Positions 1-64,000 of a DNA stretch of 64,000 nucleotides are shown here, piece after piece (position 1 is the first letter of the stretch; every line of letters begins with the position of its first letter). The notes under the pieces are model-generated. The model saw nothing but the letters and a program-made list of their open reading frames with translations, did not search any database and had not been told where the DNA came from. Position numbers and translations under genes: made by a program. Origin of the DNA: Octopus vulgaris (lineage: Eukaryota); contig OX597826.1 in NCBI GenBank assembly GCA_951406725.2, forward strand, positions 2,852,001 to 2,916,000. Reading direction: 5' to 3'.

Positions 1-1965
1 CAAATGTACGCACATATATACATATACATTATATATTATATATGTGTGTGTGTTTGTGTGTTTGTTTGCATATGGATACCCACTTACACGCAAATACATG
101 CATCAAAGTACGCCAGTCAATGTGCACATTCATGTACATGTGTGTGTATATATATATATATATCTATATCTATATATATTTATGTGTGTGTGTCTGTGTG
201 TGTTTATGCGTGTGTGCATATATATACAGATTGAGAGAGAGAGAGGAAGAGGAAGATAGATAGAGAGTGTGCGTATAAGTTTCAATGCATATATATACAT
301 AGATATGTACGAACATATTTGCGTGTCTATGCATTTATGCATACGTGTATTTGTATGAATTTTCATGTCTGCCGTTACACATACATATTGCAAATATTCT
401 TTTGTTATAGAAATTCGGCTATAGAAAATACATTTACCAAATGTATCTAAAAAATATGAATATTATTAAATTGCTATGATTAAATTCTCCTGATAAGTTT
501 TTGTGTATTTTTCAACTGAACATTTCTTTACAATGAATTGCATAATTGCCATTCTAAATGCAGTGCTTTAAGCTCACAGACATATGCTGATTCGTGAGCA
601 CATAGGAATCGATTTTATCTTCCACTGGTATTTATATAAGCTTTCGGCTGAAAATTTTGGCGGCGTAATTTTCGCTGAATCTTTCAACTCACTCCATCGA
701 ATATTGCATTTTGTAGAGTGTTTAATCTTGAAGAGAATGGCGGAATGGTTTATAAGTTAATTTAGTGAACACCAGTATTCGATTTCGGTCTATGTATTGT
801 GTGCTTTCTGGAGCCAAAGTCTTTTTTTTTTTTTCAATATCATTGATATACTCAAACGTTTGTAGTAAATATGGGAAGACGGAGTTTGCGTTGAAAATCG
901 TCACATGATGAAGACAACAGTGATGATTACGATGATGATTATGATGATGGTGATGGTGATGATGATGATGATGATGATCATCATCATCATCATCATCATC
1001 GTCATCATCATCATCATCACCAAGATGTGCATTCGTGCTTTCTCAATTACATCTCTTTTGTCGTAAATATTTGGTCGACCCAAACTTTGGGAAGTAAGCA
1101 GGGCACAGATATTGTGCATAAGACTGTCAATCGGATTGAAAATCTTACTGAAAAGAAACACAACCACAGTTTCTGGTAATCCCCTTGTGAAAATTAGGCT
1201 AAGCGCCTGTGAAATATGCGGCCACTTGTTGTAGACTTTGTTTCAAATAATCGAATCACTGGACCTACATCATAGAATGTAGTCGAGTCTGTTTCAAGTA
1301 TTTCATCAAGATGGCGTGCCATTACTTTCGTTCCCATCTGCTTTTGTAACAATTTCACGTCCATCTCGCATATTATTTCATTCATAACTTTCAAAGGTAG
1401 CGAAAACTTTGCTCTATATTATGCTGTGTCTACATACAGCATACAGCTGTTAAAATATTTTTATCTTTCTGTAAATATTTAATTGTAAGATGTCTTTTCT
1501 TTTTCCTTAAAACTGCAGATATTTCAAAAACCGCGTACTTAAATATGTGAATGCTGTGTAAATGTTCTCTATAATACCTTAATTTCAGTTTTAAATTTTA
1601 AACCATGTTTCTCGTTGACACCAAGTAGTTATCTCCCTTTTAATAACTGTAGCCGTTTGAGGGATCACATGTTGTATGAACATTTGCGTTATAATTAGTT
1701 TCCGGAATAACCGTCTTGATGTGTCAGCGTTCTGTACGAAGTTGAATTAACCAACTTGTTAAAGATCATAATGTTAATTAACTAGGAATTTTCTCAAGTA
1801 AAATATGGTATTTATCAAATATTCGGAATTTGCGTTTGTGAATTACTAAGATTCACTTCTGCAAATCTTTCTCAAATCCGATATTTTATTCTACCACAGA
1901 GAAATCAGGTGACGCACGTTAACAGCTTACTTCTTCACACGGCATTGATATGGTATTCATAATTA

Positions 1966-2250
<285 letters not shown>

Positions 2251-2254
2251 ATGA

Positions 2255-2369
2255 GTTTCCGGCCATATTTTGAAAACACTTGTTCTCGTCCGATCACCGA
2301 AGTTAAGCAAAGTCGAGCCTAGTTAGTTCTTAGATGGGTGACCGCTTGGGAAACCAAGGTGCTGCAAAC
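2255..2369 (+). rRNA. 5S rRNA-derived copy (probable pseudogene)
   Basis: GGCCATA..TTGAAAACAC..GTTCTCGTCCGATCACCGAAGTTAAGCAA..CGAGCCTAGTTAGTTCTTAGATGGGTGACCGCTTGGGAA..GGTGCTG matches metazoan 5S rRNA. Terminal GTTT../..AAAC pairing is present; there is a short deletion near the 5' end. Confidence 0.85.
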
Positions 2370-2380
2370 GTCTTTCTAGA

Positions 2381-2940
2381 GAGCCCTGATGCAGTACCAG
2401 GCAGTGGCTCTCGTGGCTTCTGATCTTAACTGATTGGAAGTGTTATCATGTACATTGTTTTGTCTTGGTATAAAAGATGGGCTACAGCAAATATTCTGTT
2501 CAATACCACATATTTGCTTGTCAGTTGTTTGACCGTAACCAGTTGAGCATGTCGTTTAGTGGCTGACAATATGTGCATCTCTGATCACGAGCAGAAGTAG
2601 TAGGGGAGCATAATAGCCATGTGTTGAGAGAATTCTTTGGGGTTTGAATAGTTCACCTCTGGAAACATGGGTAGTTCGTTCAACATCCTTAAAAAACAAC
2701 CCTTGTTCAGGTACCTTTTGAGCAGGATGGGTTGCTCGACCAGATTAAAATTCTAACTGGGCCCCACCTGCAAGGTCACATGCTGTTTATCTTGATATGA
2801 GACCGCCATGTCGCGCACATGTGGTTGTGATGCATGTGCCTAGTGTACCCTTATCAGACGGGTAGTCATGATGTTTATACTGGGCTTCGTATATTTTACC
2901 CCAGTGTCACTTTGATGGCATGAACTGCTCTCTCACTCAA
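2381..2940. mobile_element. ~560-bp interspersed repeat, probably non-LTR retroelement-derived
   Basis: GC-richer island with sharp ends (GCCCTGATGCAGTACCAGG...GCTCTCTCACTCAA). It resembles a common octopod repeat from memory; single copy here. Confidence 0.45.
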
Positions 2941-3621
2941 TGTACGCTATACAATATCATTCAAAATATATTTCCTCATTTTAAAAACTTGAATTTTACA
3001 TAAAGTTGTCTTGACTCCTATTTCAAGACAGTGGAACGGCAATACCCTTTCGGTATTTATTAGAATATTCTGCGCTGTGAGTTTATATTCCACTAATGTT
3101 TATTTGACTCTTCATGCATTTGGACACGAAGTAATAAATCCCGAACCGATTCAGTGGGTTGGTAGGACTCTGGCTTGGGCACAACGTCTCATGTTATATG
3201 TCCCTCGTATTTTCATTCAGGCTATAAATCCTGCGAAAATCGTGGAGGTAAGCAGGTTGTACGCACGCACAACTTCCGGACTTCCTTGTGAAACCATGCC
3301 CGGATATGCGCAAACTCATGAAGACCCATGTGCCTCTTTAAGCGACAGTCTCTTTGCTAGTATCAATAACGATGATAGTATGAATAATGATAATTTCCAA
3401 CATCATGATTATGATGATGATGATAATCATGATAATGATGAGTACGACGATGATGAGATGGTGACTACGATGACGATGACAAAGATGACGACGATGTGTA
3501 CGACGAAGATGATGATAGTTTTGAACATGTTCAACAAAATCTTCATCGTAGTAAAGATGACATCAATAATCAGAGCGATGACGTTGAAGAATGTAAGAGA
3601 AATTTGAGTATTAATAATGTA

Positions 3622-4129
3622 TTGGGTTGTCTGGAAAGTTCGTGCCGATTAATAGTAGCTTATATTTCGACTTATTTTAGAACATGGTTGAGTTCATAAA
3701 ATAGGATTTTACTACACCTCCATTTAGAGCACAGGTTAAGCTATCTTTTTGTGGAAGAAGGTTTATGTTCCTATAACCTGTGTTAATTCTGTAACCCCTT
3801 AAAATGGAAGACAAGAAAGTTCATTTTCGACACTTGGTGATTTGGGAACCAGCCAAAAATTGCTGCAGCTCGGCTGGGATGAGTTACCCCACCCTCCATA
3901 TTCACCAGATATTGTTCTTTCGGATTTTCACTTATTTAAGTATCTGCAAAATAGTCTTAATGGTAAAAATTTCAATTCTTTGCCGTGAAACCACCTCAAT
4001 TCTGGGAAGATGCAGACGCATTGTGCAACAAAATGGTTCATATTTGGTTGATTAAAAATGTAATGGCAAGTATTTATTAACCTTTTTTCTTTCCTTTAAA
4101 AATCAGCACGAACTTTCCGGACAACTCAA
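3622..4129 (+). mobile_element. Internally deleted mariner transposon
   Basis: TIRs TTGGGTTGTCTGGAAAGTTCGTGCCGATT / AATCAGCACGAACTTTCCGGACAACTCAA with TA on both sides. Encodes MEDKKVHFRHL joined to LGWDELPHPPYSPDIVLSDFHLF. Confidence 0.92.
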
Positions 4130-5178
4130 TACTTGCCAATATTTTACAATCATTTGCTCAATTTGGAATAGAATATCTCGATTTCTTATTCAGCAATTCT
4201 TCAAATATTTTAATTCCAACTGTGACCTTAACTGAAGTTATCAGAAACGCAGCGTAAAAACAATGTTGGTCTTAAAACCAATAGACGAATAGTATTTTGC
4301 AAATGAGTGGTAGTAACCGCTGCCAATAATCTCCATTTTCGGTATTTTTCATTTCCTTTTAAACTTGCTAACACAACGTACGGATATTGGCAGCTCAAAG
4401 AAAATCACAGAATACCTTTGTTCTGTATGTAGAAATTTTAATCTGCTTCCATGTAAGCGAGTTGTTATATTTACTTGCCTTCAAGATCTGCATGTCAATT
4501 CGATATTTTTATTTAGATATAAAAAAAAGAGCTGACTTCAATGTCAAGAACTTGATTGTAATATAGTATTATGTCGAACCAATTTCTCCTGATTCTATGC
4601 ATATTTCATGATAATTGCTTGAGGTCTGGCGTCATCCGAGAACATTTTTAACGACCAAGAATCGAAAATAAGTTGCATATGTATCAAAATGAACTGTCTG
4701 GGAATTTTCTTTCTCTTTGTATGGAAGTCTAGCTGTTTTGAATACGATTTGTATGAGAGGAAATTGGTGACTGTTTAGATTAACAAACTGGGATAATCAT
4801 ATAGAAAGTAGTAAGTCTAAGAAAGGCAAATACGAAAACTGGGTAAGGTCTTCAGAAGTAATCCCAATAATTATAAGCACCGTTAACAATAGACATCTTA
4901 TAAATTTCTTAATAACATTGGCGTAACTTGATCGTTCGAAGGATCCTCAATATCGAAGGTAAATAGTTGTGATCCGTTTTCGAGGTTATTGATTCGAAGT
5001 GTAACACGTTTATGAATGGTTATAAACAATCAATTAATAGTATCATTAATAAATTCAAATTTTGGCTGAAGTTCAAAACTTCGTGAGGGCGGCGGCAAGT
5101 CACAGCAGCTACTTTTATTTTTGATTATTTTACTGAAAATATCAAAGGCAAGCTTGGCCTTGGTGGCAAGTAACACAA

Positions 5179-5229
<51 letters not shown>

Positions 5230-5390
5230 CACTACTACCACTACTACTGCTGCTGCTGCTGCTGCTGTTGCTAATGCCGCCGCTTCCATTGCTGCTGCTA
5301 CTACCACCGCTGCTGCTGTCTTTGCTGCTGCCGCCGCTGCTGCTTCTACTGAAACTAATACTATGAATAGTAATAGTTATGGGAAGAAAA

Positions 5391-5893
<503 letters not shown>

Positions 5894-6199
5894 AACTCAT
5901 CCGAAGTATCCCATGGAACTATCCCGAATTCACTTGACTGTATATTTAAACAAAAATGTGACTGGACGGTGATATTGGTAAAATCTGAAATTAAAGTGAA
6001 AATAAAATTGCAGAAGAAATACAGAAAGGGACTAAAAATAAAAATATAAAAAAAGAAAACAGAAACTGGAAATGAGGCTGATTTAGTACCTTATTAGTAC
6101 CTTATTAGACAGCTAGAATCCACAGAGTTAAGTCACTCTCAGGAGCTGAAAATTAAAAACTTTTGCACTGCCAATACCGATTTCTCAATCTGGACTACG

Positions 6200-6470
6200 T
6201 TGTTGATCACTCATATACCGATCACTGGTTGAGAAGCTCAGAGCTAAAGGCCCGAACGGAACGATATATCCTAGCTGGTCAAAATCAGACCTTATTTACT
6301 AGAAAATATCAAGAAAATATATTCAAATATGGAGCAGATACCAAATGAAGAATCTGTGATTAACAATTCAACGAAATTAACCAAATAATTTCAGGATGTT
6401 CTATCTTGGCCCCAGCTTAATATAAAGGTAGACATGATGAGGCTGGTCGCTATATTCATTGGAAACTAGT
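6200..6470 (+). mobile_element. R4/Dong-type (RLE) non-LTR retrotransposon fragment
   Basis: WLRSSELKARTERYILAGQNQTLFTRKY...RICD..IISGCSILAPA*YKGRHDEAGRYIHWKL matches the ETEG..AxQDQ / CCHC / RHD region; contains stops. Confidence 0.8.
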
Positions 6471-7575
6471 CAAATATATGTTATAATTAATGATTCTTTT
6501 CTATTTCCTAATCTATATATTTGCAAATCTTATTGACCCAATATATTTGCATTTTCCTATTATATATAATTATATATATACGTACATAAAACTAAGTCCA
6601 TTCCTCTATGCATCATGCTAGTCAGTGCCATGCATATGTACAAAAATAGACAAGTACAGTCATATGGTATATTCTTTAGTAGGTATTATTGATTTATTAG
6701 TATTATCTGTCCCTCAAGCGTAGCATTGTGGTACGATTTGTAGTACAACCAGAATATTCGACTGAACCCCGGCACGCGTTGTCAGAGATCATTCCGTGAA
6801 AAGCTCAACGTGGTTCACGGTTGATCATACCATGTTATCCCGGATCAGTGCTGAATGGATCAATGATGAATGATGGTAGATGTATATGACTGCTAAGTGT
6901 TTCATCAAGTGATAAATAGGTTTTGTGAATTCTTAAAGTAAAACACATCCCACAGATTAATTCTATAACACATTTACCAATGTTATGAGATGTGTACATG
7001 CTTTACAGATCTGTTGATTCATTGATAGGTTGGTAGCACCTCTTTGTCTCCTTTTGTTAGGAGTATTTCTTCTCCGTCTTTCCTGCCACTGTTTCCTCCG
7101 TTCGTTCCTTCCTGAATCAGCGAAATCTCATTTCCTTCCAGTTCAACATGTTTTGTTCTTGATATCCTTAACCAAATACATATCAGAACAGAGAGAAAAA
7201 GAAAAATGTTCTCACTTATACATTCACTCATTGAAATGTTTTCAATGTTACTTCTTGTACTTTTCTTAATGTTAATTAACGAAGATGTTTCTGAAATAAA
7301 ATAGGACATTTCGCAAATATTTTACCACAGTCGATACATCCTCACTTTCTCTGATCTTTTCCGCCTTTTCTATTCGTTTGATGATCAAATGATTGGCCAT
7401 ATTCAAATTCAAACATCAATATTTAGTGAGCTAATTGTTAAGCAGATATATTGATAATAGAACGCGGCCTTGCGATCTGTTGCATTCATCCACACATCTT
7501 GAGTGTATAAGAGAGAGAATAAAATTTTTTAAAAAGTCATATATTTATGTAAATTTCCTTGTGTTGATTTTCACA

Positions 7576-7639
<64 letters not shown>

Positions 7640-8167
7640 AAACACGTGCCGATGTGTATACTAACATAGAAGATATGAATGATAGAAATAAAAACTTATT
7701 TACGACATTGAAATACATAAACAAGAAAAGCACACAAGCATATGCACGGATACAATACAGTATGACATTGTAAAAAACCGTTAGAGATACACACAGATAC
7801 ATGTACGCACATATATACGCATTCATATACATTTATATAAATGAGAAGTAATGTTCTTTTGATGGCGGTAAGTGTATATTCATTCATTTGGTAGTGCCTT
7901 ATTGTGTCGTAGAACTGTGTTCTCACTATCATATTTTGTTCCAAAAACAAATAAAACCCACACAAAAGTTTTGATGTGGCAACTCGCAGACACACACTTA
8001 TAAGCCCGCACACTTACATGTGTTTAAATTTAAATACACACACACATACAAACGCATGCATACACGCACACATACACAAAAACATACTTGTACAGAAGCC
8101 CATTCACGAAATAACAGCCGCATAAGAAGTATTATGGAGAAATGCATGGCAGGCAATATCTATCTAA

Positions 8168-8249
<82 letters not shown>

Positions 8250-8263
8250 GTCTGTCTATCTAA

Positions 8264-8354
<91 letters not shown>

Positions 8355-8490
8355 TATATACATACATATATATATAAATATATACATACATATACATATA
8401 TATACATTTATGTATATATATATATATATATAAACACATATATATACACATATTTATGCATACACACAGGCACACATGAAACTAAATAGG

Positions 8491-8557
<67 letters not shown>

Positions 8558-10289
8558 GTAGATAGATAGGTAGATACACAAATACTGAGAAATGTATTCT
8601 TGCATGTATAGATTTGTGTGTAGAAATGGAAATATTAGAATCTGCTTAATTTTTGTACATCTGACACACAACATGCACATGCTACATGTGCATGTTGCAC
8701 GTTTATATGTGCATGTGTTAAGTATCTTAACGATTATTAACATGCATTTATGTCTTAGTGTATGTATGTAGGTTCCTTTGCTTTTGCGTGTGTATATGCA
8801 CGAGTAGCTATGCTTGTACGTGTGTATTCCTTAATTTGACTGACGTAAAGTTATCTATATTTAGAAGGAAAACAACAGTGTTAAATTGAAGAGATTGAAG
8901 ACGAAATAACCAAAACGTGAACAGAAGAAAATTGCAAATGTAAAGATATTCTGTGAGCAGCTTCACATGTAAAAAGGCCAATAGATTTACAGAGAAAAGA
9001 AGAAATCAAATATTGGGCTGCAATTTCCATTGGGAGATTACACAGGCTCGGTTTCCGTACAAGCGGAAATTGCTACAGAACAATTCTCTTTAACGGAATT
9101 CTTTTCGAGTAAATTTAAATATGAATACGTAACGTTCACCTATAGAATAACAGCTATTGTATGTGTGGATTCTGATTTTTCGCATCAGATTTCTGGAACT
9201 CTTTACTAAGTTCGCATGAAGCCATTCAGATATTCAGATATGGTTGCTGTTAGGTTATTAATGGCGCTGAGATATCAAATCATTCGCTGTTACCAAAATT
9301 GAATTTCAGCACCTAGGGAGGGAGAAACAACGATTTCTTTTGCACAAGGTTGTCGAATTTATAATTAAAATACTTTTATTGGCTTTCCTCAGTATTCAGA
9401 ACTGATTTTGTGGTTATTGTGTATTTGTAGGTATTTATTTGTATTAATTTGTAGTTTTTATTTATATTTATATGTACTACCAGTTCTAGCCAACTCCATC
9501 ATAACACTCTCCTCAGAAGAAAAAAATGGCGTCTGCGTTTGTTAAATGCAATTACTTTTACGTGTACACACATGCGAAACATACAGAAGCAGTACCTCAT
9601 ATAAAGCAAACTGAAATACAAGCGCAAACACAGGCACAAATACGCATGAAGCAAGACACGTTTATGCATTCTTGAAATATCTTTACGATTAAATACACAG
9701 ATACATACACACGTTCAAAGACACATACAAATACACACACATTCATACTAAAATTTGTGTGTATGAGTGTGTTTATTTTAATAGAATATGCACACTTATA
9801 TGGACAAAAATAGCAACCAATTTAGCAATTAATTACGGATACTAAATTGAATTTTTATGCTAAAATTTATGCGTTTTCACTGATAATCAATGTAAAACAC
9901 AGAGGCAAAAACACCTATACACATACACAAATCATTCAACACACATGCACACAGACTGTTTTCATATGAAGATATATATACCTACTCATACACACATGCA
10001 CGCACTCACACAGACACACACACACATACACATATATATATATATAGTGCTTGTGAGAGTGTAGAACAAAGGGTTATATATGTGTGCATACGTGTAGTAT
10101 TCATCTAATCAACATTGCATTCCATTTGAAATTAGTGCGCGAAAAGAAAGTGGTGTGAAACCATATTAACGATATAAAACCAACACTTAACTGTTAAATA
10201 TTTTAAATGTTGAAATTAGTAATTAAGCTTCTCTCTCTATATATGTATATAATTTTTGTAAGGCTGAAGGCTATCAATTTTCGAAGAAC

Positions 10290-10385
10290 TGAGTAGTCAA
10301 TTACTTCACTGGTACTTTACTTTATCGACCCCAAACAGATGAACGGTAAAATTGACCTCGGTAGGATGTGAACTCAGAACGTAAG
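10290..10385 (-). mobile_element. tRNA-SINE family B fragment
   Basis: Reverse complement of TTCTGAGTTCA..CCGAGGTCAA..GGGGTCGATAAA..AAGTACCAG. Confidence 0.7.
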
Positions 10386-10554
10386 ATGCCAGAATAACGT
10401 AGATCTGTATCGTGCAGGGCGTCTTAATGATATTAATGCTAATAAAATCTATTATCTATCCATCAATGCGATATATTACAAAATTCTTTTGCTTCTTTTC
10501 TTGAATGGCAGCTCATCACATTTTATTAAAAACGAAATATTAACGCAACTTCAA

Positions 10555-10648
<94 letters not shown>

Positions 10649-10776
10649 TTTAGCAAAATTTAGATTCAGATGTATATGGTACTTAAGTTAAAGGCACCAG
10701 AATTTTGTATGGTATTATCCATATAAATCAAATGGGGTGATTATAATCAAAATAAGCAACAAGGATATCCAAGGCA

Positions 10777-10866
10777 GTGTCGTACAATTGTTTCATGCTA
10801 CTTCATTTTATTAAACACTGTAAGTATTACATCAGTTTTAAAATGTCCAGCAATCTTCAGCTACAT
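10777..10866 (-). ncRNA. Hammerhead-like motif with long stem II insert, in PLE-type repeat (10646-11000)
   Basis: ATGTAG CTGAAGA TTGCT..~50 nt..AGCAT GAAA CAATTG TA CGACAC; paralogues at 42525-42612 and 53278-53365. Confidence 0.55.
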
Positions 10867-11084
10867 ATAGAATTTTTTAATTAAACGGACAATGCATATT
10901 CTTATACTTATTTCATTTTCCAACAATACAAATAGGGTGGATATATAGACAGAGAGGTTAATTTCATCATTAAGAACATTGTGGTAGTATGTTCTATAGT
11001 TTTGACTCTACAGTCAAAACTATTGAAAGGGTTGCAAGACGCAACGAAAAAGTTAAAAAATAAAAATTTAAAGAAAAAACAAAG

Positions 11085-11375
11085 GACACTGTCAAGGATG
11101 TGGAGACGAGTTCGGTGGGGCAGTTGCAGGTGGAGACGGCGGTGCGGGTAAGATTGTGAGGTTTGTGGATTTTGGGAAGGAAGTAAATGGTGGGCTTGCG
11201 AGAGGTGAGGACAATGAGGTTGGAGGCCTTAGGGAGGGGGAGATAGAAGGAGGAGATGACGTCATGGATAGTGGAGGACATAGTCTGTTGGTAGCTGGGC
11301 GTGGGGTCAGAGGGCAGAGGGCTGTAGAAGGAGGTGTGTTGATGTTGGCGGAGAGCATCTGCCCTGTAGAGGTCA
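11085..11375 (-). mobile_element. Penelope-like element reverse transcriptase fragment
   Basis: LYRADALRQHQHTSFYSPLPSDPTPSYQQ...IYFLPKIHKPHNLTRTAVSTCNCPTELVS matches the PLE RT motifs DPT and YxLPKIHK..RPIVS..PTE. Confidence 0.85.
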
Positions 11376-11598
11376 TTTTGTTGGGATGGTCATTTTGTTT
11401 GTTTTTGCCAACTAAACGAGTAATAAACGAGTGAGGGACAAATATAAAGTGCGTGGGTTTATTTGGCAAAAAATATCGACGCATAGACCTCCGACAGATC
11501 ACAGATACTACACACATAGCAGTAGACAGACCGAGCCACATCACACCACGTGACTAAAGAGAGAAAGGAAGAGGAAAAATAGTAAATAATACACAGTA

Positions 11599-11935
11599 GG
11601 CGTAGGAGTGGCTGTGTGGTAAGTAGCTAGCTTACCAACCACATGGTTCCACGTTCATCCCCACTGCGTGACACCTTGGGCAAGTGTCTTCTACTATATC
11701 CTCGGACCGACCACAGCATTGTGAGTGGATTTGGTAGACGGAAACTGGAAGAAGCCCGTCGTATATATGTATATGTATATATATATATGTGAGTGTTTGT
11801 GTGTCTGTGTTTGTCCCACCAACATCGATAGAATAAGTACTAGGCTTCCAAAGAATAAGTCCTGGGGTCGATTTGCTCGACTAAAGGCGGTGCGCAACAT
11901 GGCCGCAGTCAAATGACTGAGACAAGTAAAAGAAA
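11599..11935 (+). mobile_element. tRNA-SINE family A
   Basis: Head GGCGTAGGAGTGGCTGTGTGGTAAG (box A), body CACCTTGGGCAAGTGTCTTC..GGATTTGGTAGACGGAAACTG, tail GTCAAATGACTGA..GTAAAAGA; about 12 copies in the window. Confidence 0.9.
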
Positions 11936-12649
11936 AAAAGACACATACAGGGTAATACACACACAATAGACATATATACCCTTACCTGTGATACATATAA
12001 GAAATAGCGATAGATATATAAAAAAAAATATGAATAAATATATAAATATATAAATAGACAAACAAATAGATAAATATGTTTCCCACATACCTGTGAGGAA
12101 TACAAGGTATAGAGATAGATGAACTATAAATAATAAAAAAAAATAAATCCATATAAAGAGCATGGATAGAAACAGCACACGAAGCTAACGCATACACACA
12201 CTCAAGAAATTTCACGGACGGCAACAATAGCATCAATAACATGAATAACAACAACAGAAGCAGCAGCGGTGGCAACGATGGCAATAACAAAAACAACTAC
12301 CAGAAAGGCAACACCGTGGTCGAACACACAAACACAGAGGGAAACAGGAACTGTACCAAGTTTCCGGTCCTAACACAGCAGCAGCACAATGGGGTGAAGG
12401 AGAGGTCATACTGCTGTTAACAACAGTGACACACACACACAAGCACGCATATACACAATACACAGAAATGCACACAGACACAGACGCAAATGCATGCGCA
12501 CATAAGCATACACATCTTAGAAGAACAAAATAGAGCAGCTGGAGGAAGATCACACACGAAAACGAAAAGTCTCGCTGAAGCGGTCACGGATGTGTACGAA
12601 CAATTTCCGGACAATGGACATGAATTAAGATAAAAATAAAGAACAGTAA

Positions 12650-12815
12650 TAATCGAGTGAAGAACATTATTTACATTAATTACATTTGACGGATATTTGT
12701 CCTCATCTTGTTTGTTGTTAAGACTACATTTCGGCTGATATACCCTCCAGCCTTCATCAGGTGTCTTGGGGAAATTTCGAACCTGTGTTCTCATTCCTAA
12801 AGTATTTTCGATGTA

Positions 12816-12863
<48 letters not shown>

Positions 12864-13050
12864 ATCACTGCTTGGAATCGAACTCGGAAACTTGGGGTTA
12901 GTAGCCCGCGCTCTTAAATACTGCGCCATATGCCCAAGTTCGATTCCAAGCTGTGACCTGAATAATGATAATAATAATAATAATTGTGTTAACAACAAAC
13001 AAGATGTGGACAAATATCCGTCAAATGTAAATAATGTAAATATTGTACAT
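12650..13050 (-). mobile_element. tRNA-head + (AAT)n + hammerhead element (family D), with an inverted partial copy at 12934-13050
   Basis: Minus strand: GGCATATGGCGCAG..AAGAGCGCGGGCTACTAACCCC..GTTCGATTCC, (AAT)n, then CTGATGA AGGCTG..CAGCC GAAA at 12720-12767. Confidence 0.8.
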
Positions 13051-13137
13051 GATATCTCTTAAATATAGAACTGAATGAAGAAAAAAATATATAGCGCGTG
13101 TGTTTATTTGGCAAAAAGAAAATGACCGTCCCGAAAT

Positions 13138-13218
<81 letters not shown>

Positions 13219-13442
13219 ATAAGTAAAAAAATACAAACTGGGACAAGAACGCAAAACATTTATAAGACGATACAAAAAACACGGACGGGACATTCGAAGC
13301 CTTCAATCTGATCAAGAACCGGATCATCCTCGCAATTTCGGCTGATTAATCTTAGGGAGAGTTTATGAAAAAGCAAAAGACGAAAACAGGTGGTGTACAA
13401 AATAAACAGATCTATTAGTATAACGCTCAGGAATAGAAAGTA

Positions 13443-13477
13443 TTTTATGTTTCGAGCCTACGCTCTTCTACAGAAAG
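13443..13477 (-). ncRNA. Degenerate minimal hammerhead motif
   Basis: CTTT CTGTAGA A GAGC GTAG GCTC GAAA CA TA AAA; core A6 is changed to U and stem I is weak. Confidence 0.45.
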
Positions 13478-14055
13478 GGACACAGAAAAAACAAGGAGAG
13501 AAATATATATATATATATATATATATATTCTGCTCGTCTACGTACGTAAGAGTACACTATATAATTTATAGAAACTCTGTATTTCTTTTATCATAAAATA
13601 ACTATATATGCTTTACAACGGCCCTCTATTTGTCTCCAATTATTTTCTTGGAAAATGTCAACTTTAATTTACCGTACATTCCAGCATATACATCGAATTT
13701 TTTTTAGACCAAACTTTATAGCCAAATTAGTAGTCGTAACGTCATACCTAGACGACGTTCAAGGACCAAAGGTAGCATGTGAGGTGGAGCAGTATTTGGA
13801 AAGTCTATGATGCTGTTTGAATAATCACACATGTATACACTACATGCTAGACCTACTTGTAGGCAGAGCAATGCGGTTCTCATTGTGTCTGTGTATGCGG
13901 CGTATGTGCGTATATATCGCATATATGCGTATTGTGGCATATGTATCTATCTTCTTGTGAGCAAATGTGTTTAGCTGTGTCTGTATGGATGTGTGTATGT
14001 TTGTGCTGCTGGTTTTTTCACTGACATTGTTGAAATTACAGTATAGTATATCGAA

Positions 14056-14265
14056 GGCGGCGAGCTGGCAGAAACGTTTGCATCCCGGGCGAAATCCTTA
14101 GCAGTATTTCATATCTTTACGTCCTGAGTTCAAACTCCGCCGAGATCGACTTTGCCTTTTATCCTTTCGGGGTCGATAAATTAAGTACCAGTTGTATACT
14201 AGGATCGATATAATCGATTGGCCCCCTCCCCCCAAATTTCAGGTCTTGTGCCTAGAATAGAAAAG
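14056..14265 (+). mobile_element. tRNA-SINE family B (Meta/MESC-like central domain)
   Basis: GGCGGCGAGCTGGCAGAA..GAGTTCAAACTCCGCC (box B)..GCCTTTTATCCTTTCGGGGTCGATAAATTAAGTACCAG. Confidence 0.88.
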
Positions 14266-15498
14266 TATATTATATCGTGTTACAGACATTATATCTTCCC
14301 ATTCATGTCTTGTAAGATACATATAGACATTATATTCTCTTCTTAGTTTGTATACAATTGTATATCCTAACATTTTGGTGTGTGTGTGTGGGGGGGGGGG
14401 GCAATAAAATTACATGATTCAACTTCAAGTATATATTCTAAGTTAGACATTCGTATCTGGTAGAAATTTTCTTTTTCGAAAGTTATATTTGTGCTCCGCA
14501 GTTGCTTCCATATCCTTTATCAAAATCCTATTTTAACAATATGTCTTTGAGAAACCTTGGAACATTTGTGACAAACCTCGAAATCCATTTTTATTTTCGT
14601 ATGATAACGACTGACAACTGACACATTACTCTCATATGAACATATTATATGGTAATCATAGCCTGTAGTATATTTGGCGTCTGTGCTGAGTAGTCTATAT
14701 AATTATGCAGCCGTTATTTGTTCAGGGCAGTAAAAAGTGTCCTTGGCCATTACCGTACTGGTTTCCAATCGTTTAGTAGAGATATGCCTGCAGTGATGTT
14801 AGAATTTCTACGAACAAATCACATTCACCGAATTCAATTTGCAACACTAAAACTGTGTGGGTGAGTAGAGAAATTGGATTCAAAAATACCTGAACAAATC
14901 GTCAATAACAGATTTCTCATTTCAGGTTCACTATTCGTGACTAGATCTTGAAGTGCTGGCCTTGCGTGTAAATCAATTGAATTGGAATGAACAGATCCCT
15001 TGATACAGCTGTCGTAGCTTGACAGTCGTTGGTAAACGGACAAAGCATCGTATGCAGAATAAATGATAGAAACAATAATAGAGAACAGATGCATACGTTA
15101 TGGAATTGCGTTATTTTCTACTTGATAATGCAAGAACGGGAAAATCAATAGCAGGAAAAATATAAATAAACAAACAGATATAATATAAAATATAGTGAAG
15201 TAGAGAGAGAAAAAAAAAAGAATTATAAAAGAAATATTAAAGGAAGAGTGAATGAGAAAACGCCAAATTGTCTATGTGAGTGTGGGAGGAGCGAAAATGA
15301 AGAAAGCGCAAGAAACATAAAGAAATACAAAAATAGCTATACGAACGACTACGAGTTTTTATAGATGTAATATTTACCCATATCATTTTTTATCTTACAA
15401 CTTACAACACGAATTCCACTTAAAACATGGAGCAATGCAAAAGATGGCTTGTGATAAGACTTCCGTAACACGCTACTATGTATGTGTTTGGAATTTTC

Positions 15499-15789
15499 TT
15501 AATATTCAGCTTCAAATATGAATGCTTCATCTAGATGTAGATCCACAGTTATGATAAAAATGAGGAAGAATAAAATGCCTTCTAATTTAATTGCAATAAT
15601 AGACCTGAAACCAAATTTGGTAAAGAACTTGATTTGGATATTCTGTCCTGTATATGTTCTGTATCTTTCGTATTTACATAAATATATAGCAAATACGACG
15701 AAGAGCATTTTAAGAATCAGAATAACGGATGGCAGTAATTTTTTTTCTCTTTGGTCGCAAAATATTGATAGCATTTCCGAGTTTATGAC
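15499..15789 (-). pseudogene. Possible decayed terminal exon of a 7TM receptor (adhesion/Methuselah-like)
   Basis: Acceptor TTTCATTTTTCAG, then an open frame with PSVILILKMLFVVFAIY..IKFFTKF..IIAIKLEGILFFLIFII resembling TM5 and TM7. The similarity was judged by eye only. Confidence 0.3.
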
Positions 15790-15891
15790 CTGAAAAATGA
15801 AATAAATTTGTATATGCTCATCTAATCATATAATTTTCAATTTCCTTTCAATTTTTTTCATTCATAGACAAATCTTCTACGGCCTTAAAAG

Positions 15892-15968
<77 letters not shown>

Positions 15969-16323
15969 GAGCAATACTTGAGTCACACGAGGCAAGGAAT
16001 AATGCACGCAAGCCACTGGTTTCGACCGATTGGTCATTATTAGTCACGCCATTCATGTCTAACACTGATACATTAATAGCTAAACGAGAATCTACCTGAC
16101 CGCTTTTGGTGATTGTTCTTTCTGTTTAACACACCTTAATATAAAACGAAAACAAAAGGAGTCTGAAAAATACATCTGGATTTATCATGAATGCTATGTC
16201 TTTGATGTTATGTCAAATGGGTCAAAATGGCGATGAACTAAAGAACAAGAATGGCGACAGTAGAAACAGCAGCATCAGCAACACCTGACAGTGTTTTAAT
16301 GGAATAATTTGTGTAAAGTGTAT

Positions 16324-16757
16324 TCTTTCACTCTTTTACCCTTTTACACTTTTACTTGTTTCGGTCATTTGACTGTGGCCATGCTGGAGTACCGCCTTTT
16401 GTCTAGCATATCGACCCCATGTCTTATTCTTTGTAAGCCTAGTACTTATTCTATCGGTCTTTTGTGCCGAACCGCTAAGTTACGTTGATGTAAACACACC
16501 AGCATCGGTTGTCAAGCGATGTTGGGGGGGGGGGCAAACACAGACACACAAACATATACACACATATACACACACATATATACATACATATATATGACGG
16601 GCTTCTTTCAGTCTCCTTCTACCAAATCCAGTCACAAGGCTTTGGTCGGCCCGAGGCTATAGTAGAAGACACGTGCCCAAGGTGCCACGCAGTGGAACTG
16701 AACCCGGAACCGTGTGGTTGGTAAGCAAGCTACTTACCACACAGCCACTCCTGCGCC
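16324..16757 (-). mobile_element. tRNA-SINE family A, near full length
   Basis: Reverse complement of the family A head, body and tail. Confidence 0.9.
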
Positions 16758-17449
16758 TATATAAGCAAGAATTATGTACAATATAAACATATTAAAAACC
16801 TTGAAGCTTAATAAACTTCGTACAAAGACCAAAGGCAAACTCTCGTATTCTGCCCATCGTTTGAGATAAACAAACTTTTACATACTCTTCAAACGTAAGG
16901 TGATCCTATATATGTTGAGTTGAACTCGAACAATTTTACATATAACTAATACAATGATGCCTTGTGAATAAAACGCTATTCAGGAAATCATAAAATAAAT
17001 ATCGGAATATTTGATTTGTTTGAAACGAAAATTTTGTCGTAAAGAATTAGAGAAATTATTCTGTCGGACAAGTGTATGACGATCCCAGGGGTAAAATATT
17101 CGTTAGTAAGAATCTACATGGAAAGTACAGTTAAGCAGTTAATTACTCGAGCTTTCAAAATCCATGTTGAGATACTTATGCAGAAAGAAACAGTAACATT
17201 AGCTCTGTGTTTCACGATAGATATTCCTCTAATCATTTCGGGAAATACGGGTTCTTTTTTCAATATATCACGCAGGAGATATGATAATAATTAAACAATT
17301 GTTTTGTGCAGATGGTTTCCTTGAGTATTTATTTCTTAAAAAGCTTAGTGATATTATGTTGAATCTGGTAAATTTTGGTTCTCAATCATGTTCACTGTTG
17401 TACATCTCAACAGCATTTTTGTGTTCATAAGTTCAGCAAGGACATTGTT

Positions 17450-17893
<444 letters not shown>

Positions 17894-19123
17894 ATGGGAA
17901 TATCAGTGAACACCTATATATGCCCCATTTCCCCCTAATTTTTTATTATTTTCCGCATTAAGATGATGTAGCCTTTCCGATTTCCCACTCACTACATCAG
18001 GTATTTCAATTATAATATGAATGCATACTTTATGAAATATACAGAGCGACACCTAAAATGCGAACACTGCTCCAAATATTTCTTTGAAGTGCAACTGGTG
18101 ATAAATAATGTCTGGCCTGAGTCTAAGATATGAGATGAGAGAAAATATTTTGAAGTGCTACATAAAGTGGAAGTACCTAACTGAAGTCCAAACATTTATG
18201 AGAAAGAAGTTATGAACACATCCACTCACGTCACCAGGTATTATTAGAATAACAACATTCAGACTGGAGTACTTGTTCAAGACACTGAAAAGCGCCATTC
18301 GTGATGAGTGCAGGTGTCGGCGTGTCCAGAGAGCGAAGAAAGTCTGGAATTTTACCGTCAACTTTTGTGTAGCCCGTTCGGATTTGACAACACTGAGAAT
18401 AATACTGCTTATCTGAAGCAAAAGCAGGAAAAGTCTCATGCACCGTATTTAGGAAGTGCTCAAGGATACATTTATGTTTCATTTCCATTCAAATAAAGTA
18501 CATCTCCATTAAGTGCATTACGATGATACCATCGTGATGTAGGAATTTTATATTGATGAAATACTACAGAACGTGTGATCACAGCAAAGCGCTGACACTA
18601 CATATCTATATTTTGACCAATATTTTATACCTACGATGGGTGATTTTATGGGAAAGCAAATAGGTATTATATTTCAAAAATAAGAGTCATCGAAATGAAG
18701 GCAGCTATTAAAAGAGAAATACTTAAAACAATACTTGAAATGTTTTTCGTATTTTCTATTCTATTAAACTCCGTTGCTTGTCATGTCAGTAACAGAACAA
18801 CAATCTTCATAAACGGCTGCAGTGCATACGAACTACACATTTCTTTATTTTGAATTATGAAGCTTACATGTATCTTAATAAAAATTATATTATTAGACTT
18901 TCAAACTGTGCAGGCAACTTTACGACACCCTGTACTAGCTTCAATTCCAACAGATCAATTTGTAGACAAGCTAAATTAGCTGCGCATCTTCATACCTTCG
19001 AGTGAAATTGTGCAAGCCTGCTGTCACTCAGTAGGTCAAAGCAGGTGAATGTTCCTTTATACAAATGTTACAGCTTGCTTCAAGTTATTTTCATCGTCAA
19101 TGCGGTTTAGACACGTGTTTGCG

Positions 19124-19239
<116 letters not shown>

Positions 19240-19303
19240 ATGTATATGTATATATATATATATATGTATATATATGTATATATATATATATATAAATATA
19301 TAT

Positions 19304-19372
<69 letters not shown>

Positions 19373-19383
19373 TATATTTATAT

Positions 19384-19415
<32 letters not shown>

Positions 19416-20005
19416 CATACATATGTAGTTATCATGATATGCATTGCATCGGTATTCACACAAACATACATAATAAACAAGGAAAAATCATATAAATATA
19501 TACAGGCACGAAATAAATGTATACATCTATGATTTTACCATAACAGTTCATGTAACTCGCGGCTTTTGTTAACTTTTGTCGAACTTGATTTCAGTTGGAG
19601 TGACAGAATTTCTTGAGAGCACGACCGGATAAAATGCCTCCAGGATTTAGTCACAAATATTTATGGCGGGATGTCAGCTCCTACTGACGCCAACATTACT
19701 TTCCCTCTTGTGGGGGTTCATAAAGTAAAGTGCTGTGGGGATTATTTCATACTCCTATAAAGCATTGAAGATGTGAAGGGAATTAGCAAAGATGTTGCCT
19801 TTAAAGGTATTTCGAAATTTCTTAATGCTTATGTTTTTCCAGCTTCACCTTATCAAACGGCCTTTGATGTAGAAAGTGCCAAGTATGGTCATCCGATGAA
19901 TGCATATATGTATGTGTGTGTGTGTGTGTGCATGTATGTATATGTATATACATATATATAATATATATATATATATATATACATATACTCATACAGACAA
20001 ACACG

Positions 20006-20073
<68 letters not shown>

Positions 20074-20500
20074 TTGTATACATAGAAAAGTACTTATATT
20101 AACTTGATTTATATTTTCCGATTAACCTGCCCGTAGTTCGATAGAGCTTTTGCTGTTGCTGATAAAAAAGCTTTCTTTTACTTCGATCTCGGGCGAAATT
20201 GCCGGCGTTTGAAATTAAAACGACCTCTCTCAGAAAACGATTTTGCTGGAGGGCAGATATACTTGTTAAAATAATATTTTAGAATGTGTACACAGGACTA
20301 CGCAACTTCAAATTTAATTACTTTTTACCGATAGAAAGGCCAGATTTGAGGGATAATTGACTGCCATTTCTCAAAGGTTTATTGACAGAATGTGGTTTCC
20401 TCGTTCGTTATGCGCTTATGGTTCTGTTCATTGTTGTGGTTTGGTGATTGAAAAAAATATAGAATTGATTTCAGTTTTTCTTATCATTACTTTCTATTTA

Positions 20501-21100
20501 AGGCAGGGAGCTGCCAGAATTGTTACCGCACTGCGTAAAATGCCCAGCGGCATTGAGTCTGTGTATACGTTCTGAGTTCAAATTCTGCCGAGGTGACGTT
20601 GCCTATCATTGTTTTCTGGTCGATAAAATAAGTACCAGTTGAAGACTGGGGCTCGATGTAATCTACTTTATCCCCACTTCCGAAATTGCTGTCGTGGTAC
20701 CAAAGTTGAAATCATTATTACTACTTTCATTTAAGGCGGGGAGCTGGCACACCAGGATTATCGCCCGTCCTTATATTCTGAGTGCAAATATAGCCGTGGT
20801 CGACTTTGCATTTTATCCTTTCAGGGTCGATTAAATAAGTAATAGCGAAGCATTGGGGTCGATGTAATCGACTAGGCCCCTCTCCCAAATTTCACGCTTC
20901 GTGCCTTTTGTAGAAAGGATTTTTACTCTTTATTTAAGGCTATGAGCTGGCAGAATCTGACTTCGAATTCTGGCGAGGTGACATTACATTCCATCCTTTG
21001 CGGCTCGATAAAATAAGTACCAGTTGTGCACTGCAGCCAATGTAATCAAATTACACCCTCTACTGAAAATAATGGCTTCGTGCCAGTATTTGACACCATT
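20501..21100 (+). mobile_element. Three tandem family B SINE copies
   Basis: The head TTTAAGGC..GAGCTG(G/C)CA recurs near 20500, 20733 and 20937, each followed by TCGAT(A/T)AAATAAGTA. Confidence 0.85.
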
Positions 21101-21395
21101 ATCATTACTCTTTATTCACTGTAATCCTGCATGTGTCGCGAACTGCAACGGCATAAAACAAATGTTTACGTACACAATTTATGAAGAGTAGTTCGTTCAA
21201 TATAGTATGTATATATTTCTTTTTCCCACACATTTTATATTTATATATATATGCAAAAGCATTGGCATCGCAGTGTGCTCAGATATTTCCTTCCCATTGT
21301 CACGTATCCCGGTTCAATCTTACCTCGTGGCAACTTGACTACTACCGTGCAAATGGATCTGGCACAGAGACATGTATCTCTTTCTACCTCCCTCC

Positions 21396-21463
<68 letters not shown>

Positions 21464-21525
21464 GCTGACACATACACAGATATGTATATATATATATATA
21501 TATATATATCTGTGTGTGTGTCAGC

Positions 21526-21558
<33 letters not shown>

Positions 21559-22037
21559 CATGCATTAATCTCTCGCCATGTCACGGTTCACCTATCATGT
21601 GTGTTTTTGGAACGTAACACCTGCGATATTCGAGACTACTGTATATGTATATATATTTAATATTAATATTAGGGAAAGTATTAACATCGTCACAGCAGAA
21701 AATTTAGCGGGAAGAAGGGAGTCTGGATATGTACCGAGCAATTGTTATTAAATAAAAGTGCAGTATCAGAGGTTCGGAAGCACTATATGCAAAGAATATG
21801 CATGAGATGAAAAAGAGACTTGACATTCTCAAAGGATATATGTTATCATCACGGAACTGTAAAAGTCTATAGAATTTTCCCGACGTTTATCGGAAGACAA
21901 TCAGCCATGGGATGATGCTTATTGCCTGTTTAGATATGCGAGTATATGCATGAGAAGACTTACATAAAACAAAACCTACAAATCTGCGCATACATACATA
22001 CATACATGCGTAGAAAAATAAGATGTTGTTGATGAAG

Positions 22038-22086
<49 letters not shown>

Positions 22087-22169
22087 TGTATTAAATATAA
22101 CCCTTTAAATCAATGTCTCAACATTTTAGTCATGGTTTGCAAGGCGGCTGTTGTTTTACTCATAGTAAA

Positions 22170-22365
22170 GCGAAGAGCTGGCAGAAACGATAGAATACAG
22201 GGTGAAATTCTTAGCGGTATTTATGTTCTGAGTTGAAATTACGCCGCGGTCGACTGTGCTTTTATTCTTTCAGTGTCGATAAATTAAGTACCAGTTGTGT
22301 ACTGGAATAGAACTAATCTACTGCCCACCCCAAATTCCGGGCGTTGTGCCTAGAGTAGAAAAGAA
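22170..22365 (+). mobile_element. tRNA-SINE family B
   Basis: GAGCTGGCAGAAACG..GTCGATAAATTAAGTACCAG..GTGCCTAGAGTAGAAAAG. Confidence 0.85.
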
Positions 22366-22459
22366 TATTTTAATCATGGTTTGCGTTTATCGCTTCGTTT
22401 TAAATTATTCATGATAAATAATCGCATGTTGTTTTTTTTCCCATTTTCTTACAAAATTT

Positions 22460-22600
22460 GGCATAAAGTTCAGCAATTTGGGGGCAGGGGTTCGTCGATT
22501 ACATCGACCGTAATACTCAACTGATGCTTATTTCATTGACCTCGAAATTGATGTAAAGCAAAGTCGGTCTCAACGTCATTTGAACTTAGACTGTTAAGCA
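22460..22600 (-). mobile_element. Decayed family B SINE
   Basis: GTCGATTACATCGACC..TACTCAACTG..CTTATTTCATTGACC. Confidence 0.6.
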
Positions 22601-23125
22601 CCGTAGGCTTTTTATCTGATTCAGTAACAATTCTGTCATTTTTCTGCTTTTATTGGAACAGAAAATACAGATTAAATGCATTTCACATTTGAATATGTTC
22701 CCACGGACGTTTTAATTATCGACCTAATCGTGATAGTAGCCAATGTCGCAATCCCTGTTCAAAACTGGAAAGACACACTAGAAACTCTATACAGTGTTCA
22801 GACTTTTTCGATTGCAGAACTTTTAATCAAAGCCTACTTATTTAGCTGAAATGGAGCTAAATAATAGAAGCCCCTACGTAAAATGTAACGTATTTTACAG
22901 CTCTTTCTGAAACACTTAAAATGCGATTTTTGAATGCTGCACGATGGAGAGCATTAAAGCATGAAACATTTAATAAACTGATGTGCTTATCCCATGTTTT
23001 CAGCTATGTTATTGTGGAATACTTTGATGAAAATTATTTTATCTGAAATGTGCTTCTCATACGATAACAGAGATATATAGATGCATACACACAACTATAT
23101 TTTTACCTACAAAATTTTTGTGCTC

Positions 23126-23158
<33 letters not shown>

Positions 23159-23408
23159 TGTAGATATATATTCATATATACGTGTGTGTATGTGTGCGTG
23201 TACGTGTGCTTGTGTGTATAGAAGATAATTATATACACACACATATGGGGGCGCGTGGTTTTGCGTATGTCTGTGTGCAAATAAGGAACGCTATTTGTTT
23301 CAAGTATATATTATAACATTATTATTTTTAATGTTCATATTTTAAAAGATTTTCATATTATATACCTGACTATGTGTGTGCCTGTATGTATGCATGCATA
23401 AATATATG

Positions 23409-23442
<34 letters not shown>

Positions 23443-23452
23443 TAGATATATG

Positions 23453-23543
<91 letters not shown>

Positions 23544-24549
23544 TACTTCTGTGTGTGTGTATGTGTGTGTTTGTGAATGTTTATGAGTTTCTTCGAAATG
23601 TTAAGTTGAGAAATTTTTAAATTTATAATGTACATTTCAATTGCTATAGAAATCGATATTATTTTATTGTTATACCGTATATTCTTCGATTTTTTAAAGA
23701 TTGCGTGGAAAATTGCATCGACCCCCCCGAAAGTTCGAATATATAGAATCAAATTTCCAAGATATAAACACCGGTAGTTTCAATTAGCTGGTTCCGATCA
23801 AAATCAAGCCAAGGCACATTCCAGCATATTTGTGGGTGCCATAAAACCGTTGTCAATGAGATTGTTTAGAAGGAAAACGTGTTGAACATGGGAAATACCT
23901 TACCTCAAATCGGAAGTAACATCCATGAAACATGGAATATTCTCACCGAATGAAGGCTCATCCATCTTTATATCAGCCAATATACTCAGCCAATATAGGT
24001 ATCGTTATAATATAATAATTACTAACGTTAGCTCAGTAAGTATAACGGTCATTGTCAATACCTGACTCTCATATTTATGTATGTACGTATATATGTTTGA
24101 ATTTATGTGCGTATATATATTTCGTATGTGCAAAGTAAATTTCGAACGCAGCATAACCGTCAAAACAGAAGAAAGGTTGGGTATTTCAATCTTATATGAC
24201 GGAAAATGTGTCACCAGCCGGCTACGGGACTTGAACCCGTATCCCTCAGATATCGGCTAAGTAATCTTCCTTTAAATGTAATTAAATATAAGAAGCCTGT
24301 AATCGGTTGGAAGTACATGTGTCTATTCGCAACAAGAGACTTGAGGAAATGTATAGCCGCTATCAAAATATAACTCAATAAAGATAGACGTCTATCAGAT
24401 ACAGGGATACAAACGGAGTAGATGTGTCAATTGACTTAGATATACATGTATGAATGCACGTTACAGGTGTGCGATGGAGAGAGACGGGAGAGAGGAAAAG
24501 AGAGATATCCCACACCGATAATACGGCATGCACTCATACGATACAAATG

Positions 24550-24790
24550 TGTACGTATGTATGTATGTATATATATATATATATGCGCGCGTGTGTGTGT
24601 ATGTATGTGTATGTATATTTGTATATGTATATGCATGTATATATATGTGTGTGTATATGTGTATTATGTATGTATTTATATAGATATGTAATTTATATAT
24701 ATATGTATGTATATGCATCTGTCTGTGTGTGTGTATGTGTATATATGTGTATCATTATTGCGTATGTATACATGTATATGTGTATATGTA

Positions 24791-24821
<31 letters not shown>

Positions 24822-24832
24822 GTATATATAGG

Positions 24833-24867
<35 letters not shown>

Positions 24868-24950
24868 ATGTACATGTATATATATATGTGTGTATATGTA
24901 TATATGTTTATATGTGAGTATGTAGAGATATAAGTATATGCATGTGTATA

Positions 24951-24983
<33 letters not shown>

Positions 24984-25160
24984 GTATGGGTATGTGTATA
25001 AGTGTATATGTATATATGTATGTGTGTGTGTATGTATATGTATGTATATGTGTATATATGTATGTGTATATGTGTATATATGTGTATATATATATATATG
25101 TATGTATGTGTATGTGTATGTATATGTATGTGTGTATGTATATGTATGTGTATGTATGTA

Positions 25161-25226
<66 letters not shown>

Positions 25227-25503
25227 TGCGCGTGTGTGTATGTATGCATATATGTATGTATGCATGTATATGTGTATGTATATATGTGTGTAAGTGTGTG
25301 CATATATGTATATGTAAGTATGTGTGCGTGTATGAGTATGTATGTATGCTTGCACACGTGTATATATGTGTGTGTGTGTGTATATATATGGATGCACGTG
25401 CGTGTGTGCACGTGTATGGGTACGCATGTATATGTGTATGTGCGTGTATGCGTATACGTGTATGTATGTATGTGTGTGCGTATATTTGTATATGTATGTG
25501 TGA

Positions 25504-25540
<37 letters not shown>

Positions 25541-25748
25541 TGGGGGTGTGTGTATGCGTATAAATGCATGTAAGTATGGATGTATGGATGTATGTATGTA
25601 TGTATACGTATGTATGTGTTTGTGTGTATATGTATGTATGTGTGTGTATGTGTGTGTATATATATATATATGTGTGTATATATGTTTGTGTATGTATATA
25701 TATGTGTATGTATGTGTGTGTATATATATGTGTGTGTGTGTATGTATA

Positions 25749-25818
<70 letters not shown>

Positions 25819-26215
25819 GGTATGTATCTGTATGTAGGAGTATATATATATGTGTGTGTGTGTATGTATATGTGTATATATATATATATGTATATTTATT
25901 GGTGTATATGTATAGACTAGCCTCCTAAAGTGTAGACACGAATCTGTAGGTACGAGTACGTATGTGTATATACGTGAACGTATGTAGATGTTTGTATGTA
26001 TGAATATAACGCGTGCGTACGTGTATGTGTATGAGTGTACGAATGGGTGAATGTACGGGCTAATGAGTGTGCGTGCGGGAATGAGTACTTACCTTCTAGT
26101 AGACAGACAAATGGACATGCTGCCATAGCCAGGATCCTTAGCTCTAGCGATCAAAGATAACAAAAGTAATAAATGAAGATAATAAAATTAAAATTAGGGA
26201 ATGGGCCTGTATTGG

Positions 26216-26266
<51 letters not shown>

Positions 26267-26711
26267 GTGTATGTGTAGGTATGTATAGGTACACATGTGT
26301 ATGTGTGTGTGTATGTATATGTGTATATGTATGTATGTGCACACGTGTATATATATGTATGCGTGTATATGTATATATATATATATATGTGTATATATAT
26401 ATATATGTACATATGTGTATGTGGGTGTATGTATATATAGGTGTAAATATGTGTATATAGGGAACTAGGTGTGTTGTGTGTGCATGAGTGTATGTGCGTA
26501 TGAATATATATTTTTCTGTGTATATATGTATGTGTGGTCGTGTGTATATATATATACATGTGTGTATGCGTGCATGCATGGGAGTGAGTGTACGCATATA
26601 TGCGTGTGTGTATGTGTAGACAGGTATATGCATGTGCATGTGTATAAATTTGTATATGTGGGCGGGTGTATGTATGTGTGTATGTAGATATGTATGTATA
26701 TGTGTATATAT

Positions 26712-26757
<46 letters not shown>

Positions 26758-26800
26758 GAGTATATATATGTGTGTAGATACGTATACATATGTGTATAGG
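24550..26800. repeat. ~2.2-kb degenerate (TA)/(TG)/(TATG) microsatellite field
   Basis: Direct reading; source of the long Y/I/H/T/C/V ORFs. Confidence 0.95.
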
Positions 26801-27118
26801 TATAAGTGAGAATCTCCTTATTTACCTATAACTCTATCCCCCCTTTTTTTATATATATATTTTTTTATATATATATATATATTTTATATATATTTTTTAT
26901 TTTTTTATTTTTTTATTTTATTTTTTTATTTTTTTATTTTTTTATTTTATTATTTTATTTTTTTTATTTATCTATTCTTTCATCTAACTTACCACTGACT
27001 CCTTGACCACTCCCCCAAGTATGATATTTTGCGCTATGCCTACCCCCAAAAAAGTCCCCCACCACCACTCCTTTAAACCTGCCTAAATGTATAAATGCTA
27101 ATACAATTCTTGTTAAAT

Positions 27119-27169
27119 AGCTTCCTGAAGATTTCTCTTGAATGAAACAGTACTAGTCCTGTAGAAGCT
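27119..27169 (+). ncRNA. Type I hammerhead ribozyme motif
   Basis: AGCTTC CTGAAGA T TTC TCTT GAA T GAAA CAG TACTAGTC CTG TA GAAGCT: perfect 6-bp stem I, intact core, GUA site. Confidence 0.75.
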
Positions 27170-27252
27170 CCTTCTATATAATAAATTAAATTTACTCTGC
27201 TATGTATTGAGTACCTTACTTACTGTGGTTAACCCCGAATCAACCCGGGACC

Positions 27253-27303
<51 letters not shown>

Positions 27304-27330
27304 GTATATGAGTGTGTGTGTGTGTATTAA

Positions 27331-28229
27331 ATAAAATGAGACAACAAATCCAAGTTTGTGTGGCATTTGTAGGACATTTATAAAGAGAAAGGTAGTCTTA
27401 CAGCTGTTTCTTGTATATTAAGAATATCCCTTCATCAGAGACGATATGAGAGAGATAACTTTGGAAAAGGATGAATAAAGGAAGTACAAAGGGAAATAAG
27501 AGAATTAAAAGTAAAAATACATGTAAGATGTTAGAGTGCTGTTTCAGTACCCAAGGAAGAGCCGTAGAGAAATGCTTCTTGTCCATGTTATGTAGATTCC
27601 GATAAGAGTTCATAATTTTGTTATTATAAGTGGATAATATGGAGGCATAAATCCCATTTGCTGTTCATCCAAAATGGTCTTGTGGTTTGAATGAAATTCT
27701 GAGGATGTACTGGCAGGGTTAAGTAGAAAGAGAAGAGTATAGAAAAGTATATTAGGAGAAGAATGGCATTAGTCAAAAGAAATAGGGAAGGAAAGAAGAA
27801 AGAGAGAAAGAAAGAAAGAAGAAGAAATGAAAAAATGGAGTGCTAGATGGTGATTAATATATTGTGATGGGGGAGGGAGAGGAGATCTATCAGGATAAAA
27901 GAGATAGGGGAAGGTATAGAAGGAAGCTACATACCATGGAGAAGGATTTCAACCTAATCTACACAGCACCATGGATAATGGAATTGCCAATTTAAAATTT
28001 TACCTGTAATTTTACATTTTTATTCACGTATTTCTCTTATACTTCCGATATCCATCATTTTCCAAAATAACTTTTTATATTGAAGTCTACTCTTTCGCCC
28101 TATTTAATGTCCGTATCGTCTTTGACGAAGGGATATCCCTAATATCCCAGAAGCAGTTGTAAGACTGCCTTTCTCTTTATAAATGTCCTAGAAATATCAC
28201 ACAACTATGACTTTGTTGACGCATTTTAT
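27331..28229. mobile_element. PLE remnant with inverted terminal arms, each carrying a hammerhead motif
   Basis: Arms 27331-27448 and 28112-28229 are reverse complements. HHRs lie at 27395-27442 (-) and 28118-28165 (+). Internal minus-strand NSKWDLCL resembles the PLE C-terminal CxLC motif. Confidence 0.7.
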
Positions 28230-28407
28230 ATAACATATACATGCTCACACAAGAGCCGCATTAGACTCCGTATTATTATGGAAACGAGAGTCTAAGGACG
28301 GTCCTCTCGTAGCATTTACATAGCCTTATCTGCCATCTTGGGTCTTCTGGTTACCAATAACACACACACGCGCACGCACACACACACATACATATATATA
28401 TATACGC

Positions 28408-28665
28408 TGTGGAGGCGCGTGGCTCAGTGGTTAGGGTGTCATGATCAGCTTCATGATCGTCAGATTATGGTTTCGATTCTTGGACCGGGCGACGCGTTGT
28501 GTTCTTGAGCAACACACTTCATTTCACGTTGCTTCAGTCCACTCAGATGGCAAAAATGAGTAACACTGCGATGGACTGGCGTCCCATCAAGCAGGGGTTC
28601 ACATACGCCATGGAAGTTGCGAAACCGGGCCCATGAGCCTGGCTAGCCTTTAAAAGGGCGCATTT
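28408..28665 (+). mobile_element. tRNA-SINE with V-domain-like body
   Basis: TGGCTCAGTGG (box A), GGTTTCGATTC (box B), GCGATGGACTGGCGTCCCATC. Confidence 0.8.
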
Positions 28666-29301
28666 TATATATATATATATATATATACGCAAAATACATC
28701 ACGCTGTAAATATGTGTTGTGTGCGTCTGTGCTTGTACGCATTTATATGATATCAATTTTTATCATTTTTGTGGTGAATATATCTTCTTTCCGTTAACTT
28801 ATGAACTAGAGGCATTTCGTTATCTATCTATCTATCTGCCGGTCTGTCTGTCTGTTTATCTATCTATTTACTTATCTATCTATATAACTATGTATACACA
28901 CACACACACACATATATATACGTACACATATTCATACACACATATACACGCACAAGCACACATGCGCGCGCACAAACACACACACACACTCACACACACA
29001 CACACACACACTCAAGTTTCAAAAGTTAACAAAAGCATGACAAAAGGCGAAGAGATTATCCACACAGGAGACATGGATATGCTCTTTCTTCGTCAGTTGT
29101 CGTAAAACATAAATCATTACAATTTCACGCAGTTATTGAAAATATTGTTCACTTTTGTTGGCGTGAAAAGTGGATAGCTGCAGGGAATATTGAACGAATG
29201 TCGACGAAAATGAAAACAAGAATAAACACCAGACAAGTATCAATGTAAGTATACACACGAATTATATTATACTTTATACAGACAAAATAAAGACCCACGG
29301 T

Positions 29302-29355
<54 letters not shown>

Positions 29356-29384
29356 TTCTCTGTGTGTGAGTGTGTAAAATATAT

Positions 29385-29720
29385 ATATATCTGTATATAT
29401 GAAACTGAGAATGTGTGTTGGTCTGTCTGTCTATATGAATCGCTAAAACCTGAGAACTACACAACCAATTTCATTCAAATTTTACACATGCCTTACTTAA
29501 GGTCCACGTAAGATCATGGGCAAAACATTTTTTAACTTCTTGCCTAGGGCGAGCCCACAGCAATATCATATCTTCTCCACTATTTCAGTATTACGTGTCA
29601 AAAGTGAAACAAAAACATCTCTCTATTATAATGCCAGATACTTTCACTTTAATAGTGAAACTATTATATGTGGAATGAACTGAAAGTGAACATCCCTCTA
29701 ATATGTATGTAATATAATTT
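29385..29720 (+). mobile_element. Non-autonomous Helitron-like fragment
   Basis: 5' TC..TATAT, GTCT repeats and ACCAATTTCATTCAAATTTT motif shared in style with the 47.8-kb element; no 3' CTAG end found. Confidence 0.45.
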
Positions 29721-29880
29721 TTTCTGAAACTTCAGACTTTTCAATGTGCTACACTACTGGTTTTAAATTGATATTAATCATATTAATATTCAACTTTTCA
29801 CACTTATTATTTTAAATATAAATTTACACATATATACATGCATATATACATACATGCACACATACACACACACATACATA

Positions 29881-30150
29881 GGTGCAGGTGTGGCTGTGTT
29901 CAGTCCCACTGTGTGGTGACTTGGCATGTGACTTCTGCTATAGCCTCAGACCAACCAAAGCCTTATCAGTGGATTTTGTACACAGAAACTGAAAGAAATA
30001 AATCGTATATATATATGTATGTATGTATATATGTAAGTCTATGTGTGTGTCTTTGTGTTTCTCCCTCTCACTGCTTCACAACTGCTGTTCGTTTATTTAG
30101 AGCTCCATAACCTACTGGTTTCACAAGAAGAAACTTATAGAATAAGTGTG
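29881..30150 (+). mobile_element. Decayed family A SINE
   Basis: GGTGCAGGTGTGGCTGTG..CAGTCCCACTG..AGAATAAGT. Confidence 0.75.
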
Positions 30151-30212
30151 AAAAACTGAATATTAATTTGATAGCATCTTGTATTACATATATATATCAT
30201 ATATATAAATGC

Positions 30213-30263
<51 letters not shown>

Positions 30264-30336
30264 AGAATTTTTCGAAAAAAATCCTATCAATGGCCAATGG
30301 GTATGATAAAGTATTTCACTTATTTCTTTACCGCAT

Positions 30337-30397
30337 TTATTACTGATGAAGAGAAGGTTCTTATGAACTAAATCTGAAATCGGGTCCGATATGGTAA
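30337..30397 (+). ncRNA. Type I hammerhead ribozyme motif
   Basis: TTATTA CTGATGA AGA..GGTTC TTAT GAACT..TCT GAAA TCGG GT CCGA TA TGGTAA; stem I has two G-U pairs; the ~280-bp host island is flanked by (TA)n. Confidence 0.65.
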
Positions 30398-30535
30398 TAA
30401 CGAAAATTTTTAGAAATTTCTGTCGGCTTTCTTTGAAACACGTGCTTGTAGTGATAAATTACAGGGTTATTGATGTAGTGTCTATTTTCGGCATATCGTG
30501 GCATTAGAAATTTTTTATTTTGCCCTTACTTATAA

Positions 30536-30580
<45 letters not shown>

Positions 30581-30606
30581 ATATATATATATATATATAT
30601 ATAGAA

Positions 30607-30660
<54 letters not shown>

Positions 30661-31129
30661 GTACATACGCAATTACACACGCTCGCGCTCACAGTCAGCC
30701 TGGCACGTGTTTATATATTACCGCTACTAATATTATTTTGCATTCGCTGTTTTAATGGCTCCATGTTGAGTTAGAAGGATATGTTTTGAGAACAATGTGT
30801 ATTAACACACGTTACTTGCTTTTCATTGTAAATTTTCCTCCGTCCATTTTCCCCCACATAATTCTCGTAAAAACATCGCTGGCAATCCTGCTTCTTTCAG
30901 ATATATAGTTTAAAACTATAGTCACCATATATCCGTTTCCGAAATAGCCAATGAAAACCAAGCATTTACACTAAACATGGACGCAAGTGCTTTGCCAAAT
31001 AGTTGTTGATATAGCTATATGAATGGCCTCACAAACTGTTGCTCTACTGTCAAGATCAAACGGTTTCCTATCAACCATGTCAATATGGAATGCAATCATG
31101 TGGCAGTTTTATTGATTAGTTTATTTATT

Positions 31130-31494
31130 ACCTGAACATAGTAATAATAATAATAATGATAATGGTGGTGGTGGCAGCGATGCTGATGATGACAACGTTG
31201 ATAATAATAATGATAGCAATACCAATAATAATAATGATAATAATAATATTGATAATGGTGATGATTATGATAATGGTAAATGATATTTGCAATGATGATA
31301 ACAATAATAAGAATATGAGTATCATTAATAATAATAGAGATTATTCATACCATTCCTCCAGTAATTCTTCTTCTTCTTCTTCTTCTTCTTCTTCTTCTTC
31401 TTCTTCTTCTTCTCCTCCTCCTCCTTCTCCTCCTCCTTCTACTTCTTTTTTGTTTTTTTCTCATTTTTATTATCATCATCATCATCATCATCAC

Positions 31495-31549
<55 letters not shown>

Positions 31550-31586
31550 GCTGTTATTATTATTATTATTGGTATCATCATCATCA

Positions 31587-31631
<45 letters not shown>

Positions 31632-31756
31632 TATTATTATTATTATTATTACTATTATTATTGTTATTATTATCATTATTATTACTATTATTGTTATTAT
31701 TATTACTATTATTGTTATTATTATTACTATTATTATTATTATTATTATTATTGTTA

Positions 31757-31803
<47 letters not shown>

Positions 31804-31843
31804 GCTGTTATTATTATTATTATTGGTATCATCATCATCATCA

Positions 31844-31885
<42 letters not shown>

Positions 31886-32034
31886 TATTATTATTGTTAT
31901 TATTATTACTATTATTATTATTATTATTATCATTATTATTACTATTATTGTTATTATTATTACTATTATTGTTATTATTATTACTATTATTATTATTATT
32001 TTTATTATTGTTATTGCTATCATCATTATTATTA

Positions 32035-32070
<36 letters not shown>
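31130..32070. repeat. Compound trinucleotide microsatellite (ATT/TCT/CAT)
   Basis: Direct reading. Confidence 0.95.
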
Positions 32071-32072
<2 letters not shown>

Positions 32073-32872
32073 GTTGTAATAAAAGACAGAACAAGCAAAT
32101 TATTATTATCTGTGTGATAGTAGTCGTCACGATGTTAGTCTTCATCATCATCCTGTCATCATTAGCATCCACTTCAATATTTTCATGTGCATCATGATGA
32201 TGATGATCATCATCATCATCCCCATGACCATTACCACCATTATCACTGTTGCTTCTAAAAAGCAGAGCAGTTCCTTGTATTTTCTCTGATGGTTAATTGT
32301 ATTCTCTCTGAGTGTTTAATGGTGTCAACAACAATTTATATGTTAGGTTAAACATGGGGAAAAAATGACAAAAATCAGAAATCAAACTGGTACTAGAGAA
32401 AGATAGAGGTTCTTTTTTCAACAAAGGAAAAGAAAACGGAGTTTCTTCTTTGTTTTCCGTGAAAGAAATACGAAAAAAAAAATGATGTGGTGTAGATGCA
32501 AAAGAACAAGAGGATAAGTGTGAGTATGAAAATAGAGGAGGTTGCAGAAATTTAGATTGAAAGAGGAACATTGTGAGAAATATATAAGAAAAAAAAAGGG
32601 TAAGAGACTTAAAAGGAATGAGAATGGTTTCAAGTGCAAGAGAAATATATATGAAGTATGTTGAAGAAATGATTAGGAAAGGTTTGGCATGTAAACAAGG
32701 GTAGAACGTCGTCCGTTGACGTTGATGTTAATAATGGAAGCTCGGAAAACATGAATATCGAATACATGTATTAAAATCTACGATGCACGCTTTTCACGTA
32801 CACGCACGGATACTCACAGACAAGCAAACAACCTAGCTTTGGTGCACGTTATATATATACATACATATACAT

Positions 32873-32914
<42 letters not shown>

Positions 32915-33056
32915 TATATATATCATATATATATATGTATATATATATGTATATGTATATATATGCATGAATATATATGTGTATATTTATATATATATTT
33001 ATATATAGAAATATATATATATATATGTATATATATATGTATGCGTATATATTTAC

Positions 33057-33090
<34 letters not shown>

Positions 33091-33262
33091 ATATATATAT
33101 ATATATACGTGTGTGTGTGTGCGCGTGTGCATGTATATATACTATATAAGTACATAAGAATAATCATTTCCACATACACACAGAAAAACACACAATCACG
33201 CACACAAAAACACACACTCATACATGCACACGAACACGCACACACGCACACACAGACACACT

Positions 33263-33308
<46 letters not shown>

Positions 33309-34104
33309 CATATATGGATTTATGTGAGCGAGTGTGTATGCGTGTATCCATTTCACAAACAGCAACGAAATAAGAAAAGTCAATAAAAATGAATGCATAA
33401 ATATAGAAGTACATTACTACAACGACAGCAACATCAACGGCAACAACAACAACAACAACAACAACAAAACAGCAACATCAACAACAACAACAACAGCAAC
33501 AACCTCAACAACAGCGGCAACATAAATGACAAAGACACGAGAATAGATGGAAATGTGTTCACAGATAATTTGTCATTGTGTTCACATTTGATATTCACTG
33601 TTTTGTATTTCATGCCAGATTGCTTCACTGCGCATGCACTCACTCACACATAGGCGATTACACAACGCACGAACGCCTAAATCGATGAATCTATACACGT
33701 AGGCAGAATCACAAACGCACTTGTATGGCAACAGACGCCCGTCCACAACCACATTAACTCGCACGCACGGAAGAAGTACAAGGCACTGTAATATACACAA
33801 ATATGTACATATATATATATAATAAATATAATACACAGGAATATAAATAACATACATATGTATACATGCATACATATATATATAAGTATATATGTATATA
33901 TATACGTATGCATACCATTATTTACATATACTTACATATACATATATAGGTATAAATATACATGTACATACATGTACATATATACATAAACATATATGTA
34001 TATACTTCTATATATATATATACATATATACATATACATTTATATATATATACATATATTATATATATATACATACATACATATATATATATATATCCGT
34101 GTCC

Positions 34105-34211
<107 letters not shown>

Positions 34212-34309
34212 TAAATAGATAGATATATAGATAGATAGATATTTTGTTACTAACACCATAAAAATTATTTTAATCTTTTACACCTTATGCAGAATTTATA
34301 TGTATTTAA

Positions 34310-34404
<95 letters not shown>

Positions 34405-34833
34405 TCACATAAGATTGTGTGGCCGTTTTGATATGAAAATAATATTTATGCTGCAGTGGACGTATATGTACGCGTCTGTAGGAAACGTACATCTGTTTTT
34501 GTATCTTATGACAGTAGACGATAAAGCAACATACAAAAAAAAACACACGCACACATATATATACACACATACGCACACACTCACACACGCAGACACAATT
34601 GCAGACAAGCGTGTGCATAAGAAATATTTCATCTATTGATATATATATATATATTTATAGACTATATGTCTGTATCTACATACATACTTACATATGTGTG
34701 TGTGTATGTGTATGTGTGTGTATGTGTTTGCACGCGCGTGTGAGTCTGTGTTTTATCTATCTACCCGTTTCTTTATTTAGTAATGAATCAATATACCAAT
34801 CTATTTATCTGTCCATACATATGTACATATACA

Positions 34834-34924
<91 letters not shown>

Positions 34925-35054
34925 GTGTTTGTGTGTGTGTGTGTGTGTGTATGTGTGTGTGTGTGTGTGCGTTTGTGTGTACACCAGAGTAAGCAGATAA
35001 ATCTAAAACAAGGTGAATAAAATAGCACTTGAACACAGGAGGTAGACTATTATG

Positions 35055-35199
35055 CTTTATAAATAAAGCTGCAATGACATCACAGAGACTGTTACTCAGA
35101 GTTTCACGTACCCGTTCCTCAGCCATAACTGTTCGAAGAACGGGTACGAGAAGCTCTGAGTAAATTTTTTTGTGATATGTTTCCAGATTCATTAATAAA

Positions 35200-35200
<1 letters not shown>
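35055..35200. mobile_element. Fold-back of two degenerate hammerhead copies (PLE pLTR-like)
   Basis: Minus: CTGAGGA ACG GGTA CGT GAAA CTCTGAG TA ACAGT. Plus: ACTGT TCGAAGA ACGGGTACGA GAAG CTCTGAG TA. Confidence 0.6.
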
Positions 35201-35250
<50 letters not shown>

Positions 35251-35267
35251 AATATATATACATATAT

Positions 35268-35782
35268 GCGCAGGAGTGGCTGTGTGGTAAGTATCTTGCT
35301 TACCAGTCACATGGCTCCGGGATCAGTCCCACTGCGTGGCACCTTGGGCAAGTGACTTCTACTATAGCCTAGGGCCGACCAAAGTCGATTTGTGAGTGGA
35401 TTTGGTAGACGGAACCTGAAAGAAGCCCGTCATATATATGTATATATTTGTGTCTGTTTGTGTGTCTGTGTTTGTTCCCCCAACATCGCTTGACAACCGA
35501 TGCTGATGTGTTTACGTCCCCGTTACTTAGCGGTTCGTCAATAGATATTGGTAGAATAAGTACTAGGCTTCCAAAGAATAAGTCCTTGGGCCGATTTGCT
35601 CGACTAAAGGCTGTGCTCCAGCATGGCCACATTCAAATGACTGAAACACTTAAAAATAGTAAAAGAGTAAAAGAATACACGTTACAAAAATAATTCCATT
35701 AAAACACTGTCTATTTGCTCGACTAAAAGCGGTGCTCCAGCATGGCCACAGTCAAATGACTGAAAGAAGTAAAAGAGTAAAG
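35268..35782 (+). mobile_element. Family A SINE with a duplicated 3' tail (35713-35782)
   Basis: Full head and body; ATTTGCTCGACTAAA..GTGCTCCAGCATGGCCACA..CAAATGACTGAAA occurs twice. Confidence 0.9.
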
Positions 35783-36475
35783 ATTATATATATATATGTA
35801 TGTATGTGTTCTTGTGAATTTTTGTTTCTGTCAGCCCAAACCATCGCTAGACACCCGGCGTCCGTGTGTTTATGAGCCCCGATATTCGTAGTTCAGCATG
35901 ATTAAAGGAGAGAACAAATACCAGATTTCAAAAAATTTATCCTGGGTTCGATATATTCCACTAAAATCAGTGAAAAGCGCTTCGCAATCTTGTCTTCTGT
36001 TCAGTGTCGGAAACGAGGTAAAGATGTAAGACACCGTACATATGATGTTTAATACAGAGAAAATGAACACCAATTAAGCTGATGTATCGTTAAAATTTCC
36101 CTAAAAATAAATGCGCTTCAGCTGACTGAAATTTCGTAGATAGAATATATTAGGAAAAGAAAAAAAGGGAAGAAAATTTAAAGGAGATCGTGAATAAAAT
36201 AAAAGCGTTTCATGAACATGAAACTACAAACGTGCACACTGCAGAATAGATTATACGTAAACAATGTAACTTGCTATTTTCGTCATAATCGTGTAAGTTT
36301 GCAATTTCGTGATCATTCAGATACAATAAGTAGCGATTGTAATATACTTATGCATGTATCTATACATTTATATGTGTAGCCATGTATAAATAATGCATTT
36401 TAGTTCTATTGCAATCTATATCTAGCTATCTTAAATGTTTCCTACACTGGAGTGACAATATGTTTGGCATTTAAG

Positions 36476-36875
36476 GCGGCGAGCTGGCAGAATCGTTAGC
36501 ACGCCGGGCGAAATTCTTAGCGGTTTTTCATTTCTCTCTGTGTTCTGAACTCAAATTCCGCCGAGGTCAACTTTGCCTTTCATCCTTTGTGGGAGGAGGA
36601 TAAATTAAGTACCGGTTGTGTACTGGAGTCGATCTAATCGACTTGACAATTCCCGCCGACGGTTGTCAAGTAATGGGACAGGTGCAACACAGACACAATG
36701 ATACACACACAGACAACGTGCTTCTTTCTGTTTTCTTCTATCAAATCTACTCACATTACTTCGGTCGGCCAGAAGCTATAATAGAAGAAACTTGCCCAAG
36801 GTGCCACGCAGTTTGAATGAACCTGGAAACATGTGGTTGGGAAGCAAGCTTCCTACCACACAGCCACGCCTGCAC
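36476..36875. mobile_element. Family B SINE (+) abutting a partial family A SINE (-)
   Basis: B head at 36476; reverse complement of the A head at about 36830-36875. Confidence 0.8.
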
Positions 36876-37244
36876 CTAGCGACGACGTCAGCACCTATAC
36901 ATATATTTGTGTCTGTATATGTGTGTGTGTGTGTGTTCCTTCAGCTAAATTTACAATCACTAAAATATGATCATCACAATTCTCATGAGAACTTGGAAGT
37001 CATAATGAATGTTAGCTTTATACCTTATACTAAAATTTTGAGGTGAAACATTTAGTTTTCCATTCTTTTGTTAGATGACATTGGCAACGCATATTAGCCG
37101 TTGCAATGCCTTCAGGACAGGTCAGAAGAAGTGAAGTTGTTATCCTACAATAAAAGAACTTGGATTCTACCGGTGGACTTGGATGTTTGACATCCCTTTA
37201 AAGGATTTCGGTCCACAACTCTTATCTATATGTGTATATATATG

Positions 37245-37377
<133 letters not shown>

Positions 37378-38337
37378 CTATATATGGTTTTATTTAAAAT
37401 GTTCCTCTCTGAAATTAATCAAACAGCGATTATTCAACTTTTAATAAAAGAAAAAAGGACTGGAGTCATATTACGTCAACCAGGCAAGGATATATAGAAT
37501 CCCCACCGAAAAATGTTCTTCCACAGTTTAATTGCACCAATTTTCCGTACCGGATCGCAATGAAGTATCAAATTCAAAGACACATATTCTATGTATTCAA
37601 ATATTTTTTATAGATAGTATCTTTGCACAAACAACAGAAATAATCAATAGCAAATAATAACTTGTTCAAATATCTTATGAATGTAAATTCCGAGGACGAC
37701 TTTCGGCAATCTAAAACACTGACACACACTCGCACGCAAGCACGCACTATCATGCACGCGCGCACGCAAACAAGAACGCTCGCACGGGCACACGCAAACG
37801 AGCAGACACATGTATCTTTTGTAAGCTGGAATAATATATGTATGATGCTTATGGTTAACTTAGTGTCTGTTTAGAATAAACTTTGTACCGAATAACAACT
37901 GACGTAATTATAGACCACTTTTGCAGAGCCAGAGACCATATCTCTTAGAATATGTTGAACGAGATTATATGGCATTCATCTGTTTTCTAATGTAGTTACG
38001 AAATTTTCTGTTCTCCTTTAACACATGCTTTTTCCCTTATTGGAGGGAAAAAACAATATTGTTGTACTTGCTTTTGAATTGCAAAGAAGAAAAGTTAAAC
38101 CAAAAACAAGTCTTATCTGGTCCTCCATTTCTTTGTAATGTTCAATAAATATGTATGTGAAGTATGCTCACTGTCTCCTTGTCTCTCGTCCTCTTTCTCT
38201 CTATCTACAAATAGATGTAGATATGTATATATATATATACATCTAAATATATGTATGTATACATATGCATGTAAACATGCATGAAAATATATATTAATAT
38301 GTATACACGCACATATAATCATTTACATATATGTACA

Positions 38338-38392
<55 letters not shown>

Positions 38393-38424
38393 ATCTATCC
38401 ATCTATCAATCTGTGTGTGTGTGC

Positions 38425-38455
<31 letters not shown>

Positions 38456-38834
38456 AAGGATTGAACATACAGAACATAGCAAGGAGAAAAAATTTAGACG
38501 AAAGCAGAGCAAACAGGATACTAGACGAAAACTTAACTGCTGAGGAATATAGACAAAGACACTATACATGGAATGTTCGCAGCTGAGATACCCTCGTCAG
38601 TCAATGACCAAAATGCCATCGTCGTTTCGCACCGTTTTCATTGAGACCACTCAATCTTGGCCGCGTCAGTGCTGTTAGTAACCTACTGGCAAAAAGCTAG
38701 TTAAAATATACCGAGACAGAATCAGGCAAGACATATGTAGATACAACACACGAATAACTATGCATATATAACAACGCGATATATATACATATATATATAC
38801 ATACATATATATATATACATATATATATATATAC

Positions 38835-38865
<31 letters not shown>

Positions 38866-39153
38866 ATCCAAACAAGAAAACACAGAAAAAAGGGGAAAAA
38901 AAGGAGAAAAAACACAGCAACGCAGGACGTGGAACAATTAAAGTATTATTGACGCTCAGGAAAGAAGGGAAGGAGGGTTTAATGTTTCGAGCGGAAACAA
39001 GGAGAAGGAAAGATCCCAAAGAGGGAAGACAGAGGAGAAAATATTTGAGCTGGTGGTGCTTAAGAGATCACATATATATATATGTTAGAAATAGATTTCA
39101 AAGAAGAAACGCTACGTGTCGTATGAACAGGGAAAAAGTAAAAAGAAAACAAA

Positions 39154-39590
39154 GAAAATGCACATTCGATATAAAAAATAAAGGCTTTCTTAGGAGATGC
39201 AAAGATATATACACACAATTAGTTGATTTCAGGTGGAATTATGAAGTATGAAAATCATTATTATGAATCATCACAGAAATTCAAATTCATGCATCCCATA
39301 CACTTTCTTATTCCAGTATATATTTCTACCTTAATTGCATCACTTCCAGAACTGCTTACCTCCCTTGCGTGTAATGTCTTCACTCAGGTTCTATTAGACC
39401 CAATACAGTTTGGAAATCGGTGTTCATTTAAAGTTAGTATTCAGCTCTGACGATACCGGTATGACTTTGAATCTCTATAATGATTCATAATAATGATCTT
39501 TATATTTCATAATTCCACCTCAAATCATCAAATTGTATGTATATATCTTTGCTTCCCTTTGTTTTTTATTATATCTAATGTGCATTTGCT
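39154..39590. mobile_element. Decayed inverted-arm element (PLE pLTR-like)
   Basis: 39154-39291 is the reverse complement of 39459-39590; residual CTGACGA..ACCGGTA at 39447-39461. Confidence 0.55.
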
Positions 39591-40059
39591 TTTTTGGAAT
39601 TAGTAAGACGTGACGTTAATACAGCATATTCTCTTTTATATTTCCGGTCGTCAGTAAGATTTTTTTCTGTTTTTGTGGTTTTTCCGTTCTATAACATTTG
39701 TTTCTATGTATTCACTAAAAATAAACCCCATCACATTAGTGGAGAGATACGATTTTTGTTTTACTGAAGTAAACTTATATCATGGTATATTCCTATTACA
39801 TCACAGAAAATCTTCCGTCAAAAGTAGTCTATAATTCTCTTGTCTAATATATCCAATGCAAACAAATTCAGAATTTTAAATGGTAAACATTTTAGTCAAA
39901 GCGTTGCAATTTTTGAAAGTAGATGAATAAATCTGGTGACATTTAACATTTCAAAATTTCGATCCAAATGGTATCCGTTGTACATTCAGTTGTATATTTT
40001 AATTAATTATTTTAATAACATACATATATACTTGCATATACACACATACATAATTATAT

Positions 40060-40179
<120 letters not shown>

Positions 40180-40659
40180 TATATCATATGCTTAACGGCC
40201 TAAGGATCCTGCTAACCTTGATCTTACTACATATTTCTGATATATGCATAAACAAATGCACAACTGTTGATTAACTCAACAGATCTCTAAGATGAAACGA
40301 AAAAAAAATTACGTATATTTAATGCGGATTTGCAAAAAAGAAAGGATTTATATTGGTAAAATATTGGAATCGTGTAATATAAAATACAACGGCTCATGTT
40401 AAAGTTTGGTCGTATGACATCTGAAATCTAGAAAATTATTTTAAATGTCAGATGTGTATGATAGGATTAATATTTTTGTATTTCTTCAAGGCTATTAGGA
40501 TCTATATTAGATATGGATATTCATTGCACGTGTATATTCAGCTGAGCAAATAATTAGATCAGAAAAAAAAAGTTATCCATGTTTATATATATTTCCGTTA
40601 TATTTTGGTGGGCGGGCAATCTGCAAAATGAATGCGTTTGCATATCTTTCTAACTACTC

Positions 40660-41104
<445 letters not shown>

Positions 41105-41234
41105 TGTGTATATGTGTGTGTATTTATAACTCTTTCATAAGTTGTTTTTTCACTGAACATCTACATACCTATATTTATGCGTACATATTTACATATATGC
41201 ATGTGTACATACATATATATGTATATATATATAA

Positions 41235-41290
<56 letters not shown>

Positions 41291-42014
41291 GTATACATGT
41301 GTGAGTGTGCCTGTATGTTTGTGTGCGTGTTTGTGTGTATGTGTGTGGCTATGTGTGTAAACACAACATTTATTTCACATAGATGGACATCGGCACTGTC
41401 ATGTTCTTTAAACTTCATTGCTAATGATTAACAAAATTTGTTTACAAACTCGTGATAAAAGAAAGCTACATCCCCGCATAATTAGTGATATGAAAGTATT
41501 TACATCTAATTAGTATACTTCAACAAGGGAGCTCGCATCTCACAACATACTAGATTTAATGATCAAAAATTCAAAGGGATTTTCTTGCGAAAATAATGGC
41601 CTTTCAATTATTATTACATGCATACAGATATAATCGAATACATATATTCGTATGTATATATCGTTATACATACATAAACACACATTCATACAATACATGC
41701 ACACACATATGTGAATATCAAAGTGGCCACTATATGGCATGCGATTTGACGCAAACCGTATCGCTTCCATAGTTACTGATCTTATGATCCGATTTTAAAA
41801 GTGGATAAAGCAGGAGAATATATACTAATGGTTAATACATACTAAACTTGGAGAAACTTAGCTAATATACAGAGAATAAGAAAGAGGGAAGATTTGGAAC
41901 AATATGTTTTCTGTTCGTGAAATCTGCCGAATGGACAACTAAGAGAATATGTAAATATATATATATATATATACAATGTAAAATAAATAAAATGTATATA
42001 TAAAATATATAAAT

Positions 42015-42216
42015 ACTCTTTTACACATTTCAGTCTTTTGACTGCAGCCAAGCTGCAGTTCTGCCTTTAGTCGAACAAATCGACCTAAGGACTTATTATT
42101 GTTAAAGTTTAGTACATATTCTATCCACTCCATTTGCCCACTGCTAAGTTACGCAGTCTTAAAAATACCAACACTTGTCAAGCTGCGATGGGGGACAAAC
42201 ACAAACACACACACAC

Positions 42217-42268
<52 letters not shown>

Positions 42269-42345
42269 AGAAATAATTCTTTCAGTTTCCGTCTACCAAA
42301 ACCACTCATAGGGCTTTCAAGTTGTGATGGGGACAGACACAAAAA
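42015..42345 (-). mobile_element. Partial family A SINE
   Basis: Reverse complement of the tail and body. Confidence 0.75.
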
Positions 42346-42354
42346 CACACACAC

Positions 42355-42391
<37 letters not shown>

Positions 42392-42524
42392 AGTTCACTA
42401 AAAATTTAGATTCAGTTGAATATGGTACTTAAGATAAAGGCACCGCAATTTAGTATGGTATTATCCATAGAATTCAAAATGGGGTGATTATAATCAAGAT
42501 GAGCAACAAGGATACCCAGAGGTA

Positions 42525-42612
42525 ATGTAGTACGATCGTTTCATGCGACTCCATTTAATTGAAGAATGCAAGTGTTGCATCAGTTTGAAAATGTAGTGCA
42601 ATCTTCAGTGGC
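42525..42612 (-). ncRNA. Long-stem-II hammerhead-like motif (paralogue of 10777-10866)
   Basis: CTGAAGA TTGC..GCAT GAAA CGATCG TA CTACAT; the 5' strand of stem I has diverged. Confidence 0.5.
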
Positions 42613-43429
42613 AGAAAAATATAGAATTTAGTTAAATTTAAAAGATTCAGTTTTATAGTTATTCCATTAACCAAAATCACAAAGAGTGTAAGTAGGTAGA
42701 TAGAGAACAAGTTTCATCAAGAAAAACATAGTAGTAACTGATATTTTTTCATGAAGATAGCGCTTATCATTGATTTTACTTTGTTATTTAGATTACTACT
42801 GGCGGGGGGGTGGGTAAGACTAGCTTATCAGGTCTAGTGGAAAACAAGTATCTATATTTTATAGATAGAGAAAAAGACAGTTTAAGTGGCAGAACCATAA
42901 ATCAAGATCCCTTTGAAGTAGAAACCATTCGGGTCCAGTAGAATATATTTCAGCCAAAATTAGCAGGCTAAAGCTGATGGAGTAGGAAGAGTAAAAACTT
43001 ATATTACTTAACCATTTAACAGCCATAATCCCATTGGTAATTTGAAATAAAACTTTAGAGAGTTTTTCAAAGAATCAGAATAATTTTAGTATTTTACACA
43101 ATATAGGGATGGGGAATATAGAATTAATTTCATATTTATATAAGTTTCTATATCAATTTAATATAAATTTATAGTTAATTAGTAAATAGTAATTTATTGG
43201 TATTAATGAGTTAACTAAAAGGAATATGTTAAAAATTCCATATATTTTCTACATGCTAATAACTTTAGAATATATTTTTTGTGTTATAAAATAGAGAGTG
43301 AATTATATCAGTATGGTTCTGTATACGTTAAGTGTGAACTCAATAGAAATGTATTATCAGTAAAATGATATAGTGCGTAAATATATTATATATATATATA
43401 TATATATAAGTATGTATGTATGTATATCA

Positions 43430-43690
43430 GGTTAGTAAAGTTAGAGGCTGGAACAACCGTCTTTAAAGTTGGTGCATATTAATCATACTTTGGATTTCAT
43501 AACATATTCGCGTGGAGAGTTATTGTATATAGAGATATATCGGGGGATAAGTGGTTTATCTGGAATACGTTGGAGATAATGCTCCAGGAACCATTTAAAT
43601 ATTAAGGGATCTTTTTCTTCTCTTCTGTCTTTTCTTATGACGTTAAAAAGAGCAGGGCTTGTTGAGGTGAAATAGTTTCGTCTGGGTAGT
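43430..43690 (-). mobile_element. CR1/Jockey-type LINE 3' end
   Basis: RRNYFTSTSPALFNVIRKD..DPLIFKWFLEHYLQRIPDKPLIP..NNS matches the LFN.LP..FK..LD.FL..IPD.P C-terminus. Confidence 0.7.
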
Positions 43691-43908
43691 TTGCTACATC
43701 CGTATGTATGTATATAACAACATTAACAACAATAATAATGATAATATATATATATATACAAATACATTTATATATGTGTGTGTCTGTGTGAATATTTATA
43801 CTTCTCTATAAATATTTAAGCAGATACATACTTTTCCATATATGATATATATCAAAATAAAGATTATCATGTCATTTATAACCACCTTCATATTTATTAT
43901 TTATTGTA

Positions 43909-43976
<68 letters not shown>

Positions 43977-44040
43977 GTATATATACACATATATACGCAT
44001 ATGTGCCTGGGAAACTAATGATTATTCGTGTTACATTTTA

Positions 44041-45274
44041 TTAGGTTTTCAAGAAAGTGCTTTCGGGATTTTTAATTTTAATTTTAAATGATGCATTTTC
44101 AAATTAATTTTCGTTAAATTTCTTAGACGTTATATACCATTTTAAAGCCCGTTTTCGCTCTATCTAATCGTGTTACTATTTTACTTTTTGAATAATTAGT
44201 CCATCGTTTTCGGAACGTTGAATACAACATGGACGAAAAGCAAATTCACACAATTTTCTTATTCCCGTTGAAGCTAGGACGAAAAGCCGTTGAAACAGCT
44301 CGTGATATCTACGATGCGTTTGGCCCAGCTACCACTAATGAACGTACAGCACAATGACGGTTCAAGAAATTTCGTAGCGATGTCGAGAGTATTAAAGATG
44401 ATAAGCGTAGTGGTCAACCATCGGATGTTGACAACGATGAACTAAGAGCCTTAGTGGAAACCAATCCACGCACGACAGTTTCGACCAATTCAAAGAGATT
44501 TGAAAAACAAAAAAATACTTGAGAGATGGGTCCCGCACGAATTGAACGACAAAAAAAAACTCCAATTTGATGTGTTGTGTTTCCTTCTTTTACGCAACAA
44601 GAACGACCCATTTCTCGACCGGATTATGACTTGCGATGTAAAGTGGATTCTTTACGACAACCGGCGACGCTCAGTTCAGTGGTTGGATGCAGACGAAGCT
44701 CCACGGTACTTCCCGAAGTCAAAGTTGCACCAAAAGAAGGTCATGGTGACTGTTTGGTGGTCTGCGGCCTCTCTCATCCACCACAGCTTTATGGATCCAG
44801 GCGAAACCATTACGGAGGAGAAGTACTGTCAGCAAATGGATGAAATGCATAAGAAACTCCAACAACAGCACTAGTCAATAGAAAAGGACAAATTTCCCTC
44901 TACGACGACGCTCGGCCGCATGTAGCACAACTGACCCCGCAGAAGTTGAACGAATTGAGCAACGAAACTTTGCCTCATCCGCCATACTCACCAGACCTCT
45001 CGCCTACCGACTATCACTTATTCAAGCATCTCGACAACTTCCTACATGAGAAATGTTTCAAAAACCAAGACGATGCTAAATACGCCCTCAACGACTTCAT
45101 CGCCACCAGAACGCAGGATGTTTATGCTACTGGTATAAATAAACTTCTTTCGCTTTGGCAAAAGTGTGTTGATTCTGATGGTGTTTATTTCGATTAATAA
45201 AGTCTTGTTTGAGCCGAGATATGTGCATCTGAATTTAAACGTTAAAAACCGCAAGAACTTTCTTGACAACCATA
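44041..45274 (+). mobile_element. Near full-length decayed mariner (Hsmar1/cecropia-like); transposase pseudogene 44229-45197
   Basis: TA-flanked TIRs (TTAGGTTTTCAAGAAAGTGCTTTCGG / CCGCAAGAACTTTCTTGACAACCATA). Motifs MDEKQIHTIFLF, WVPHEL, TCDVKWILYDN, PHPPYSPDLSPTDYHLF; stops, frameshifts and a deletion are present. Confidence 0.95.
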
Positions 45275-46531
45275 TACATCTTTTCAAAGGTAATCTCTTT
45301 CTTCCCGTGTCTACCAACTTATATATTATATGGTATATTATAATATACAAATTTCGTTTCCAACTTATTTTTATTCATGTTGCTCTTTTTATTCGTCTCT
45401 TCAGTATAAAAGTTATTCTATTTTACATTTGTTAACGAGTATTTTCTAATGAATGCAATTCTCACATCGCATCACCAATAGAAGCTACATAAAGATGGAT
45501 TTCTCATGCGATTTTAATTCTACGTAATGCCTGTATTTACAGGTCGTTTATAGACGTTATAGCATCTTAATTCCTTGAAATCCCGCTGAACTCCTTAGGG
45601 GCATTGTGCATTTCTGTCACTAATAGTAGAGATATCTTACATTTATTACAGATTTAACATTTGATATAACATTTACTACGGCACTTTATGCCTTAAACAT
45701 TACAATATACATTTTTTTAAATGTTATACACAAATGTTTTTAATTTCATTGTGTACTTTAATCAATTTTATCTTCATCTCTACTTATTCACAAGTTTCCG
45801 AATATTATTCAAATATATTACGAATTAATTTATCTGAATTCAATTTTATCTTTCCTTTTATCTCCATTGCACTGTTGAACGCTTATACTAATTTTAATTT
45901 AATATAACTTGATTTTCTTCCATATTTGCTTAACAATTGATTACTATTTCGATTGTAATAAAAGTAGGTTAATAATTTCCCTGCACACGCCTTTAGTACT
46001 CCACTTCGGTAACTTAAACTTTCTCTGCGTCTAGTTTTATAACACTTATAATTGAACTTTAAGTTATTCATGCTGCAACAACAATTAAATTTGCTTCATT
46101 TTTATCACTTCTCCAGACGTATTATTTATCAAATAGTTTTTTAGCTGATTAAAAAAAATCTCTTTGATTATTATTTAATAGCCTTCATATATTATATAGA
46201 AACTGTGTTATAGATACTCTGTTCTTTTTACTTCTAACTTTTCTCTATTTCTCATTTATTTTTGCCAAGTCCATTTAATATTTTCTTTCTTATGGAAATA
46301 TAGTTTTCTTGTGTTTGGGCGGAGGCACTTGCTACACGCTTTTTACGCTAATTTTATATATAGTTACAAGCTTCTAGTCTAAGGAATAGCTATTGATATA
46401 GCTTGTCATATTCCACATTAACTATTGCAAACATCTACATTACTAATAATTACATCCGATAAAATGTGAAGTATTCGGAGTGAAGTAGACCATGGCGGAT
46501 TTGAACTCAGAACGCAGAGAGCACGAACAGG

Positions 46532-47125
46532 TACGAGACGGTAAAACGGGTCCCTGGACTAGTTATGTTTAATAACAAATATCTTGTTTACTTAATTTTA
46601 AGTAAACTCCGGTCCCAGCGTTCTTGCCACAATTGGAATCCAGTCTGGAAATCGTTTTTCGTAAGCGGCTCGCTCTTGATCTCGAAAACAGTGTTAAAAC
46701 GACAATGTTAGAGCTGTATTCTCATCCTGGAGAAGAGATAGAAATTCACGAATATTTAATATCACGAATTGGGCAGTGTAGAAGTGATACCATGTTGTTT
46801 TTCACGAGAAACGTACATCGTGGGGAATCCAATTTTTCACGTTCCACAATTTCGGTTGATTTCGCCGAATGCCCTTCCGCAAACGCTTCAAAATGTCGCA
46901 GAAGAACTCTCGATTGGCGGTTTGGCTCTGGGAGACGATTTCTCAATGCACAATGCTATGACTCTCGAAAAACACGATGAGTATTCTCTTGATTGAGTTG
47001 TGGCTCTGTCGTGCCTTTTGAAGCACCAGCGTCACTCAAAATGTTGCGTACGACACATTCCCTCATTGCAGCAAGCTTGCTGAAGGCGCGCTCAATGTCT
47101 TTATAGCACAGTTCTATATTTAAAA
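46532..47125 (-). mobile_element. Internally deleted mariner
   Basis: KARQSHNSIKRILIVFFESHSIVH*EIVSQSQTANREFFCDILKRLRKGIRRNQPKLW..NWIPHD..FQLWQERWDR. Confidence 0.85.
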
Positions 47126-47144
47126 GGTGAGAAATTATGTACAT

Positions 47145-47145
47145 G

Positions 47146-47176
<31 letters not shown>

Positions 47177-47314
47177 TCACTGCCTGGAATCGAACTCGGA
47201 ATCTTGGGGTTAGTAGCCCGTGCTCTTAATCACTACACCATATGCCAGTGGCGTAGTGGTTAAGAGCGCGGGCTGCTAACCCCAAGATCCAAATTCGATT
47301 CAAGGCAGTGACAC

Positions 47315-47376
<62 letters not shown>

Positions 47377-47530
47377 TCGAAAAATACCTTAGGAACGAGA
47401 ACCTAGGTTCGAAATTTCCCCGAGGCACCTGATGAAGGCTGAAGAGTATATCAGCCGAAACGTTGTGTTAACAACAAACATGATGTGGATACATATCCGT
47501 TAAATGTAAATAATGTAAATAAAGTAAATA
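47145..47530 (+). mobile_element. Family D element (+, 47249-47530) head-to-head with an inverted head (47145-47246)
   Basis: TGGCGTAGTGG box A, TTCGATTC box B, (AAT)n, HHR and tail ACAACAAAC..CCGTTAAATGTAAATAATGT. Confidence 0.85.
47424..47469 (+). ncRNA. Minimal type I hammerhead ribozyme motif
   Basis: GGCAC CTGATGA A GGCTGA AGAGTATA TCAGCC GAAA CG TT GTGTT. Confidence 0.75.
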
Positions 47531-47836
47531 ATGTCTTTATAGTCTGCCTAAGTTTAACGTCTGCCTAAGTTTAACGAAAAACATTACGGTGTCTCTGTGT
47601 CCCATCTTCCTGTCCATAATACATACATGCATGCGTACAATCTTGCATACACACACATTCACATAAACCTATAAATTGAAAGAGTGGGAGAGAGGGAAGT
47701 CGGTGATTATCATTCGTGTACAGGTAGGTGTACGTCTGCTACTGTTAAGTTGGGTATCCACGTAGATCAACATCATCCAGTCCGCTTCCAGTATGAATGA
47801 TTAAGCAACTACTCTACTGATTAGAATTATTAGTTA

Positions 47837-48219
47837 CTAGCAGTATCGCCCGGCGTTGCTCAGGTTGGTAAGGAAAATAACTATAAAGCATTTTTAGAGA
47901 GTTATAGCCAAAAAATATCAAAAAAATGGAAAAAAAATGATGGTAAATTTTTTTGAGAGTTAAAAAAGGTGGAGTTGCGTCCCCTAGACGGTCTGTGGTT
48001 TGGGTTTCTGATTCTCGACCCCATGTCGAATTTATCGATTTTTTTCAGAACTGGGGGAACTTTTCAAAATTTTCGCTGCGTTAGTTTTGAATTATGACAT
48101 TGGGCTATGTGTGTGTCAAGTTTCATCAGAATCGGTTGAAAGCCGTGGTCAGAGTGAGGGTACGAGAAAACAGACACACAGAAAACGCACAGACAAACTG
48201 CCGTTTATATAGAGAGAGA
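47837..48219 (-). mobile_element. Non-autonomous Helitron
   Basis: The minus strand starts TC and ends with a GC-rich hairpin (GAGCAACGCCGGGC) then CTAG; inserted between A and T with no TSD. Confidence 0.8.
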
Positions 48220-49824
48220 TGACATACGTTCTCGCCATCTACCCAAATCTAGAAGTTAGTTCACTGTAAAATAATGCGATATTTAACAGGAGAAACACTT
48301 TGAACTAGGGTTTATGCTGAAAAATACATTAATTTAATTCCGCCGGTAAAACATACTGACAATGTGTGACAGACGGCACGGGATTGAGTAGAGATCTGCC
48401 GTGGAAATATCTGGCATTGGACGTCGAATAACAGAATCAGGACACTAGGATAAAATAAAACTGACATGAACTTATATATCCGATTACATACGATAATTCT
48501 AAGGAGGGAACAGAGATCGAAACATAGAATGGAAATTATTACCTTTCTAGTAGTGCCGTAATATAAACTACATCTGGAATATAGTAAACTAGAACGTGCA
48601 AGAGATTCAGGCATTATATATAAATATTTTTTGACTAATTCACTGAGAAGCGGAGACAAAGCAAATATGTGTATCCCGAGGCAGACTTAGGAAATCAGAA
48701 GACTTGTACAATTTCAGTTGATATGTAAAATCACTAAAATTGGATTAGATACAAAATTTGCCTAAAACAATATCGAGACACTCGAATTTTGAAAGATGAG
48801 GAAAACGAAAGACTCTTATTGAAAAATATAACGAAGCACAGATATTTAGTAATATTGTTTACTTCACAGATATTTTCCAAACTCCAAAGACACATAGATA
48901 GTACTAGACAAAATATACATTACAGAAATAAGTTATAAAAAAACAAGGTGAAAAATAGAAGTAGAATTGTAAAAAAGAATTATGCGCGATATTAAGAAAT
49001 ATTTCCAAATTCAGACAGGAATCATATTAGTCAGTTCTACAATATAGAAAATGCTTCAAGAAAAGTGAAGTTATCATGGCTATGATGCATTGCCAATAGA
49101 AGTGCCCGTTCAGTTGTACCCGAGCCGAGCAGGAATAAAACATATGTTAAAAGGTGCCAGAACCTAAACGGATATATACATAGTATAATATAATGTAATA
49201 TAATATAATATAATAAAATGTACTATGATATAACATAATGCAATATGATGTACCATACTATAATATAATATACCTACGAATGGAAAACATGATTCCGTCT
49301 GTATTGCTTTTCTCTTGTTCTGAACTGTCGTCGATTGAACTGTCGAGGGAAGCCTGTCACACACGAATGTTTTTCAGGCAATGAAATTACTGGCTGAGTT
49401 TGAAAATACAAACACACACAGACACACACACACACACACACAGACATACACACACGCACACATACACACACACATACACACACACACACATACACAGAAA
49501 GTCTCTCTCTCATTCACACTCTCTGTTTCTGTCTAGCACGCGCTCTCTGTCCCCCCGTTACAGAAATGTAGAAAAACGCCGTTGAATTCTACGAGCTTCC
49601 TTTACTCTCTTGCTTCTATAATTGCATTATACGTTGTATCCTTATATTTTCAAGAAGAACATATGTCACTCTCATGAACCTCAATTCTATATTTCTATTA
49701 ACACTAGAAATATAGACTTTTACCACAATAATCGTTTCTATACTTTCATATATGTAACATCTGTTAACTGTATTATTTCTTTGTCTTGCTTCCAGCGTAT
49801 ATTCTATCGGGTATCTTCACAATC

Positions 49825-50000
49825 ATTTGACTCCGGCCATGTTGGCCACTGCCCTGAACAGTTTCAGTCGAATGAATCGCACCGTTTACTTATTCTTATT
49901 TTTAAGACAGGTACTATTGATACCATTTCTCGAACTACTAAGTTATGGGGACATAAACATATCAACACCGGTACTCAAGTCATGGTGGGCACTAACACAC
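49825..50000 (-). mobile_element. Decayed family A SINE 3' half
   Basis: TCATTTGACTCCGGCCATG..CTAAGTTATGGGGACATAAAC. Confidence 0.65.
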
Positions 50001-50011
50001 ACAAGCTGATG

Positions 50012-50074
<63 letters not shown>

Positions 50075-50211
50075 GTTAACAATAAGTGATTGATAATGTT
50101 ATTACACTAGCGCTGCTTCTACATTATATGTATATATATATATCATTACATGCACACACATATACACACATTCACAAAGTATCACGACATACACACACAC
50201 ACGTATATATA

Positions 50212-50409
50212 GGCGGAGGAATGCCAGTGTGGTATTCACAAGATCTAAACGACACTTTTTCAGTTTCTGATGTTTTCTCACCAAACATATGGTTCACTTT
50301 TCAGTCCCACTGCGTTGTACTTTGGACAAGTATCTTTTACTGTAGCCTTGGGTCGGGCAAAGCCTTGTGAGTAGATCTGGTAGATGGAACCTGAAAGAAG
50401 CCCGTCGTA

Positions 50410-50474
<65 letters not shown>

Positions 50475-50870
50475 AAATTAGAGACAAAACCACTATTATG
50501 CAAATCAAACAAAGAAAGACTTAAGCCAATACATAGAATAATTTATATAAATTAAAATTTAACAAATGAATAACCACTACGATCGTTTCGTGTCAGCACA
50601 TCTTAGACATTCTTCAGGTGGTTTCTAAACCTTCTTAGCGAGTTATAAACTATGAAGTCTGTATATAATTGTGTGTGTATATGATTGTATGTCTGTGTTT
50701 GTCACCCAACGTCGCCTGACAGCCGATGCTGGTGTGGTTACCAGTAACATAGCAATTCAGCAAAAGACACGGCTAAAATAAGTACTAGCCTTACAAAGAA
50801 TAAGTTCTGAGTCAATTTGGTCGACTAAAGGCGGTGCTCCAGCATGACCGCAATGAAATGACTGAAAAAA
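50212..50870 (+). mobile_element. Family A SINE interrupted by a PLE-type insert (about 50468-50668)
   Basis: Head and body at 50212-50410; the tail resumes near 50680. Confidence 0.8.
50572..50623 (-). ncRNA. Type I hammerhead ribozyme motif
   Basis: AACCAC CTGAAGA A TGTC TAAGATGTGCT GACA C GAAA CGATCG TA GTGGTT: perfect 6-bp stem I, intact core. Confidence 0.75.
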
Positions 50871-50893
50871 GTATAAGAAAAATAATATAAATA

Positions 50894-50931
<38 letters not shown>

Positions 50932-51267
50932 CAAATTAAAACTAATGACCACTAAATTGAAATCCTTATATGCTGAAGATATGAGCCAGGCAAATGAAAA
51001 TATACATATGTTTTCATTTGTCTTGCTCATTTTTACATTCCGGCCTTTGCTAACATTTTTCTTCAGAACACACTCTTCGTGGTAAGGGTGATTTTGACGT
51101 CTATCTTTAGCATAGTAAGATTCCACTTTGGTGCATATACCTCTTAATTTGTATATAATAATATAATTTTTAATCTTCGGATTTTTTAAACATGCTAAGC
51201 CACTGGTTTTAATTGATTAATATCAATTTCTACCCTCATTATATATATATAATATATATATATATAT

Positions 51268-51559
51268 CACGTGACCAACCAGAACATCAGATGTTGCTAC
51301 TCATCGCTGGTCACAATGCGTTCGCATTGTTTTAGTCTTCGAACGACGCCACCCTGCTGGCTAAGCGAGCAGGCCAACAGTAGAAAGAGAGAAAGAGTGG
51401 TGAAAGAGTACAGCAGGGATCACCAACCCCTGTCGGAGCCTTGTGGACCTTTTAGGGGTTTTCGATCAATAAACACACACAACGCCCGATCTGGGAATCG
51501 AAACCGCGATCCTACGACGGTGAGTACGCTGCCCTAACCACTGGGCCATTGCGCCTCCA
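51268..51559 (-). mobile_element. tRNA-SINE family C
   Basis: Head TGGAGGCGCAATGGCCCAGTGGTTAGGGC..GGTTTCGATTCCC; paralogue at 59601-59892. Confidence 0.88.
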
Positions 51560-51572
51560 CATACATACATAT

Positions 51573-51626
<54 letters not shown>

Positions 51627-51648
51627 TATATATATATATATATATATA

Positions 51649-51734
<86 letters not shown>

Positions 51735-51737
<3 letters not shown>

Positions 51738-51892
51738 GACAGATTTCTTTCAGTTTTCACCTACCAAGGCATTACTCAGCCCGAGATTATAGTTGACCAC
51801 AGTTGCCCAAGGTACCAACAGACAACACAGTATGATCGAATCCGGAACCATGTTGTTATCAAGCCACCTTCTTTCAACAGAGCCACGCCTGC
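51735..51892 (-). mobile_element. Decayed family A SINE 5' half
   Basis: TTCTTTCAGTTT..TGCCCAAGGT..AGCCACGCCTG. Confidence 0.65.
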
Positions 51893-52834
51893 TACAGTCG
51901 ACCATAGGTTATACACAATCTTACTGGACACATTCGATCGCTTGTAGCGAAGCATAAGACGGCATGTCATGATAATCGTAACCTATAATTTTAAATGTAA
52001 TCTTTCATCTATAACAATGTCTCGACATATCTCTTAATCACTGTTGTATACAGTCGAGGTTAGAAGCTTTTATTTTGGTTTTCATGATATGAATGTTAAA
52101 ACATGTCAAATGTTGACGTATTTTATAGAACTTATATATGGAGGTATGATGAGTGGAGTGTCTAATTTCTAATTAGCTCGCACATCACTTGTATCGCTTT
52201 ATCTTATCTGTTCATTAATATGCTGTGTATCATATGATTTCGAAATAATATTTAGTTCATTTATGATGAGACATATCAAAAGCTTTGAGTAATTAATATG
52301 TCAGTCATATCATTCAAAATATCTAAAGGACATTTTTTCAGTTTCTGATGTTTTCTCACATGACAAAATTATCTGGAGTTAATAGGACACCACTAAGTCC
52401 TGTGACTGGGAACGGTAGGAACGTTACATTCTTAGGCAAGATGATCCAGAACAACATTATACCAATTGTATACAGCAATATATTTTGGTCACAGATGATT
52501 GCATATTACAATGGTAAGTGTTTAAAAGAAGTGCTTGAGATTAGAAAACACATCCCAGTTATCGAATTGGGGCAATAATGTTGAGTTTTTAACTTATGAC
52601 ACGTCTCCTTAAGCAAGGTAGGTAAAACTAATCTTGGTAGACTTCTGATAGCTAGTACTGAAATTTTGAAGTCACTGCGGATCCTTCCCTAATAAAATAT
52701 AATATACATATACATACATATATATGTGTGTCAATAGAATAGTAGTAAAAGATGTTCTCCTGGGGTTAAGAAGTCCTATTCAGGACTGCCACGATATTTT
52801 GGCAAATAAACTTTACTATGTATAATTATATATA

Positions 52835-53228
52835 CTCTTTACTCTTTTACTTGTTTCAGTCATTTGACTGCGGCCATGCTGGAGCACCACCTTTAATCGA
52901 GCAACACGACCCTGGGACTTATTCTTTTTGTAAGCCCAGTACTTATTCTATCGGTCTCTTTTGCCGAACCGCTAAGTAACGGGGACATAAACACACCAGC
53001 ATCGGTTGGCAAGCAATGCTACGGGGGACAAACACAGACACACACACGTATATATACATATATTTATATATATACATATGTACGACGGGCTACTTTTCAG
53101 TTTCCGTCTACCAAATCCACTCACAAGGCATTGGTCGGTCCGAGGCTACAGTAGAAGACAGTTTCCCAAGGTGCCACGCAGTGGGACTGAACCCGGAACC
53201 CGAAACAAGCTACTTACCACACAGCCAT
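52835..53228 (-). mobile_element. Family A SINE
   Basis: Near-complete reverse complement copy. Confidence 0.9.
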
Positions 53229-53277
53229 ATATATATATATATATATCCAAATTAAGCAACAAGTATATCTTCGGTAA

Positions 53278-53365
53278 TTTGGTATGATCGTTTCATGCTA
53301 CTCCATTTTATTAAACATTGTAAGTATTACCTCAGTTTTAAAATGTTGAGCAATCATCAGCCATT
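53278..53365 (-). ncRNA. Long-stem-II hammerhead-like motif (third copy)
   Basis: ATGG CTGATGA TTGCT..AGCAT GAAA CGATCA TA CCAA; followed by an inverted piece of the same element (53375-53415). Confidence 0.5.
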
Positions 53366-53414
53366 TATACCATATTAAGTACCATATACATTTGAATCTA
53401 AATTTTGCTGAACT

Positions 53415-53480
<66 letters not shown>

Positions 53481-54020
53481 TCAGGAAAGGGTTCATAGGG
53501 ACTTCAAAATTTTTGTACGTTTACTAGTTGTTGCCAGACTATCAAGACCTAACATTTAGCTTTACTTACCTTACATATGCCTATGATAAATTTTCCTTCC
53601 TTTTTTTTCAGATTTACTAAATAATTTGAATATATTTACTGAACAAATTAGGCCTTGAAAAATAAAATGAATTGGAAAGATAATACTGATAAGTGGTAAT
53701 TGGTTCTATAGCACAGCTAGAAGAAACTCACAGTTCGGCACAAGAAGGGAATAAATGCATCAAATATTATACAAGAAATCGTGTAGAAAAATTTATGCAA
53801 TAAAATGTGTATTTCCATTGCATTGCCAAATTTTAAAATTACAACAACAACACTATTCCAAAGAACACCCACACACAATTGCTCACACAGACAAAAACTT
53901 AAATATATTGTTTGAATTTAAGTATTGAAAAATACATAGACAATATATAATTATTTTATAAACGATATTATTTTATACATTTTCCATTTGAGATAATAAT
54001 TGAAGTTTGAAAGATGTTGA

Positions 54021-54081
<61 letters not shown>

Positions 54082-55250
54082 TTATAATAAGTATATTTAC
54101 CAATCTAAATTATATGCGGATATTTTCCCATGAGAAAGTATTTTAAAAGTTATATAACATGACAAATTTCAGAATTTGAATTTAAAACTGCTTCTAGTGG
54201 AAAAAAATAATTCAAATTCTTTGTTTAAATTGCAATATTATATATTTCTCAAATTCAACTATAACATTTTCTATTTGGAATCATTTAGAATAATGGTCAA
54301 TCGTATTTACATAAAATGAAAACAATTTCCAAATATAAAATTACATAATTGTTCCTCTTAGTTCTAATATTTTCTTTTAGTAGTTGGAGCACTGAAACAT
54401 ATCGAAGAACCATATTTTAGGAGAACAATCAATATACTTGCTATGCAATTTGTAGAACATGATTGCCATAAGAACTTTTATGTTTGGAAGGGGTGCAGTC
54501 CGTGTAATAAACAGTTATTAGAGTGTTGGAAACAATGGCATTATGTATACCTTCACATTAAGTCGAAATTAAGTTTGTGTTTCTTCGTTTTGACATAATG
54601 TAATATGCTTGAGGAATAGTCTGGAAGGATTGGTATAAAATTGAAGGAGCCCTTGTAACATCTGTTCTTGGTGTTGGGTTTCTAACAGAAATGCGTGAGT
54701 CAAGTGTTTCCGCACTGCCTTTGTCATTCGGTCTTTGTTATTCCTTTGTAATGATCCGCAACTTTTGAAGGGGAAACATGCTTGATAGCACAAATATTGA
54801 TTATCTCACATTTATGTGAGTTCGACAGAGATAAGACTTATTTACTGTGCTTCAGTTATTGAGAACTAATCTTTCAATTCTTGGCCCTCAATCTTTGGGG
54901 ATATCAAAACAAATTCATTCAGAAGTATTTGAAGAAGGGAACTGCAATGTTTGGATGCAGACTTCCTGAATAAAATAGAGCAAAATTCATTCTTGTTTAT
55001 GAATTAATGATGAAAAAGAGCTTCCAGGGAGAGCATCGGAAAATACAACAAAACAAACGACGAGAAAGAGGTTTTTGAGATGAGAAAACATTTCTCAGTT
55101 ATCGAATGAGGATATCGGCACTTTGGTGAAATACTTACACTTCCAATATAGCATTAGATATCATATCTATTTTCTACTTATTATTATCATTGCTCTTTCT
55201 ACTTTCTCATTGTGTCTCTTTCTTTATCTGTTTCCTCATATATATATATA

Positions 55251-55478
55251 TGGTGCATAACTATTGCCGCTTTTTTTCCACAATTTTTTTTCAGTAAAAA
55301 CAATAACGATATTTAACAAAAACATCTTTAAATGACGGTCAGACCGTTTGCTAATCAATTAAAGTAGATGGTGAATATGCTCCGGAATAATCATTTAAAA
55401 TATTTATTTTACATGTTGTTATTGCTTTTGTTCAATACAATTCTTTGAAAAAAACCGCAATAATTATACATCAACCCA

Positions 55479-55480
<2 letters not shown>
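55251..55480. mobile_element. Mariner-derived MITE
   Basis: TIRs TGGTGCATAACTATTGCCGCTTTTT / AAAAACCGCAATAATTATACATCA. Confidence 0.7.
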
Positions 55481-55562
<82 letters not shown>

Positions 55563-55804
55563 GTATATATATACAATAGAAATATTAAAATTACTAAGTC
55601 TCTATAAAAGAGATTATGGCAGCGTTTACTGGAAATTAATTGTTATCGCCATATTAATATGGCATTCTTATGGATATAAGAATAATCGCTGCCATGGACA
55701 GCTCCATGAGGCCACCGCCATCAAGATAGCTATTGATACACGATCTGTATCCATTATAACCTTCGAACAAGGGAGGTCAGCCGCTTCACACTGCCAGTCC
55801 GACA

Positions 55805-55846
55805 GCTACAGACGCGTTTCGGGGTATTGCCCCTTGTCAATGTAAC
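55805..55846 (-). ncRNA. Hammerhead motif, U3-A8 core variant
   Basis: GTTACA TTGACAA GGGG CAATA CCCC GAAA CGCG TC TGTAGC. Confidence 0.75.
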
Positions 55847-56154
55847 GTAGTCAGACCCGCAGGTGTTGCCACTGACGTCTCTGTTCGAAGGCTTATATTT
55901 ACCTAGTTTCAGTGGAATACACCCACTTGTTTTCAATAATAGAAATATTAAAATTACTAAGTCTCTATAAGAATGCCATATTAATATGGCGATAACAATT
56001 AATTTCCAGTAAACGCTGCCATAATCTCTTTTATAGAGACTTAGTAATTTTAATATTTCTATTATTGAAAACAAGTGGATGTATTCCACTGAAACTAGGT
56101 AAATATAAACCTTCGAACAGAGACGTCAGTGGCGACATCTGCGGGTCTGACTGC

Positions 56155-56196
56155 GCTACATTGACAAGGGGCAATACCCCGAAACGCGTCTGTAGC
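56155..56196 (+). ncRNA. Hammerhead motif, U3-A8 core variant
   Basis: GCTACA TTGACAA GGGG CAATA CCCC GAAA CGCG TC TGTAGC; predicted cleavage after C56190 (GUC). Confidence 0.8.
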
Positions 56197-56367
56197 TGTC
56201 GGACTGGCAGTGTGAAGCGGCTGACCTCCCTTGTTCGAAGGTTATAATGGATACAGATCGTGTATCAATAGCTATCTTGATGGCGGTGGCCTCATGGAGC
56301 TGACCATGGCAGCGATTATTCTTATATCTATAAGAATGCCATATTAATATGGCGATAACAATTAATT

Positions 56368-56459
<92 letters not shown>

Positions 56460-57020
56460 GTATGCATTTATGTATGTATGTATATATGTATGTATGTATG
56501 TGTGTGAGTGTGTATGCGGAGAGAGAGACGCGTCACTCACACAAGTCAGACATCGAAAATGGAGATGAATATTAGAGACTCCATAATTTAGTACATGTGT
56601 GTGGAGAAGAGATCTACATCTATACTCGCATGCATACCAAAAGAAATATGCATTCGCCTGTGTTTGCAAGCCTTTCTCCCCATCTTCTTTTACGCCCGTA
56701 AAGGAAAGAAAATGGATTGCAAAAATATATATTCACTAATGTGTAATAATGTTTTATATTCATGTTCGCCTATGTCTATATTAGTATTTCATTAGTATTA
56801 CCACTGATAACATCTATACATAAGGGATTGTGTGCAATTTGTCAGATATGTCACGAACATTTGTGTGAAAATGGGTTAAGGAAATACAAATAAATTAATA
56901 TAGCACGAAATGTTTTGAGGTTACACTTATATTTGTATTGATTACAAAGATGTAGAAGTAGTAGTAGCAGTAGTGGTAGCAGCAGCAGCAGCAGTAGTGG
57001 CAGTAGTAGTAGTTGTAGTT

Positions 57021-57055
<35 letters not shown>

Positions 57056-57167
57056 TGTAGTTGTAGTTGTTGCTGATGTTGTTGTAGAGATGATGATGAT
57101 AATAATGATGATGATGATGATGATGATAATGAGGATGATGATAATGAGGATGATGATGAGGATGATG

Positions 57168-57229
<62 letters not shown>

Positions 57230-57231
<2 letters not shown>

Positions 57232-58305
57232 TAATCATGGAACATACCATCCGAAAGTTGCTATCAACCGGCTGCACATGAGGAGAGACTAGCGTGGAAG
57301 AAGCTTATTGGCAGTAGAAGAATGTGTACAGATGGAAAGAAAATAAATGTCTAGGAGCATATTTACAGAGCAGCACAGAAAAACTACTAAACTCAGTTAA
57401 TAATGAACAAGTGGTGAAGTGTGTGATAGGAGAAAAGGAGAAGAATGAAATACTAAGAGAGCAGGGGTCAGAGAGATCGAGGAGAAACCTCTGCATGGTC
57501 AGATTGGGAGAACCACTGCAGACGTATGAGGATCAAAGTTCTGAGTTTGGTTAAAAAAAGGGGCAATTAAAAAAAGAAATAGAGAGCGATGAAAATAGCA
57601 AATAAATATATAAAGGGATAAAAATAAACAACTTAAGAAAATATATATGGGGAGAATAATTCAGAAGAATGTAGAGCCTGTGGAAATTGGAAAGAGACAG
57701 TGGCACACATTGTGGAAGAATGCCCCAAGTTGGCATTAAAAGAGACTAAGAAATGGAGGTACGATCAATTTGTAAAAGTTATACACTGGAAACGGTACTA
57801 GAAATGGGAATTTGAAGCTGGATACACATGGTATAATCATCAAGTAGAAGGAGGACTTCGTTTTTGTTCCTTCTCGAGCCATGCCTGGCTCATAAGGCCG
57901 GTTTCCCGTTTTATTGGCGTATAGGTTCCCCACCTGGACGGGACGCCGGTCCGTCGCAGGTGAGCTGCAAGATGCAGGAGGAAAGAGTGAGAGAAAGTTG
58001 AGGCGAAAGAATCAGCAGAAGTTCGCCATTACCTTCTGTCGGAGCCGCGTGGAGCTTAGGTGTTTTCGCTCATAAACACACGCATCACCCGGTCTGAGAT
58101 TCGAACCCGCGATCCCTCTACCGTGAATCCGCTGCTCTAAACACTAGGCCATGTGCCCCCACTATAAGAAGGAGGATTAGAATCGGTGATATGTGAGAAT
58201 GTGTAGGACTCACCAATTCGAACATACAAGAAGTTAGAAAAGGATAGACCGGATATTATAATCATAGATAAGGTGAAGCGAAGTTGCTTACTTATCGACC
58301 AGGCT
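57230..58305 (+). mobile_element. R4/Dong-type LINE 3' fragment interrupted by a SINE
   Basis: HGTYHPKVAINRLHM, EKPLHGQ, ECRACGNWKETVAHIVEECP (CCHC) and DRPDIIIIDK (RLE); it starts directly at an (AAT)n tract. Confidence 0.85.
57856..58166 (-). mobile_element. tRNA-SINE (family C-related head) with a 10-bp TSD
   Basis: TSD AGAAGGAGGA at 57846-57855 and 58167-58176; head TGGCCTAGTG..GGGTTCGAATCT. Confidence 0.85.
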
Positions 58306-58850
58306 CGTAAAGCGTTAGAAGCTTTGCAAAGGCAATGATAACAATAATATTAATAGTGTCTCCGCTGTGCTGCATCTGCAGTAGAGTGGACGAAACCATT
58401 GTCCATATCACGAACGAATGCCCTATTCTTTCCCTAAACCATTAAAAGATGTGACGACACTATCAGGTAGCGAAAGTGCTACACTGGAAACTGCGAAAAG
58501 CGGGGTTTAAAGAGAGGCAAGGCGTGGTATGAGCTTAAACCGGAGAGAGGTGGAGTCTGAGACTAGCAAAATCCTTTGGGATTTCCCAATCCAAACAGAT
58601 CAGGCGCTAGAGCATTACCGAGCGGACCCAGTGGGGGTGGACAAGGTGTACCACATATGTTATGTAGTTGATGTTGCATGCCCCTTTGACCCACGAATAA
58701 TCACGAAGGAAGGCGAAAAGATGAATAAAAACAACACTCTTCAGGTGAAGATATTGCCAATTATTGTTGGGTCCTTGGGAACAGTATCAAAAGACATTAA
58801 AGTGAATATAAAGGAGATTTGAATAGTGTCCAGTAGAACTGTTTCAAATT
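58306..58850 (+). mobile_element. Second R4/Dong-type LINE fragment
   Basis: DETIVHITNECP..RHYQVAKVLHWKL..KILWDFPIQTDQ..VVDVACPFD..PIIVGSLG. Confidence 0.85.
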
Positions 58851-59185
58851 TTCTTTTTTGAGTCCTTTAGACTAACCAGAATTATTAGGAAATTATTAAA
58901 TAACTTATAAGAATGGATTGCACGGCATTGTAGACGGCAGATAGCAAGCCTGCTAGGCGTGTAAAACTCCAGGAGGTCCACAAAACGTGTGATAAAGAGA
59001 AATGATAATAGCTACTGTAATAAAAAGACCGCTTTGCCACGAGGCTAGCAATAGAACGCCAAATAAAGTTAGTTAAAAGTTTCTTCTTCCACTTTTTCTT
59101 GTTTCTCTTCTCCAAATACGCATGTATATATATATGTATGTATGTATGTATGCATGTATATATATATACATACATACGCACATAT

Positions 59186-59247
<62 letters not shown>

Positions 59248-59251
<4 letters not shown>

Positions 59252-59527
59252 GCAGCGTGGAAGGTGCTTACAAGCCATTTAAGAAACACACAAAACCGTT
59301 AGATTCACTTCAACATTTAAATTTAATTTGTCAAAATATCTTCGTCGCGACCTGTTCACTGACAAATCTTCGTGCTGCATCGTGAACAAATAAAATTCAA
59401 ATGTTGAAGTGAATCTAACGGTTTTGTGTGTTTTTTAAATGGCTTATAAACACCTTCCACGCTGCAATTGTTTTCGTTCCAGCACACGATCTCAGATCAA
59501 GTCACTTGCTATGCAAGTACATCTCCG

Positions 59528-59530
<3 letters not shown>
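59248..59530. mobile_element. Inverted-arm element with a central G3-C8 hammerhead-like motif (59327-59366, -)
   Basis: Arms 59248-59325 and 59390-59469; TTTGTCA GTGAACA G GTCGCGAC GAAG ATAT TT TGACAAA; (TA)n on both flanks. Confidence 0.65.
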
Positions 59531-59600
<70 letters not shown>

Positions 59601-59601
<1 letters not shown>

Positions 59602-59888
59602 CACGTGATCACGTGACCGACCAGACCATCAGATGTTGTTACACACCGCTGGTCACAATGCGTTCGCATTGTTTTAGCCTTCGAATGACGCCACCCCGCT
59701 GGCTAAGCGAGCAGGCCAACAGAAGAAAGAGTGGGAGAAAGAGTGGTGAAAGAGTACAGCAGGGATCACCCCGCCCCCTGCCGGAGCCTCGTGGAGCTTT
59801 TAGGTGTTTTTTCGCTCAATAAGCACTCACAACGCCTGGTCTGGGAATCGAAACCGCGATCCTGCGACCGCGAGTCCGCTGCCCTAAC

Positions 59889-59892
<4 letters not shown>
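59601..59892 (-). mobile_element. tRNA-SINE family C
   Basis: Paralogue of 51268-51559. Confidence 0.88.
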
Positions 59893-59939
<47 letters not shown>

Positions 59940-60547
59940 GTTGAAATATATACATATATACAAGAGCGAAAATATGCGACTGTTTAACATGGAAATGCAT
60001 AAATTTAGGTCTGAATAAGAATCAAAATATGGAAGCGCCTCACTCTTGTTCATTCAACAGGTGACATAACAAATATGTGGAAGATATACAGTGAGATAAG
60101 AATAAAATGATTGAAAGAAAACAAAATATTGGAAAATGTAAACACAATATTCAGCAGAAAATTATACAATAAAAGCATACAAGAATTGAATGTCTGGGAG
60201 AGAATACAAGGCCAAGAACTTTTGAAAGATGATTTGTAAACGAGAAATTCGGAGATATTAGGCTAAGAAGAAGAAAAAAAAAAGAAAAACAGCTGATTTA
60301 AGAAGAATCGAAACTTAAATGTCTCCTGATGAAAAGAAATATGCTAACAATTATGTATGAAATATTCATAGGAATTATATAAGCATGTCTCAAACTGTGT
60401 GGGAATTGTAAACACCAGAATTGACGGCGCAGGTGGGTAATGGTAAACCTATTTCATAGTAGACAATGCACACACTCAGAGACACACACACACTCACATA
60501 AACACACACGCACATACACACACATGCACACACACACATATTCTTAT

Positions 60548-60708
60548 ATTTGTTTCAGTGATTTGGCTGCCACCATGCTGGAGCACCGCCTTTAGTGGAA
60601 CAAATTGACCCCAGGACTTATTCTTTTTTAAGCCCAGTACTTATTCTAGCGGTCTCTTATGCAGAAACGCCAAGTAACGGGGACGTAAATATTCCAACAT
60701 CGGTTATC
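60548..60708 (-). mobile_element. Family A SINE 3' half
   Basis: CATGCTGGAGCACCGCCTTTAG..AGTACTTATTCTA. Confidence 0.8.
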
Positions 60709-61233
60709 AAAAAATTCAACAATCAGGCTTCCACAGGAAAGGTGATGTCAAACCGTTTTGGGGGACTCAGAGGGCCTATCTATACTGGAAGACTGCCTGG
60801 AAAAGGGCTGTACTATCAATAGTGCAACGTACAGTACATTAATAGCCAAGAAACTGAAACCAGCAACTGCACAAAAGGCTGAAGCCGATTGTCGAAGGAA
60901 GTTTTGTTGTTGCATGGTAATGCACGCCCAGACACAGCCGCCCAAATCGTTGAAATCATTATTCAGTTGGGCTAAATGCCTCCGTTGAAATTCAGAACCT
61001 GACACACTTTCCGACCTAAGAAATCTGATCACGGCCCTTTGTTCTACTTTTATGAATATTGCTAGTGTGGACGGATACTTAGACTGTAAAGCCAAAAAGG
61101 AAAATGGCGCAATCAGGCTCAAACTTCGATCACGTGGGCACAATAGTACCAACTATAAACATGCATGCGCATAGGCAGTGTGAAAATAATAAGGGTATGT
61201 TGTCGAAAGTGCGGATAATTTTTGACTTCCCCT

Positions 61234-61235
<2 letters not shown>
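60709..61235. mobile_element. Rearranged mariner: DD34D core on +, 5' TIR and N-terminus on -
   Basis: Plus: KKFNNQASTGKVM..DSEG..TINSATY..LLLHGNARPDTA. Minus: EQRAVIRFLRSESVSGSEFQRR, with TIR-like GGAGGGGAAGTCAAAAATTATCCGCAC ending at 61235. Confidence 0.85.
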
Positions 61236-61283
<48 letters not shown>

Positions 61284-61693
61284 TATATGAATTTGTGTGT
61301 GCGTTTGTGGGACAGAGAGGATTTTGAAATCGAAATCGTACGTCAGGAAGGAAAAAGCGGGAATTGAAGCAGATTTGCGTGAACAATGTTTTAAAGAACT
61401 AGAGATATATTTGTCACAACGCGTAGAATTTGATATGTCAAATAAAAAAGAAATACAGTTTCGATATAGAATAAGAGGTGTTTCGTCTGGGAATACCCAT
61501 CTAACTGTCTACCCGTCTGTCTGTCTGTATGTCTGTGTGTGTGGGTGTGTGTCTCTTTCTCTACATACATACATACACACACACACACACATATATATAT
61601 ATATTCATACATACACACACAGTTATCTATTTCTGTGTGTGTGTATATACATATATATACGTATAAGTAGGTATATATACATCTACATACACT

Positions 61694-61767
<74 letters not shown>

Positions 61768-61869
61768 TGAATATAGAGACTTGCACTTATACAAACGTAC
61801 ACATACACACCACACACACACACGCATATACTGATACCTGGATATATATATATATATAATATGTTAAAC

Positions 61870-62100
61870 GTGAAATGTAAAAACAGCAGCATTGTTACAT
61901 CCACACTCTGCCCGTTTAGTGTACATCAAGGAAAGACATCATAGGATGACTTGGAGACTTCATCGAAAAACGTGTAAGAATTTGAAAGCATCAGCTGCGG
62001 AAGAATTGGAAAATCAAATCCTAGAATCAATTCTGGAGAAGGAAAATGATGGAAGGAGATAAGGACATAAGAGTTTGCTGCCTCGCTGTAGTAGTATAGT
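61870..62100 (+). mobile_element. Highly decayed R4/Dong-type fragment
   Basis: RHHRMTWRLHRKTCKNL..ENQILESILEKEN resembles RHD.V..LHW.LC..WYEH.P..VLENE. Confidence 0.5.
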
Positions 62101-62774
62101 ACACCCCAGGTATTTAGTGCATATGTGTATGGTGCATCATCCAACAGATACGTTTCCCCCAGTAAAGGAACTTTAAAAAGAATCAACATATATGTAAATA
62201 TATATGATATATGGGGATAAGATCAATCCCTCATTCGTAGTGAAGTTTTAGAGAAAGAGTGATGTTATATAAATTGGTAAAAAATAGCTGAACAGCTTCG
62301 CACAATTTCCGTGGGTATAGATCACAAAAGAATGTTTTTCGGAAGTACGGATGTGCCTCGAAAAGAAATATCGATAGCAAAAAAAAAAAAGGAAATATCA
62401 ACAAAGAAAAATCATATAAATATACGTAAAATTTACATAGGTTGTGAAGGAATACATCAATAGATTATAAATGGTGTACGAATCGACCCTCACAAATATT
62501 ACCATAGTGTATCGACATTTGTAAAAGGAACGACAACGTTGAGTCTCTTGCAACATTTGGAACTGAAAAGATAAAAAAAAAAACAGAAAGAATCAGAAGT
62601 GAGAAACTCCATAGAGAAAATATCCACCAACGGTGTTTTACATTTCTTTGTGTTTTCTTAAAGGAAACAGAAAAGTACAAAATACAGTGTAATAGAATTC
62701 TTAATATATGAAAATGTATACATATATCTCTGTTTTTGCTATCTATGTGTATATGTATATATGTATAGGTATGT

Positions 62775-62809
<35 letters not shown>

Positions 62810-62855
62810 GTATATATATATATGTATGTATATATATGTATATATACATATAATT

Positions 62856-62897
<42 letters not shown>

Positions 62898-63057
62898 GGC
62901 GTAGGAGTGGCTGTGTGGTAATTAGCTTGCTTACGAACCACATGGTTGCGAGTTCAGTCCCACTCCATGGCGCCTTGGGCAAGTGTCTTCTACTATAGCC
63001 TCGGGCCGACCAAAGCCTTCTGTGAATTTGGTAGACTGAAATTGAAAGAAGCCCGTC

Positions 63058-63110
<53 letters not shown>

Positions 63111-63305
63111 TATATGTATGTGTGTATGTGCTTGTCCCCCCAACATCGCTTGACAACCGATGGTGGTGTCTTTACGACCCTGTAATTTAGCGGTTCGGCA
63201 AAATACTTCGATACGAGGCTTACAAATAATAAGTCTTGGGGTCGATTTGCTCGACTAAAGGCGGTGCTCCAGCATGGTTACAGTCAAATGACTGAAATAA
63301 CTAAC
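62898..63305 (+). mobile_element. Family A SINE, full length
   Basis: Head, body and tail all present. Confidence 0.9.
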
Positions 63306-63439
63306 AAAAATGCATGTATGTATATACATATATATATATATATGTATGTATGTATATATATATATATATATGTATGTAAATACATACATATGTATATATA
63401 TATAATGTATGTAAATACATACATATGTATATATATATA

Positions 63440-63478
<39 letters not shown>

Positions 63479-64000
63479 AAGTATAGGTTATAAACCTCAT
63501 TATGGGAATAATAAATCCAATGAAAATACTGGTTAGTTACTGATCCATAGATAGTTTAACTCTGAGGTAACCATATAAACCTTGGTTCATATATTTATAT
63601 ATCATAAAGAATAAGAAGAAAATGGAGAGGTAATTAATAAAATGTCATTTATTAATTGTAACATATGGCAACTTGTCTGACAACTATTTCCATTCAGTAG
63701 TCTTTAGATAATTCACTTATAAAATTAAATCTTTATAATACGAGTCTCTTCGGAGGTAGTGAAGGTATACCAATTAGAGATACATGTTGAGGTAACGGCT
63801 ATAAACTGTTACCTGATATCATATATACAAAAAGAGTCGGTTATGGAAGGCCTCAATCCAACATAGTGGGAGTGGGCAGTGCATATGTCATATCTTAAAC
63901 AAAGAAAAGAATTCATTAATGTATCATAGGTTATTGAGCAGAACTAAAAGCATACCGTGGCAATTATATATTAACCGACGTTGCCAGAAATGGATAATTT

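What the first reader, a model, noticed from the sequence alone, without database searches (positions are those of the whole stretch)
55575..56368. 363-nt retrozyme-like unit as two differently permuted, greater-than-unit-length copies joined head-to-head
Seen: the left arm (55575-55970) and right arm (about 55964-56368) each cover about 1.1 copies of the same 363-nt unit. They start at different points of the unit, join at a TCTATAA microhomology, differ by about 8 substitutions by my count, and both HHR-sense 3' ends run into (TA)n. There is no credible ORF. Known: non-LTR retrozymes are non-coding HHR monomers of a few hundred nt that form circular RNAs and are thought to use PLE machinery. 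Inference: permuted, terminally redundant copies are what reverse transcription around a circular or tandem RNA would leave, so this may be a young circRNA-forming retrozyme.
Basis: partly seen in the sequence, partly recalled or inferred. Interest (0 to 1): 0.85.

Follow-up and report, generated by a model that had tools for sequence, protein, structure and literature searches.

The report
Hammerhead retrozyme inserted by double priming
This is one of well over a thousand genomic copies of a 363-base non-coding repeat with a predicted self-cleaving hammerhead ribozyme; the copies' ends suggest that a Penelope-type retrotransposon enzyme likely copied one RNA, probably a circle, from both sides of a DNA break at two fixed start points.

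Summary
The geometry is exactly as reported: arms of 363+33 and 363+42 nt, 8 substitutions, a 7-nt junction overlap and (TA)n at both 3' ends. It belongs to a dispersed family with at least 1,172 exact hammerhead-core matches and four subfamilies. The permutation is not free: 3' ends fall at two fixed sites about 60 nt apart (A, B), and 5' ends are truncations. Arm lengths run from 0.08 to 5.5 units, so 1.1 + 1.1 is coincidence. Of 94 classifiable head-to-head insertions, 90 pair an A end with a B end. An intact Neptune-like Penelope element in this genome does the same in 8 of 8 pairs. Repeats and arms of one insertion share one haplotype (1,457 of 1,476 comparisons), and all 213 matched passages of the cut site are scarless. 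This fits double-primed reverse transcription round one RNA circle. No copy was attached to a Penelope ORF in 203 loci, and no parent element was found. Self-cleavage and circular RNA are untested. This locus, with one hammerhead per arm, cannot cut out a monomer itself. Verdict: a new member of the non-LTR retrozymes, with unusually clear genomic evidence for the mechanism.

The parts
55480..55573 (.). (TA)n target microsatellite, left
55575..55970 (-). left arm: unit position 68 round to 100, 396 nt; its 3' end (55575) is end class B, with the tail
55575..55632 (-). about 60-nt tail between end A and end B, terminal on this arm only
55805..55846 (-). predicted type I hammerhead of the left arm; predicted cut after 55811
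   Evidence: core and C17 placed; span by offset from the right arm; activity untested
55964..55970 (.). 5'-5' junction, 7-nt microhomology
55964..56368 (+). right arm: unit position 1 round to 42, 405 nt; its 3' end (56368) is end class A, without the tail
56056..56109 (+). second, degenerate hammerhead-like motif beginning at end B
   Evidence: core broken in subfamily X and in some V copies
56108..56243 (+). predicted long rod that extends hammerhead helix I
56155..56196 (+). predicted type I hammerhead: 6-bp helix I, U3-A8 core variant, 4-bp helix II, palindromic 2-bp helix III, GUC; predicted cut after 56190
   Evidence: U3-A8 variant described in PLEs in PMC4209133
56371..56499 (.). (TA)n then (TATG)n microsatellite, right

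Best explanation
This is a head-to-head insertion of a non-coding 363-nt hammerhead repeat family, likely made when a Penelope-like RT-endonuclease cut both strands of a (TA)n target and primed reverse transcription from both DNA ends on one RNA, probably a monomer circle, at two fixed start sites about 60 nt apart. SHOWN: the family, two 3' end classes, one of each per head-to-head insertion, variable 5' ends joined by microhomology, target duplications, one haplotype per insertion, arms up to 5.5 units, a scarless cut site, and the same architecture in an intact PLE of this genome. INFERRED: arms with two or more hammerheads are transcribed and self-cleave (probably as a dimer); the monomer is ligated; a dimeric PLE protein binds near A/B; each RT runs round the circle until it stalls; the two cDNAs anneal by 2-7 nt. 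About 0.9 for PLE-driven double priming and about 0.6 for the circle.
For: Copy number: 1,172 exact core matches and 1,190 exact B-end-(TA)n junctions, controls 0. Architecture: of 210 mapped insertions, 113 are head-to-head, 89 single and 8 complex, with no simple tail-to-tail pair. End pairing: 90 of 94 classifiable pairs are A+B (p 3e-22 against 0.5), including 20 of 21 in a set picked only by a B end. In 44 of 90 pairs neither arm is contained in the other, so two primings are needed. Junctions and targets: microhomology of 2 nt or more in 32 of 36 junctions with non-negative overlap, against 15.7% by chance; (TA)3 follows 263 of 304 A/B ends; duplications of 6-13 nt flank whole insertions where the target is not pure TA. 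One template: 0 of 65 pairs mix subfamilies; at inherited variable sites 832 of 841 within-arm and 625 of 635 between-arm comparisons agree, where about 306 and 239 would disagree at random; rare variants occur in all repeats of an insertion in 34 cases. No indel in 213 matched passages of the cut site. The 40 best-scoring loci hold no array beyond 5.5 units. Compensatory changes in helices I, II and III. The intact RT-GIY-YIG element shows (TA)n targets, two ends about 40 nt apart and 8 of 8 mixed pairs. Literature: two internal RT start sites define the PLE tail and the protein extends both strands (PMC11167929).
Against: No RNA-level evidence. Rfam does not recognise the hammerhead. Cleavage is not guaranteed: minimal PLE hammerheads cleave poorly in vitro, 8 of 9 Xenopus retrozyme dimers did not cleave, and cleavage was dispensable for the anole PLE. 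No PLE sharing sequence with the unit was found, so the mobilising family is unidentified. The tail is about 60 nt, longer than the 30-40 nt reported. 19 of 113 head-to-head pairs had an end outside both classes and 4 broke the rule. 17 of 53 resolvable junctions carry filler rather than microhomology, and 24 were unresolved. In this very locus the arms differ by 2%, including one inherited variable site (position 146), and 39% of comparisons with other loci are closer. Covariation reflects only a few subfamily-level events.
Confidence: 0.72

Rival explanations
1. Same PLE-driven double priming, but the template is an uncleaved linear multimer transcribed from a few homogeneous tandem source loci; the hammerhead is weak or idle and no circle is needed.
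For: A scarless cut site is also expected here. 29 of 337 arms carry two or more hammerheads, so tandem sources exist. Unprocessed RNA was the main substrate of the anole PLE in vitro. Arm lengths decay smoothly.
Against: A new variant arises in one repeat, yet many inherited haplotypes are fixed across all repeats and both arms, which needs repeated passage through a single unit. Repeats within insertions keep 1-2% private differences, so they are not being homogenised. No long arrays among the 40 best hits. The core and helices are conserved with compensation.
Confidence: 0.2
2. The inverted arm arises by fold-back self-priming of one cDNA or transcript, as proposed for rotifer Penelope elements (PMC3846280).
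For: Some junctions sit at the 16-nt palindrome near unit 12-27 or in the rod's base stem. Same haplotype in both arms.
Against: In 44 of 90 pairs neither arm lies within the other. Both arms end at a fixed site on target DNA, with one duplication around the whole insertion.
Confidence: 0.04
3. The copies are 5'-truncated terminal repeats (pLTRs) of a full-length Penelope element, not an independent element.
For: PLE-type hammerhead, tail and inverted structure; the unit may well descend from a pLTR.
Against: Arms wrap from unit end to unit start without an ORF, up to 5.5 times. Of 203 loci, 8 had PLE protein nearby; the 4 whose orientation or closeness allowed attachment were read and are nested insertions. 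No shared 5' flank among 88 single arms beyond three chance pairs. No similarity to the PLE loci fetched.
Confidence: 0.03
4. A local inverted duplication or an assembly artefact.
For: Palindrome between microsatellites.
Against: Over a thousand dispersed copies with the same end rule; the arms differ at 8 sites; the unit is also in contigs of independent runs.
Confidence: 0.01

Closest known systems
Metazoan non-LTR retrozymes (Cervera and de la Pena 2020, PMC7229834; Li et al. 2026 preprint 10.64898/2026.07.22.740005)
   Same: Non-coding unit of 150-450 bp with a type I hammerhead, GC under 50% (42%, from base counts), short tandems, larger target duplications, strong folding, coexisting PLEs. 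The mussel units are 350-390 bp.
   Different: Mostly dispersed, 5'-truncated and head-to-head in (TA)n rather than in arrays; U3-A8 core; two fixed 3' ends. In the parts I read these papers propose circle-templated cDNA and PLE mobilisation but do not map insertion ends.
EN+ Penelope-like elements: tail and inverted pLTR (PMC8557442, PMC3846280, PMC11167929)
   Same: Two 3' ends, tail often at one end only, inverted 5'-truncated copy, AT-rich or (TA)n targets, target duplications of about 10 bp, U3-A8 hammerhead with palindromic helix III (PMC4209133).
   Different: No ORF; tail about 60 nt; the whole unit is 363 nt. The one-of-each rule is counted here (90 of 94; 8 of 8 in the autonomous element), while the passages I read state it qualitatively.
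L1 twin priming (recalled, not read)
   Same: Two target-primed cDNAs on one RNA joined by microhomology, giving an inversion.
   Different: In L1 the second primer lands at variable internal sites and the parts do not overlap. Here both starts are fixed and the arms re-copy the same sequence.

Membership tests
non-LTR retrozyme | type I hammerhead motif in each unit | tested here: met
   core, three helices and GUC; compensatory changes; no Rfam match
non-LTR retrozyme | ribozyme self-cleaves | not testable with these tools
   5' ends are enriched 3.3-fold in the 12 nt just 3' of the cut site (17 against 5.1 expected), but the strongest peak is at the rod base, so RT stalling explains it too
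non-LTR retrozyme | 150-450 bp unit in tandem copies, GC under 50% | tested here: met
   361-363 nt; up to 5.5 units; 29 of 337 arms with two or more hammerheads
non-LTR retrozyme | no protein coding | tested here: met
non-LTR retrozyme | no LTRs; target duplications longer than 4 bp | tested here: met
   6-13 nt duplications; PBS and PPT not searched for
non-LTR retrozyme | expressed as linear and circular monomer RNA | tested here: inconclusive
   only assembled contigs of runs guessed to be RNA
PLE-mobilised element | two 3' ends (tail), inverted truncated copy, AT-rich target | tested here: met
PLE-mobilised element | sequence shared with the pLTR of an autonomous PLE | tested here: inconclusive
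   none among 50 GIY-YIG loci, but only 150 of 6,136 candidates were scored
autonomous PLE | RT plus GIY-YIG ORF within the repeat unit | tested here: not met

The most novel reading that the evidence does not exclude
These insertions are a genomic record of a small ribozyme-made circular RNA being written into chromosomes: a dimeric Penelope enzyme puts one RT at each of two start sites on the same circle and rolls both round it from opposite sides of one break. The strict one-tail, one-no-tail rule would then be the general integration mechanism of endonuclease-bearing Penelope elements.
Probability: 0.5. Interest if true: 0.78.

Novelty: new member of a known kind. Interest (0 to 1): 0.57.

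Why it matters
How Penelope-like elements make their tandem and inverted insertions is an open question, and the idea that retrozyme circles are the retrotransposition template is a proposal in the papers read here. This family is small, abundant and polymorphic enough to test both from sequence. It gives a near-strict end-pairing rule and evidence for one template unit per insertion. An intact PLE in the same genome follows the same rule, so a 363-nt RNA and a 781-aa protein are ready for an in vitro test.

Tried and rejected
Two different RNAs per insertion: I suspected this from the 2% arm difference; rejected. A-to-I editing signature on the RNA strand: none (A>G 54 against T>C 71). Rfam: no hammerhead family; the low-score hits are hairpin or AT artefacts. 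Expression: no RNA holder listed on record; 14 holders were guessed to be RNA. Contigs of X1, X2, X5 and X15 cover most of the unit and three show the 363-nt return joint, which a tandem gives as well as a circle; not counted as evidence. Parent PLE: BLAST against 50 GIY-YIG loci gave only a nested retrozyme copy. A look-alike of end B in L129 is single-copy, and 7 of the 8 hits of an exclusion pattern, when read, were family members. An apparent shared repeat heterogeneity in L068, L074 and L078 was an alignment artefact. A sequence-based removal of duplicate loci over-merged and was replaced by coordinates. The promoter was not looked for with a tool.

Full report
Observation. The geometry is exact. 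The left arm (55575-55970, minus) is one 363-nt unit plus 33 nt, the right arm (55964-56368, plus) one unit plus 42 nt. They differ at 8 of 396 positions, overlap by 7 nt and both end in (TA)n. I number the unit from 55964. It has no credible ORF and folds strongly (z -11.2).

The ribozyme. Rfam finds none. By motif, 56155-56196 is a type I hammerhead with a 6-bp helix I, a core with U3 and A8 in place of C3 and G8, a 4-bp helix II, a palindromic 2-bp helix III and GUC at 56190. The U3-A8 covariant and the palindromic helix III that implies dimer cleavage are described for PLEs (PMC4209133, passages). Across 25 copies of four subfamilies, 94% of cells pair and 7 pairs change on both sides, among them one each in helices I, II and III; U3-A8 is invariant. 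These are few independent events, and activity is untested.

The family. The genome is 2.8 Gb in 227 contigs; an octopus is my guess and was not tested. There are 1,172 exact matches to a 27-nt core and 1,190 exact end-B-(TA)n junctions, controls 0. I mapped 210 insertions from five samples: the 30 best BLAST hits (biased to long arms), most of the first listed hits of two patterns on contigs 1-2, 25 hits of subfamily X, and 40 new end-B sites of the 100 listed. 31 overlapping loci were dropped by coordinate; about three further loci look like segmental duplicates and were kept. Subfamilies U, V and W differ at 23-43 of 363 columns, and copies lie a median 1.4-1.7% from their column majority. 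X is about 82% identical.

Ends. 3' ends pile up at unit 38-42 (A) and 99-103 (B), and 263 of 304 run into TA repeats. Of the 210 insertions, 113 are head-to-head, 89 single and 8 complex; none is a simple tail-to-tail pair. Of the 113, 90 are A+B, 2 A+A and 2 B+B; 19 have an end outside the classes. The window locus is B (left) plus A (right). 5' ends are spread round the unit, with peaks at 265-276 (4.2-fold, the base of the long rod) and 229-240 (3.3-fold, just 3' of the cut site). Arms run from about 30 nt to 2,000 nt; 119 of 337 exceed 370 nt, but only 10 of 64 in the least biased sample. Of 77 junctions examined, 53 were resolved: 36 overlap or abut, 32 of them by 2 nt or more (chance 15.7%), and 17 have filler. 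Duplications of 6-13 nt flank whole insertions in non-TA targets, so each is one event. In 44 of 90 pairs neither arm lies inside the other, which rules out simple fold-back copying for them.

One template. No pair mixes subfamilies (0 of 65). At inherited variable sites, repeats in an arm agree in 832 of 841 comparisons and the two arms in 625 of 635; 11 of 94 insertions show any disagreement, the window locus among them. Divergence within arms equals divergence between arms (U 2.0 and 1.9%, V 1.1 and 1.2%) and is strand-symmetric, as expected of later mutation. Rare variants fill all repeats of an insertion in 34 cases, for example five copies in L033. All 213 matched passages of the cut site lack indels (the pattern would miss badly disrupted junctions). 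The longest array among the 40 best of 2,577 candidates is 5.5 units. My inference: each generation passes through one unit that is then copied repeatedly without a scar, which a ligated circle does most simply. Homogeneous linear multimers remain possible.

The machinery. A GIY-YIG search found many intact 781-codon frames. L204 has a 4.7-kb period, an upstream ORF and an RT-GIY-YIG ORF. Its cysteine linker suggests the Neptune clade (by eye, against the description; no tree built). It carries a U3-A8 hammerhead-like motif, targets (TA)n and has two 3' ends about 40 nt apart. All 8 of its head-to-head pairs examined combine the two ends. It shares no alignable sequence with the unit, so it shows the mechanism is active here but is not shown to be the partner. 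No copy is attached to a PLE ORF: 8 of 203 loci have PLE protein nearby, and the four read are nested insertions.

Literature. PMC11167929 (main text and methods read): the anole PLE cuts and extends both strands, starts RT at two internal sites that delimit the tail, is predicted to be a dimer and does not need hammerhead cleavage in vitro. PMC8557442 (passages): inverted truncated copies, and a tail often at one end only. PMC3846280 (passages): head-to-head forms attributed to self-priming. PMC7229834 (abstract, passages, sections 14, 15, 17): retrozyme circles shown in mussel and axolotl; circle-templated tandem cDNA and PLE mobilisation proposed. The 2026 preprint (parts 1-3 of 5): a PLE origin argued from co-occurrence and trees; 1 of 9 dimers cleaved. 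PMC7151607: one passage, not used. Searches found no description of this family, of the pairing count or of the haplotype test. The library is partial, Repbase was not available, and I read no supplements; Figs S1-S2 of PMC11167929 and S9 of PMC7229834 may bear on this.

Verdict. Real, and a new member of the non-LTR retrozymes, moved by PLE-type double priming. The window locus itself is a dead-end daughter with one hammerhead per arm. The architecture is qualitatively known; the near-strict pairing rule and the single-template evidence are the addition. Interest 0.57.

Noticed in passing
window 56056-56109 (+), 55892-55945 (-): Second, degenerate PLE-type hammerhead-like motif starting at end B. 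It lies in the most conserved part of the unit (0-1 differences per 33 nt between subfamilies), which may be the protein-binding site.
   Followed up: partly
L204:441-5260 and L201-L216: Young, intact two-ORF Neptune-like Penelope family (479 and 781 codons), 728 exact 3' motifs; a candidate enzyme for in vitro work.
   Followed up: yes
L192, L129, L266, L217-L220: Further PLE families (40-63% protein identity to L204 where compared); L129, L192, L266 and L220 show U3-A8 hammerhead-like motifs near their ends.
   Followed up: partly
window 55633-56368: Read-through of this locus would form a 338-bp, 98% paired hairpin, a possible substrate for editing or small RNAs.
   Followed up: no
window 2255-2370 (+): 5S rRNA-like copy, 78 bits; probably a dispersed pseudogene.
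   Followed up: no
window 58511-58822 (+) and 60748-61152 (-): Look by eye like LINE endonuclease and mariner transposase fragments (recalled motifs); no Pfam hit.
   Followed up: partly
L252; L228 and L242; L014 and L018: Insertions with identical junctions, probably segmental duplicates; L256 and L270 share a junction with swapped ends, so junction hot spots recur.
   Followed up: partly
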